Source of the DNA: an uncultured Planctomycetota bacterium
GTDB taxonomy: Bacteria > Planctomycetota > Planctomycetia > Isosphaerales > Isosphaeraceae
Assembly (NCBI GenBank): GCA_963845755.1
Contig: CAWJTV010000019.1
Location: 64,001 to 128,000 of the forward strand
Length of the DNA stretch: 64,000 nt
Reading direction: 5' to 3'
Shown: positions 1-64,000 of the stretch, in pieces
Position numbering within the stretch: the first letter of the stretch is position 1
Layout: every line of letters starts with the position of its first letter
The notes under the pieces: generated by a model
What the model was told of the DNA's origin: nothing
The model's database searches: none
What the model saw: the letters and a program-made list of their open reading frames with translations, nothing else
Program-made: the position numbers and the translations under genes

Positions 1-62
1 TCGGCCCTGGGCTGTGCGTCTGGATGAGCGTTCATGGGTCCATCTCAGGGTCCCGGTCGGTC

Positions 63-716
63 CTATGTATTTGGCTCAAACCCGGCTTCACCGAGATCCA
101 TCAAGACCTCACGCAGCCGGCCGAGAATCCGGGACTTGGCGATGTAGACTGCGTTGGGAGTCATGCCGAACTCGGCGGCAACATCGGCCGGCCTCCGGTC
201 CTCGACCACCACCAGCCGAACCGCCTGATAACTTCGAGGCTCAAACTCGGAGCTGACCAATCGAAGAGCTTGTTGGACCAGGATCTGCCGATCGGACGCT
301 TCGTCCGCATCCGTGTCCTGGAATCCCTCGTCCGCATTGTTGGGGATCTGGCCGAGGGCGCGTTGCGCATCGGTGCCGCCTACCCCACACGGTTCTTCAC
401 GGGAACGTCGGAAGTAGTCTCCCAGCTTGTATCTTGTAATGGTTTTCAGCCAGCTTCGGAAGCTCGGACCGGGCCGCTTCTGAAACTCTCCGATCTTCTC
501 CCACACCGTTTTGAGGACTTCTTGAAGAATGTCCTCCGCCCCCGTTCCGGTCACGCCTTGGCGTCAACAATTCGCCCGCACGACGGGCGAATACAGGTAC
601 ACCAGGCGTTGCCAGCCCTCCGGCTCGCCTTGTTTCACTCGATCGAGGAGGCTCCAGGACGTGGACGGATACCCTCGACTTCGCTCCACCCCTTTGAGAT
701 CGTCGGGGTCTTTCAC
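63..716 (-). pseudogene. ECF-type RNA polymerase sigma-70 factor with an internal in-frame TGA at 564-566
   Basis: From GTG 716 it reads MKDPDDL..STSWSLLDRVKQGEPEGWQRLVYLYSPVVRANC*RQGVTGTGAEDILQEV..SFRSWLKTITRYK..DVAAEFGMTPNAVYIAKSRIL (sigma regions 2 and 4). The stop may be a sequencing error. Confidence 0.8.
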
Positions 717-901
717 GATGTAGTCCACTCAAGCCGCACAATAACTACCGGACAGGTGTCCAGAATAATGCTGGTCTACACTGCGGGCTGGCCCGATCCT
801 ATCCTACACGAGCCGCAGGCGCGGCGTCAGCAAGTGTCTCGGGACCAGCGATGTGATTGCGGTTGAAACCGGAAAGGTCGCCAGAGCGACGGCACGCCCG
901 C

Positions 902-1702
902 TCACTCGGGGTCGTCGTAGACGGTCCAGCCTTCGGCGGCGGCGTTGCGCTGCTTGATGTATCGGGCATCATCGGCGAACAGGAAAGCGACGAAGATGCC
1001 GGTCAAGGCGCCGCCAACATGGGCGAGGTAGGCCACGCCTCCCGAGTCGGCACCTCGCTGGAACGATCCGGCGCCCATCCAGATCTGCATGGCGATCCAG
1101 CCGCCGATGACGACGGCCGCCGGCAGCATGGTGATGAAACGGAACACGAGCACGCGGATCTGGTTGCGCGGGAACCACACGACGTAGGCCCCCATGATTC
1201 CGGCGATGGCGCCGGAGGCCCCCAGGTTGGGGATGTCCGATTGGGCGTTGGCCGCGATCTGGGCCAGCGAGCCCATCAATCCGCACGCCAGATACACGAT
1301 CGAATACCGGATCGAGCCCAGGACCTCCTCGACGTTGTCGCCGACGATCCAGAGATACAGCATGTTGCCCAGCAAGTGCAGCCAGCTCCCGTGGAGGAAC
1401 ATCGACGTCAGCAGCGTCCAGCGGACCGGGATCGGGGTCGCGAAATGCTCCAGGGGCTCGTTGCGCACCTTCCATTGGGCGCCTCCGAATGCGTCGGGCA
1501 CCAGGACCCGGACCGGTCGCTCTCTGGGTTGGACGAGGTCCTGATTGTGGGTGATCTCCCAGGGCGTCATCGCGAAGGCGCGCGTGAATTCTTCCCCGCG
1601 GTCCTCCTGGACCAGGAAGATGGTGACGTTGAGCGCGATCAGGAGATAGGTGACGATCGGCACAATCCGCGTGGGCTGCAAGTCGCCGAGGGGAAGGACC
1701 AT
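902..1702 (-). CDS. Rhomboid family intramembrane serine protease
   Basis: SMFLHGSWLHLLGNMLYLW, GASG catalytic Ser motif, AHVGG catalytic His; multiple TM segments. Confidence 0.93.
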   Translation of the reverse strand: MVLPLGDLQPTRIVPIVTYLLIALNVTIFLVQEDRGEEFTRAFAMTPWEITHNQDLVQPRERPVRVLVPDAFGGAQWKVRNEPLEHFATPIPVRWTLLTSMFLHGSWLHLLGNMLYLWIVGDNVEEVLGSIRYSIVYLACGLMGSLAQIAANAQSDIPNLGASGAIAGIMGAYVVWFPRNQIRVLVFRFITMLPAAVVIGGWIAMQIWMGAGSFQRGADSGGVAYLAHVGGALTGIFVAFLFADDARYIKQRNAAAEGWTVYDDPE

Positions 1703-1745
1703 GGTCGAAGTTCATCCTGTGAGGTGGTCGGAAGTCGTTGCCCGG

Positions 1746-2655
1746 TCAAATGGGTTCCCGTCGCGTGGCGAACGGCCCGGGGATCTCGACAGCCAGGCGC
1801 CGGGCCCATTGGCTGAGGGATTTCCAGGCCGATGCGGGAACGACGATGCCGCGCTCGTGGGCCTCGTGGCGCCGGGCGTCCCAGACGTGGGGTACGAGCC
1901 GGCCGGGCGTCTCGTCCTGGTCGTGCAGGGCGGCGACGACCCGCTCATGGAAGGCCGACAGCGGTTCCCACGCGGTGACCGAGATCGCCGCGAGGATCCA
2001 GCTCTCGGCCGGCCTGAAGACGTCGCTCCCGAGCCAGAGGGCTTCCAGCCGATCGAAACCGGGAACGGATTCCCCGGGCCGTGACACGGGGTGCTTCGCC
2101 GCCTTGCCAGGCGTCCGGGGCGGGTGCGGCTTTCCGGCAACCTCGGGACCGGCCAGCCCCGAGTCGATCACGACCGGCAGCCCGGCCTCGGAAGGTAACG
2201 CCATGCTCCACAACCGATTCGGTCCGAAGGCCAGGCCGGCCATCGGCCCCAGGGCGATCCCGGCCACCACCGCCGCCGCCGAGCCGAGCGGCCTCAGATG
2301 ATCCACCCGCACCAGCCCCACGGACGTCTCACGCCGCCTTTTCGACGGCCAGTTCGGCCGCCCGCTCCAGAAGCAAGGGCGGCAGCCCGTTCTCCCCATC
2401 AAAGACGGCCAGTGCCGAGCGTTCGCCCACCACCCGACCCATCGACCTGGGATCGACCTGGCCGTTCTCGATCGCTTCCAGCCAGTCCGGGAGACTCGCG
2501 GTGCCCAGGTTCGCGGCACCGGCCGCATCGAACCAGAGCAAGTGCGAGGCCATCGCCAGGGCTCGGGCCGGTGTCAGTCCGCAGCCGATCCCCAGCGCCG
2601 CGGCAAACCGGCGCAGATCGTCGAAGTCGAATCGTGGGCTTACCGCGGTGGACAC
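1746..2655 (-). CDS. Ldh_2 (malate/L-lactate/ureidoglycolate dehydrogenase-like) family protein, frameshifted near 2335
   Basis: N-terminal DDLRRFAAAL..AMASHLLWFDAAG..AVFDGENGL..AAELAVEKA continues in another frame as RETSVGLVRVDH; divergent member. Confidence 0.6.
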
Positions 2656-2988
2656 GTTCGTCTCGATCCCCAGGCGGTCCAACGGTTAACCCGCGGCTCG
2701 CACCGCCGGTCTCGGAGGGCGTACGAGAAGCGTTCTCGCGTCCCGGGAAGAGACGCTCACGACCGATTCCCTCCCACAACGACCCAGTTTGTGACGGAAA
2801 CCCCGGAAACCCTGGGACTTGTGTCGCGACCGATCGCCCTGCCCCTCACGCGGCAGGCGACATCCCGCCACCCCTCCCGGGATTCTCGGATCTCGTCACA
2901 GGTTAAAGTCGAGCGGCGAAAAGTGCAAACCCTCCCTCTCACTCATCCGCCTGCCGCGCGGGGCCCACGCCGAGAATCCTGATCGGGT

Positions 2989-3540
2989 CTACAGCACGGG
3001 CCGGGCGGGCTTGCCGGATGCGGGGCCATCGGTCTCAAACCGCTCCCACTCGCGACGTACGCAAGACAGACCGAAGGCGCACAGTTCGAACTGCTCGCTG
3101 AGCCGTCGCAGGAGCGGCCCCTCGGAACCGCCGTCGCTGAGAGTGGAAGCGAGGTAGTAGGATCGTTTCCCCTGCTCCTGGTAGCTGATGAGCGAATCCG
3201 CCGAGCCGCTTCCCCTCAGCTTGCTCAGCGCCTCCGGATAGACACCCGTCCAGAACAGGGTGTAGTCCCCGACGTGCCGGTGACATTCACGCCGTCGGGC
3301 CGCGTCGCTGGCCAGCTCGGCCGCCGCGATCATCGCCGCAACCTCGGTCAACGGACGACCTTGCGGATCACGCAGCCGCCAGACGGTTTGACTCGGCACG
3401 AAGTTCGCCAGCAATTCGGCCACGTATCCGACCAGCGGCGGATCGCCGATACCTAGTTCCGTCATGAACGCGTATTCGGTCAGGCCCCGGAAGAGCCGAT
3501 GCAGCGCATGCGATTCGGGGATCGCTCGCAACCTATCCAT
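2989..3540 (-). CDS. Conserved hypothetical protein (planctomycete type)
   Basis: 183-aa ORF with coding-like composition; RECHRHVGDYTLFWTGVYPEAL and YQEQGKRSYYLAS blocks; function unknown. Confidence 0.75.
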   Translation of the reverse strand: MDRLRAIPESHALHRLFRGLTEYAFMTELGIGDPPLVGYVAELLANFVPSQTVWRLRDPQGRPLTEVAAMIAAAELASDAARRRECHRHVGDYTLFWTGVYPEALSKLRGSGSADSLISYQEQGKRSYYLASTLSDGGSEGPLLRRLSEQFELCAFGLSCVRREWERFETDGPASGKPARPVL

Positions 3541-3744
3541 TGAGGGCGCTCCTCACCCAATGGTTTGGACAGCGTGGGAAAGAAGGACGACCGAGGTGCA
3601 TGGCTAGCGGGGTCAATCTGAGAGAAGCGAGAAGGGTCAACTCGAAGAGTCCTAGCAAATCTTACGCCTTGTTTCGAAATCGATCAACCGGCAATTCTTC
3701 TCAAAGGGTGTACGAGGTGTACGAGAAAGAGCGCAACCAGAGAC

Positions 3745-4482
3745 TCATCGTCCTCGTTCTCGGTTCGCTGCGCCGTCCAGACGTCGCCAGGTCCGGGCCG
3801 GGTCGGCCAGGACGATGCTCAGGAGGACCATCCAGAGGCCGAACAGCAGGAAGGATACGGTACCCAACGAAGCGATGACCAGGGCATGGGTCGTCAGAGG
3901 AAGCACGGGGCCGCCGCCCAGCTCCAGGCTGCGCATCAGGAGGAACGCGATGAAAATCACCGATAAGGCGACGAAGCCGATCAAGGTGAAGAAAAGCGGC
4001 CGGATCCAGGACTCGATGACGCGGTAGGACATGGGATGGAAGTGGGACAGGCCGGAGTCCGCGGGATCGATGGCCTCGATCTCGTCGGAGCTCGGTGCCT
4101 CGGGCTCGAGAACGTCGGCGCTGACCGCGTGCCAGTCGTCGCTTGAAGCGCCGGGCTCGTCCTTCAGTGCGATGGTCAACTCATAGTGAGAGTCGCCCGG
4201 CCCCAGCTTGCCCATCGACGATTCGGGCTCGTCGAAGGTGGCGACGAAGCCCTCGGCCAGGAAGAGGGCCGGATTCTCGCGAGTCCGGCCGGCCACCGGC
4301 GTCTCGAGGCCCGTACCGCGCCAGGGACCGATCTCCTTGAGGCGGGGCTCGATCGCTTTGAGGGAAGCCTCCGGCATCGGGAAGTTCGCCTGACATTTCC
4401 GGCAACGCAGGCTGTTCGCCGCGGGGACGAGGTGATCGGGCAAGTAGCCCATTCGACCGCAGTTCGGACACCGAATCTTCAT
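3745..4482 (-). CDS. Zinc-ribbon membrane protein
   Basis: MKIRCPNCG..LRCRKCQANF (two CxxC), acidic linker, two C-terminal TM helices; GAGGAG upstream of the ATG. Confidence 0.75.
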   Translation of the reverse strand: MKIRCPNCGRMGYLPDHLVPAANSLRCRKCQANFPMPEASLKAIEPRLKEIGPWRGTGLETPVAGRTRENPALFLAEGFVATFDEPESSMGKLGPGDSHYELTIALKDEPGASSDDWHAVSADVLEPEAPSSDEIEAIDPADSGLSHFHPMSYRVIESWIRPLFFTLIGFVALSVIFIAFLLMRSLELGGGPVLPLTTHALVIASLGTVSFLLFGLWMVLLSIVLADPARTWRRLDGAANRERGR

Positions 4483-4843
4483 GGCCAACTCCTCTTGAAG
4501 GCCATCCTGGCAGCGCCGCCGCTCATCTTGCAAGTTCCAAGCCCGCATTCCAATGGCGTGTGGACAAAAAGCATCATCCTGGTGAGCGATGGGGCGAATC
4601 TCTCCGGATTCCGATCGTGCCGTCGGCTCTAGGTCGCGGATCCCCGGCATTGTGCGAGTCGACGCCGGGGCGAGAGAAATGTCGAGTTACCGGCCTGAGC
4701 CGACCTCCTGAAACGGTGCGTCAGGTTGGAGTAGACTGATGCGGATTATGACTTTGTGGTCAAGTCCTCTTAGGGTCAATTACTTCACCGGGTCCGGCTT
4801 GTCAAGTGCGTGGTGCCCGGCCTGGAGACGATCCGAGGGCGCA

Positions 4844-4902
4844 GTAGCGTGGGTGAGACCCACCAAGACATGGCCCGATTCCGGCGAGTTTCCCCCACCC
4901 TG
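4844..4902. repeat. Degenerate GTAG-type REP-like palindrome
   Basis: GTAGCGTGGGTGAGACCCACC ... GGCGAGTTTCCCCCACCCTG imperfect inverted arms just downstream of mgtE. Confidence 0.5.
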
Positions 4903-4931
4903 AGGGCCGGTCGCGGTTCTCGACCGGTTTC

Positions 4932-6311
4932 TTACAAGATGGTCCCTCGCAGGACGACCGTGGCCACGGTGAAGTAGATGATTAATCCGGTGACGTCAAC
5001 GAGGGTCGCGACGAAGGGGGCCGAAGAGGTGGCCGGGTCGAAACCCAGGCCTTTCAGGAGGAAGGGAAGCATGGAGCCCGTCAAGGTGCCCCAGATAACG
5101 ACTCCCAGCAAGGCGCCGGCAACGGTGAGACCCAGGAGAATCCAGTGCTCGCCATAGACATGCGAGACGCTGCTCCAGGCCGCGATCCGGAGGAATCCGA
5201 TGGAGCCCAGGATGGCCCCGAGCATCAAGCCGGCCAGGAGCTCCCGGCGCAGGACCCGCCACCAGTCACGGAGACGGACCTCACCCAGGGCGAGGGCCCG
5301 GATAATCAGGGTGGCTGCCTGAGAGCCGGAGTTTCCTCCGCTGGAGATGATCAGCGGAATGAACAGGGCCAGGACCACCGCGCGGGCGATCTCGGCCTCG
5401 AAGTAGGCCATGGCCGTGGCGGTCAGCATCTCCCCCACGAAGAGGATGACCAGCCAGGAGGCGCGCTTCCGGACCATCGCCGGCAGTGAGGTGCCCAGGT
5501 ACGGATCGTCGAGCGCCTCCAGGCCGCCGAATCGCTGGAGTTCTTGCGTCGCCTGCGCCTCGACGAGGTCCAGCACGTCGTCCAGGGTCACGATCCCGGC
5601 CATCCGGCCGTGCGGGTCCACGACCGGCAGCGCCGTGCGATCGTATTTGCGGAAGACCTGGACCGTGGTCTGGGCATCGTCGGTCACCCTCAGGTTGACG
5701 CACTGGCCGTCCGTCACGTCGGAGACGCGCGCGTGCAACGGGGCCAGGAGGACCTCACGTATCCGCAGGTCGTCGATCAGTTTATTCTGATCGTCCACGA
5801 TATAGATGACGTTCAACGTCTCGCTGTCGCGGCCGTGGGCCCGGACGTGGTCCAGGACGTGCCGAATCGTCCATTCCTTGCGGACGACGACATAGTCCGG
5901 CGTCATCAGCCGCCCGACGCTCCCCTGGGGATAGTCGAGCAGCCTGCGGGCGACGGCGCGCTGCTCGGGATCGAGCAGCGCGATCAGGCGATCGGACTGG
6001 TCGGGCGGCAGCTCGGCCAGCAGCGCCGTGCGGTCGTCCGGCGCCATCGCGTTGAGGATCTCGGCCGACTCGGCGTCGGACAGGGCATCCAGGATCTCGC
6101 ACTGGGCGGAAAGGTCCAGGTATTCGAAGGTCTCGGCGGCCCGGGCCGGCTGGAGCAGGCGGAAGATCCGGATTCGCTCGCCGGCCTCCAGCGCACCGAC
6201 GAGCTCGGCGAGGTCCGCCGTCAGCCAGCGATTGACGACCGCCGTCAGCGTCGGCTCGTCCCCGGCCGCGATCAGCTCGCGGATCTCCGGCAATACCAGC
6301 TTTCCCAGCAT
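4932..6311 (-). CDS. mgtE: Magnesium transporter MgtE (alternative start 6386)
   Basis: MgtE_N domain, CBS pair (GRLMTPDY, LPVVD..GIVTLDDV), SSGGNSGSQ and DPATSSAPFVATLVDVTG membrane motifs. Confidence 0.95.
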   Translation of the reverse strand: MLGKLVLPEIRELIAAGDEPTLTAVVNRWLTADLAELVGALEAGERIRIFRLLQPARAAETFEYLDLSAQCEILDALSDAESAEILNAMAPDDRTALLAELPPDQSDRLIALLDPEQRAVARRLLDYPQGSVGRLMTPDYVVVRKEWTIRHVLDHVRAHGRDSETLNVIYIVDDQNKLIDDLRIREVLLAPLHARVSDVTDGQCVNLRVTDDAQTTVQVFRKYDRTALPVVDPHGRMAGIVTLDDVLDLVEAQATQELQRFGGLEALDDPYLGTSLPAMVRKRASWLVILFVGEMLTATAMAYFEAEIARAVVLALFIPLIISSGGNSGSQAATLIIRALALGEVRLRDWWRVLRRELLAGLMLGAILGSIGFLRIAAWSSVSHVYGEHWILLGLTVAGALLGVVIWGTLTGSMLPFLLKGLGFDPATSSAPFVATLVDVTGLIIYFTVATVVLRGTIL

Positions 6312-6375
6312 GGCTCGACGACTCCGGTCCACGTGATGAGGCGAAGGTCCAGAGGCTGCATCGGTCCCGATCCGA

Positions 6376-6717
6376 TCAGCGCCCATTTCGATCAGCGTGC
6401 TCGATGACGAGGTAGATGACCGTCGCCACCAGGAACAGGGCGCCCATGGCGATGGCGTAGAGGATGAACAGGAGCATCGGGCCCAGACGCGATTGGAGCC
6501 GACGACGGGCGACCCACCAGCCGGCCGCGCCGATGATCGCATACAGCACGAAGCCCCCGGCCGCCAGGGCGACGAGGGTGGGCTCGTGCACGCGCTGGTC
6601 CTGGATCTGGGCGATGGCGACCGCCACGAACAGGACCAGCAGCGCAAGGTGCCAGATCCGGGGTTGATACCAGCGCGCACCCCGCTCGGGTGGTGGAAAC
6701 GATTGGGCTTCGGTCAT
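6376..6717 (-). CDS. Small membrane protein (3 predicted TM)
   Basis: 113 aa with three hydrophobic segments; AGGA upstream of the ATG; lies between the kinase gene and mgtE. Confidence 0.7.
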   Translation of the reverse strand: MTEAQSFPPPERGARWYQPRIWHLALLVLFVAVAIAQIQDQRVHEPTLVALAAGGFVLYAIIGAAGWWVARRRLQSRLGPMLLFILYAIAMGALFLVATVIYLVIEHADRNGR

Positions 6718-6768
6718 GGTGTCCTGAGTTGGTTTGCGGGATCGTGAGGTTGTCGTGAAGAATCCCCG

Positions 6769-9756
6769 TCATTTGACGGGCGGCCCGCCCAGCTCTTGCA
6801 GACGGCGGCGGAGCTCCCAGAGGACGAGCTGGTCGATGCGGCGGATGGCGTCCCCGTCGTCGAATTCGAGCTCGGTCGCGACGCGGACCCAGCACAGAAT
6901 CCGCTCGGCGTCTCCGGGGATGGGGGCAGGGACCCGCCAGTATCGCGCCATCCCGTCGGCACCGGCCGTTGCGAGTCGCCGGCCGTCGGGACTGAATGCC
7001 AGGGCATGGATGGCGCCGCGATGCTCGAGCGGGGGGCCGATCGGCAGGCCGGTGGCGGCATCCCAGAGCCGGACCGACCCGTCCCGGCTGCCGGTGGCGA
7101 CGATCGAGCCGTCGTGGGTGAACGCCAGGCAATCAACGCGTGCCCGGTGCGCGAGCGGCTCGCCGATCGGTTTGCTGGTGTTGAGATTCCAGATCCGCCC
7201 GGTCCCGTCGTGGCAGGCCGTCGCGACCGACTGGCCCGTGGGGCTGAAGGCGACACGGCCAACCTCGGCGCGATGGGCGAACTCCGCGACGAGGTCCCAC
7301 CGGGCCGCATCCCAGAGTCGGGCGCGTCCATCGCTGCAGCCGGTCAGCAGCGTCCGGCCGTCGGGACCAAACGCCAGCGTGGGGACGGCCGCATCGTGCC
7401 GGAGCGTCGGGTCGAGCCAGCGTCCGGTCGCCGTCTCCTGGAACCAGACCGTGCCGTCATCGCCCGCGGCTGCGAGCGGCGTGCCGTCGGGATGGAACGC
7501 GATGGCCAGGACTCGCGCGATTGTGCCGCGCCGACGACGTCTCGCCGATCGGCTGACCGGTTGCGGCATCCCACAGGCCTGGGAGGTCCGCCCGGCTGGC
7601 CGTCGCGACCCTCGAACCGTCGGGGCTGAAGCACACGTCGGTGATCGGGACGTCCTGGCGGTTCGAAACGCCGAGGGCTGCGCCGGTGACGGCATCCCAG
7701 CGCCAGAGCACTCCGTCGTTGCCCGCGGTGGCGATCATCCGCCCGTCGGGGCTGAAGGCGATCGTCAAGACGGCTCCTTGGTGATTCAGGGGAGAGGCCA
7801 GGGGGCGCCCTTGGCGACGTCCCAGAGCCGGCCGGTCCGATCGGCGCAGACGGTCGCCAGGCTCCGCCCATCGGGGCTGAAGGCCACGCCGTGGACGAGG
7901 CCGTGATGCGCGAGGCATCGTTCCATCAGTTTCGCCCCGGCATGCCAGCCGCCCAGGCTGGCGCGGACGGCGCGCTCGAGGCCCGGCGAGTCGGGCGGGA
8001 TGCTCTCGAGGGCCCGGGCCAGCCAGAGCAGGCCCTCGCCGTGCAGCTCGTGGCCGAAGAGGTTGTGGGCGCGCTCGATGCAAAGCCGGGCCAGCGACCG
8101 CTTCACGTCATGGGTCGCCTGCTCCTGCTCGCTGCGATATCGGACATCCGCCATCCAGGCTTCGATGCCCTCGGCCAGGGCCGTCGGGGTGGCGTGGCGA
8201 TCCTCCGGCTGAAGTGCCATGGCCTTGAGGCAGATCGTCTCCAGCGCCGGATCGATCGACCGCCGCAGCCGTCGCGGCGCGGGGAAGACGCCGTGGCGGA
8301 CCCGTGTCAACACGTCGGCAACTCCGCCCGTCGGAAAGGGGCCATGTCCCACCAGCAGGCAGTAGAGCGTCGCCCCGAGGCTATAGACGTCGCTGGCCGG
8401 CCCGACCCGGTCCCGATCGCCCGACGCTTGCTCGGGGCTCATGTACTGCGGTGTCCCGATCGCCGAACCGGGGCGGGTCAAGGAGGAATCGTCCTCGCCC
8501 GCGAGCGGATCGACGGAGCCTTTATCGGCCGCCTCATCCCCGCGTTCTCCGAACGGCTTGGCAATCCCCCAATCGACGACGAGCGTCTCGCCGAACCGGC
8601 CGAGCATGATGTTCTCAGGTTTCAGGTCGCGATGGACCACGCCACGACTGTGCGCGTAGGCGACCGCGTTGCAGGCGTCGATGAGGCTGCGCAGCAGGCG
8701 ACGGAACCCGATCTCCCGATCGCCGGGCTGGCGCGCCGATCCCGACGCCTCGTGGAACCGCTCGATCGCCTGTTTGAGGGTCTCTCCTTCGATGAACCGC
8801 ATCGCATAGTAGGGACGTCCGTCGGCATACTGACCCAGGCCGTAGACCGGCACGATCCCCGGGTGCTCCAGCCGACCCGTGACCTTGGCCTCCAGCAGGA
8901 AGCGCGCCTGGCTGACCGGATCGTCCGCGCGATCGGCTCGCATCTCTTTCAAGGCGACCTGGCGATCCAGCTCGGGATCGAGCGCGAGGAAGACCTCGCC
9001 CAACCCGCCTTGCGCATGCGCCCGGACGATGCGGAACCGCGCGTTCGTACGGCCGGGGTCGACGGGGTGATGCGTGGTCTGATGGGATCCTTGATAGGCG
9101 ACGGTGGCGGTGAGATCCGCGGATCCGATCGAGACTGCGTCATCGCGCTCCGCATGACCGGTGCCTCCGAAGACCGGGCCATCCAGCGGGATACCGGAGG
9201 CACACAAGGGACAATGTGAAGGCTCCCAGAGGTGGTTCGGCAAGGATGCGAGGCTTTCCAGAGAGGCGCCCTCGCTCGCGGCGAAGGGCGAAGCCGATGA
9301 CCCGAGAACCAGCAGCGCGCCGACGACGACCGGTCGCGCACCGCAGGCCTTCAATGCCGCGAAGGCCCCGCGAACCGCGGACCCGGCGTTGATGACGTCG
9401 TCCACGACTGCGATCATCTTGCCACGGACGATCGAACGGAGCGCTTCGGGAATGCGATAGCCGATGGGAAATAGGCCGTCGCTCTGCGGTCGGGCGAATT
9501 GCTCCGCGAACGTGAACGCGACATCGATTTCCTCGGCGACCATCTGCGACAGGAACGCGCCCTCGACCAGGGGGCCGCAGACCGCCTCGATGCCGTGCGC
9601 GGCGAGCCGATGAGCCAGTTCGACTGCGAACGGCCGGAGACGGCCAGGGTTCAGGTAAAGCCGGGGTATCTCCAGCCAGAGGTCGCCATGATGGCCGGAT
9701 TCCAGCCGGAAGTGCCCCTTCCGCGGTGCCAGGAGGCTGAGGAGTTCTTCCTGCAT
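6769..9756 (-). CDS. Apparent fusion of PyrE-like phosphoribosyltransferase, Hanks Ser/Thr kinase and WD40 propeller (frameshifts near 7800 and 7520)
   Basis: N-terminal GHFRLESGHHG, VVDDVINAGSA (PRPP-binding) and CPLC; kinase motifs GGLGEV, VALK, HRDLKPEN, DWG, GTPQYMSPEQ; about 9 WD repeats (AFSPDG..LWD) over three frames; AGGAG RBS. Confidence 0.8.
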
Positions 9757-9931
9757 CGGATCATCTCCTGCACCGGTCCGCCGTCGATCCCCCGCTGCAC
9801 GAGCTGGGGAATGTCCCCGTCTTCACCTCATCCCCGAGGAATCCAGTCGCTAGCGATCAGGATCCCCGCGGGGTAGCATGTCCTGGCGGAGCAGGGCGCC
9901 TGTTACCTCGGAACATCCAAGGATACTAACC

Positions 9932-10923
9932 ATGAGCGATCATCTCGGCAAAGGCCACCTCGCGCGTTCCGATCGGAGAGGGTTCCTCAAGCGAATGGGA
10001 CTCGGGGCGGCGGTAGGGCTGGCCGGCGGTGCTTCCAGTCGCGCCCAGGTGGCGAAGTCGGGCCTCGACGAGCCGACGGCGCATCCGCGGCGGACTTCCA
10101 TCGGCGTCTCGACCTATTCCTTCTGGCAGTTCCGCGGTCGCCGCCTGGACATCGTGGATTGCATCGACAAGGCCGCGGCCATGGGGTTCGACGGCGTGGA
10201 GGTCCTCCACATCCAGATGGCGGACGATTCGAACGCGACCCTCCAGAAGATCAAGCGACGCGCTCACTCACTCGGGCTGGCCTTGATGGGGTTCTCCACG
10301 CATCAAGGTTTCGTCACTCCTGACCTGAAGGATCGCCAGGCGAATGTCCAGAAGACGCTCCACCAGATCGACGTCGCGTATCGGCTCGGCATCCCGACGA
10401 TGCGGATCAACACCGGCCGGTGGGGTACGACCCGATCGTTCGACGAGCTGATGACCCACAAGGGGATCGAGCCCGCACTGCCCGGCCATAACGATGAAGA
10501 GGCGCTCAAGTGGGTGATCGACTCCCTCGAGAAGCTCCTGCCACGCGCCAGGAATGCGGAGTCGTGCTCGGGCTGGAGAACCACTGGGGCCTCGGTCGCA
10601 CGGCCGAAGGCGTGCTGAAGATCGTCGAGACCATCAAGTCGCCATGGCTCCAGATCACGCTGGACACCGGCAACTTCCTCGAGAACACCTACGAGCAGAT
10701 GGAGCGCATGGCCTCGAGCTCGGTCCCGCTGGCGCTGGTCCAGGCCAAGACCTACTTCGGCGGCGGCCGATGGTACGCCCTCGAGCTCGATTATCCCCGG
10801 ATCGCCGGTATCTTGCGCAAGCACAATTACCATGGCTGGATCTCGCTGGAGTTCGAAGGCAACGAGGACGCCCAGACCGGGGTTCCCAAGAGCCTGGAGG
10901 TGTTGAGGAAGAGCTTTGGCTGA
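9932..10923 (+). CDS. Tat-exported sugar phosphate isomerase/epimerase (xylose isomerase-like TIM barrel), frameshift near 10550
   Basis: DRRGFLK Tat motif; GFDGVE, LGLENHWG, LDTGNF, ISLEFEG motifs. Confidence 0.88.
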
Positions 10924-10934
10924 AGCGGACAGAA

Positions 10935-12153
10935 TCAGTGAACGATCGTAAATCCGCCGTCGGGCCGGGCGACGACGGTCGCCAGGCCCCAGACGGGCAC
11001 TCCGTTCGCGACCCGGCCCTCCGTCCCGATCGGGCGGCCGGCTCGATCGAAGACCTGCCAGACCAAGGAGCCCCCCTTCTGCCAGCCGGTGCCCTCGGTC
11101 CAGACCAGGATCATCTCACCCCGGGCATTGCCGGCCACGGTCGGATGCTTGCGATCCCCGCGACCACCCGCCGGGGCGATTGGCGACGTCGTTTCGTGCG
11201 ATGTCGGATCGACCCGGCAGAAGTAGACCTGTCCCTGGGTCTCCCAGGCCGCCAGGATGCCCGAGCCCGTCTCGGCGAGCGAGGCGCTGCTCATCGGGCA
11301 CGCGTTCACCTTCCAGGGGTGGACCGAGGCGCCCCGAAAATGGCCACCGTGGTCGTCTGAGGTCAACAGGTAGATGTCCCGCTCGACGTTCCGTGTGGCG
11401 GCTCGGTACAGGACATAGACCGTTCCGCGATGGTCGGCCAACGCGCGCGTGCCGCAGCAACCGCAGGCACCCGTCTCTTGTTCAAGGGCGGGTTGCTCGG
11501 CAGCAAAGGTCGCTCCATCGTCCTTCGAAACGCGCGACCCACATGCGCCGCCCCGACTCACCCGGGACCGAGTCTTCCGTCCGTGCATGCCAGGCCACAT
11601 GGACGTTCCCCTCGCGATCGGCGGCGATCGTCCCGCCTCCGTCGAGGGCGGACGTCCGTTGCATCAGGTTGCGCTGCGGCTCGAAGGCCAGGCCCTGACC
11701 TTGAGTCTCCTGACCCCGCTCCTCGCGAGATCGTGCAAAAAGCATCGGCGAGCCGCCGGGCGGGCTCTTGGGAAGTGCGCGATTCGAACCGTTCCAGGCG
11801 ACGTGGATCCGTCCGACGCGTCCCAGGGCGATCTGACCGCCGCGGATCGTCCCGATCGCGATCGCCGAGCCGGGCTGGCTGTTGACCGGGACCGGCGCGG
11901 CGAAGCGATCCGCGCCCGGCTCGCGGCTGGTATAGAAGAGGTCGCCGCCGGCCGGATCTCCCTTGTAGAAGAGCAGGTGGATCACGCCTCGATCGTCGAT
12001 CACGGCCTGGGGCTGGATGCCCCCGTCGGGCGTCTCGAGCACCGTCACACGACCGGGGCCGCGCGCTTCATCGGCCCCAACGGGGCACCCCAGCAAGGCG
12101 CCGAATGTTGTGAGCATCAGGAAGCCGAACCGGGATCGGATTGATCGCATCAT
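10935..12153 (-). CDS. Secreted BNR/sialidase-like beta-propeller protein, frameshift near 11525
   Basis: Signal peptide; Asp-box-like SKDDGATF and SDDHGGHF; GACGCCG and WKVNACPMS motifs. Confidence 0.7.
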
Positions 12154-12181
12154 ACTATTTCCTTTTGATATTTATGATATT

Positions 12182-13667
12182 TTAAATCGTTCCGTGCCCT
12201 GGTCGAGCGACAAGCTCCTTGACCACCCGACCGTGGACATCGGTCAGGCGGAAGTCGCGGCCGGCGTATCGATACGTCAGTTTCTCATGGTCGAAGCCCA
12301 GCAGGTGGAGGATCGTCGCGTGCAGGTCGTGGACGTGGACCTTGTCGGCGACGGCTGCGAATCCGAGCTCGTCGGTGGCGCCGTGGACATATCCGCCGCG
12401 CAGCGCCGCCGCCGGCCATCCACATCGAGAACCCATAGTGGTTGTGATCGCGGCCCGAGAGCGCCGGCAGCTCGGCGACGGGCGTCCGGCCGAACTCGCC
12501 GCCCCAGATCACCAGCACCTGATCGAACAGCCCGCGCTGTTTCAGATCGGCCAGGAACGCGGCAATGGCCCGGTCCCACTCGGCGGCGAGCTGCCGGTGG
12601 TGGGCCGCGAGGTTCTCGTGATCGTCCCAGGGCTGGCTGGCGCCGCTCCAGACCTGGATGAACCGCACGCCGCGCTCGAGTAGCCGGCGGGTGATCAGGA
12701 GCTGTCGGGCCTGTGTGCCGGGGCCGTACAAGGCGCGGATCGACTCGGGCTCGCGATTGATATCGAAGGCGTCGGCCGCCTCGCCTTGCATGCGATAGGC
12801 CAGCTCAAACGATTGAATCCGCGCCTCGAGCGCCGGGTCGTGCGGCCGGATCGCCGCATGACGCTCGTTGAGCCCGCGCACCAGGTCGAGCTGCCTTCGC
12901 TGTTCGTCCAGGGGCATCGCGGTGTTGCGGATGTTCTCGATCAGCTTGTCAACGGTCGTGTGCTGGGTGTCGATGTACGTCCCCTGGTAGGCGCCGGGGA
13001 GGAACGCCGTGCGCCAGTTCTGGGTCGCGACGATCGGATAGCCGCCCGGGCACATCGCGATGAAGCCGGGGAGATTCTGGTTCTCCGAGCCCAGCCCGTA
13101 GGTGATCCAGGCCCCCATGCTGGGGCGCTGCAATCGGCCGTCGCCGCAGTTCATCAGCATCAGCGACGGCTCGTGGTTGGGCACGTCGGCGTACATCGAG
13201 CGGATGATGCACAGGTCGTCGATGTGCTGCTCGGCCGTGCGGGCGAACAGCTCGCTCACGGCGATGCCGCTCTCGCCGTACTCTCGGAACCGGAACGGAG
13301 AGCCCAGCGCCGCGCCGGTCTTGCGCTCGGTGCGGAGGTTGGGACCCGGCAGCGGCTTCCCGTGGTATTTCGCGAGCAATGGCTTGGGGTCGAACGTATC
13401 GACATGCGACGGGCCGCCGTTCATGAACAGGTGGACGACCTGCCTGGCCTTGCCGGGGAACTGGGGAGGCTTCGGCACCATCGGGCCGAGCGACCGAGAT
13501 GAGGCCGGCGATTCGGCGCGCACGGCAGGAACCAACCCCAGCGAACGGTCATCGGCCAGCACGCCCGCCAGGCCGATCAGCCCGAACCCCATGCCGCACC
13601 GACCGAGCAAATCGCGGCGGGTCAGGGCGGAGCGGGGATCGGTCTCGGGCAGAGAATCGTGCGGCAT
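12182..13667 (-). CDS. DUF1501 family protein (Tat signal), frameshift near 12400
   Basis: [58 protein letters not shown]. Confidence 0.92.
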
Positions 13668-13690
13668 GGCGGATTTCCTTCAGCTTCCCA

Positions 13691-14476
13691 TCAAGTACGC
13701 AATCCTGCGGCACGGAGGCGCTCGTCGACCCAGGCGGCTTGCTCGGCCGAGAGAGGCCCACCGGGAGATTGAGTGTAGTCGATCTCCAGGTTGTAATCGC
13801 TGAGATCGTAGACTGTCGTCAGCGCGAGTTGTAGGTCCAGGAAGACGTCGGCGTCTCCTGGAAGGAGAGGTACGGGGATCGTCGGTAATGGCTGGTCGAG
13901 GAGGATCGGCCAAACGTCTGTCTCCGGCTGGATCTCGAAGCGACCGACGTAAACATAGTAGGGGGCCGGTGGGAGGGGCCACGTCCTGGGGATGCGTCGT
14001 CCCGAGCGGAGGAAATCGATCTCGATGAGATGGGATCGACTGTGCAGGATTCGGCGTCGTTTCGCTAGATACTCATCGCGCCCTTCTCCCCGCTTGTTCG
14101 TCGGTGATAAGATCTCGATCGACGTGACCAGCCGCCGCTCGAGTCGGTCACGTATCTCCACCGAGAAGTGGATAATCGATTCGGGTATCTCCGTGGGAAT
14201 GCGCACCGGGACCGTGGCGACACCAAGACCTCCGGCTCGATTCGGTTGTGATAAGGGCCTAGACTCGACGACGGCGATATCAGGAAACTCCGAGGGCTTT
14301 GTCGTCCCGGCAGCAACGGTAATCTCCGTGAAGAATCGCTCCGTAAATCGTGCCATATAGCGCGGCCGAAGCTTCGGGCCCAACTGTCGCGCGATCTCCG
14401 AGCAGAGCTGACCGTGGAGGTTCATCCAGGTCGATCTCTCGAGATACGGATCCATCCCCGGAAACGGTGATGGCAT
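13691..14476 (-). CDS. DUF4058 family protein
   Basis: Diagnostic start MPSPFPGMDPYLE; IEILSPTNK, HLIEIDFLRSG, LPTIPVPL. Confidence 0.9.
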   Translation of the reverse strand: MPSPFPGMDPYLERSTWMNLHGQLCSEIARQLGPKLRPRYMARFTERFFTEITVAAGTTKPSEFPDIAVVESRPLSQPNRAGGLGVATVPVRIPTEIPESIIHFSVEIRDRLERRLVTSIEILSPTNKRGEGRDEYLAKRRRILHSRSHLIEIDFLRSGRRIPRTWPLPPAPYYVYVGRFEIQPETDVWPILLDQPLPTIPVPLLPGDADVFLDLQLALTTVYDLSDYNLEIDYTQSPGGPLSAEQAAWVDERLRAAGLRT

Positions 14477-14496
14477 GAGTCACGCTCCTTTGGGCT

Positions 14497-15636
14497 TCAG
14501 ACCCTCAAGAAGATCCGGTTCCGGTAGAGGTGGAGCAGGAATAGCCACTCGATCACGAGGGCGCCGATCGGCACGACGGCCGGCCCGAACGATCCCGAGC
14601 GACCGGCGACGCCGCCGAGGAGCCGATCCGCGATCACGTCGAAGGGGATGATCTCCTTGGCGATATAAATTGTGATCGCGTTGACGCCGATCACCACGAA
14701 GAAGAATGCCCAGGCGCGGAGGCCGATCGCGTCGATGATCGTGTAGAAGAGGGCCAGCAACAACAGGCTCCAGCCGCCCGCGACCAGGACATACGAGCTG
14801 GTCCAGAGGATCTTGATGATCGGGAACTGCTGGGCCCACAGCAGGCCCAAACCCAGGCAAGCCAGTCCTGCGAGCACCAGACCGAACGCCTTGATCCAGC
14901 GATTGCGGCCCACGAGCAGCCAGTGGCCGGCCAGCATGCCGAGAAGCGTGGTGGCCACCGCCGGGATCGTCGAGAGCAGCCCCTCGTTGTCGCCGAAGCC
15001 GTAGAAGGATTTATAGATCTTGCCGGGGAGATAATGCCGATCGAGGTAGCCGGCGAGGTTCGTCTGCATCGTGAGATCGCCGGCCTTCGAATCCGGCGAG
15101 GGCACGTACATCAAGATGGCCCAGTAGCCCAGCAGGATCGCGACGAACAGGATCGCCTGGGTGCGGACCCTCGTGAACAGGAAGATCAGCGCGGCGATCC
15201 CGTAACAGATGGCGATCCGCTGCAAGACCCCCGTGACCCGGAGATTCGCGAAGTCAAATCTCAACAGATTATTATAAATCAGGCCCAGCAGGAACAGCAG
15301 CACGACCCGCCGCGCCGTTCGGCCCAGGGCCGCACTCCTGGGATGATCGCCCGTCTGGTACTTCCGCAACGAGAACGGCAGGACCACCCCGACCAGGAAC
15401 AGGAACAGCGGGAAGATCAGGTCGTAGAACCGGAACCCCTCCCACTCGACGTGCTCGAACTGGTCGCCGAGCCGCAGGGCTTCCGGCGTGCCCCACCACT
15501 TGCACAACGCCCGCGCGACCTCGTCGCCGCCGACGATCCAGAACATGTCGAAGCCGCGCAGGGCGTCGATCGACGTCAGGCGCTCACGAGGCGCGACGTC
15601 GGGCTTTTCGGGGAGATCGTCGGAAACCGTGGTCAT
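14497..15636 (-). CDS. NagX/DUF5009-like membrane acyltransferase (HGSNAT-like)
   Basis: RLTSIDALRGFDMFWI, HVEWEG..YDLIFPLFLFLVG, GVLQRIA, DNEGLLSTIPA, PIIKILWTSS. Confidence 0.88.
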   Translation of the reverse strand: MTTVSDDLPEKPDVAPRERLTSIDALRGFDMFWIVGGDEVARALCKWWGTPEALRLGDQFEHVEWEGFRFYDLIFPLFLFLVGVVLPFSLRKYQTGDHPRSAALGRTARRVVLLFLLGLIYNNLLRFDFANLRVTGVLQRIAICYGIAALIFLFTRVRTQAILFVAILLGYWAILMYVPSPDSKAGDLTMQTNLAGYLDRHYLPGKIYKSFYGFGDNEGLLSTIPAVATTLLGMLAGHWLLVGRNRWIKAFGLVLAGLACLGLGLLWAQQFPIIKILWTSSYVLVAGGWSLLLLALFYTIIDAIGLRAWAFFFVVIGVNAITIYIAKEIIPFDVIADRLLGGVAGRSGSFGPAVVPIGALVIEWLFLLHLYRNRIFLRV

Positions 15637-15745
15637 GGGTCCTCCTGTTTTCGAGAGGGGCCGAATCGCGGGCGCGGATTTCGAGAGTTCCATCATAGAC
15701 GATCCGACCGGGCTTCCAAAGATTGGATACCCGAACGTCTCCTCT

Positions 15746-18680
15746 TCAATCCACGAACACGAACTCATTGGCCATCAGGAGCGCCTGGGCCAGCTCGCGC
15801 AGGGGTCCGAGCCGGCGGGGTGCGTTGCCGCCAGGAAGTCGCGCGCTAGCCTGACCTCGTCGGCGGTCGGGGCGCGGGCGTAGATCAGGCGATAGAGCGG
15901 ATCGAGCCTGGCGTCGGAATCACACGTTGCAACGACCTCGGGACGGGAGAGGATCGCTCGCGCGGCGTCGATCGCGAACGGGTGGTTCATGAGGAACAAC
16001 GCCTGGGGCGCGATGGTCGTCTGGTCGCGCCGGGGACTGGTTGCATTCGGGTCGGGGAAGTCGAACGTGCGATAGACGCCCGGCAGGTTGAGTCGGTCGA
16101 TGGAGCCATAGAGGGTCCGACGATGGGCGTCAGTGCCGGTCAGGCTGGGCATGGGCGGTCCGCCGATGCGGCCGTCGAGCCTTCCGGCGACGGCGAGTAT
16201 CGCGTCGCGGGTGGCCTCGAAGTCGAGCCGGCGGCGGTTCGTCCGCCAGTAGAGCGCGTTCTCGGGGTCGACCGCGCGGGCCTCGGGCCGATCGTCGCTC
16301 CGCTGCTGGTAGACGGATGAGAGCATGATCCGGCGATGGAGCTTCTTGATCGACCAGCCGTCGGCCATGAACCGCGCGGCCAGGTGGTCGAGCAGCTCGG
16401 GATGTGTGGGCGGGTCGCTGCGCAGGCCGAAGTCGCCCGGCGTGGCGACCAGGGGGGTGCCGAAGTGGTGCATCCAGACGCGGTTGACCAGCGCGCGAGC
16501 CGTCAGCGGGTTGTCCCTCGAGGCGATCGCCCGGGCGAGCTCGAGCCGGCCGCTGACGTCGCGGAACGGTTGTCGATCGGGACCGGACAGCACGGCGAGG
16601 AACCGTCGCGGCACGCGCTCGCCCAGGTTATTGGGATTACCGCGGATGAAGACCTGCGGCTCGACCGGCGTGGGTGAATCCTCCAGGGTCAGCGCTCGCG
16701 CCGGCGCGCCGGGCCCTTCGGTCAGCCATTTCTGCAGGGCGTTCCGCAGCTCCTGGAGCTTGGCCTGCGAGGGACGGTCGGGCAAGAGCGCGAGTTCGCC
16801 GAAGGGATCCATCGGGACTTCGGGTGGACTGTCCGGACCGTGGAACACCTGTCGTAGCGATTCGAGTGCCGACGCGGGGAGCGGGCCGGGCGATCGCCTC
16901 TCGAGCGATGCGCGACGGGCCGCGTCTTGCCAGAGCACCTCGACGTGGTTGAGCACCTCGCCATAGATCCGCGCAACCTCGGCCAACGACCGGGGCGATG
17001 CTTCGAGCAGGGCCCGCACGACGAGCGGATTGACCGGACGAGCGGCCGACGAGCGGCCGTCACCGGCCTCGGCCGCAAACCCGGCGATCAACGGGCCCGA
17101 TCGTATCGCGAACTCGGTCTTCGGCAGTGCCGACAGGGCGTGCCACGGCGCGAAGACCGGGTCGTGCCCTTTGCGGTTCCGCAACAGATAGACCTGCCAG
17201 CGCACCAGCATCGCCGGGTTCAGGTCGGTCCCGTCGGCGATCAGCATGAAGTCCTCGGTTGTGGGCTGGTCGAGTGCTTGCTGGGCGGCCAGGAGGTAAT
17301 CGCCGGCCCGCCGCTTCGCGGTCTTGACGAGCTCGCGATGCTTGGTCGTCACGAACTCGGCCAGCTTCTGCTGTCGCGTGCGAAGCTCCCGGACGAACGT
17401 CTCATGGACCGCGGTGTGCGGCGGGTCGGCGGCCTCCGGCGGGATCATCGGCTCCCGGGCACCGGCCATCACGCCGTAGAGGGCGTAATAGTCGCTTGTC
17501 GGGATCGGGTCGAACTTGTGATCATGACATCGTGCGCAAGTGACCGTCAGGCTCATGAGTCCGCGACAAACGACGTCGATCCGGTCATCGATCACGTCGT
17601 GGAAGTTGCCCATGAACCGTCCGCCCACGGTGAGATACCCCAGCGCGGCGAGAGGGGGCCGACTCGCCCTCGTCTCCATCGGCAGCCGGTCGGCCGCGAG
17701 CTGTTCCAGGATGAACCGATGGTAGGGCAGGTCGCGGTTGAAGGCGGAAACGACGTAGTCGCGATAGGTATAGGCCCAGTGGAAGTCGGCATCCTGGAAG
17801 AAGACATAGCCCTTGGTGTCGGCGTATCGGGCGACGTCGAGCCAGTAACGCCCCCAGCGTTCGCCGTATCGCGGCGAAGCCAGCAGGCGATCGATCAGCC
17901 GTCCGAAGGCATCGGGCGAATCGTCGGCCTCGAAGGCCGCGACCTCGCCGGGTGCCGGCGGCAGACCGGTCAGGTCGAAGGTGGCGCGTCGGATCAAGGT
18001 CCGCTTGTCGGCCCGCGGCGACGGTGCGAGCCCCCGGCTCTCGAGCCGGGCCAGGATGAACCGGTCGAACCGGATCCTCGGGCCAGGTGCCGTCGCGGAC
18101 CGCCGGAGTGGCCGGGACCTGGACCGGCCGGAACGCCCAGTGGCGCCGCCGAGACGGTTGCGACCGCCGTCGCGCCGTCGCGTCCCGCGTCCGGCGGCGA
18201 TGCCGTCCGAGAGATCTCCGGCCAGGGGGACCCGATCCGGACCCATGCCGTCAGGTCGTCGATCGCTGGCTGGGGCAGTCTGGTCTTGGGGGGCATCTTG
18301 ATCGTCGAGTTGTACCGGATCGCATCGATGAGCGGGCTCTCCTCGGGCCGGCCCGGCACCACCACAGGCCCGGCATCGGTCCCCGTCCGCACGCCCTCCG
18401 GCGAGTCGAGCCGCAGGCCCGATTCCTGCTTCCGAGGCCCGTGACACCGGTAACAATGCTCCGCCAGGACCGGACGAATCCGGGCCTCGAAGAACTCGGC
18501 GTGCCGGGCCGAGTCCGCGCGGGGCGGGACTCCACCCCGGGACCGATCCGCCTCGTCACCGGCGCCGGCCACCGATCCCCACACGATCGCGCAGGCCGCG
18601 AAAATCGGAAAGATCCTCGCAAGATACGCGACGTCCGACCATTGTTGAACTCTGATGTGCTCGTTCACATGATCGCCCAT
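15746..18680 (-). CDS. Planctomycete cytochrome c / DUF1549 / DUF1553 (PSD1) protein, frameshifts near 18100 and 15800
   Basis: FFEARIRPVLAEHCYRCHG, YGERWGRYWLDVARYADT, CARCHDHKFDPI, NPLTARALVNRVWMHHFG; corrected C-terminus LAQALLMANEFVFVD*. Confidence 0.9.
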
Positions 18681-18695
18681 TCGATGGTCTGGGAG

Positions 18696-20108
18696 TCAGG
18701 CCAGGACCTCCCGGACGACATTGCCGGACACGTCGGTCAGCCGGTAATCCCGGCCGGCGTGGCGATAGGTCAACCTGGTGTGATCGAGGCCCATCAGGTG
18801 CAGGATCGTGGCGTGGAAGTCGTGGACGTGGACCGGGTCCCTGGCCACGCGGACGCCATACTCGTCGGTCTCGCCGTGGACGACGCCGGGTTTCACGCCG
18901 GCTCCCGCGAGCCACGAGCTGAAGGCCCAGTTGTGATGTTCGCGTCCCTTGGCATCGGCGAGGTTGTTGAAGGGGGTGCGGCCGAACTCGGTCGTCCAGA
19001 CGACCAGCGTTTCCTCGAGCAATCCGCGCAATTTGAGGTCTTTCAGCAGGCCGGCGATGGGCCGGTCGACATTTTGGGCGAGTCGCGCGTGATCCATCAT
19101 ATCGCCGTGCGAGTCCCAGTTGCCCGAGGACCCGGTATCGATCAGCTCGACGAATCGCACGCCGCGCTCGATCAGGCGACGGGCGACCAGGCATTGCCAG
19201 GCGAAGCCCTGCGTGCCGCCGGGGGGAAGGCCGTACAGCGCGAGGGTCGCCGGAGATTCCCGGCTGAGATCGAACGCCTCCGGAACGGACATCTGCATCC
19301 CGAACGCCGTCTCGAACGATCGGATCCGGGCCGCCAGCAGCGGGTCGTCGGCACAATGGGCCAGGTGTCGCCGATTGAGCCGCGCCATCGCCGCGAGCTC
19401 GAGCTCCTGACGGTTCAGGTCGGTGCGCGGTGCGATGTTCGCCACCGGTTCCGGGCCGGGGACGACGAGCGTCCCCTGGTGCGCACCGGGCAGGAAATCA
19501 CTGGCATAAACCTGCGTTCCCGCGTAGGTCTGGGCCGGCGCGATGACCAGGAACGAGGGTAAGTCGCGGTTCTCCGTGCCCAACCCGTAGCTGACCCAGG
19601 CGCCCAGGCTCGGCCGCGCGAAGGCGAACGAGCCCGTGTGCATCCCCAGCGTCGCGTTGTAGTGGTTCGAGTGATCGGTGTGCATCGACCGGATCAGGGC
19701 GATGTCGTCAACGCAGCCGGCGACGTGGGGGAACAGCGTGCTGACCTCCGTCCCACTCTCGCCATGATGGCGGAACTCCCACTGCGGGTGCTTGAGAAAG
19801 ATTCGCTCGTACCCGGGCCGGTTGCGGATCTCGGGGTGGTCGAGCTTGATTTCCTTGCCCACGTCCGCGCACAGGCGCGGCTTGGGATCGAACGTGTCGA
19901 CGTGGGACACGCCACCGGTCATGAACAGGAAGATGACGTTCTTGGCCTTGGCCGGAAAGTGGGGCGCCTTGGGGGCCAGCGGGTCGCCGGGTCCGGCCTC
20001 GCCGGCGAGCAGTTGCTGGAGGATCCCGGGCATCAACAGCGAGCCGGCGACGAACGAACGCAACACCTCGCGACGAGGCAACCCGGAGCTCGAGCGTTCA
20101 GTCCACAT
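18696..20108 (-). CDS. DUF1501 family protein
   Basis: [62 protein letters not shown]; overlaps the upstream gene's stop. Confidence 0.93.
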   Translation of the reverse strand: MWTERSSSGLPRREVLRSFVAGSLLMPGILQQLLAGEAGPGDPLAPKAPHFPAKAKNVIFLFMTGGVSHVDTFDPKPRLCADVGKEIKLDHPEIRNRPGYERIFLKHPQWEFRHHGESGTEVSTLFPHVAGCVDDIALIRSMHTDHSNHYNATLGMHTGSFAFARPSLGAWVSYGLGTENRDLPSFLVIAPAQTYAGTQVYASDFLPGAHQGTLVVPGPEPVANIAPRTDLNRQELELAAMARLNRRHLAHCADDPLLAARIRSFETAFGMQMSVPEAFDLSRESPATLALYGLPPGGTQGFAWQCLVARRLIERGVRFVELIDTGSSGNWDSHGDMMDHARLAQNVDRPIAGLLKDLKLRGLLEETLVVWTTEFGRTPFNNLADAKGREHHNWAFSSWLAGAGVKPGVVHGETDEYGVRVARDPVHVHDFHATILHLMGLDHTRLTYRHAGRDYRLTDVSGNVVREVLA

Positions 20109-22288
20109 GAAACACCTCGTTGCAGCCGAAGAGGACTCGTGCGTACGCTTCCCAGGCTTCGACGCCCCGCTGATCTTGCGGTCGATCGGCGACCATGGTC
20201 GCATACTCCTGGAGGAACGACCGCGCCTCGGTCCGCTCGTCCTCGGTCGGGTCGCGACCGAGCAAGACCTGGTAGGCGAAGTCCAGCCGTGCGCGCTCGC
20301 CGGGCGCGGATGCCCGGATGCGAGCGGCGAATCGGGCGGCTCGCGCATGGAGGAACGGATCGTTCATGAAGAAGAGGGCCTGGGTCGGGACCGTCGTGAC
20401 ATCCCGCCGCGGCGTGCTCTCGTTGGGGTCGGGACCGTCGAAGAGCGCGAAGAACCGGCTACGCCGATTCCGTTTCTGCATCAGGTAGATGCTCCGCTTG
20501 CGGGTCTCATATTCGGCGGCGAACGGATCGTGCTGCGTGAAGTGCCAGGTGGCTTCGGGCGGGAACGGATGCGCCGCGCCGGGGGTTGTCTCCAGCTCAC
20601 CACCGGCGGCGAGCAGGGTGTCGCGCAGCTCCTCGGCCGAGAGCCGTCGTCGGGCGAAGGAGTCGTACCAGGGCGAAGGCTCGGACGAGATCGACGCTTG
20701 CTGGTAGGTCGCACTGAGCAGGATCTCGCGGTGGAGGGCCTTGAGGCTCCATCCGGACTCGATGAACTGACTCGCCAGATCGTCGAGGAGTTCGGGGTGC
20801 GTCGGTCTGGCGCCTCGGGTGCCGAAGTCGTTGGGCGTCATGACCAGTCCGCGGCCGAAATGCCAGTGCCAGACGCGATTGACGATCACGCGGGCCGTGA
20901 GGGGGTTCGTGGGATCGGTCAACCACTGCGCCAGCTCCAGGCGGCCGCTGGTCCTGGTCGCCTGGACCTTCTGGCCGCCGAGCACGTCGGGGAACTTGCG
21001 GGGGACTTCCGGGCCGAGGTCGGCCGGCTCGCCCCGGCGTTGCAGGCGTGTGTTGTGCGGCACGCCTTCGGCCACCGCGTAGGCAACGGCCGGACGTGCC
21101 GCATTGGACGCGGAAGGCGGCAGCGGTACAAGGTCGCGCGGTTGCTGGTTCGGCTCGCAGCCGGGGAAGGCGAACCGCGTGCTTTCGAAGATGCCGTACA
21201 GGCCGTAATAGTCGCGTGCCGACAGCGGATCGTACTTGTGATCGTGACAGCGGCAACAGCCCAGTGTCAGGCCGAGGACCGATCGGCCGAGTGTGTCGAT
21301 CGTATCGGCGTAGGTCAGATGCATGTCCTTGTCGATATCGTGCCCGAACCGCCGGGCGATCGCCAGGTAGCCGGTGGCGATGATCCGGTCGTCCGCTTGT
21401 TCGGGTGGCCCATCCTTGGCGAGCAGGTCGCCGGCAACCTGGTCGCGGATGAACTGGTCGTACGGCTCGTCGTCGTTCAGCGACTGGATCACCCAGTTGC
21501 GATATCGCCAGGCATGCGGAAGCGGGTGATCGGTGTTTTCGCCGGCCGTGTCGGCGTAGCGCACCACATCCAGCCAGTGCCGGCCCCAGTGCTCGCCATA
21601 GTGCGGCGAGTCGAGCAGCCGCTGGACGACGGCCTCGAACGCGTCGGGGCGCGGTGTCGTTTTCGAACGCGGCGATGGCTTCGGGGGTCGGCGGTAGGCC
21701 GGTCAGATCGTAGGTGACGCGCCGGAGCAGTGTCCGCCGATCCGCCGGCATCGTCGGCTTGTGGTCGGCGGACTCCATCCGGGCGAGGATGAATCGGTCG
21801 AGACGCGTCTTGACCCAATCCGCGTCTTTCACGGAGGGCGGCGCCATCGCGCGGATCGGTTGGAAGGCCCAGTGGGGTTCGGACTGGAAGCGTGCGGATG
21901 GCTTCGGCCAGGGCGAGCCGGCCTTGACCCACGCGGTCAGGTCGGTTACCTCACGCGGGGAGAGTGCTTTGTCCGGCGGCATGGCCGAGACGTCCGGGTC
22001 CCTCCGAATCGCCTGGATCAGCAGGCTTTCGGCCGGTTCGTCAACATCGATCGCCGGTCCGCTATCCCCGCCCTCGATCAGGGACGCACGCGTGTCGATG
22101 CGCAGGCCGCCGCTGACTTTCTGCCCGCCGTGGCATCGGAAGCAGGTCCCCGCCAGGATGGGACGAACCCGGTTCTCGAAGTACGATTCCGAGCGAACGT
22201 CGTCCGCGTGCGCGGAGTTCCCAGGGGCTCCGACGACGAGGAGCCCGGCGAGCAGGGCACACACGGCTCGAACGTTCGCGCGCGACAA
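20098..22288 (-). CDS. Planctomycete cytochrome c / DUF1549 / DUF1553 (PSD1) protein, frameshift near 21650
   Basis: GGAGG + TTG start, signal peptide, YFENRVRPILAGTCFRCHG, CCRCHDHKYDP, NPLTARVIVNRVWHWHFG, ending NEVFHVD. Confidence 0.88.
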
Positions 22289-22290
22289 GA

Positions 22291-23595
22291 CTAGACCTCC
22301 GAGAGCGGCTCGGTCGCGTCGCCGAAGCGGTCGAGGTGGACGTTCATCTTGTCCGTCATCGACAGGAAGAGACGGCACATCTGGCGGTTCGGATTGTTGC
22401 GATAGTCGAGGACTCGGCCTGCCTGAATTCGGCCTCCGCCACGTCCCAGCAGGATGACGGGCAACTGCGTCGCGTCGTGGCCGCCGTTCAACATGCTCGA
22501 GCAGAACAGCAGCATCGAATTGTCCAGCGCCGTGCGATCGCCTTCTTGAATCGCGTCCAGCCTGCGGGCGATGTAGGCCAGTTGCTCGACGAAGAACTGG
22601 TTCACCTTCAGCCAGTCGGCCGTGTCTGAGTGCGACAGCAGATGATGGATCATGTAATCCACGCCCAGGTGCGGGAACCGTAGCGACGAGTGGTCGTTGT
22701 TCAGTTTGAGCGTGGTGATCCGGGTGGTGTCCGTCTGGAAACCGAGTACAAGGATGTCGCACATCAGCCGCATGTGGTCGGCGATATTCTGCGGAGTGCC
22801 TTCGGGCGGGCGCGGGATGTTCGGCTTGTCGAGCGTGGGTCGCCATCCCTGCAGATGGCCGTCCTTACCGGCATTGGCGATGCGCTGCTCGACGTCGCGG
22901 ACGGAGTCGAGATACTCGTCGAGCTTGCGCTGGTCGCTCGTGCTGATCTGCCTGCGGAGGGCGCTGGCCTCGTTCAAGACGGAATCGAGCACGCTCTCAT
23001 CGCCATGCTGGACCTCGTCCTTGAAGAGCCGATCGAAGGCAAGTGCGGGGTAGAGCTCCAGCGGCGTCGGGGTGGTCGGCGAGCTCCAGGAGATGTGCGA
23101 GCTGTAGAGCATCGAATAGTTCTTGTGGACCGACGGGTTCGACTTCTCGCAGGCCAGCACCAGGCTGGGCACCTTGGTCGACCGGCCGTATTTCTGAGCC
23201 AGCAGTTGATCGACGCTCGTGCCGGAACGGATGTCGCCACCGGAGGCCAGCGGCGCGCCGGAGAGGAGGTTGCCGGTCTGCGAGCTGTGAATGTTGCCCT
23301 TGAGCGCCTCGGCATTGTAGAGGCCGCGGATGAAGAGCAACTTCTCGCGGAAGTCGGTCAGCGGTGCCAGCACCTTGCCGAGCTCCATCCCCTTGCCGGC
23401 TCCCTTGGCCCACCACTCCTTGCTGTGAAACCCGTTGCCGGCAAAGAGCACGGCCAGCCGGACGGGGGCCTCGCTGGCCTTGCGGGTACCCCGGGCTTCG
23501 TCGCCCCACACGTTGAGTGACTCGAGCCAGGGCAGGGCCATGCTCACGCCAAGCCCACGGAGCATCGTTCGGCGGGTGAATCGGTGGGTCGTCAT
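22291..23595 (-). CDS. DUF1552 (HXXSHH) family protein
   Basis: TRRTMLRGLGVSMALPWLESL Tat-like start; HHLLSH motif; LDNSMLLFCSSM; downstream of the DUF1592 gene. Confidence 0.92.
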   Translation of the reverse strand: MTTHRFTRRTMLRGLGVSMALPWLESLNVWGDEARGTRKASEAPVRLAVLFAGNGFHSKEWWAKGAGKGMELGKVLAPLTDFREKLLFIRGLYNAEALKGNIHSSQTGNLLSGAPLASGGDIRSGTSVDQLLAQKYGRSTKVPSLVLACEKSNPSVHKNYSMLYSSHISWSSPTTPTPLELYPALAFDRLFKDEVQHGDESVLDSVLNEASALRRQISTSDQRKLDEYLDSVRDVEQRIANAGKDGHLQGWRPTLDKPNIPRPPEGTPQNIADHMRLMCDILVLGFQTDTTRITTLKLNNDHSSLRFPHLGVDYMIHHLLSHSDTADWLKVNQFFVEQLAYIARRLDAIQEGDRTALDNSMLLFCSSMLNGGHDATQLPVILLGRGGGRIQAGRVLDYRNNPNRQMCRLFLSMTDKMNVHLDRFGDATEPLSEV

Positions 23596-23612
23596 CGTGG
23601 TCTCCTGTCACA

Positions 23613-23675
23613 GTAGGGTGCTCTGCGAGCACCGATCGGATTGCACGGAGATTTGGTGCTCGCAGAGCGCCCTAC
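23613..23675. repeat. GTAG-type REP doublet
   Basis: GTAGGGTGCTCTGCGAGCACC-21 nt-GGTGCTCGCAGAGCGCCCTAC; second copy at 62008-62072. Confidence 0.85.
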
Positions 23676-23890
23676 GAACTTTGGCGATGCTGGTCGAATA
23701 CCCGCTCCAAGGCTTCAGCAATTCTCGCCTGGTGTTCGTCGAGCGACCAAGCGGGATCTTCTGCCTGATGCATGACCTCCTTGGCGGACTGGAGGTCGAG
23801 CCCAAAACTCTCTCGGATGGCCCGGATGGCGGCGAAGCGGTCGCCGGTGGCCTTGATTACCTCCCGAAAAAGTTCTACCGGACTGTCCAT
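23672..23890 (-). CDS. Small protein with an L7/L12 C-terminal-like motif
   Basis: 72 aa; AAIRAIRESFGLDLQSAKEVM resembles the IKxVRExxGLGLKEAKxLV motif; co-oriented with the locus. Confidence 0.55.
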   Translation of the reverse strand: MDSPVELFREVIKATGDRFAAIRAIRESFGLDLQSAKEVMHQAEDPAWSLDEHQARIAEALERVFDQHRQSS

Positions 23891-23985
23891 CGATTCGAGG
23901 CTCCGCAGCCCTTTTCCGAGATTCCTGGATCGTCACCCTTCACCTAGCTTTTGATCGCCCGCAACCCAGAGAGGCGTCGGTCAGG

Positions 23986-26900
23986 TCAATTCTTCGAGCC
24001 TGTGTCTTGTCCTCGAATCTCCCGGAACTGCCGACTTTTCACGATCGCTTCAATCGCGGCGAGGATATGATAATCCTTCGCCTTCAGCGCGTCCTGGATC
24101 TCGGTCATCAGCGGTTCGTCGGAAAGCTGTACGGATCGGCCGAGGGCATAGCCCAGCAGCTTCCGGGAGAACTGTCTCACGAATGAATCGCGGCGGACCG
24201 AGCTCAGGTAGTTTCGCAAGCTCTCGGCGCCATCGAGCGAGGTGCCATCGAGGGTCTTCGATCGCGTGTCGATCGGCCGATCGCCGAGGTCCTTGTCGCG
24301 CCATCGGCCGATCGCGTCGAATCGCTCCAGTGCGAATCCGAACGGGTCGATGCGACGATGGCAGACGGCGCATTTGACGTCGCTGCCATGTTTTTCCACG
24401 AGCTGCCGGACGGTCAAGCCCGCGGTGGCTGACTCGTCGTCGGGGAGAGGCGGGACCCCCTTGGGCGGGCGCGGTAGTCGCTCGCCCAGCAAGACCTCGC
24501 TGATCCAGTTGCCTCTCAAGATCGGACTGGTGCGCGCGGCACCGGACTGCTTGGCCAGCGTGGTCGCCTGGCCGAGGATGCCGCCGCGGGAGAGTTTCTT
24601 GATGCCGTCAACCCGGCGCCATGCGGCTCCCGTCACACCGGGGATCCCGTAATGCTCCGCCAGATCCTGGTTCAGGAACGTGTAGTCGGCGTCGAGGATG
24701 TCGAGCACCCGGCGATCCGACTGGAAGAAGTCGGCGAAGAACTGGATCGATTCTTCATACATCGCGCCGCGGAGTTTATTAAAAGTCGGGAAATGGCGCT
24801 CGCTCTTCTCGTCGAGCTGATCGAAGTCGTAGATGTGCAGCCACTGGCAGGCGAACTCGGTCGCCAGCCGGCGCGTCTTGCCGTCGCGGAGCATGCGACG
24901 GGTTTGAGCCAGCAGCACGTCGGTCTCGTGGAGCTTGCCCGCGGCCGCGACTTGCCGCAGCTCGTCGTCGGGTTGCGACGACCAGAGGAAATAGCTCAGC
25001 CGGCTCGCCAGCTCGAAGTCGGAGACCGGGCTCTGGCCCGCCACGGAACCCGGCTGCTCCACCCGGTACAGGAACGGCGACCCGACGAACACGCGCGCCA
25101 GCGTGAGGTGGAAAGCTTGGTCGTGGTCGAGCCCTTCTTTCCGCAGCGTGGCGTACAGCGCGCGAAGCTCGTGCGACTCCGACTCGGTCAGCGGCCGCCG
25201 ATAGGCGCGCGCGGCGAATTCGAGAAGCGCATTGAGCTGGATGGGCTCGGCGGCCTTCAGTCGTTTCCGGAACGCGGCGGCCCGATCATTGAAGGGCTGG
25301 CGCAACGGTGCGAACACCGAGGGGTCCGCGTCCTGCGAGGCGTACTCCATCAGTTGGGCCAGGACATCGACGAGCGTCAGCGCATCCTGGCTCACGAACC
25401 GAAGCTCGTCCCAGAGCCGGTCGAGTCGAGCCGCCTGGGCAGGGTCGAGCATCAGCCGGACGAGATGGTCGTCCTCGCGATAGAACAGCGTCAGCGTGAT
25501 GACCTCATCCACCGGGACGATCTTGGTGTAGCAGAGGGCCGCCGGGAATAACGCCGCGGAACGCCTCGAATGCCGACTCGATACGCCGGCGTGCCGGGCT
25601 CCCGTCGTTGACCACGATCGGGCGACCGGGCTGGAGGCCGGATTGCGAACGGGGAGTGCCGGCAGCCACGCCCAGTTGGACGCTCCCCTCAGTGCCGCTG
25701 TTCTGGTCGAGCAGGCCGGTCGCGATCAGCTCGCAACCGGCGACGAGATCGGCGGGGAGACGGATGGTAACGACCGATGGCGCGTGGACACACAGGCTGT
25801 CGGCGTCGATGGCGTTCCCATTCGGGTGCTTGCCGAACCGCGAGGCATCCAGTCCCCAGTCAAGCCCGCTCTTCGCGAGATCCTTGGCATGGTTGCCATT
25901 CCGGGATGCCGCATCGGCCCGATCACCCACTCGCGTTCGGAGCATCGCGCCGAACAAGGGTCCGCCCAGCGATGCGAGTTGCCGGTGGAGCGTGGCATCG
26001 GGGCTGCTAGATGCCGCGGGTGGTCCGGAACTCAGCAGTTCCTGGACGGCTTCCGCCAGCTTACGGCGGTCGTCCTGACTCCTGGCGGCCTGCCACCTGG
26101 CCAGCAGCGACCCGGCCGGGATCACGGGGGCCGTCGCACCGGGCTGGTCTGGCTCGGTGTAGAAATGCCAGACCGCGGCGTTGCCGAACCGGTCCGCGTG
26201 CGGGTTGCCAGCCAGGACGTCGCTCGAGACATCGGCGGCGAGGTCCCACGTTCGACCGCCGGCGCCGGATAGCTTCAGATCGATCGCCGTCAGATCGCAG
26301 GAGTGATTGCCGTCGCGCGGGCCGATCAGCAATGAGACGAGGTCGCCTTTCTGGACGTCGAGGCTTTCGATCGGTCCGATCTTCACCTCCTTGCTTCCGG
26401 CCGCGACGCCGTTGGCGAGTCGCTGGCGGGTCTGTCCGCGCCGCCGTTCGAGCGACCAGGTCACGCCATTGCCGCACTCGGGATGGGCATGCGTGACCGT
26501 TCCCTCGAGACGGACCGTTGACGTGACCGGACTGCGCCAGCCGGCGGCCACGCGCAGGGTCGGAGTCGGGTGCACCGCGACGCTGTGCGGTTTCATATTG
26601 CCGGGGATGCGGACGTGCTGGCCGGACGAATTCGCCACGAACTCCGGCAGGCCGGGATTGCCCCAGCCGTTGATGAAGTCGTAACCCGACCCTTTGGTCA
26701 TCTTATGAGCGAGATAGCCCTGCAACTGCACCGCGTCGCCCGAGCCGATGCCCAGATAGTCGAGCCAGGCGCGGAGGGCATCCGGCTCGATCCCGTGTGT
26801 CTTTGCGAGCGTGTTGATGTCCGCATGACCCTGTCCCGCCTCGGCTTGCTCGGCCGCGGTCAGATACGCCGACGCTCGGCCGAACACCTGCTGGCGACGC

Positions 26901-28217
26901 AGGGTCAGGTCGCGAGCGACGGCACGGACGTCTCGCAACAAGAGGTCGGGCCGACCGGGCGCCACGAGTCTCGGCCGCTGCCAGATGACGAAGTCGTCTG
27001 AGTTGCCGTCACCCGCATCCGACGCCAGCAGTGAGAGCACGACTTCCTGGCCCTCAGAAGTCGCTGGAATCTTGAACCGCACCTCCTGCCGGGCAACCAC
27101 CGGGTTGACGGGCTCCAGCCATCGCTTGGGTCCGCCGACCTTGCCGATCTGCCCGACGGTCGAGAATCGCGACAAGGTCTGTTGCCAGCCGGTGATCTCC
27201 GCGGCGAGCGCGGCAGCGTCGCTCGCCCTTGCGACTGCGCCAGCGTGCGCGAACGAGGTCCAGCAGCAGCGACGGTTCGGCGCTCCTCAGGCTGCTCCAG
27301 AGCGTGCCCAGATACTTGGCGTTCAGTTTGCGGTCCTTGGCCACGACGGCGATCGTCCGGGCGCCGGTCGCGAGGGCTTCGCGTTCCTCCAGCGTGGCCG
27401 TCAGGTACGATTCCAGGGGTAGCCGGCCGCCGTCATTGGTGTTGAACACAATGCCCTGGAGGTTCACCTGGTCGCTGCCGCGGGCATCGCTGAATTCGCG
27501 ATAGAGGCCCCGGATTTCCGCAAGCAGCTCATCGGTCCAGTCGCGTCGGGTGGTGCCGGGCGCGAATCGGAAACCGTCCGGCAACAGGACCGCGTGCGCG
27601 GCGACTTGCTTGGCGGCGTCCAGGTATTTCGTCAGGAGTGCCGGCGACATCACCAGCGCGTTACCGGTATTTGTGAACCCTTCGCCCGCCGCGCCATCGA
27701 CGGGAAACTCGCGCGTCGGGGTCAGCGACGCCAGGCCGGTCAGATCGCGGAGCGTGTAGGTGTACTCGGCGTTGTTCAGCCGTCGCAGGACCACCGGACC
27801 GGGATCGCCGGCATGCGCCAGGGCTTCCGCATAGAGATACCGCTCGACCCACCCGCGCAATTGCGTCGATTGCTCGGCCGTGGGCTGTTTCGCCCGCTTC
27901 GGCGGCATCTCCTTGTGGTCGAGCATCTCGGCGACCTTCTGCCAGACCTTTTCATCACGACGCACGTCCGTCAGCGTCGCGAACCGTTCGAGGTCCAGTT
28001 CTCCTTCCTGTTCCTCCGCCGAATGACATTCCAGGCAGAACTGTCGGATCGTCGGCCGGATCGTCGTCTTGTACTGATCGGCCAGGGCCTCGAAAGCGTC
28101 CGCTTTCGCCGTGGGTTCCTTCCCAAGAGCCACCGACGAGCAACCCCAAAGGATCGTTCCCAGGATAGCGATCGCGTGCATCACATGACGGCGGATGAGG
28201 TTAGAGATCATTCTCAT
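23986..28217 (-). CDS. DUF1592/DUF1588/DUF1585/DUF1587/DUF1595 cytochrome c protein, frameshifts near 27240 and 25550
   Basis: Signal peptide, CLECH, VLRRLNNAEYTYTLRDL, ELASRLSYFLWSSQPD, TSPILRGNWI, CAVCHRRIDPFGFALE, KLLGYALGR. Confidence 0.9.
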
Positions 28218-28269
28218 GAGGTTATTGGTCCCCAGGGCGGCTCACGCCACAACCGGATCCGGAATCGCT

Positions 28270-28944
28270 TCACACGCGCCCGCGATGACTCTCGATGTGG
28301 ACTCGCAGACACGCTGCGCTCTCTTCGACCCGGCCGAGCCGGAGTGCGTCGATGATGCGCCGGTGGCCGTCGATTCCCTTGGCCCACTCGGCCTTCTTGA
28401 TGCTCTCGCGGAAGCGCTGAAAGAATACGTCCAGGACATCGCTGAACGCCATGAGGGGGAACAACCCGCTCGCGGAGATCAGCTCGCGGTGAAACGCCAT
28501 GTCCAGTTCAACCCAGCGCTGCACGGTGCGAGCCTGGCGCAGCTCGCGATTGATTCCGTCGAGTTTCTCGTAAATCGCCGGGTCGCGGCCCATCCGATGC
28601 GCGACGTGGGGAAGGACGCCGGTCTCGATGACGAGGCGCGTGTCGATCAGCACGTCGGGGGCCACGTTCTGGAGCGCGGGATGAAAGCCGAGGTACTCGG
28701 TCACGCGGTCCATGTTCACGTGACCGATCGTCAGACCTCTTCCTGGTTTGGCCTGGACGATGCCCAGCATCTCGAGCGATTTGGTCGCCTCGCGCAGGCT
28801 GAGTCGGCTGACGCCGAACCGCGCGGCCAGCTCGGTCTCCGTCGGCAGGCGATCGCCGGGCTGGAGGCTCTCGTCGACGATGTACTTCCGCAGCCGGCTC
28901 AGCACGACATCGCGCAGCTTGGATCGTTCGATCACTTCGAGCAT
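28270..28944 (-). CDS. FadR/GntR family transcriptional regulator
   Basis: LQPGDRLPTETELAARFGVSRLSLREA wHTH; FCD domain (LDMAFH, HRRIIDAL). Confidence 0.93.
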   Translation of the reverse strand: MLEVIERSKLRDVVLSRLRKYIVDESLQPGDRLPTETELAARFGVSRLSLREATKSLEMLGIVQAKPGRGLTIGHVNMDRVTEYLGFHPALQNVAPDVLIDTRLVIETGVLPHVAHRMGRDPAIYEKLDGINRELRQARTVQRWVELDMAFHRELISASGLFPLMAFSDVLDVFFQRFRESIKKAEWAKGIDGHRRIIDALRLGRVEESAACLRVHIESHRGRV

Positions 28945-28986
28945 GCCGGTTCCTCGCGTTCGTATCGCACGCGTTTTCGCGAAAGA

Positions 28987-29005
28987 CAGATTATCAGACA
29001 ATCTG
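28987..29005. promoter_or_regulatory. Putative FadR-type operator
   Basis: CAGATTATCAGACAATCTG, near-perfect 19-bp palindrome 42 bp upstream of the regulator ATG in the divergent promoter region. Confidence 0.6.
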
Positions 29006-29168
29006 ATCGCGAACAAGCCCCGAGCGAAGCGCGTTCACGAGGCTTGGCGACGGGTCGCCGTTCGACTACACTAGTCCCCGACCTAACACCGGTCTTTGCT
29101 CTCCTCTCCGCGACCTCTGACGTACCGACTTGTAACCCTTCGATTCGACCCGCCGAGAGATCTCCACG

Positions 29169-31384
29169 ATGTGGTCACTGCGTGTCCTCGCCCTTAGCCT
29201 CTTGATCGTCCCCATTGCGAAACCAGCTTCGGCCGCCGAGACGCCGTTCGGTCTGTCTCAACGCGTTCCCTGGAACGATTCACGCGTGGTCGGCTCGCCC
29301 GACCCGCCGACCCCTTACAAGGTCGTGAAGGCATTCCCCAGGTTGGTGGTCAAGCAACCCTTGAGCCTGACTCCCGAGCCGGGCACGAATCGTCTGTTCC
29401 TCCTCCAGCACCTGAACCACTGGGCCGGGCCGGGCCGGTTGCTCGCCATCCCCGACGACCAGAACGCGCATGAGGCCGAGATGCTGCTCGAGGTCGACGG
29501 ACTGGCCGTCGGCGTCGCCCTCCATCCCGAGTACGAGCGCAACGGCTACGTCTACATCGGCCTGAACGGACCACTGCGAGGCCGGCCCCGAACCACCCAG
29601 GTCGTGCGCTACACGGTCGACCGCCGGCCGCCCCATCGCATCGATCCGAACTCGAAGCGACTCATCATCGAGTGGCCCTCCAACGGGCACGACGGCGGCG
29701 ACCTGGCGTTCGACAACGCGGGCAAGCTCCTGGTCTCCTCGGGTGACGGGACCAGCGGCTCCGACGTCAACCTGACCGGCCAGTCCCTCAACGATCTGAC
29801 GGGAGCGGTGCTGCGGATCGACGTCGATCATCCCGACCCCGGGCGGAACTACGGCATTCCGGAGGACAACCCGTTCCTCCGTCGCCCCGGCGCACGGCCC
29901 GAGCTGTGGGCGTACGGCCTGCGCAATCCCTGGCGGCTGAGCTACGACCGTCCCTCGGGCCAGACCTGGGTCGGGAACAACGGCCAGGACCTGTGGGAGC
30001 AGATCTACCTGATCCAGAAAGGGGGCAACTACGGATGGAGCCTCACGGAAGGGAGCCATGTCTTCAACGCCCAGCGACAGACAGGCCCCGACCCGATCTC
30101 CCATCCGGCCGCCGAACACCACCATAGCGAGGCCCGTTCGATCACCGGCGGCCGCGTCTACCGCGGCAGTCGGCTCCCCGAACTGGTGGGCGTTTACTTC
30201 TACGGCGACTGGTCCACGGGCCGCGTCTGGGGGATCAAGCACGACGGCACCAAGGTCACCTGGCACCATGAGCTGGTCGACACGCCCTTCAACATCACCG
30301 GGTTCGGTACCGATCATTCTGGAGAGCTCTATGTCATCGACCACGTCAGCGGATTCTACCGGCTCGAGCCGAGGACCGCGGCCGACCGGCCCTCCGTGCC
30401 GTTCCCGACTCGATTGAGCGAGACCGGACTGTTTGCCTCGGTGGCTTCCCACCGGCCCCACCCGGCCGCTCTCCCGTTCGACGTCAGCGCCCCGCAATGG
30501 GCCGATGGGGCGACGATGGAGCGGTTCGCCGCGATCCCGGGGATGGAACGGATCGAGCAGCAGCCGCAAAAGAATGCGGGGGGCACGTGGACATTGCCCG
30601 ATGGTTCGGTCCTGGTCCAGACCCTCTCGCTCGACCTGCCCGACGAGGCCGGCAAGATCGTCCGCAAGCGGATCGAGACCCGCATGCTCACCCGCCAGCA
30701 AGGGGAATGGACCGGCTACTCCTACCGATGGAACGCCGGTCAGACCGACGCCGAGCTGCTCCCCGCCACCGGGGGCGCCGCGGAGCTCGAAGTGGCCGAC
30801 TCGAGCGATCCGAGCGGCCGTCGCGAGCAGACCTGGCGATTCTCCACCCGCACCGAGTGCATGGTCTGCCACTCGCGCGCGGCCGGCTTCATCCTGGCCT
30901 TCACGCCGCTCCAGCTCGACCGCGACCACAATTACGGCGGGATCACCGACAACCAGCTCCGGATCGTTCGAACACATCGGCCTGTTCCAGGGTGCGCTGC
31001 CCGCCCGGCCCAAGAATCGGATCAGGCTGGTCAATCCGTATGAGGAGAAGACCCCCCTGGAGGCCCGCGTGCGGTCGTACCTGCACGTGAACTGCTCGAC
31101 CTGTCACGTCAACGAGGGGGGCGGCAACTCCAACATGGAGCTGGATCTGACGACCCCAAACAAACGAATGCGGCTGATCGATGAAGCCCCCATTCATGGC
31201 AATCTCGACATCAAGGACGCCCGGCTCGTCGCCCCGGGCTCACCCGAGCGCTCGGTGCTCTATCGGCGGATCTCCCGTCGCGGCTCCGAGCAGATGCCTC
31301 CCCTGGGGTCGAACGAGGTCGAACCGCTCGGCCGTCAAGCTGATCGGCGACTGGATTCGCGGCTTGCCGGCGGTGGGGCGATGA
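29169..31384 (+). CDS. PQQ-dependent glucose/sorbosone dehydrogenase (GSDH) family protein with C-terminal c-type heme motifs, frameshifts near 30965 and 31320
   Basis: Signal peptide; HDGGDLAF, GDG, IPEDNPF, WAYGLRNPWR, GGNYGW; CMVCH and CSTCH heme-binding motifs. Confidence 0.88.
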
Positions 31385-31501
31385 GCCTGGCCGATTCGCC
31401 GCGGAAGAACAGGGTCACGGCTTCACGGGTTCCGATGGCTCGTACGCGTTCACACCTCGGTCAACAATGGTCCGAGGTTCACTCGTTCCCACGCTCGGTG
31501 C

Positions 31502-31742
31502 CGAAGGTACTCAGTCCCTTCGAAGATCCTCACTCTCTCAAGGTGAGTACCTTCGAAAGGGACTGAGTACCTTCGAAGCCGACGCACGGTTCCTCGTCAG
31601 AAAAGAAGAGAAGAAGAAGAGAGAGCGTGTGTTGGCGTCGGATTGTGGATGCATCCATTGGTCGTAACGTTCGAAGGTACTCAGTTCCTTCGAAGGTACT
31701 CACCTTCCGTGAGTGCGGATCTTCGGGGCAAGGTGAGTATCT
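31502..31742. repeat. Cluster of direct and inverted TTCGAAGGTACTCA repeats around a purine-rich tract
   Basis: Six good or partial copies (about 31502, 31521, 31543, 31563, 31671, 31690) plus two weak ones; 31542-31577 and 31670-31704 form a ~35-bp inverted repeat; AAAAGAAGAGAAGAAGAAGAGAGAG at 31601-31625. Confidence 0.85.
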
Positions 31743-31863
31743 ACGGTCGGACCGCTCCGTCCTGGGATGGTGTGGACTTCGGTCGGTCCGCCCCGTTCTC
31801 GGACTTCAAGAACGAGTACGACGGCTCGGGTAGCGTGGAGGCTGTCTCGATCGGTTGCGCTCG

Positions 31864-33514
31864 TCACCCGGATCTCCCGGCCCCGGCCACTCTCCAACGC
31901 CTCACCACGATCATGCCCACGCTCAACGCCAGGAGTGTCCACCAGGGCTGGTCGCCGATCCAGTAAGTATAGGGGCTCCGGTAATCGAGTAAGGTCACCT
32001 TCGCTTTGGCGGTCCCTTCGGTGAATGGGGCGATCTTCGCGATGGTCTTGCCCAGCGGATCGACGATCGCGCTCAAGCCGGTGTTGGTCGCGCGGATCAG
32101 GAAGCGCCGGTTCTCGATCGCGCGGAACGCCGCGATCAGGTGATGCTGGTGAGGGGCCAGGGTGCGTCCGAACCAGGAGTCTGAGGTGATGTTGACCAGC
32201 ACCTCGGCACCCTTCCGCGTCGAACTCGTGCGCCAGGGCAGGGATGGTGTCCTCGTAGCAGATCAGCGGTGAGACCTTCAGCGTGTACGGCGTGCCGTCG
32301 GGCTGATGCAGCGGGTAGGCGAAGACCCGGGCATCGGTCCCGGCGGTGAAGACGCCAGCCTTGGCGTTGAGCGCCTTGAGCGCCGGGAAGTAGGAGGCCA
32401 GCGGAAGGTATTCGCCGAACGGGATGAGGACCCGCTTGAAGTAAGGCATCGGCACCGTGCCATCCGGGTAGACCGCGAAGGCAGCGTTGAAACGCTGTTC
32501 GTTCGGCTGGAAGGCATAGGAGCCGACGAGGAATGCCGAATCATCGCCGATGCAGGGCAGGATGGGCGGGTATCCCACCGCACCGACCGCGGCCGGGATA
32601 TAGGCCGGGACCGAGCCCTCGGGCCAGACGATCAACGTGCCGGGATGCGCGGCCGCCGCGCTCAGGTCGAACAAGCGGACGAGGTTCTTCTGCGCCGAGG
32701 CCAGGTCGCGCTTCTCGGCCAGCGTGGCATTGCCCTGCACCACGACGATCTCCTGACGCACGCCAGCAGGGGAGCGGAATGTGCCCATCATCGCGGCGCC
32801 GTAGTTCAGCGCGAGGCCGAACAGCATGACCGGGAGAACCAGGATCCACCGTCGCTCGCGAAAGGCGACGAACCGGACAGCCGCCTCCGCCAGCCAGAAC
32901 ATGAGGAACGTGACGGCCATCGCGCCGCCCAGCCCGGCGATCTGCACGAACGGGGTGAACGCGATCTGCGTATGCCCGAAATGCCACGGGAAGAGTCGGG
33001 GCATGAGCAGCTCCGACAGCACGACCGCGGTCGCCGAGCGGATCGCCAGGCGATCGAATACCGGATCCAGACGATGATGAATCAGGGCAAACAGCAGGAA
33101 TTGCAGCGCACCGAGCATGACAAACAGCCCGAAGATCAAGGCGGCGGCCGGCGGCCCGAATCCTCCAAAGACCCGGACCGTCTGGTAGACCCAGTGAAAG
33201 CCCACGAGGTGTCCGACCAGGCCGGCGCAATAGGTCGGCAGATAGGCCCGACGGCCGCGGACCCCGTACACCAGGAGCAGCGCGGCCACCCACCCGAGCA
33301 GCGCGCCTGAGGCGGTCTCCGGCACCAGCCAGGCCACGGCGAGGACCCCACCGCCCAGAACGGAGCTGACATCGGCCAGGTGCACCCCGGTTCGGGCTTT
33401 GGCTCCGCTTCGCAGGCCCATCAAGGCGGCGTGTTTCGCTCGGGTCGACGGCCGCGACGAATTAACCATCTCACCGGGCGCGATGAGGGCCGACCGGCCC
33501 GGCATGAGCGGCAT
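31864..33514 (-). CDS. lnt: Apolipoprotein N-acyltransferase (copy 1), frameshift near 32220; start uncertain
   Basis: TM N-terminus; VVVQGN, WPEGS, YFKRVLIPFGEYLP, LICYED, LVNITSDSWFG, RATNTGLSAIVDP. Confidence 0.9.
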
Positions 33515-33663
33515 GGACGTCCTCCCTACTCTTCGAGACAGCCAGGAAAGGAAAAACCGGCAACGACTCTGCCGCCGCCCCGGGTCGCGTCCGCGGGATC
33601 GGGGGAACGCCGCAGCGCGGCCGAGATCATAGGCACAAGTTTAGCGGAGGTCAATCTCGGCTG

Positions 33664-33785
33664 AGAGTCTGTCCCAGAAGGGGCCGGTCCGGGCGAGCGG
33701 GGGGCGTCAGCCCCCTGTCTTGGAGGTCCGTCGCTCACCGGACAGGGGGCTGACGCCCCCCGCTCGCCCTTCTGGGACAGACTCT
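33664..33785. repeat. Nested palindromic MITE/REP-like element
   Basis: Outer AGAGTCTGTCCCAGAAGGG / CCCTTCTGGGACAGACTCT; inner GGGCGAGCGGGGGGCGTCAGCCCCCTGTC / GACAGGGGGCTGACGCCCCCCGCTCGCCC. Confidence 0.9.
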
Positions 33786-34168
33786 GAGACGCCATGATCG
33801 AGCGATCGAGTGCAACGGCGTTGATCCTGCAGGGCAGCGCCGGCACACCCGGCTCGACTTCGGCCGTCCGCCGTAATCCCCGTATCCTTTACTTCTTTCT
33901 CGGCTCGGCGGTCGTGGCGGGCTTGGGTGCCTGGGCACGCGTCTTGCTGGGAACCTTTCCCCGTGATCGGTGATCGATAGCGACCTCCGCGACAGAACAG
34001 CGAGCTTGCCCGGTGACCTCCGTTGTTTTAGACTTGAAATTCGGTGGAGCCCTCTTTCACCAGGTGAGATCTTGGGATCTCGCTCTCATACATTCATTCC
34101 ACAGGCCGGCGCGATGAGGCTGACGGCCGAGCGTTCCGATGCAGGAAGGGACCTCGGGGAGTCAAGCA

Positions 34169-35122
34169 ATGACCTCACGAATTCTGGCAGCGGTTGTGGT
34201 TGGGGTGTTCGTGGCCGGGTTGACGGCGGAGACACGTGCCCAGCAGGGTACGCCATCCGCCCGCAAGCCGCGACCGGATAAGTCAACCTCGGTGTTGCGG
34301 ACACCAGCTTCGTCCGGCGTTGAGAATGACTCGGTCTCAACGGGCACGGCCGCAGGTCGCGATCCGTTCGATTCGGCGACAGATAAGTTGAAGGGTTCCG
34401 AGAAACCGGGAAGCAGTTCGAAAAGTCCGGGGGAATCCGGCAGCGATTCGGAGAACGATGCCCCGGCCAAGTTGCAGAAGGCGACGTTCGGGGCCGGCTG
34501 CTTCTGGCATGTGGAGGCGGCCTTCGAGTGGCTTCCCGGAGTCAAGTCGGCGGTGTCGGGCTATTCCGGCGGCTCGGTCCCGGATCCCGATTATGAGCTG
34601 GTCCACTCGGGGATGACCGGGCATGCCGAAGTCGTCCAGGTCACGTACGACCCGTCGGTCATCTCCTTCGAACAGCTCCTGAAGGTCTTCTGGTCGCACC
34701 ACGATCCGACGCAGTTGAACCGGCAAGGGCCCGACTTCGGCACACAATACCGCTCGGTCATCTTCTACCAGACGCCCGCTCAGCGGGAGGCTGCCTTGAA
34801 GTCCTACCGCGCGTTGACCGCCGCGCGGGCCTTTCGGGGTCCCATCGTCACCCAACTCCTCCCGATGAAGGCGTTCTATCGTGCGGAGGATTACCATCAG
34901 AATTATTACGGCGGCAGGTCGGACGCGCCCGTCGCGCGCCCGCGCACGTCCCGGGCCAAGCGGTTACGCAAGCCGGACCCCAAGGCGATGACGGCGAAGA
35001 CCGTCCCCTCGTTAACGGCCAAGTCCCCGGCGAATTCCAAGGGCGCCAGGGTGTCCTCTCCGGTCACGAGCTCAGCCGCTGGCGCGAAGGGTACCGGTCA
35101 GGTGAAGCCGGAGACCCAATGA
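34169..35122 (+). CDS. msrA: Peptide-methionine (S)-S-oxide reductase with signal peptide
   Basis: [55 protein letters not shown]. Confidence 0.93.
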
Positions 35123-36314
35123 TGGCTCCCCGCACTTGCATCGTCAACGCGGTCCGGACGCCGATGGGCTCGATGAATGGTGCGCTGGCCAGCGTGCCCG
35201 CGCCGCGATTGGGAGCCGCTTGCATCGGTGCCCTGTTCCAGCGGACCGGTGTCGGGGGCGCGCAGGCCGACGAAGTGATCATGGGGAACGTTATCGGGGC
35301 GGGGCTCGGCCAGAACCCGGCGCGTCAAGCAGCCCTCTTCGCGGGGCTTCCCAACTCGGTCGGTGCGACGACCGTCAACAAGGTCTGCGGGTCCGGACTG
35401 AAAGCCGTCATGTTGGCCGACCAGGCGATCCGGCTCGGTGAGGCCCGCCTCGTGGTCGCCGGCGGCATGGAGAGCATGAGCCGCGCCCATATCTCCTGAC
35501 CCGGGCTCGCGAGGGCTACCGGCTGGGTCACGGCGAGCTGATCGACGCCATGATCCATGACGGCCTCTGGGACGTCTACGGCCAGAAATCCATGGGCGTC
35601 TACGGCGACGCGTGCGCCCAGACTCACGGCTTCAGCCGCGAGGAGCAGGACGACTTCGCGGTCCGGAGCTTCACGCGCGCCCGCGGGGCGATCGCCGAGG
35701 GCGTGTTCCGGGACGAGATCATCCCGGTCGAGGTGACGCTCAAAGGAAAGACGAGCCTTGTCTCCCAGGACGAGGGACCGGCGAAGTTCGACGAAGCGAA
35801 ACTCCGGGCGCTCCGGCCGGCTTTCGGCGAGGATGCCGCCGGCACCATCACCGCCGGCAATGCCTCGAGCATCAGCGACGGGGCCGCCGCCCTGCTGCTG
35901 GCCTCTCACGACGAATGCGAGCGCCTGAAGGTCAGCCCCGTGGCCGAGATCGTCGGGGCTGCAACGCAGAGCCAGGAGCCCGGCTGGTTCACGACGGCGC
36001 CCGTTCACGCGATCCGGAAACTCCTCGATCGCGTCGGATGGACCGCCGAAGCGGTCGATCTCTACGAGATCAACGAAGCCTTCGCGGTGGTTGCCCTGTA
36101 CGCTCAGCGCGCGCTCGCCATCGACCCGGGGAAGCTCAATGTCCTCGGCGGCGCGGTGGCGCTGGGGCATCCGATCGGATGCAGCGGCGCCCGGATCCTC
36201 GTGACTCTGCTGACTGCCTTGAAACGGACCGGAGGCCGTCGAGGCATCGCCAGCCTCTGCATCGGCGGCGGCGAGGCCGTCGCCGTGGCCGTCGAGGTGA
36301 CCGGCCGGCCGTAG
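35119..36314 (+). CDS. Acetyl-CoA C-acetyltransferase (thiolase), frameshift near 35495
   Basis: [51 protein letters not shown]. Confidence 0.93.
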
Positions 36315-36467
36315 TCCGCGGCCAGAACCGACGACTGCCCCCTGGCGATCCGGTCCCGGCCGGTTGACAATAGGCTCCCAGGTCTCCTGGGATGCCAGCC
36401 GCGTGGCCTGCGACGACCACGGCCCCTCTCTGTCGGCATCCCGGCGGCGCGCTGGGGAGATTAGCCG

Positions 36468-37283
36468 ATGAAGATTCATGGGAAATGTGCCATCGTGACC
36501 GGTGCGGGCAACGGGATCGGGCAGGCTGTCGCGATCGAGCTGGCGCAGCGGGGGGCCGGCGCGGTGGCCTTGGTTGACCGCAACGAGAGCGTCCTCCGCG
36601 TGGCCCGGATGATCAACGATCGCCTGGACGCACCCATCGCCGAAGCGTTGATCGGCGACACGACCGACGAGGAGTTCCGCCGCAGGTCCTTCGACCTGCT
36701 CTGCGCCAAGCACGGTGCGCCACGGGTCTGCGTGCCGGCCGCGGGTATGAACCGCGACCAGTTGGCCGTGAAGATGGACAAGGTCACCGGCAAACCGGTG
36801 ATCTATCCGGTCGATACCTTCCGCCTGCTCGTCGAGGTGAATTTGATCGCGCCGGTCTACTGGGCGATGGAGATGGTGGTGCGCCTCGCCGAGGAGCGGA
36901 AGTCGCAAGGGCGCGGCCGCTGGGAGCCCAACGAGGGCACCCAGGGGACGGTGATCTTCATCGGGTCGATTTCCTCGCAGGGGATCCCCGGTCAAATCGC
37001 CTACGCGGCGACCAAGGCCGCGCTGGAGGGTGCCGCGGCGACCCTGAGCAAGGAGGCGATGTACCACGGGGTTCGTTGCGCCGTGATCCATCCGGGGTTC
37101 ACGGACACGCAGATGGTCCGCGCGCTGGGAGAAGATTTCATCCAGCGCAACATCCTCCCCTACACCCAGTTGAAACGGCTGATCGACCCGGCCGAGATCG
37201 CCGACGCCATCTATTTCATGATCTGCAACTCGGCCGTCAGCGGCGAGCTCTGGGCGGACGCCGGATGGCACCCCCGGGCGTGA
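36468..37283 (+). CDS. Short-chain dehydrogenase/reductase
   Basis: VTGAGNGIG, VNL, YAATK, HPGFTDT. Confidence 0.92.
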   Translation: MKIHGKCAIVTGAGNGIGQAVAIELAQRGAGAVALVDRNESVLRVARMINDRLDAPIAEALIGDTTDEEFRRRSFDLLCAKHGAPRVCVPAAGMNRDQLAVKMDKVTGKPVIYPVDTFRLLVEVNLIAPVYWAMEMVVRLAEERKSQGRGRWEPNEGTQGTVIFIGSISSQGIPGQIAYAATKAALEGAAATLSKEAMYHGVRCAVIHPGFTDTQMVRALGEDFIQRNILPYTQLKRLIDPAEIADAIYFMICNSAVSGELWADAGWHPRA

Positions 37284-37598
37284 TCGAGCGCCCTGCGCGG
37301 TCTGATTGAGCAGCCAGAAATCGTCCAGGGCCGGTGGCCGCGCGGGAGCGATCCCGGTGAAGTTGGCCTCCCAGAGCGGAAACGGCGCGTTGTCAGCGGT
37401 GGTCCGCTCGTCGCCGACCCTCCATCGAACAAAGCCGGCATGGTAACCCACACGAGCCGGGAATCATTTCTCACTTCTTGCAACGACCGGCTTGTTCCAT
37501 GTCATCACTCATCTCGTCGCGGAGAATTCTTGAAGAAAAACGTGGCGAGCTGCGGACTATGGGTCTCCGTCCGCAGATAAGTTAGTATGGAAACAGCA

Positions 37599-38235
37599 AT
37601 GGCGAGCAACTCGAGCGAGACACAGAACTTGATCCGCCGCCTGGAGGCGGGCGACGAGGATGCTCTCATTGAGCTATTCGCGGCGCTACCGTGAGCCGTT
37701 GCGCCGGATGGTCAAGCTGCGGCTCGATCGACGTCTCCAGGGGCGTCTCGACGCCTCGGATGTCCTCCAGGAAGCGTATCTGGACGTGGCGAAGCGTGCC
37801 GAGGAGTACCGGGCGAATCCGACGTTACCGCCGTTCCTGTGGCTCCGACTGATTACGGGCCAGCGATTGATGGCCCTGCATCGGAAGCACCTCGGGGCTC
37901 AAATGCGCAATGCCGGTCAGGAGGTCTCTCTCCACCGCGGAGCGCTGCCGCCCGCGAGTTCGATCTCGATCGCCGCGATGCTCCTGGGGCGGATCACCTC
38001 GCCAACGCGCGCGGCACAGCGAGCGGAGATGCAGGTCCGGCTCCAGGATATCCTGAATGCGATGGACCCGGTCGACCGCGAGATCCTGACGCTGCGCCAC
38101 TTCGAGGAACTCGGGAATAACGAGACCGCCCAGATTCTGGGCATCTCCAAGTCGGCGGCCAGCAGTCGCTACATCCGCGCCGTGATGCGGCTGAAGAAGG
38201 AATTGGCGGGGATACCCGGCTTCTTCGACGTTTGA
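37599..38235 (+). CDS. ECF sigma-70 factor (kinase-associated planctomycete type), frameshift near 37680
   Basis: MASNSSETQNLIRRLEAGDEDALIELF | RYREPLRRMVKLRLDRRLQGRLDASDVLQEAY..LRHFEELGNNETAQILGIS. Confidence 0.9.
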
Positions 38236-38299
38236 AGTAGCGTTTGTCAATCTCGTACATCTGAGCGATGCTCGCCTTTCCGAACGGAAGGTACGTTCA

Positions 38300-41200
38300 A
38301 TGGACGCTTTGTCTTCCTCTTCGGATCGCGACCCGTTGGAACGGCTGGCCGCCGAATACCTCGACCGCCGCCGTCACGGCGAGCATCCGTCGCTGACCGA
38401 GTATGTCCGGCAGTATCCCCAGTACGGCGACCAGATCCGCGAATTCTTCCCCGCTCTCGAGGTCATGGAAGGGCTCAAGCCCGACCTGGGCGACCGCACG
38501 GGTTCAATCGATGGCCGCGCCGGTTCAGCGACCTCCCTCCAGCAGTTGGGTGAGTATCGGATCCTCCGCGAGATCGGCCACGGCGGCATGGGCGTGGTCT
38601 ACGAGGCCATCCAGGAATCGCTCGGCCGGCGCGTCGCCCTGAAGATCCTCCCGTTTCATGGCCGCATCGACCCGATTCAGATCGAGCGCTTTCGCCTCGA
38701 GTCCCGCTCGGCGGCGCGACTGCACCACGGCAATATCGTGCCGGTCTACGGGGTGGGCGAGCATCAGGGCGTCTACTATTACGCGATGCAGTACATCGCC
38801 GGTCATGGCCTCGACGTCATCCTCGACGACCTGAGGCAGCTACGGGCCGGTGCCGCCCTGCTGCCCCCCGGCGGCGGAGATCCGGGGGACGAGACGGGCT
38901 CGATCGCGGTGGCGCGCTCACTACGGACCGGCCGGTTCACCAGTGCGCCGTCCGTCCCGGACTTGCGGGGCGCGACCGAGACCCTGGCCAGCGACGATCG
39001 CGGCGCCCCGGGCTGCGCAGCCGCCGCACCAACCCCCGGGCCTCGCCCCGACTCTGGCGGCTCGGGTCTCAGCTCCGTGCTCTCGCAATCGAGCGAGTCG
39101 GGATATTACCGCGCCGTGTCCCGACTCGTCGCCCAGGTCGCCCAGGCGTGCGCGCATGCTCACCAGCAAGGCATCCTCCATCGGGATATCAAGCCGTCGA
39201 ACCTGTTGCTCGACACCGCGGGCCATCTCTGGGTCACCGATTTCGGCCTGGCCAAGGTCGAGGGCGCCGACGGCCCCACGCAGACCGGCGACATCGTCGG
39301 TACCCTGCGATACATGGCGCCGGAGCGATTCGAGGGCTGGTCGGACCGGCGCAGCGACATTTACGGGTTGGGCATGACGCTCTACGAGTTACTCACCTTA
39401 CAGCCGGCGTTCGAGGCGGTGACACGGGCCGCGCTGATCGAGCGGGTGATCCACGACTCGCCGCTTTCGCCACGGAAGCACGACCCGCGGATTCCCAGGG
39501 ACCTGGAGACGATCGCACTCACAGCAATCGCCAAGGAGTCGGCGGAACGCTATGCCACCGCCGAAGCCTTCGCCGCGGACCTGGAGAATTACCTGGCGGA
39601 CCGGCCGATCGTGGCGCGTCGGAGTGGTCCTGCGGAGCGGGCCTGGCGCTGGTGTCGGCGGAACAAGGCGGCGGCGGGCTTCCTGGCGGCCAGTGCCGTG
39701 GCATCGCTGGCCCTGGTCGGATTCTTCGTCAGTCTCGCCTTTCACAGCCAACTGCGAACCGCCCATGCCGAGACCGATCGCCAGCGCACGATCGCCGAGG
39801 GTGCGTTGGCCCGCGAGCAACGCTTCCTCTATTACAACCGGATCATCTTCGCCGAGCGCGAGCTGACCGACAACAATCCCTATCGCGCGGAGCAATTGCT
39901 CGATGAATGTCCTCAGGAGAGCCGGAAGTGGGAATGGCAGTACCTGAAACGGCAGTGCCACACCGAGCGACTCTCGTTCCAGGCCCATCATGCCCAGATC
40001 TGGTCACTCGCCATCAGCCCCGATGGTCGCTTGATCGCCACGGGAGGGGAAGATAAGGCCTTGAGACTCTGGGAGGCCGAAACCGGACGCGTAGTCCGGA
40101 CGATCTCAGGATATGTCGATGGGGTTTGGTCCGTGGCGTTCAGTCCCGATGGGACGCGCATCGCCTCCGTCAGTGGAACGTATCGCCAGCTCGATCAGGT
40201 CCGGGTCCACGAGGTGGAGACGGGGCGGGCTCTGACTGTCCCCATCAAAGCGGGCACAGGACTGGTTTCCAGCGTCGCTTTCAGCGTCGATGGCGGGAGT
40301 CTTGTCATCGCCAGCGGCATGTCGGAATCCCAGGGTTGGGTGACCGTTCGCGATGCCCAAACCGGGCGGGAACAGTTCACGATCCTCGTCGGACCGGAAC
40401 CCGTGCACTCCGCTGCGCTGAGCCCGGACGGAACCAGCATCATGGCGGTCGTGGGCCCGAACAACACCGCGGACTTCACCGGCAAGAAGAATGAGATCCG
40501 GGTCTGGAATACCAAGACCCGAACGCTCCTGTTCCCGCCTCGTGGCCACACGAAGCCGATCATGAATGCCCGTTTCAGCCCGGACGGCAAGATGATCGCA
40601 TCGGGAGGTTTCGACGCGGTCGTCAGGATCTGGGATGCCAGGGACGGCCGCGAGATTCGCGCCTTGCCGCGGCCATAGTAGTTGCGTCAATCACGCCATA
40701 TTCAGCCCCGATGGCCGAAAGGTCGCGTCGACGAGCGACGACGGTTCCGCCAAGATTTGGGACCTCGATACCGGCGAGGAACTGCTGGCGTTGCGGGGCC
40801 ACCGCGGGATCTTCCAACCGGCTGCGTTCAGTCCCGACGGCCGCACTCTCGTCACGGCCGGATTCGATGGTGCCGTGAAGCTCTGGGACGCAATGGCGAG
40901 CCCGGAGTCCCTCACTCTGACCGCTTCCGAGTCGCCCGTGCTGGTTACAAAGTTTAGCCCCGACGGTCGCACTCTCATCACGGCGGGCGCGGACCGTCGC
41001 CTCACGCTCTGGGAAATGCCGTCGGGGCGGCTGAAAGCCACCTGGTCTGGCCACGGAGGGACAATCTGGGGGGTGGCTTTCAGTCCCGATGGGAAATACG
41101 TCGCCTCGGCGGCCGGAGATTGGCAGAAAACCAAGGAACTCGGCGAAGTGAACATCTGGGACGCGAAGACCGGCGCCTCCTCCGCCCGTTCCGGGCCCAC

Positions 41201-41869
41201 GGCGCAATCGCGCGATGCGTGGAGTTCAGTCCCGATGGGCGGTGGCTTGCTTCCGGCGGCGGCGAGTGGCGGACACCGGGGCAGGAAGTCGTTATCTGGG
41301 ACGTGGCGACAGGCAGCAAGGTCCGCACGATCCCCAATCTGAAAGGAGGAATCTCCAGGGTCCGGTTCAGCCCAGACGGTCGGCAGATCGCGGCTACCTG
41401 CTTCGATGTGATCGAGACCTGGGACGCCCAATCGGGCGAAAAGCGACTCCGGATGGAGGGGCACGCGGACACAATCCAGGACCTGGCTTACAGCCCGGAC
41501 GGCCGGTGGATCGCCTCGTCCGGCGACGACGGGACCCTGCGGATCTGGGATGCGTCGAGTGGACGGTGCTCCCGCGTCGTCTTCGCCGCCAAGTACCAGT
41601 GTACGTGCGTGGCCTTCAGCCCCGATGGGATGCGCATTGTGTCGGGGGGCGGCGACCAGGTGATCAAGCTCTGGGATCCCGAGATCGAACAGCCGTTGAT
41701 CAGTCTCCGGGGCCACACGGACACCGTCCAGAGCGTGGCGTTCAGCCCCGATGGTCGGCTGATCGCCTCTTCGGACAGGAGAGGACAAGTGAAGTTGTGG
41801 ATGAGAATGGCGGCGGTCGAGCCGACTGCCCGAGCCATCGCGACGTCGCGGGCGGAAGGATCGCGTTGA
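38300..41869 (+). CDS. Ser/Thr protein kinase with TM segment and long WD40 region, frameshifts near 40670 and 41185
   Basis: IGHGGMGVVY, VALK, HRDIKPSN, TDFGLAK, GTLRYMAPE; more than 12 WD repeats. Confidence 0.92.
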
Positions 41870-41926
41870 CCTTCCGAGTCCGATGACGAGCCAGTTGACC
41901 CGAACCGTGGGGAAGGAGGTGAACTC

Positions 41927-42187
41927 ATGTGCGTGAGACGACGCTGTCCGTTCTTGCACAGAACACCGATGATCGTCACCGTGCTCGCCGGAGCGATCAC
42001 ATGGAGCGGATGCGGCTCAGACGGTGCCGGGACGATCCACATCGAGTCGGCCAAGGCTCGCAAGCAGACGATGCAGACCGGCGCGGGGCTGTCAACGGCG
42101 GCGAACGCCAAGCCCAGCCCCCCGGCGACAGTTGGAAAGCCAGTCACTCGTTCCACGATCCATAACACCGTTCGGAAAAAGCGTTGA
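41927..42187 (+). CDS. Small putative lipoprotein
   Basis: Basic N-terminus, hydrophobic stretch and SGC lipobox; directly upstream of the DUF1559 gene. Confidence 0.6.
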   Translation: MCVRRRCPFLHRTPMIVTVLAGAITWSGCGSDGAGTIHIESAKARKQTMQTGAGLSTAANAKPSPPATVGKPVTRSTIHNTVRKKR

Positions 42188-42221
42188 GCTCGACACCTCA
42201 CTCGTGAAGGAGGTCCCTTCC

Positions 42222-43289
42222 ATGATCCGCGAATCTCGCCCAGGTGCCTGCCGGAGCGCCTTTACTCTGATCGAGCTGCTGGTCGTCATCGCGATCATCG
42301 CGGTCCTGATCGCACTCTTGTTACCGGCCGTGCAATCGGCGCGCGAGGCCGCGCAGCGCGCCCAGTGCCTCAACAATCTCAAGCAGCTCGCGCTGGCAGC
42401 ACACAACTATCTCGACGCAAACGGGACCCTGCCGCAGGGCATGCCGTTCCAGGTCGATGGCAACCACCCCGGCAACTCCGCACTGGGCCAGGTCAACACC
42501 GCGCACAGCGTCTTCGTGGCAATGCTTCCCCAACTGGAACAGCAACCGCTGTTTAATGCCATCAACTTCAACATGAACATGTGGAATGCGCCGAATTTCA
42601 CGATCCACAACGTGGGGATCAACACACTACGGTGTCCCAGCGACTACGCGGTCTCCGAGCCCAGGACCCTGCCTGACGGATCGCTGCTGGATCCCGGCGC
42701 GGTCCCGATGCGATACACCAGCTATACGGGCAACGCGGGCACCTGGGTGCTCTGGTTCCAGCAGGACTACCCGCCCCAGCGCTCTATGAACGGCCTGTTT
42801 CATATCCGCAGTGCCGTCAAGTTGGCAGATGTCAGTGACGGTACGAGCAACACGCTGGTCTTCGGGGAGCATGCGCACTCGCTCTACGATGATACCACAG
42901 CTCTCTGGTACAACTGGTGGACGTCTGGTAACTATGGGGATACGTTGTTCTGTACTCTGTATCCCATTAACCCGTTCCGGAAGCTCGACGGCCTGGCCGC
43001 CGACCAGAGTGCCGACAGTACCGGTGACGACCGGCAGGCCCCTTTTCTCCTCGGCGCGTCGAGCCTGCACCCCGGGGGCGCCAACTTCGCCTTCCTCGAC
43101 GGCTCGGTCCGGTTTCTGAAGGACTCCATCAATACCTGGATGATCGACCCGAGGACCCTCCTTCCCCCGGGCTTGACCTTCGATCCCGCCGGCCCCTATC
43201 AGGTGGACCCGAGGGTCGCAAGGCCCGGCGTCTACCAGGCGCTGTCGACACGTAACGGCGGCGAGGTGATCAGCTCGGATTCGTACTGA
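42222..43289 (+). CDS. DUF1559 prepilin-like protein (N-methylation motif, H-X9-DG)
   Basis: AFTLIELLVVIAIIAVLIALLLPAVQSAREAA..CLNNLKQ, DGTSNT, HPGGANFAFLDGSV. Confidence 0.95.
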   Translation: MIRESRPGACRSAFTLIELLVVIAIIAVLIALLLPAVQSAREAAQRAQCLNNLKQLALAAHNYLDANGTLPQGMPFQVDGNHPGNSALGQVNTAHSVFVAMLPQLEQQPLFNAINFNMNMWNAPNFTIHNVGINTLRCPSDYAVSEPRTLPDGSLLDPGAVPMRYTSYTGNAGTWVLWFQQDYPPQRSMNGLFHIRSAVKLADVSDGTSNTLVFGEHAHSLYDDTTALWYNWWTSGNYGDTLFCTLYPINPFRKLDGLAADQSADSTGDDRQAPFLLGASSLHPGGANFAFLDGSVRFLKDSINTWMIDPRTLLPPGLTFDPAGPYQVDPRVARPGVYQALSTRNGGEVISSDSY

Positions 43290-43355
43290 GGCGAATACCA
43301 CTCGTTCCCTTACAGGGCTCTTGAGGTATCCTGGGCTCTTGCCAAGGAACGCTGC

Positions 43356-43775
43356 ATGGCCACTGAATCCTCATCGGATCGCGATCCCCTCGAACAACTC
43401 GCCGCCGAGTTCCTGGAGCGCCACCGCCGCGGCGAGGCCCCGTCGCCCTCCGAGTACGCGGTGCGCTACCCCCAGTGGGCCGACCAGATCAACGAGTTCT
43501 TCCCCGCCCTGGAGCTGATGGAGGGGCTCAAGCCCGGCTCGGCCGATCGGACCGGCTCGTTCGGCGGCCAGGCCAGCGCGCCCCCCTATCCGCGCCTCGA
43601 GCGACTGGGCGAGTACCGCATCCTGCGCGAGATCGGCCACGGCGGCATGGGCGTGGTCTACGAGGCCATCCAGGAATCGCTCGGCTGGCGCGTCGCCCTG
43701 AAGATCCTACCGTTCCACGGCCGCATCGACCCGGTCCAGATCGAGCGGTTCCAGTTGGAATCGCGGGCGGCGAGG
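43356..43775 (+). pseudogene. Truncated Ser/Thr kinase N-terminus, close paralog of the 38300 kinase
   Basis: MATESSSDRDPLEQLAAEFL..LGEYRILREIGHGGMGVVYEAIQESLGWRVALKILPFHGRIDP; homology ends after ESRAAR; no HRD or DFG. Confidence 0.85.
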
Positions 43776-43889
43776 AGTCCGTCGGGTCGCCTTCAGCCGC
43801 AACGGTCGCGAAGATTCATGCGGGTCTCAAACGGTCTCCTGTCGATCTTTCGAAGACCATCATCTCCGTCGTTCAAGAAAGGCCACACG

Positions 43890-45203
43890 ATGCGACGTAG
43901 GAATCGCGAGATTCTTGTCCTCATTCTGGCCGCCTGCCCTTTTTCCCCTTGGCTTGCCAGTGATTGCGTCGCCGCGACGAAACCCAAGATCATTCGCTTC
44001 GGCAAGCTGGTGGATGCCACGGGAAAGGTGCGGCCCGATGCGGTCGTGGTGGTCAAGGACGATCGGATTGTGAGCGTGGGGACTGCGGACTCGACGAATC
44101 CACCCGACGCCGAGGTGATCGACCTGAGCCACTACACGGGAATCCCGGGGCTCATCGACGTTCATACCCACATGACCTTCTACTGGGATCGGGCGCCCGG
44201 CACGCGGCCCTGGACTCAAGCCTCGGAGCGAATGCCGGCCGTCACGGTATTCCTGGCCCAGGAGAATGTGCGCAAGACACTCGAAGCCGGCGTGACCACG
44301 GTCCGCGACCTGGGTGCGTCTGAGTACACCGACATCGCCATGCGCGACTTGATCAATCGCGGTGCGATGCTGGGTCCGCGGATGTTCGTCTCCGGTTACG
44401 GTCTCCAGGTCACCGCCGAGCCGGCACGTCCCGGGTTCAGCACTCCCCGAGGTGGCCAGGCCGACGGGGTACCGGAAGTCCTGCGCCGTGCGACAACAGA
44501 TCGCGGCGGGAGCCGATGTCGTGAAGATGTTCGGCTCGACCGGCAGCGATCAGGACGTCTCCGGACATCAGACCTTCACCTACGATGAGATGAAAGCCGC
44601 CGTCGACGTCGCGCACAAGATGGGTAAACGGATCGCCATCCATTCCTATGGGCCGGATGGCGCCCGCGATGCCGTGAGAGCCGGCGCAGGATTCGATCGA
44701 ACATGCGACGGACATCGACGACGAGACTCTCGCGGAAATGGCACGTCGGAAGACCTTCTACGTCCCCACGATCGATCACAACCGCTATTACGCCGAGCAT
44801 TGCGAGCAATTCGGATACGGCCCGGAGGTGGCCGAACGATTGCAGGATTACCTCCGTCGTAACCTGGAAACCGCGCAGAGCCCATAAAGCCGGTGTTCGC
44901 TTTGCCATGGGGTCGGATGCCGTTTTCACCATGTTCGGCCAGAATACGCGAGAGCTCAGATGGTTCGTCAAGGCCGGGATGAGCCCCACCGAAGCCCTCG
45001 CCACAGCCACAACCAACGGCGCGACTCTGCTCGGAATGGAGAAACATCTGGGCGCGGTCGCTCCGGGATACGTCGCCGACCTCGTGGCGGTCGAGGGCGA
45101 TCCGCTTCGGGACATTGACGTTGTGGTCGAACGTGTCCGTTGGGTCATGAAAGGCGGCGTTGTCGTCCTGAACACCGCACTGTCAAAAACCGGACGCCCA
45201 TGA
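43890..45203 (+). CDS. Amidohydrolase family protein (Xaa-Pro dipeptidase-like), frameshifts near 44490, 44690 and 44875
   Basis: Signal peptide; PGLIDVHTH, AGVTTVRDLG, GADVVK, IAIHSYG, MGSDA, ADLVAVEGDPL. Confidence 0.88.
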
Positions 45204-45207
45204 TGCC

Positions 45208-45570
45208 TCACATGGAATGCAGTGCGATCCGATTGCCTTCGCTGTCGAGGATGATGGCCCGGAAGCCATACGGGCCGATCGGGTGCTTCGGTTGGATGAC
45301 CTTACCACCGTTCGGCTCGACCTCGGCGATGCCCTCGTCCAGTCGTCCCTGTGCATTGAGGTACACGAGCAGACCGTTGTCAGAGGGATTCTCGCCATCC
45401 TTCATGTACAAGCAACCGGTCACATCGGGGTCCGAACCGGGCAAGAGGCCGATCGCCATCCCCGGGTATTCCTGCTTCTTGACCGGACTCCCCAGGACGG
45501 CGGAGTAGAAGCCGATCGCTCGGTCGAGGTCCTTCACCGGGATATCCACCCAGACCACTTGATTGGCCAC
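45208..45570 (-). CDS. VOC/glyoxalase family protein
   Basis: VVWVDIPVKDLDRAIGFYSAVLG..GFRAIILDSEGNRIALH; GGAGG RBS. Confidence 0.92.
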   Translation of the reverse strand: MANQVVWVDIPVKDLDRAIGFYSAVLGSPVKKQEYPGMAIGLLPGSDPDVTGCLYMKDGENPSDNGLLVYLNAQGRLDEGIAEVEPNGGKVIQPKHPIGPYGFRAIILDSEGNRIALHSM

Positions 45571-45700
45571 AGCGTTCCTCCTTGCAAGAGTGCCGAACCG
45601 GCCCCCGGGAGCCCGGGGGCCACCAGTGATCAGAAGTCTACCGAAATCGGCTCGGTGCGCATAGCTCAATCGGATCGTATTTCACGAATTCCGCCAATGA

Positions 45701-46279
45701 CTAGTCCACGCCCGATTCCGTGAAGGAGTCGTCGTTGGGCATGATCATCAGCAACAGGAAATACACGATGACGCCGGGGACGATGGCGGTGAAGAACGAT
45801 CCCAGGGCGAAGGCGATCCGCAGCCAGGTCGGATCGATCCCAAAATAATGCCCGAACCCGCTGAGGACGCCGGAAACCATGGCATCCCCGGTGGATCGGG
45901 TCAGCCGCCTTGGCGAGGTCGACGCTTTGGCCAGCGCGGGGTCGAGCCATTCCGTCTCCGGAGTGTCACCGTGCGCCCACGGCTCGGCGGCGGGAGCCAG
46001 CCAGGTCCCGCAGTGTTTGCACTTGATCGCCGCCGCCTTGATGTCCTCGGCGCAGAAGGGGCAAGTCTTGGTCGCGGTCTCCGTCCCGTGTTCCGCCCTG
46101 GCGGGATCCGGTCCGTTTTGCCACATGGACGCCCATGCGGAAGCCATCGCCTTCCAGCGCTCGGGGTCCCAGGCATCTGCATTCTCCCACCACCTGCGCC
46201 GGTCGCGCGACCGGCAACGGAACGCGCCGTTCCGCTTCTCCTGAGTCTCGCCGCCCGAGGTAGAGTGCTCGGCCTTCAT
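45701..46279 (-). CDS. Zinc-ribbon + PspC domain protein
   Basis: CPFCAE..KCKHCG; LTRSTGDAMVSGVLSGFGHYFGIDPTWLRI..Y..MIMP. Confidence 0.85.
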   Translation of the reverse strand: MKAEHSTSGGETQEKRNGAFRCRSRDRRRWWENADAWDPERWKAMASAWASMWQNGPDPARAEHGTETATKTCPFCAEDIKAAAIKCKHCGTWLAPAAEPWAHGDTPETEWLDPALAKASTSPRRLTRSTGDAMVSGVLSGFGHYFGIDPTWLRIAFALGSFFTAIVPGVIVYFLLLMIMPNDDSFTESGVD

Positions 46280-46421
46280 GCTGAAATCCCTTGATAATGA
46301 GCCGGTCGTCTCCGCGCGCTACAGGGTCCGCGCCGCCATGAGGAGTTATTCGCCCGACCCCCGCCGGATATTTCCCGAGGGACGGTGATCGATGGTGAAT
46401 CATGCTCGCGCGCCATCAGGA

Positions 46422-48149
46422 TCACGCTTCCATCCGCCCTACCTTTGTCTTGCGCAACAGACCCATCGGGACCAGCCCGATCGTCACGGCCAGGCAGGAT
46501 AAACCCAACCAATCGCCCCAGCGTGAGTAGTAGGTTGTGCGATCGTCGAGCGGCACGGTCGCAACGAGCACGTCTTCGATGCTCTTGGGGAGGACGGCGC
46601 GGATCTCGCCATTGCCGTCGACCAGGGCCGAGAGGCCCGTGTTGACCGCCCGCGCCAGGGGCACGCGGTGCTCGACGGTCCGGAACACGCTGATGGCCAG
46701 GTGCATGTCGAGCTCGGAGGAATCGGGATACCAGCCGTCATTCGAGAGGTTGATGAGCAGGTCGGGCTGGTGGGCCTGGTCCACGCCGGTGAAGAACTGG
46801 TTGATCACCTGGGGGATGGTATCCTCGAAGCAGATCGAGGCGGCGAACCGATAGCGGCCCAGCGGCAGGATCGCCGCGTCCTGGCCGAAGTTCAGATGGG
46901 GGATCTTGTCGCGATACGGAGTCAACGCCGCCAGCCACGGTAAAGCCTCGACGTACGGGATGAATTCGCCGAACGGGACCAGATGCATCTTGTGATAGTA
47001 GCGCGTGGTCGGGACCGACGGCTCGAAGAGGATCGCCGAGTTGTACGACTTGAGCCCATCTTTCTGGTGGTCGTCGACCCGCGTACCGACCAGCATCGGG
47101 ACGCGAAACGCCTCGGACAAGGCATGGAGGTCGTTCTCGACGGCCGACCGCTTGCTGAGCCAGGCGTCGACCGTGATCTTGGTCCGGGTGGGGATCGACT
47201 CAACCTGGCGTTTCAGCACCTCCGGCGCGACGGCCTCGTCGGCCATGATGTAGCCGAAGGGATACGCGGTCTCGGGCCAGACGATCAAGTCGGGGCGCGG
47301 CTCCCGCGACGCCGCCCTCTCGATCAGTTGAAGGAACCCGGTGCGGACCTCGTCGGGGTCCCGCTGGAACTTGTGTCCTTGCTTGTGGTTCGACTGCAAG
47401 AGTGCGACCCTGGGCCCCTCGCGGAACTGGGCGGTCGTGAGCCGGAACGACCCGTAGCCGAGTGTGGCGCCGACGAGGATCGTGATCGACCAGAGCCGGG
47501 CGAGGTGCCCCGACGTCAGGCTCGTCCCGCCCGGACTTCCGGCCCGGCGACGGAGCAGGGGGAGGGTCACCAGGTCGACCAGCCAGGCGTTGACGAACGC
47601 GATCAAGAAGCTAATCCCCAGCGATCCGGCGAAGTCGGCGATCTGGATGACGTAAAGAGACCGGTACTGGCTGTGAGCCAGGTAATACCAGGGGAACCCG
47701 GTGAGGAAGTAGGCCCGCATGTATTCGATGGCGACCCAGACGATCGGCGCGGCCTGGATCAGCGGGAGGCCGAGGCGGAAGTGCGCCCAGCGGGTCACGG
47801 CCAGGAACAGCAGCCACCAGAGCGAGAAGACCAGCGCCAGGACGACCCAGCCGATCCACGCCCCGGGGCCAATCAAACGGAGCCAGGGGACAGCCAGGGT
47901 CCAGAACACCAAGCCGCCCGCCCAGGCGGAGGCGTAGGTCTTCAGCGGCGACCCCTTGACCGTGGCGAGCCAGAAGAGGGGCGCCAGCGCGACCCACGCC
48001 AGCGGAGCCCATTCCATCGGCGGAAATGCCGTCCAGAGCAGGAGGCCGGAGGCCACTCCGGCAGCCAGGCGGTGGCGCAGCCATCGAGCCCCGGGCTCCG
48101 CGGCGCTGGCGGAGTGGGTTTCCCGATCCGGTGTGGCGACCGAAGTCAT
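46422..48149 (-). CDS. lnt: Apolipoprotein N-acyltransferase (copy 2)
   Basis: TGFPW, ALLQSN, WPETA, YHKMHLVPFGEF, ICFED, NLSNDGWY, RAVNTGLSA. Confidence 0.93.
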   Translation of the reverse strand: MTSVATPDRETHSASAAEPGARWLRHRLAAGVASGLLLWTAFPPMEWAPLAWVALAPLFWLATVKGSPLKTYASAWAGGLVFWTLAVPWLRLIGPGAWIGWVVLALVFSLWWLLFLAVTRWAHFRLGLPLIQAAPIVWVAIEYMRAYFLTGFPWYYLAHSQYRSLYVIQIADFAGSLGISFLIAFVNAWLVDLVTLPLLRRRAGSPGGTSLTSGHLARLWSITILVGATLGYGSFRLTTAQFREGPRVALLQSNHKQGHKFQRDPDEVRTGFLQLIERAASREPRPDLIVWPETAYPFGYIMADEAVAPEVLKRQVESIPTRTKITVDAWLSKRSAVENDLHALSEAFRVPMLVGTRVDDHQKDGLKSYNSAILFEPSVPTTRYYHKMHLVPFGEFIPYVEALPWLAALTPYRDKIPHLNFGQDAAILPLGRYRFAASICFEDTIPQVINQFFTGVDQAHQPDLLINLSNDGWYPDSSELDMHLAISVFRTVEHRVPLARAVNTGLSALVDGNGEIRAVLPKSIEDVLVATVPLDDRTTYYSRWGDWLGLSCLAVTIGLVPMGLLRKTKVGRMEA

Positions 48150-48292
48150 GAGTTCTTAATCCTTTGTCCCGGGTCCGTGGGCCTTGGACCTTCGTCGGAG
48201 GTCCGTGAGTCATTCGTGGTTCGCGGCTGGTTGTTGAAGGGCTGACCGAGGGGCTACATCAAAAAGGGGACCGGCACCCCCCCCAGCCCAGC

Positions 48293-49529
48293 TTACCGAG
48301 CCGGCAGGAAACCGACAATTTCACCCGGTTGGTAATCGCGATCTCCCGCGGGGAAGGCGGCGAAGCCATCGGCGTCGGCGGCAGTCCGCAAATCGGCCGA
48401 CCCGGCCCAGGCCAGGGTCTCGATCGCGATGGGCGACGGCCGGGTCCAGTTCGACGACCGAGCCCGCGATCACGCGGGCCGGATGGTAAGTCGGCCGGTC
48501 GCCGCGATGCCGGAAGCCTTGCGCGAGGCGTGCCTCGAGGGTCCCCGTCGCCGGCTGCGGGCGGCCGGCCAGGACGGCCAGAGCCGGCCGGACGAACAGC
48601 AGGAAGCCGACCAGTCCGCTGACGGGATTCCCCGGGAGTCCGAAGACCATCGGGCCGGGCCGGCCGGACCGCGCTGCGCCGATCCCGAACCAGATCGGCT
48701 TTCCCGGCTTCAAGCGGACCTTGTGAAAGACCCGCCGAACACCCAGATCCTCCAGGACCCCAGGAACCAGGTCGCGCTGGCCGGCCGATACGCCCCCTGT
48801 GATCATCAGCACATCAGAGTCCAGCCCACGTTCCAGGATTCGCCGCAACTCGACCGGCTCGTCGGGCGCCGTCGGCAACGACTCGGCATCGGCGCCCTCC
48901 TCGATCGCCAGGGCCTGGAGCATGATCGTGTTGGAATTGCGGATTTGCCCCGGACCGGGCGTCCGATCCGGCTCGACCAGCTCGTCGCCGGTCGGAACGA
49001 CGGCCACCCGGGGCCGCCGCACAACCCCGACCGGCGTCCGGCCGACCGAGGCCAGCACCCCCAGGTGCGCCGGCTTGAGAACGGTTCCCATGGTCAGGAC
49101 CACCTCGCCGGCGCGCATCTCCCGGCCGCGAGCCAGGATATTCTGGCCGGCGCGGACCTCGGGCTCCTCCGGCCAGACCGTCTCTCCCTCCCGTCGCGTC
49201 CGCTCGTGCATCACGACAGCGTCGCAGCCGGGCGGCACCGGGGCTCCCGTCATGATCACGGCCGCCTCGCGCGGACCCAGGGGCCGCGATGGCGTCTGCC
49301 CCGCGGTGATCGTCTCGCCGATCCGAAGCCGGCGATCCGCGCCGACCAGGTCGCCGGTCCGCAACGCGTAGCCGTTGACCAGCGACTTGTCGAAAGGAGG
49401 CAGGTCGATATCGGCCAAGACCTCCTCGGCCAGGACGCTCCGGATCGCCCGTTCCAGCGGCTCCGCCCGCGCGGGTAATCGCCGAGCTTGCTCCAGCACG
49501 GCTTGCAGGGCCTCTTCGACGGTTAACAT
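48293..49529 (-). CDS. moeA: Molybdopterin molybdotransferase, frameshift near 48430
   Basis: PPFDKSLVNGYA, IMTGAPVP, TGDEL, TGGVSAG, KPGKP, GLPGNPVS; corrected end GSADL..GEIVGFLPAR*. Confidence 0.93.
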
Positions 49530-49567
49530 CCCGTAAGTCCTTAGAACGTCGAAAACTTGGCGGGGAT

Positions 49568-49630
49568 CGGGAGGGCGAGGCTCCGTCCGAGCCGCGTTCT
49601 TCCAGGCACGGACGGAGCCTCGCCCTCCCG
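49568..49630. repeat. REP-like palindrome
   Basis: CGGGAGGGCGAGGCTCCGTCCG..CGGACGGAGCCTCGCCCTCCCG between trpG and moeA. Confidence 0.88.
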
Positions 49631-49695
49631 GACATCTCGTTGTGTATGGGGCCTCTTAGAACCAAGCAGGGTCGGTGAAACCCGGCGAGAATTTC

Positions 49696-50268
49696 TCAAG
49701 GACCAGCCAGGAAATTCTTGAGCAGCTTGTTGCCCTCGAGCGTGAGAAAGCTCTCGGGGTGGAACTGGACGCCTTCGACCGGAAACCGCTGGTGTCGCAC
49801 GCCCATGATCTCGCCCTGGTCGGTCCAGGCGACGATTTCCAGGTCCTGCGGCAGTGTACCCGGCTGAATCACCAGGCTGTGATAGCGGGTGGCTTCGAAC
49901 GGGTTGGACAGCCCGCGATAGATGCTGCGGCCGTCGTGATGAATCCACGAGGTCTTGCCATGCATGATTCGGTCGGCCCGGACGACGTGCGCGCCGAGGC
50001 TGTGCCCGATGCACTGGTGGCCCAGGCAGACGCCCAGCAGGGGGATCCTCGGGCCGAACCGCGCGACAACCTCATTGGAGATCCCCGCCTCGCGCGGCGT
50101 ACAGGGTCCGGGCGAGATGATCAGCCGGCTGGGACCGGCCGCCTCGATCTCCTCGAGCGTGACCTGATCGTTCCGGACCACTCGCAGGTCGAGCCCGGCG
50201 TCGATCTCCCCGAGCCGCTGGACCAGGTTATAGGTGAACGAATCGTAGTTATCAATCAGGAGAATCAA
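49696..50268 (-). CDS. trpG: Anthranilate/aminodeoxychorismate synthase component II (glutamine amidotransferase; TrpG/PabA)
   Basis: MILLIDNYDSFTYNL, ISPGPC, GVCLGHQ, TRYHSL, GVQFHPES. Confidence 0.93.
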   Translation of the reverse strand: MILLIDNYDSFTYNLVQRLGEIDAGLDLRVVRNDQVTLEEIEAAGPSRLIISPGPCTPREAGISNEVVARFGPRIPLLGVCLGHQCIGHSLGAHVVRADRIMHGKTSWIHHDGRSIYRGLSNPFEATRYHSLVIQPGTLPQDLEIVAWTDQGEIMGVRHQRFPVEGVQFHPESFLTLEGNKLLKNFLAGP

Positions 50269-50400
50269 AGTTTTGAATCCTTAACGCAGACGGCAGGAAT
50301 CCCTTGACCCGCGATACCGTTGTACTCAGCTTGATCGTGATCTTGCGATTCCGTAACCCCGTCCATCAGAGGGCCGTTACGTCCGGCAGCGGCCCGGCCA

Positions 50401-50610
50401 GCACAATCGATACATCCCCTACAATTGTGGCTTCGTTCGCGCAGTTTCCCGCCGCGGCAACCTGGCTTCGTTCGCGCGATTTCGATGCCGAGGGCGAGTT
50501 GGCCCGCACAATCGGTATATTCGCTACAATTGTGGCTTCGTTTTCGCGGTTTTCCATTCCGGGGGTTCATGGGTTCGTTCGCGCGGTCTCGATGTCAAAT
50601 GATGTCAAAT
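50401..50610. repeat. Short dispersed repeat cluster
   Basis: TGG(C/G)TTCGTT at 50428, 50463, 50533 and 50570; ~40-bp unit GCACAATCG..CTACAATTGTGGCTTCGTT at 50401 and 50506 (105-bp period); GATGTCAAAT twice. Confidence 0.8.
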
Positions 50611-51546
50611 TCAGGCAGGGTGCCCTCCGCTCGCGATACTGTGGATGCACAAACCAACGCTTTCACAGAATAAGCCTACACCCGCCGGTCGCCTTCAGGA
50701 AGGCTTCGAACGCGGTTTCGGACGCGACGTGCAGGCCCTCGGCTGGCTTGAGTCCGCTGGTGGTCCGGTTGTTCCACTGGCAGTCGCGCGGGTGAGGGGG
50801 GTTCTCCAATCCTGGAGACATCTTCCTGGCATTGGGCTCGCTGGCACTCGTTGGCAACATACCGCCGAGGGCCTGTCTCGATGGCTCTGCTCGTCTCAGT
50901 CAGCCCGAAACCCGAGTTGGCTGCCCTCGAGAGGCCAGGAGATGACAGGGATCGACCAAGGGAACTCCGATGACGAGGAGTGGGGTTCGAACACGCGGGC
51001 GCAGTGCCATGGGCCCGACCGACAGCCGCGGATGACTTCGCCCAGCGTCACGTATCTATTAGTATGCCTCAGCTCGCGAATTTCTTTAATGCACCTACGG
51101 AGTGATTGGGTCATTCCTTTGTCGCAACTCCTGTCACAACCACGACATGAAAAAAACCAAAAAAATTTCAAGTCGGGAGATTGGCTTACCAACTCCGGGC
51201 CGATCCACGGCTCCCGTCCCGAGCCTGTGGGGACGAAACAGGTGCCGACGAGGGTCTGGCCGTTGTGGGTTGAACACGGCCACGCTCAACCGGTCGTTGG
51301 TATCGTCCCACCGGGGTGGATAAAGGTTGTTGTTCAAGAAGGCCATGGTCGGTCCCAGCGGAGCCGCCTTTTGAGAGGTGGTGTAGCGGGGAACCGTCAA
51401 GCGTTCGATCGGCCGGATCAGATCGAGGTTCTCGGTCGGATGCTCGGCAAAGCCGCCACGGATGCGAGTTATCATATATTAATCACTGCGGCTCTCGCGG
51501 CGTCGGCCTTGGGGATAGCGGGCCAGTGATTCAGGATACTCGTCCG

Positions 51547-52359
51547 TCAGCTTTGCCCTTTCGGGTCGAACTGGGATCTGGAGGAGTCGCCGGTGAACTG
51601 GAAGCGGTAGGCCCCCGCCGCTTTGCCGGTCGGGCCGATGACCGAATAGAGGGCCAGGTAGCCCGCCTCATAGGGGAAGGTACCCTCGAGGACGATCGCC
51701 TCGTGGAGTAGGTTGCCGGTCTTGCCCTCCCCAATCGCCCCGACCAGCCCTTGCTGGCTCAGTTGACGAGCGGCGTGTCGTTCGGCCCATTGCCGACCGA
51801 GCTCGATGAGGTCGTCCAGGGCCTCTCCTTCCGGGTCCGTCACCCGGACCTCTCCCGACCCGGCCGGTTCGCCGAGTTCCCGGCTGTCAAACAGTTCGAA
51901 CCGGCGTTCCGCGAACGGTTCCACGAGTTGACCGGACGCGCACATCCATTCCACGGCCTCCAGCACGTCTCGGCCCAGGTCGAAGATGTTCTCGCTTTCG
52001 TGCGGCAGGACGAAGAGGCGATCCGGTCGCCCCGGGTGAAAGATGAGCTCATCGCCGTTGACCGTGTCGCCGAGGACGACGCATTCCGGGGCTCGCTCCC
52101 GGGGCAGCAGCTCCTTGCCCTCATCCCAGAACCAGTATTTCTTGATGCGTGCGCGCCATGGGGACAGCTCCTTCTCGATCCGCCAGGGGGGATAGATCCG
52201 GACCATTGATCCGCCCAGGACGCCCTCGCCGAGGCGCGTGACATACTCACGATAGCCCTCGGGGAACCGGATCCAGTGCTTCGCCTCGAGGGCGTCAACG
52301 TCGGCTTCCATCGCCAGAACCAGCGGGCCGCCGATGATCTCAACGTCGCCGATCTTCAT
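51547..52359 (-). CDS. SMI1/KNR4 (SUKH) family protein
   Basis: EADVDALEAKHWIRFPEGYREYVTRLGEG N-terminal motif; VLGDTVNGDELIF. Confidence 0.8.
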   Translation of the reverse strand: MKIGDVEIIGGPLVLAMEADVDALEAKHWIRFPEGYREYVTRLGEGVLGGSMVRIYPPWRIEKELSPWRARIKKYWFWDEGKELLPRERAPECVVLGDTVNGDELIFHPGRPDRLFVLPHESENIFDLGRDVLEAVEWMCASGQLVEPFAERRFELFDSRELGEPAGSGEVRVTDPEGEALDDLIELGRQWAERHAARQLSQQGLVGAIGEGKTGNLLHEAIVLEGTFPYEAGYLALYSVIGPTGKAAGAYRFQFTGDSSRSQFDPKGQS

Positions 52360-52550
52360 GGTCTGTCCCCCGATTTGATCGCTCTCACGCCGTTGCGCTG
52401 TCGCTACGGACGGTCCTGAACCTCTACGTCGCATCAATCTATCGGTTCCATCGGGGATAAGGAAGTCCCGGGCCGTGGTAACCCCTCGATCGGTCCCTTC
52501 ATGCCGGTACATGGCCTGCTCCCCATTTCTTGGTCCAGTGATAATGGGAA

Positions 52551-53452
52551 TCACCTGTTCGTTGATGCAGCAGACGAGGGATCGGGCAGATCTTCATCGA
52601 TAGGCACATACCTCTCACAAGTGGCCGCGAATTCGGCCGGTGTCTGGTATCCCAGAGAACTGTGTGGGCGTTCGGTATTGTACTCCTCCTTCCAGAGCGC
52701 GCCCAAGGCCCTGGCCTGCGGTTCGCTCTCGAACTCCTCGCGGTTCAGGAACTCGTCACGGACCTTGCTATGAAACGACTCCGCATAGCCGTTCTGCCAG
52801 GGGCTGCCCGGCGCCACGGGCCAGGTCCCGGAGCCGGTGTCCTCCAGCCACGACCGCACGACTTCGGCAACGAACTCCGGTCCGTTGTCGCTCCGCATCC
52901 GGCAGGGCGGGCCGCCGCGACCGGCCGCGACCTCGGCCAGGATGGCCCGGATGTCCTCGGCCGTCATGTTCCGGCGCGCTCCAACGCCAGACATTCTCGA
53001 GTATACTCATCAATAATTCTCAACCACTTGAGACTGCGACCGTCGTTATTACGATCGAAGATAAAGTCCCATGTCCATACGTAGTCTTTGCCGCGCGAGG
53101 GTCGGAGATGGCAGGCGTTCTGGTCCTGTCCATGCGGGCGGCGCGGCTTGGGATTGGGCCGCGGTACAGCCACTCTCAGCCCCAGCTCGCGATAGAGGCG
53201 ACGCACGGCTTTCTTGTTGACCGTCCAGCCCTCGCGATCGAGCAGGACCCAGATCCGCCGGTAGCCGAACCGCGGGTGGTCCCCGGCCAGTCCTTCGATG
53301 CGTCGCGCCAACGCCGTCTGCTCATCGCGCACGACCGGCGCGTAGCAGAGGCCGGACCGGGCCAGGTCCAGCGCCCGCGCCACGCGACGTTGAGATACGT
53401 GGAATTCTTCACATAATTCGTTGACGATCAGACGGCGTCTGAGGGCGGTCAC
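52551..53452 (-). pseudogene. IS3 orfB DDE transposase, frameshift near 52980
   Basis: HPRFGYRRI, WTWDF, IIDEYTRECLA, RSDNGPEF, PGSPWQNGYAESF, YNTERPHSSLGYQTP. Confidence 0.92.
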
Positions 53453-53724
53453 GGCTTTTTTTTCAAGGCCTCCTGGAGCATGCGGCGGTCGAGCGCCAGC
53501 TCGGCGACCAGGAGCTTGATCCTATCGACATCGGCTTCGAGTTCTGAAATGCGAAGTTATTCACTTGATACGGGGTCCTCCTGGAGGGCCTTCCAGCGGT
53601 CGTAGGTGGTGGGTCCGATGCCGGCCTTGCGGCAGGCCTGGTGGAGGGTCAAGCCGGCGTCGAGGTCGGCCTGGAAGCCTCGAAGGATGGATGCAATCTG
53701 GTCCGGTCGGGGTCGTTTTCGCAT
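53449..53724 (-). pseudogene. IS3 orfA with an internal TAA
   Basis: MRKRPRPDQIASIL..QACRKAGIGPTTYDRWK..SE*LRISELEADVDRIKLLVAELALDRRMLQEALKKKP. Confidence 0.85.
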
Positions 53725-53818
53725 GGGTCGCTCCCTGGCTCTCTGCCAGTTGTACGATTCCCATTAAGACTGGACCAGGTTTTGGGGGGCAGGCCACATC
53801 GATCGGATCAAGACGACG

Positions 53819-53872
53819 GTCGCCTTATATCCCCATGGCTAAAGCCAGGGGCTTTACGGCGACACTTGGTAA
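53819..53872 (+). mobile_element. Probable orphan right end of an IS200/IS605-type (tnpB) element
   Basis: GTCGCCTTATATCCCCATGGCTAAAGCCAGGGGCTTTACGGCGACACTTGGTAA nested hairpin resembles the sequence that follows tnpB in these elements; no tnpB in the window. Confidence 0.65.
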
Positions 53873-54103
53873 GGACTCCGAGAGTAATCGTAGGGATCGT
53901 AACGCCCAATCCGCCGGCCGGCGAGAGAATCGGAGTCGGCTCGCCGGCCGGCGAGCCGGGGAGGTGCTAAACTTGGTGGCGTCGTATGCACGAGCGGAGC
54001 GATGTCCTCGATCGCGTTGTGTCTCGGCACGACGTCCTCGCGCGTGAGCGGTCACGAAGCGGGGCGGATTTCGCCGCCAGGGAGCCCGGCAAGGAGGATT
54101 ATA

Positions 54104-54616
54104 ATGACGGCCGCCTTCGTCGCAGTGAGCTTGAGCTTGGCCATCCACGCGACCGGACAGGGCTATGCGCCCCAGTCAGTCCCCTATTATTACCGATACC
54201 AGACCAAACCCCACCGACAACCCCGTCATATCCTGCCCCCCGGCCCCGGCGACGGTTGGGATTTCCCCAATGACGCACGTGATGGTTATGGGTGGTCGGA
54301 TTACGGCCCCTACTTGCCGCTGAACGGCGACCGCAACGCCGACTATTACTTCCCCCGCTACTTCGCCGTACCACCCGAGCAAATGTTCCTGCAAACCTAT
54401 TACAACCCCTACGAGACCCGGGGCCAGCGTTATCTCCCCTATGTGGCCGACGGCGGTGCGCATCCGGCCGGAGGGCCGCCTCCCGGCCCGGCCGATCTGC
54501 CGGTTTCTCCTTATGCGGCGGAGACCGGTACCAAGCCCGTGACGACCATTCCCCGCCTCAACGGTCACACGCAAGCGACGACCATCGGATCGGGAACCTC
54601 CGGACTCACGCCCTGA
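54104..54616 (+). CDS. Secreted Tyr/Pro/Gly-rich hypothetical protein
   Basis: AGGAGG RBS, signal peptide MTAAFVAVSLSLAIHATGQ, 170 aa. Confidence 0.75.
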   Translation: MTAAFVAVSLSLAIHATGQGYAPQSVPYYYRYQTKPHRQPRHILPPGPGDGWDFPNDARDGYGWSDYGPYLPLNGDRNADYYFPRYFAVPPEQMFLQTYYNPYETRGQRYLPYVADGGAHPAGGPPPGPADLPVSPYAAETGTKPVTTIPRLNGHTQATTIGSGTSGLTP

Positions 54617-55448
54617 GACGCTGTGAAATCGTCGATTCAGAATAACAAACGCAAGAATCCAGACGCGCACAAGCCCCTGATAGCCAGGGACTTACGTGCA
54701 TTGGATATCGAATGCTTTTTGCGATTCTTTCACAAACTCTGAGGACCCCTCCTGGGCCACGGAGGATCGGCGAAGGCGAGGAAGCCGGCCCGCGCCATAC
54801 TCGCTCAGCATCATCATGGCTAACATAAGTTCACTTTCGCTCCCGACTCACAGGCCGGAGGGCGGCGATGAGGGCCGCGCCGATCCCTCTCGGCCGTCTC
54901 CAACCCCCACCCATCTCCGTGCCACCGCTTGTCAAAGACGCCGGTGTTCTTTAGCATGGGTGGTCGCGGTTGGGGAAGTCGGGAACGCGCCGGAGGCTGC
55001 GGTCCCGGCACCGTGCTGGGGATTGAACCGATCGTTTTTTTATCAATCGAACCATCCGTGGGCTTTGAGCGTAGCATGCGCTACGCATACCGCTCCCGGG
55101 GATAGATGCGGAATCTCCTCAGATTCGATCCCTCACCTCCTCGAGGCGGTACTCGGCGCAGGATTGATTCCCGGATCAGGCGGGTCTGATGGAGAACCGC
55201 CCCCTTCGCTGAGGATGGATCGAGTCCGCAAGCACCACCGTCCGCGACGATCGGCCTGCGAGCGAAGTGGCGGACGATACAGTTGTTCCCGTTATCTCGG
55301 CCTTGCGACGTTTCTTTCGATTCTTCGACTCTCTTACGCCGGTCACCGCCCGACCCGAGGCGCGGCCGAATTCAACGGCCGGTCGCCGTGGGGAGTCGTC
55401 GCTACGGTTCTTCTTCGTCATCCATCATGAGTATAAGGCGCCTGCGTA

Positions 55449-56387
55449 ATGAGCCATGAAGTCATCATCGAGACGAGAAACCTGACCAAGGTCTACCGCG
55501 ATTTCTGGGGTCGCCCGAAGGTCCAGGCTCTCAAGGCTCTCGACCTTCAAGTGTATCGGGGCGAGATCTTCGGCTTGCTCGGGCCCAACGGTTCCGGGAA
55601 GACGACGACGATCAAACTGCTCCTGGGTCTGCTGTTCGCGACCGAGGGGGAGTCCCTGATCTTCAACGAGCCCACGACCAACGTCGCGAAGAACGAGCGG
55701 ATCGGCTACCTGCCCGAGGAGTCGTATCTGTACAAGTTCTTGAACGCCGAGGAGACGCTTCAATTCTACGGACGGCTGTTCAAGATCTCCGCTGCGGAAC
55801 GCAACAAACGCGTGGGCCGTCTGATCGACATGGTCGGCCTGACCGCGGCCAAGCACCGTCAGCTCCGCGAGTATTCCAAGGGAATGCAGCGCCGGATCGG
55901 GCTGGCCCAGGCCCTGATCAACAACCCGGAACTCATCCTGCTCGACGAACCGACCTCCGGCCTGGACCCGATCGGCACCGCCGAGATCAAGCAACTGATC
56001 CGCGATCTGCGCGAGCAGGGCAAGACGATCGTGCTCTCCGGCCACCTGCTGGCCGACATGCAGGACATCTGCGACCGGATCGCCATCCTGCACCGCGGTG
56101 AGCTCAAGGAGATCGGCCGGGTCTCCGACCTGCTGACCGTTCAGGACGTCACCCAGATCAAGGTGCGGAACCTTTCCGCCGCGGCGCTGGACGAGGTGCG
56201 CGATGTCCTCGTGCGCCACGGAGGCGAGGATATCTCGGTCGACCACCCCACCACGACGCTGGAAGAGCTGTTCCTCCGGATCGTGCACGAGAGCGAGCTG
56301 CACCCGGGTCGACGCAAGGTGGCCCACGACGCCGGGCGGCCGACGAGCCCTGCGCAGGACCAGTTGGCGACACCGATGAAGACCTGA
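55449..56387 (+). CDS. ABC transporter ATP-binding protein (exporter type)
   Basis: [28 protein letters not shown]. Confidence 0.96.
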
Positions 56388-56395
56388 CTCTCACG

Positions 56396-56590
56396 GAAGG
56401 CTGAAGGCTGAAGGATGAGTCAGAGACCTCGTCCCCGGGGCATCGACGCCGGCCTGCCCAGGCCGGGCTCGAGAGGTTCGGGATGCCTGGACCTGGCGTC
56501 GAGCCGGCGTTCTCCTCCTTCATCCTTCCGAGCTTGAATCCTTCAACTTTCCGATTATTGATTCTTTCATCCTTGATCCTTCATCCTTCT
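56396..56590. repeat. Intergenic heptamer repeats in inverted arrangement
   Basis: GAAGGCT-GAAGGCT-GAAGGAT at the 5' end; TTCATCC-TTGATCC-TTCATCC at the 3' end. Confidence 0.65.
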
Positions 56591-56618
56591 GAGCGCCTGA
56601 CGAGGAGCACCTCTGCCG

Positions 56619-59240
56619 ATGTCTGTCCTCTTACTGACACTCCCCTTGCTGTGGGCGCAGGTCAATCCGGTGCCCGCCGATCCGGCCATGAGGCGGGCCG
56701 TGACGGCGCCGGTCCAGACCCAGGCGCCCGGCGCGGCCGGTCAGCCGGCAACGCCGCCCGTGGCCCCGGCCGCCGCCAACCCGGCCGCCGCGCCCAACCC
56801 CGCGCCCCCGATGGCGGTGCCGCCGCCCATCTCCCGGGGGTTGATGTCCGTCCTCGCCTGGACCTACATCGCGAGCGATCCCGGCTTCACCGAGCTGGGC
56901 CTGCTGGGCGGGTTCCTCACCTGGCTGAAAGCCGTCAGCCTCCTCTGCCTGCTGGGCTGGGTCCTCTCCTGGCTGGTGACCGGCGTCAAGGAGCGGGTGA
57001 TCGGTCGGGGAGGATGGATTGACTATGTGTTCCTGACCGCACTGATCCTGACGCCGCTGACGGTCATGCTCCGGGTCCTGGAATCGGTGGAGAAAATACC
57101 GGTCTACAACGTGGGACCGATCGGCCTGACGTTTCTGGCGATGCTGGTGTGTGCCCTGCTGTACACGACCTGGCTCGAAGTGGCGGTCTGGCGGACGATC
57201 CGGCGGCTGGGGCGCGGCATCGACGTGGTCGTGCTCCTCGGCGTCCACCTGGCCCTGGCGCTGGGCCTGGCCGTCGGCCTGTACCTCCAGCAGATCCAGT
57301 TCCTGGATTTCGTCATGCTCCGCCCGCCCGGCACCTACACCTGGCGCGAAGGGCTCATCTACGGCCTGCGGATCAGCGTGACCTACATGGGTTATGTCGT
57401 GGCCCTTCGGATCCTGGGACTGTTCCTCTACGAGCTGATCGCGGTCCGCGGGCGGCGGTTGTTCTCGATCGCCCTGCTGAGCATCCACGAGGCGAACCGC
57501 CGGATGTGGGCCCCCTGGGTGGTGATCACGGTCTTCCTGCTGGTGCTGGCGTTCACGCACTGGTTCCTCCAGCCGCCTCGCGCCGCGGAGATGGGCCGGC
57601 TCTACGTGGGGACGCTCACCCTGCTCTGCTCGGTGCTCCTGACGGTGATGGTGACGATCCTGACGCCGCTGTCGCTGCCGACGGACATCCAGCAGCAGAC
57701 GATCTACACGGTCGTCTCCAAGCCGGTGCGCCGGCTCGAGATGATCTGGGGCCGGATGATCGGCTACATGGTGCTGGTCACCGTGCTCGTGGTCCTCTTC
57801 GGCGGGATCAGCCTGCTCTACCTGTGGCGGACGGTCGGGCTCACGATCCAGCAGACCGAGCTGGCGGCGGTCAAGGCCCAGAAAGAGGGACGGGCCTCGG
57901 ATTTCAAGTTGCTGACGGAACAGGCCGATCAACTGCGGACCCGGCTCTCGGCCCGGGTACCGATCAAGGGCTCGCTGTCGTTCCTCGACTCGCGCGGGGT
58001 GCCGCACGCGATGGGGATCGACGTGGGTTCGGACGTGTCGATGAGGGAGCCGCGGAGCCACATCGAGGGCGCGACGCCGTCGGCCGCCATCTGGAGCTTC
58101 GGCATGGTGCCCGACCCGTTCACCCCGCGCGGTCAGCGGCCCCGGACGCTCAACCGGCGCATCCCCGTGGACGATTTCCTGCGGGCGGGGACCATCGAAG
58201 GGGACCTGGACCGGATCTACCAGCTCGAGGACCAGATCCGGGCCGCCCGGCTCTCCAAGTCCCAGCCCTCGGTGTCCGCCGCCGAGGCCAGCCGGCTCGA
58301 CGCCACCATCGCGCGGAACCAGGCGGAGCTGACCCGGATGCACGGCGTCTACGATTCCAAGAAGCGGCAGTCCGACGAGCTGGAGCAGAAGGCGACGGAA
58401 GCGGAGGCTGCCCAGCGGGCTGACGAGGCGGAAGGGCTGCGGAAGCAGATCGCCGAGCTCCACTCCCCGCTGGTCACCGTCGAGATGAGCTTCAACGTCT
58501 ACCGGACGACGAAGGGGAAGATCGGCGAGCCGGTCTATGCCGAGATCCAGGCCTTCAACTACGTGACTCAGGCTCGGTTCGAGGGGGACGTCTTCCCGAT
58601 CAAGGAGTATTACACCAACCGCGTGCAGCTCCCCCCCTCGATCCTGGCCGGCTCCGGCGGCGCGCTGCGAATCGAGATCCGATGCCTGAGCCCGACCCAG
58701 TACCTTGGCATGGCCGAGAGCGACCTGTACCTGCTGCCGCGCTCGGGGAACTTCGGCGTCAATTACATGAAGGGCCTCTTCGGCATCTGGCTCCAGGCCA
58801 TGGTCCTGACCGCCATCGGCGTCTGTGCCGGGACGTTCCTGAGCTGGCCGGTGGCCCTGTTGACCACCATCTCGTTCTTCGTCGCCGGGCAGTTGGCCTT
58901 CGCCTTCCTGGTCGACTTCACGCGCCAGGCCGTGCTGGGCGGCGGCCCGTTCGAATCGCTGATCCGGCTCTTGACCCACGACAACCAGATGAGCGACCTG
59001 GCGCCGACGGCCGGCGTCGTGCTGGCCAAGACCCTCGATTCGCTGGTCATGCCGATCATGTCGATGCTCGTCTACGTCGTCCCGAACTTCAACGCCCTCG
59101 ACGTCAGCAACCTGGTTGCCGACGGATTCGCCGTGAGCTGGGGAGCCCTGGGGCTCAACACCCTGCTGGCGATGGCCTACGCCTTGCCCTTCTCCCTCGC
59201 CGGATATTTCATCCTGAAGAACCGAGAGGTCGCTGCATGA
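56619..59240 (+). CDS. Large ABC-2 type permease with extra N-terminal membrane domain and coiled-coil insertion
   Basis: LPTDIQQQTIYTVVSKPVRRLEMIWGR motif, many TM segments, terminal LKNREVAA. Confidence 0.88.
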   Translation: MSVLLLTLPLLWAQVNPVPADPAMRRAVTAPVQTQAPGAAGQPATPPVAPAAANPAAAPNPAPPMAVPPPISRGLMSVLAWTYIASDPGFTELGLLGGFLTWLKAVSLLCLLGWVLSWLVTGVKERVIGRGGWIDYVFLTALILTPLTVMLRVLESVEKIPVYNVGPIGLTFLAMLVCALLYTTWLEVAVWRTIRRLGRGIDVVVLLGVHLALALGLAVGLYLQQIQFLDFVMLRPPGTYTWREGLIYGLRISVTYMGYVVALRILGLFLYELIAVRGRRLFSIALLSIHEANRRMWAPWVVITVFLLVLAFTHWFLQPPRAAEMGRLYVGTLTLLCSVLLTVMVTILTPLSLPTDIQQQTIYTVVSKPVRRLEMIWGRMIGYMVLVTVLVVLFGGISLLYLWRTVGLTIQQTELAAVKAQKEGRASDFKLLTEQADQLRTRLSARVPIKGSLSFLDSRGVPHAMGIDVGSDVSMREPRSHIEGATPSAAIWSFGMVPDPFTPRGQRPRTLNRRIPVDDFLRAGTIEGDLDRIYQLEDQIRAARLSKSQPSVSAAEASRLDATIARNQAELTRMHGVYDSKKRQSDELEQKATEAEAAQRADEAEGLRKQIAELHSPLVTVEMSFNVYRTTKGKIGEPVYAEIQAFNYVTQARFEGDVFPIKEYYTNRVQLPPSILAGSGGALRIEIRCLSPTQYLGMAESDLYLLPRSGNFGVNYMKGLFGIWLQAMVLTAIGVCAGTFLSWPVALLTTISFFVAGQLAFAFLVDFTRQAVLGGGPFESLIRLLTHDNQMSDLAPTAGVVLAKTLDSLVMPIMSMLVYVVPNFNALDVSNLVADGFAVSWGALGLNTLLAMAYALPFSLAGYFILKNREVAA

Positions 59241-60703
59241 ACACGCTATCCAGCTTCAACAAGAAGCTTGTCTATACGGCGGTGATCGTCCTGCTGTTCA
59301 CCGCCATGTACCCCTATGCGAACTGGCTGTCCGCGGAGAAGAAGGATCGCGACCTCGGCGAGGCGGCCATCGGCCAGATCGATACCGGCAGCTTCATGAT
59401 GAAGTTGTTCCTGCTGGGCGGATTCCGGGGCATCGTCGCCGACCTCCTCTGGATCCGCGCCGAGGACCACAAGCGCGCGCACGACTGGGACAAGCTCGCG
59501 TCCACCGTCAACCTGATCACCAAGCTCCAGCCCCACTTCCTCCACATCTGGACGTTCCAGTCGTGGAACCTGGCCTACAACGTCTCGGTCGAATGGGACG
59601 CGCCCGAGGACAAGTATCAGTGGATCAAGAAGGGGATCCAGTTCATCCAGGAGGGGGTCAAGAAGAACAAACGTTCGCCCGACCTGGTCTGGGATACCGC
59701 CTGGTGCTACTACCACAAGCTGGGCTTCGCCGACGAGTCGATCATCCTGCGGCGACTGTTCCGCGACGACGAGGATATCGCGTTCAAGACCTACTACGAC
59801 CCCGAGCGCCGCCAGGACGTGGTGGGTGACGATAATTTCAAGCTCGGCTACGGCTGGTTCAGCAAGGCGGTCGCCCTGGTCGACGCGGGCGTCAATCGGG
59901 TCGTCTCGGGCACGGGGGTCGACACCACGGCCACCGGGCTGGAGATCGAGTACGTCGACGCCACCCCGCAGCGGAAGGGACGTCCCGAGGACATCGCCTT
60001 CCGATCGATGCCGGCGCACGGCCAGACCCGCTACGCCGCCGGCCTGGAGAAGATGAGCGTCTACGGCATCCCGGCCGTGTTCGGCGAGCGTGCCAAGAAC
60101 GAATGGGCGGCCGCGCTCCATGAATGGGTTGTGTTGGGCGAGCATATGTTCTTGTCTCACAACGAGGTGCCCGACGAGCACGGCAAGCTCCACCGCGACG
60201 AGATCCGGCTCGACGACGCGACCAATCCCGATCGGATGAAGGTGCTCAGCGACAACCAGCGTCACTGGACCGAGCGCTGGAGCAACCAGATGAACTACCG
60301 GTACTGGAAGACCCGGTGCCAGGCCGAGCAGGACGACAACGGCGTCCTGGCGCGGCAGCTCTTCTACGAGGGCACGGTCGCCTACAAGCTGGGCGACTTC
60401 CCCAAGGCCGCCGACAAGTTCAAGGAAGGACTCAGCGTCTGGAAGACGGCGCTCAACGGGTATCCCGCCTTCCGCGACGACGAGCTGAGCAAGAAGGATA
60501 CCGGGTTGATCGTGAAGCGTTATCTCCGCGTCCTGAAACAGCTCGGGTCGCCGGTGCCCGAGAATCTGCCGTTCAAGGAGACGGCCGCCGCGGCCGAGAG
60601 CGACACCACGGTCGATCCGTTCGACGCCATCGAGATGATCGGCGCCCCGGCCGCCACGGCCTCCGGGGCCGCGCCCGGGACGTCGCCACCTCCGAAACCG
60701 TGA
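59237..60703 (+). CDS. Membrane-anchored helical hypothetical protein coupled to the ABC permease
   Basis: ATGA overlap; N-terminal TM; LLGGFRGIVADLLW, KLQPHFLHIWTFQSWNLAYNVSVE; TPR-like C-terminal helix pair. Confidence 0.85.
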   Translation: MNTLSSFNKKLVYTAVIVLLFTAMYPYANWLSAEKKDRDLGEAAIGQIDTGSFMMKLFLLGGFRGIVADLLWIRAEDHKRAHDWDKLASTVNLITKLQPHFLHIWTFQSWNLAYNVSVEWDAPEDKYQWIKKGIQFIQEGVKKNKRSPDLVWDTAWCYYHKLGFADESIILRRLFRDDEDIAFKTYYDPERRQDVVGDDNFKLGYGWFSKAVALVDAGVNRVVSGTGVDTTATGLEIEYVDATPQRKGRPEDIAFRSMPAHGQTRYAAGLEKMSVYGIPAVFGERAKNEWAAALHEWVVLGEHMFLSHNEVPDEHGKLHRDEIRLDDATNPDRMKVLSDNQRHWTERWSNQMNYRYWKTRCQAEQDDNGVLARQLFYEGTVAYKLGDFPKAADKFKEGLSVWKTALNGYPAFRDDELSKKDTGLIVKRYLRVLKQLGSPVPENLPFKETAAAAESDTTVDPFDAIEMIGAPAATASGAAPGTSPPPKP

Positions 60704-60869
60704 GGCTCGTTCGAGGGTCCGCGGGATCGCGCGCGATCGGCGACTCGACCCTTCTCGACGACATCGCATCGCGGTACACTCACCAGCCCCGGCCCTGGCA
60801 CCCTGCCACGGCCGGGGCTTGGTTTTTCCGGTGCCGCCCCCTGGCAACCCCAATCCGGAGGTGACCCTC

Positions 60870-61976
60870 ATGGCGATCGAAAAGAAATCCCCGATTCCGG
60901 ATTCCCGATTCCGGATTCCCGATTCCGGATTCCGGATTCCCGATTCCGGATTCCGGATCCCTGATTCCGGATTCCGGATCTCCGATCCCGGATCTCCGAT
61001 CCCGGATTCCCGATGCCAGATGCCCGAATTCCTAAGGTTTCTTATCGGGAATCGGGACTCCGGAATCGGGAATCCGTTATTCCGAACGATCCGGCTCTTG
61101 CTCATCGGAGCGGCGACGGCCTGGCTGACGGTGCCCCTGGCCCACGCCCAGGGCGATCGCCCGTTGCGGATCATCGTCTTCGGTGCCCATCCGGACGATT
61201 GTGAGCTGGAGGCGGCGGGCACCGCGGCGCGGTGGGCCGAGCTCGGCTACAAGGTGAAGTTCGTCAGCGTAACCAACGGCGACATCGGCCACCACGAGAT
61301 GGCCGGCGCCATCCTCGCCCGGCGTCGCACCGCGGAGGTGAAACGGTGTGCCGAGATCCTCGGCATCGAGTCCGAGGTCCTCGACATCCACGACGGCGAG
61401 CTCCTCCCCACCCTGGAGAACCGCCGGCTGATCACGCGCAAGATCCGCGAGTGGCAGGCCGACGTGGTCATCGCCCACCGGCCCAACGATTACCATCCCG
61501 ACCATCGTTATACCGGGATCCTCGTCCAGGACGCGGCCTTCATGGTGATCGTCCCCAGCTTCTGCCCCGACGTCCCCGCACTCCGCAAGAACCCCGTCTT
61601 CCTCTACACCGAGGATGGCTTCAAGAAACCCAATCCGTTCGAGCCGGATGTCGTCGTGCCGATCGATTCGGTGCTGGAGAAGAAGGTCGCCTGCGTCAAC
61701 GCCCTCGAGTCGCAGTTCTACGAGTGGAACCCCTGGCTCTTCGGCTATCTCGACAAGGTGCCCAAGGAGAAGGAAGCCCGGCTCGCCTGGACCCGAGACC
61801 GGATCGCCCGCAGCACGGCCTCGCTGGCCGATCGGTTCCGCCCGAAGCTCGTCGACCTCCTCGGCCCCGATCGCGGCAAGGCCGCCAAGCACGCCGAGGC
61901 GTTCGAGGTCTGCGAATACGGCTCGCAGCCGTCGCGCGCCCAATTGATGAAGATCTTCCCCTTCTTTGATCGTTAG
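60870..61976 (+). CDS. PIG-L/LmbE family deacetylase (alternative start 61020)
   Basis: GAHPDDCE, VTNGDIG, RRTAE, DYHPDH; signal-like segment ending AHA-Q; GGAGGTG RBS before ATG 60870. Confidence 0.9.
   Translation: MAIEKKSPIPDSRFRIPDSGFRIPDSGFRIPDSGFRISDPGSPIPDSRCQMPEFLRFLIGNRDSGIGNPLFRTIRLLLIGAATAWLTVPLAHAQGDRPLRIIVFGAHPDDCELEAAGTAARWAELGYKVKFVSVTNGDIGHHEMAGAILARRRTAEVKRCAEILGIESEVLDIHDGELLPTLENRRLITRKIREWQADVVIAHRPNDYHPDHRYTGILVQDAAFMVIVPSFCPDVPALRKNPVFLYTEDGFKKPNPFEPDVVVPIDSVLEKKVACVNALESQFYEWNPWLFGYLDKVPKEKEARLAWTRDRIARSTASLADRFRPKLVDLLGPDRGKAAKHAEAFEVCEYGSQPSRAQLMKIFPFFDR
60891..61030 (+). repeat. Tandem heptamer array (C[C/G]GATTC) x about 20
   Basis: Counted directly in the sequence; about four inverted copies follow at 61046-61076. 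Confidence 0.95.
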
Positions 61977-62007
61977 GATGCCTCGCGGTTGGCTTGCAAG
62001 CGAGCGT

Positions 62008-62072
62008 GTAGGGTGCTCTGTGAGCACCAGTCCCCGCGTCAGGCCCGCTCCGATGCGCAAAGAGCGCCCTAC
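62008..62072. repeat. GTAG-type REP doublet (same family as 23613)
   Basis: GTAGGGTGCTCTGTGAGCACC..GATGCGCAAAGAGCGCCCTAC. Confidence 0.8.
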
Positions 62073-62150
62073 CCAGACGGGGGGCCCCGCGCGTATCTAC
62101 GGCCTCCCGTTCCTGGTGATCATCGCCCATAGCTGGGCGGCCCCAACGAG

Positions 62151-62193
62151 AAAGGGGACAGGCACCTCGAAGAGACGGTGCCTGTCCCCGTTT
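62151..62193. repeat. Palindromic repeat, possible bidirectional terminator
   Basis: AAAGGGGACAGGCACC..GGTGCCTGTCCCCGTTT between convergent genes; half copy at about 48263. Confidence 0.75.
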
Positions 62194-62244
62194 GTACCGG
62201 TATCGAGGAGTGACCGATGACTCATGACCAGTGACCACGGACGA

Positions 62245-62829
62245 TCAGAGTGGCGGGGTATCGATCTGGGGCGGTCCCGCACAGCGGCGGAGGTGGTCCT
62301 TGTCGATGTAGACGACCTCCACCTTGTGATCGACGTGATTGAATGGGATCGGATAGTCGGACCAGTAGAGCTCGTCGTAATACACCGTGCACTTGTAGTG
62401 ACAGTGGATGAGCTGGCAGGGCCCGGCCAGTGGGTAAATCTTGCAGGGGTCAACCTTCTCCCCAATCTTCTCGATGAGGATCCGGGCATTATTCCGCTGG
62501 GTTTCGTAGAACGGCGGGCAGCCGTTCTTGAACTTGGGAACTTTGTTCCAGACCTCTTGCTCGCTCGGGGGATCGAGGCAGACCGCCGGCGCGAACTCAC
62601 CGGGAATCGGGTCGAGGATGGGAATCTTATTGTTTCTCTCCTCCCGATTCATGTCCTCTTCCAGGCGTTGCGACTGCGAGGGTAGGATCGGGAAAGCGAA
62701 TGACCAGCCGGTGACGTGAAGCGGCGAGATATTGCGGAAGACATAGCTCAGACCGCAGCCCACATGGGTGGTAGCGATCACTGCCAGGGAGGCACCCGCA
62801 ATCAGGCCGCGAACCCAGCGCAGGGTCAT
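62245..62829 (-). CDS. Cys-rich putative lipoprotein
   Basis: Signal ending HVGC; VCLDPPSEQEV, DPCKIYPLAGPCQLIHCHYKCTVYY, EVVYIDKDHL. Confidence 0.8.
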   Translation of the reverse strand: MTLRWVRGLIAGASLAVIATTHVGCGLSYVFRNISPLHVTGWSFAFPILPSQSQRLEEDMNREERNNKIPILDPIPGEFAPAVCLDPPSEQEVWNKVPKFKNGCPPFYETQRNNARILIEKIGEKVDPCKIYPLAGPCQLIHCHYKCTVYYDELYWSDYPIPFNHVDHKVEVVYIDKDHLRRCAGPPQIDTPPL

Positions 62830-63277
62830 CGCGCGTCCGGTGCCGCGCGGATCGGAACATGGTCTACTCCCCTCCTTGGGAACATGCGCAAACGCGCCGG
62901 GGGGCATTCGGGCCCCACCGGCCTCTGGGCGCCGGGACCGTGAGATTTTGAATGGCTGACCGATCATTCCGGCGACAGCTCGCGATCAAGACGACCGGTC
63001 CGTGTGGACTAGTTATCGAACGATGCCCGCTCGGGCTGTGAGAAATTCCTGATCGCCTTGACAATTTCCGCATCGGGAGGTCACCGGTGCGAGGTGCCGT
63101 TGGATGCGGGAGGGGCCTCGCGACCGGCCCGGAAGATCGCGGTTTGCGGGCCTGGACTTCGGGCGAAAGAGAAAGCCGGCTGGAGGCCCGAGGGCTTCCA
63201 GCCGGCCGCGGGTCGTTCGGATCCGCCTCGTGACGCGACGCGAAACGCGGGCGTGATCCGCGGACATCGGGTCCACG

Positions 63278-64000
63278 TCAATAGGCCATGATGCCGAACG
63301 GATACGGGGTGAAGAAAGGCCGGGTGTAATTCTTCTTGAAATCCAGCCACCAGATGCCATCATCCCATCGGAGGGTGACGGCGCGCCAGTCCAGGGGCAC
63401 CTCCGGATAGGGGTAGAACGGGCCGATGTTCGGCCACGCCTGCCAGGGATAGGCGGTCGGATAGCCGACGGCGGAGAAGTTGGGATACGGGGCATAGCTG
63501 GGCCACGCATAGTTGGGCTGGCCCGGCATCGCGGCCTGGGTCGCACCGGTCATGCCGGCCGGCCCTTCGGGCACGGGACCACCCGAGGCATAGTTGGCCG
63601 CGCCGGTCACCGGCGTGCCGCCGTCCATCTCGTAACCGCCGCCGCCATCATATTGGCGGCGATGATGGCCCAGGGCCATTTGCGGCTGATACTGGACCGG
63701 GAGGACCGACCGATCATTGGCGACCTGGAGCTGGTCGATCACGCCGGTGACTCCGGCGGTCTGCTGGGCGCGCGCCATCGCCTCAGCTTTCTGGACCGGG
63801 CTGCCCAGCGTACCGGTCAAGGTCACCAGGCCGTCGCGCGCCGGATCTCGATGCGATAGCCCGCGAGGTTCCGGCTGGCTCGCAACGTGCCGGCCACGGC
63901 GTCGGCGGTCACTTGATTGGCATGGGGCGCGATCTCCTGGGCCATGGCCGAGCTGGCCAGCGCGACCAGGAGACCGAACGCGGTCGAAATCCGTTTCAGT
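63278..64000 (-). CDS. BON domain protein with Pro/Tyr/Trp-rich C-terminus; 5' end beyond the window, frameshift near 63840
   Basis: Signal LKRISTAFGLLVALASSAMAQ; GLVTLTG..AGVTGVIDQL BON motif; PNYAWPSYAPYPN..IGPFYPYPEVPLDWRAVTLRWDDGIWWLDF. Confidence 0.82.
   Translation of the reverse strand, partial: TETDFDRVRSPGRAGQLGHGPGDRAPCQSSDRRRRGRHVASQPEPRGLSHRDPARDGLVTLTGTLGSPVQKAEAMARAQQTAGVTGVIDQLQVANDRSVLPVQYQPQMALGHHRRQYDGGGGYEMDGGTPVTGAANYASGGPVPEGPAGMTGATQAAMPGQPNYAWPSYAPYPNFSAVGYPTAYPWQAWPNIGPFYPYPEVPLDWRAVTLRWDDGIWWLDFKKNYTRPFFTPYPFGIMAY

Follow-up and report, generated by a model that had tools for sequence, protein, structure and literature searches.

Gene organization at the locus

The window, i.e., the whole stretch of 64,000 nucleotides that was analysed, belongs to the genome of an uncultured bacterium of the family Isosphaeraceae (Planctomycetota), whose assembly comprises 14.27 Mb in 49 contigs (64% GC, 88% complete) and contains 272 kinase-like loci. 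On the reverse strand, a frame starting at the ATG at 9756 encodes a complete phosphoribosyltransferase-like (PRT) domain with the motifs VVDDVINAGS and CPLC, a linker and an intact Hanks-type Ser/Thr kinase domain, and is free of stop codons throughout these parts (Table 1). The kinase domain matches PF00069 with 106.5 bits (threshold 31.7, E-value 2e-30), and all nine fused proteins possess the motifs GGLG, VALK, HRDLKP, DWG and SPE as well as the helix-C glutamate E289. By these motifs the domain is a Hanks-type kinase, for which phosphotransfer activity is predicted. As the original prediction had stated, there is no obvious transmembrane segment: in the six intact homologues the maximal Kyte-Doolittle value of any 19-residue stretch was only 1.4–1.8, and this maximum lies in the PRT core.

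Table 1. Domains of the fusion gene and the gene downstream of it, given in window coordinates.
Feature	Coordinates	Strand	Basis or remark
PRT-like domain, residues 1–193	9178–9756	−	Type I phosphoribosyltransferase fold; Pfam PF00156, TIGR01367, AF2 model, residue tables
Linker, residues 194–236 (43 residues)	9049–9177	−	(S/P)(A/P)TV motif retained from the N-terminal arm of unfused kinases
Hanks-type Ser/Thr kinase domain, residues ~240–535	8152–9039	−	PF00069 and motifs: GGLG loop, VALK, HRDLKP, DWG, GTPQYMSPE
Helical connector, residues ~536–605	7942–8151	−	Without transmembrane segment; helices in the low-confidence part of the full-length model
WD40 propeller, ~8 repeats by strand count	6922–7941	−	Split in the assembly by two indels; pLDDT mostly 85–94 in homologue P0004
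Conserved helical tail at the C-terminus, with the true stop codon	6769–6921	−	Homologue comparison
113-aa three-TM protein gene, downstream	6376–6717	−	No Pfam or NCBIfam family above cut-off

Integrity of the reading frame

According to the original prediction, a single ORF runs without a stop over the entire span from 9756 to 6769. This was wrong for the whole span, but right for the PRT-kinase junction, as the ORF starting at 9756 ends at a TGA (7788–7786) downstream of the junction, after one WD repeat and 656 aa. The 996-codon translation down to 6769 contains three stops, and the remaining WD40 repeats are encoded in a second frame (approximately 7800–7520) and then again in the first one. 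In comparison with all five aligned relatives, a base is missing from the G-run at 7801–7805 of the window, and an additional base is present near 7519; these two indels split the WD40 part into three segments, with the one in the G-run creating the false stop at 7788–7786. The missing G is present in a 151-nt Logan contig (depth 2), which is otherwise identical to the window; the site at 7519 lies outside of contig coverage. The breaks in the WD40 part are therefore most likely assembly errors, a true decay of the WD40 frame in the source strain being a residual alternative. Further window-specific indels are found at about 10549 and 12402 (in all four alignments spanning them), which brings their number to at least four 1-bp indels within 7.5–12.4 kb. 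Three of the five relatives have indels of their own at other sites.

Such a density of indels would speak for an artefact, as would a GGAGG (9168–9164), an ATG (9155) and an ATGA (9143–9140) within the linker, which had led to the caveat that two missing bases might make a two-gene operon look like a fusion. All three elements do exist and are out of frame. However, a 279-nt contig (depth 4.8), which may derive from the source sample, spans the junction (positions 8975–9253) with no differences and no gaps. Moreover, the frame of the ATG at 9155 terminates ahead of the kinase motifs, none of the five relatives has a GGAGG followed by an ATG at ribosome-binding distance, and the kinase has neither a start nor an N-terminal module of its own. 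With six intact homologues and an in-frame junction in each of the six genomes concerned (see below), read-through of an operon is rejected at the DNA level, and the chance that the junction is an artefact of any kind is practically negligible.

Occurrence and conservation of the fusion

Among 42 proteins of at least 350 aa which match the PRT domain, nine also contain the kinase (one being the window's own protein), and six of these are intact, with lengths of 984–995 aa and mutual identities of 75–89%. Of 121 genomes of the family, many of them incomplete, six were found to have the PRT domain, namely the two from the window's genus and all four from one other genus. As the junction with the kinase is in frame in all six genomes having the domain, with no split junction and no stop in any linker, the fusion does not go back to chance. 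The PRT-kinase-WD40 architecture put forward by the original prediction is consequently real and is conserved among related genomes; its known range comprises two uncultured genera.

For ten pairs from five genomes, dN/dS values (Nei-Gojobori) were 0.15–0.27 for the PRT domain, 0.16–0.31 for the kinase and 0.43–1.34 for the linker. These ratios indicate that the PRT domain, like the kinase, is under purifying selection, and both halves stayed under selection up to a dS of about 0.5. In all fused copies, 34 of the 37 subfamily-invariant columns of the PRT domain are kept. As the linker evolves almost freely, a tight allosteric coupling of the two halves is not indicated. An unconstrained linker would also fit with a passenger enzyme, i.e., an active PRT with a substrate other than orotate, which was inserted at the start of the kinase and is co-translated with it while both halves work independently. 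Against such independence stand the lasting selection on both halves and the lack of any split junction in six genomes, whereas purifying selection as such is equally compatible with an enzyme passenger and with a sensor.

Origin by exchange of an N-terminal domain

Orthologue-level matches to the kinase-WD40 part exist in 37 of the 121 family genomes, always one per genome. Unfused Isosphaeraceae orthologues, including that of Singulisphaera acidiphila (P0262), comprise 860–893 aa and are 60–74% identical to the fusion over about 80% of its length. They begin with a module of approximately 65 aa, behind which comes an arm bearing the motif SATV. In the fusion this motif is retained and the module is absent. 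At all 14 unfused loci examined the module is present and the PRT domain absent, and one of them (in genome G093) has the same flanks as the fusion, a divergent sugar-isomerase-like gene and the gene for the three-TM protein. A single domain swap thus explains the architecture better than read-through, as the unfused orthologues bear an N-terminal module of their own, one of them at the very same locus. In a quick tree (search without bootstrap; input of 57 of the 111 unfused matches, four proteins being left out), the fused kinases group together, apart from the 53 unfused ones (SH-aLRT 95). In a PRT tree of the same kind, from which loci that were partial, duplicate, weak, frameshifted or fused had been excluded beforehand and ten identical rows removed (214 to 204), the fused PRT domains form one cluster (support 82), which also contains two unfused PRTs (P0043 and P0064) whose placement is weakly supported. 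It is likely that the ancestral N-terminal module was replaced by the PRT-fold domain once. Since close relatives of the domain occur in Binatia, Acidobacteriota, Actinomycetota, Chloroflexota and others, its distribution suggests a horizontal acquisition.

Apart from the N-terminus, the fusion shares the kinase, the helical connector, the WD40 array and the C-terminal tail with the Isosphaeraceae orthologues and with the Ser/Thr kinase-WD40 proteins described for Planctomycetota (PMC11032199). That paper reports mostly membrane-spanning proteins with periplasmic WD40 domains, which differs from the fusion with its lack of a transmembrane segment. The terms Pribosyltran and PF00156 do not appear in its text and one supplementary file, both possibly partial. 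A PRT-fold domain on a protein kinase was found nowhere in the literature searched, which included few subscription journals, and the view that the architecture is undescribed thus holds for this literature, although automatic JGI labels do list all three domains. The pairs of fused and unfused orthologues make it possible to study, as in a clean natural experiment, how new inputs are acquired by the expanded kinase families of planctomycetes.

A likeness of the displaced module to MshEN domains, suggested by its motif, was tested by a profile search and by motif counts. With a profile of 33 rows (a version of 13 rows was also run) against the PDB, the top 8 of 19 matches were PilF, MshE or PilB (E-values 0.0016–0.16). 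A relaxed 24-residue MshEN motif with a free first residue occurs in 46 of 95 unfused N-termini, compared with 0.14 in shuffled sequences; the strict motif occurs in five of the 95. In PilF, a Leu at the first motif position still allows tight binding (PMC11731258). Canonical MshEN (GSPII) c-di-GMP receptors comprise two tandem motifs of 24 residues, and fusions of MshEN with kinases are mentioned in PMC5013675, the source of the relaxed motif. In the 46 N-termini, the displaced module fits one such motif in relaxed form; its motif 1 ends in Trp instead of Gln and its motif 2 mostly has Ala instead of Gly. None of its 33 members was recognized by the Pfam MshEN model, and the ESM Atlas returned unnamed clusters only. 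The module, which is present in unfused orthologues and absent from the fusion, appears to resemble the c-di-GMP-binding MshEN domain, a weak likeness with a best E-value of 0.0016. If so, the PRT domain would occupy the likely input position of the kinase.

Identity of the PRT domain

The PRT domain has the type I phosphoribosyltransferase fold: it scores 27.7 bits against PF00156 (threshold 26.3), its AF2 model (pLDDT 94) matches 4PAW best (Z 19.0, rmsd 4.0, 181 aligned residues, 26% identity), and homologue P0093 hits PF00156 clusters only in the ESM Atlas. 4PAW is H. pylori HP1257, a member of the PyrE_Therm family (TIGR01367), with which the domain shares the fold, the GHF..SG.H hairpin, the GP motif and the terminal CPLC. 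Its subfamily has a signature of its own (GHFxxESGHHGxLWL, CGPxx[EG]G, Y100, [DN]DVI[NS]AGSA, LG, CPLC), with E19, H22, H23, W27, C60, Y100 and D120 as invariant residues peculiar to it and with the conserved arginines R12, R101, R107 and R129.

JGI automatically names members of this subfamily orotate phosphoribosyltransferase, and these names as well as the best family and structure matches (PyrE_Therm, H. pylori HP1257/PyrE) would speak for an additional, catalytically active orotate phosphoribosyltransferase attached to a kinase. However, the TIGR01367 scores of 63.8, 62.4 and 60.5 bits (window, L017 and L018, respectively) stay far below the cut-off of 150.25. In type I PRTases, basic residues serve the pyrophosphate. 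As the lysine K103 of Salmonella is not universal, it was dropped as a single test, and the best 20 of 36 TIGR01367 proteins above the cut-off were used as references instead. In 22 of the 43 columns conserved in these 20 references the subfamily differs, including four arginines and KPGSR. R86, R97, R98 and R151 are kept by none of the ten fused copies: R86 is replaced by Q in all of them and R97-R98 by P-V/I; TTGGS became NAGSA, and both Q29 and G65 became Glu, with Glu65 sitting in the loop after beta-1. Position 151, which corresponds to the orotate-binding arginine in the (D/N)R motif behind the final core strand (R156 in Salmonella), is Arg in 20/20 references and Leu in 10/10 fused and 199/202 unfused members. 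In the basic flexible loop (ER...LRRGF, residues 85–100) the mean number of Lys plus Arg is 3.75 in the references, 1.1 in fused and 1.46 in unfused members, and no fused copy has a Lys within residues 85–104, compared with 15 of the 20 references. Loop lysines, among them K103, are important for OPRT catalysis (PMC10087573, PMC5430920). Furthermore, a separate canonical pyrE scoring above the cut-off exists elsewhere in the source genome, homologues of it occur in all five fused relatives, and 24 of 28 genomes with an unfused PRT contain another PyrE above the cut-off. A second orotate phosphoribosyltransferase is rejected on account of the low score, the replaced arginines and the separate pyrE, and is extremely improbable; the annotation of this common PyrE-like subfamily is probably wrong. 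Of the complete PyrE-like PRTase with an intact PRPP site that had been predicted, the 5′-phosphate loop stands in altered form, but the basic residues that PyrE_Therm conserves have been lost, which makes PRPP doubtful as a ligand.

PRT folds are reused as effector-binding domains on DNA- or RNA-binding regulators such as PurR and PyrR. A further precedent would be an APRT homologue of Thermus thermophilus, reportedly an inactive protein that acts as nucleotide-dependent regulatory subunit of glutamate dehydrogenase (Tomita 2019). By analogy, it would regulate another enzyme as proposed here for the fused PRT domain, but it is a separate subunit of the APRT lineage with a metabolic enzyme as output. 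GfcR of Haloferax volcanii is a PyrE-like inactive PRT; it has no OPRT activity and instead binds sugar phosphates (PMC10838023). It resembles the fused domain in its PyrE-like fold, the retained phosphate loop, the changed pyrophosphate side and a true PyrE alongside. In GfcR, PurR and PyrR the output is an HTH or RNA-binding function, unlike the protein kinase of the fusion, in which Pfam revealed no HTH domain. The PyrR model (19.6 against 138) and the GfcR model NF045507 (19.9 bits against 300, for L018) likewise indicate that the domain is not a member of the PurR, GfcR or PyrR families, which lowers the case for its being one of these regulators, not the case for its working like one.

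All 120 of the best near-length matches listed have 190–250 aa, and most loci of the subfamily are standalone. This, the strong conservation of the subfamily and a distinctive pocket unchanged in the fused copies suit the independent enzyme introduced above, as does the fact that no conserved neighbourhood indicates signalling. Clustering of the neighbourhoods of unfused PRT loci did not reveal a conserved pathway, but lineage-specific neighbours and shadow frames only. On the other hand, the basic residues for pyrophosphate (K103, PMC10087573) are missing, the event cost the kinase its original N-terminal module, and 22 of the 42 long matches are fusions of the same subfamily to GNAT acetyltransferases, another protein-modifying output. 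The latter hint at a repeated use of the PRT domain beside protein-modifying enzymes. Altogether, an independent passenger enzyme is a possible, though rather doubtful, explanation. A sensor role is weakened mainly by the fact that the fused PRT domains are no more degenerate than their unfused relatives, the two looking alike; R12, R101, R107, R129 and the invariant residues peculiar to the subfamily could serve a different catalysis.

A putative metabolite-gated kinase

A homodimer is predicted for the PRT domain with an ipSAE of 0.77 (best of three controls 0.00), contacts agreeing to 93% and a pLDDT of 85–88; 20 of 30 solved homodimers attain the ipSAE mark, compared with 1 of 23 monomers. 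The domain is thus predicted to dimerize, and the prediction may reflect memory of solved PRT dimers. Hanks-type kinases are activated through dimers (PMC6333020). Both points would also suit a constitutive dimerization or scaffold module, by which the PRT domain merely replaces the lost module as dimerizer, with no regulatory ligand. Such a role is unlikely, as pocket residues and not the interface alone are kept in all fused copies, and as columns of the interface are not favoured in conservation over the rest (0.88 vs. 0.89 in fused, 0.68 vs. 0.73 in unfused members). A full-length AlphaFold2 model of P0004 (alignment of nine rows; pLDDT 52, pTM 0.44) is confident for the WD40 part alone and uninformative on the packing of PRT domain and kinase.

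The predicted dimer, the activation of Hanks kinases via dimers and the precedent of GfcR together favour a metabolite-gated kinase over a passenger enzyme or a plain dimerizer. We infer, with a probability of roughly one half, that the protein is a cytoplasmic one-component Ser/Thr kinase-WD40 protein, the PRT domain of which would act as a dimeric sensor of a phosphorylated metabolite that switches the kinase. PRPP is a less likely ligand than a nucleoside monophosphate or the phosphate of ribose or another sugar. The PRT dimer would hold two kinase domains together on tethers of 40 residues, and the phosphate of the ligand would sit in the DDVINAGSA loop. Its binding could change the geometry or stability of the dimer and thereby alter activation-loop autophosphorylation of the RD kinase, while the WD40 propeller might recruit substrates. 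Each part has a known fold, and there are precedents for the logic; PRT-based sensing wired to protein phosphorylation would be previously undescribed. In addition, the fusion offers autophosphorylation as a read-out for the ligand of a common PyrE-like subfamily.

More speculatively, the PyrE-derived subfamily as a whole could be a dedicated receptor for a phosphorylated metabolite or nucleotide signal, plugged independently into GNAT acetyltransferases and into a Ser/Thr kinase, where it would have displaced a module resembling a c-di-GMP receptor. This wider idea is tentative; if true, protein-modification signalling would have a new kind of modular input domain, and the kinase would be a chassis on which one nucleotide-type sensor has been exchanged for another.

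Genomic neighbourhood

As predicted, the gene for the three-TM protein and mgtE are co-oriented with the fusion gene, mgtE lying approximately 0.4 kb downstream in the source genome. A kinase sensing PRPP or nucleotides and possibly tied to magnesium uptake had been proposed, which would amount to a Mg-PRPP sensor linked to MgtE, and 10/10 fused copies indeed have an intact DD pair in the PRPP motif. However, in all five fused relatives the mgtE orthologues (82–91% identical) are located on other contigs, and mgtE is present at none of the 5 fused and none of the 14 unfused loci examined. The adjacency is therefore peculiar to the source genome and the magnesium link fails; considering also the lost loop arginines and Glu65 in the loop after beta-1, a Mg-PRPP sensor of this kind is very unlikely. 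The gene for the three-TM protein, in turn, is found downstream of the kinase at five of six fused loci and at one of 14 unfused loci, and is a conserved neighbour of the fusion, at most a putative partner.

Genes flanking the kinase fusion

The gene of the three-TM protein is present in one copy in the window's source genome, and is kept 3′ of the kinase in five of the six fused loci as well as in G093, a genome encoding the unfused kinase between the same flanks. In genome G001, a 1.5-kb insertion that contains a 261-aa ORF (L005:7779-8564) separates the isomerase-like gene from the fusion. For the 183-aa protein encoded downstream of mgtE, neither Pfam nor NCBIfam matches were found. Near 10549 and 12402 the window carries indels of its own, which suggests that the assembly is prone to errors.

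Genes in the neighbourhood of the kinase fusion
Feature	Window position	Strand	Remark
113-aa three-TM protein	6376-6717	-	downstream of kinase
183-aa protein and zinc-ribbon membrane protein	2989-3540 and 3745-4650	-	downstream of mgtE
Xylose-isomerase-like TIM barrel with twin-arginine-like leader	9878-10923	+	appears frameshifted
Unannotated protein, two ORFs (split)	10935-12153	-	appears frameshifted
DUF1501 gene	12285-13667	-	appears frameshifted

Distribution of the PRT subfamily and of MshEN-like modules

Unfused members of the PyrE_Therm-related PRT subfamily (L019-L047, L049-L083), annotated in databases as pyrE, are widespread in Binatia, Acidobacteriota, Actinomycetota, Chloroflexota and Verrucomicrobiota, and no conserved neighbours were found at these loci. 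One speculation is that the subfamily could coordinate a metal through its E19-H22-H23 hairpin together with C60 and CPLC. A C-terminal fusion with a GNAT acetyltransferase occurs in 22 clusters (P0010-P0028, P0031, P0033, P0035), of which 15 form one group in the PRT tree (support 99); in the GNAT-fused proteins the DD of the motif is mostly replaced by ND. Fusions to a NUDIX, an ankyrin and a DUF849 domain, each seen once, may represent read-through. Another divergent PyrE_Therm-like protein (L006, G037:C1:6095337-6095855; 28% identical), from a host of another family within the same class, contains DDIVNTGHS and an intact LRRG loop.

The MshEN-like N-terminal module of the unfused kinases was found at 25 places in the window's source genome (e.g., C39:397458-397667), 15 of which share an open frame with a kinase HRD motif. 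Possibly, these modules of the Isosphaeraceae constitute an unrecognised family of c-di-GMP-receptor-like kinase inputs.
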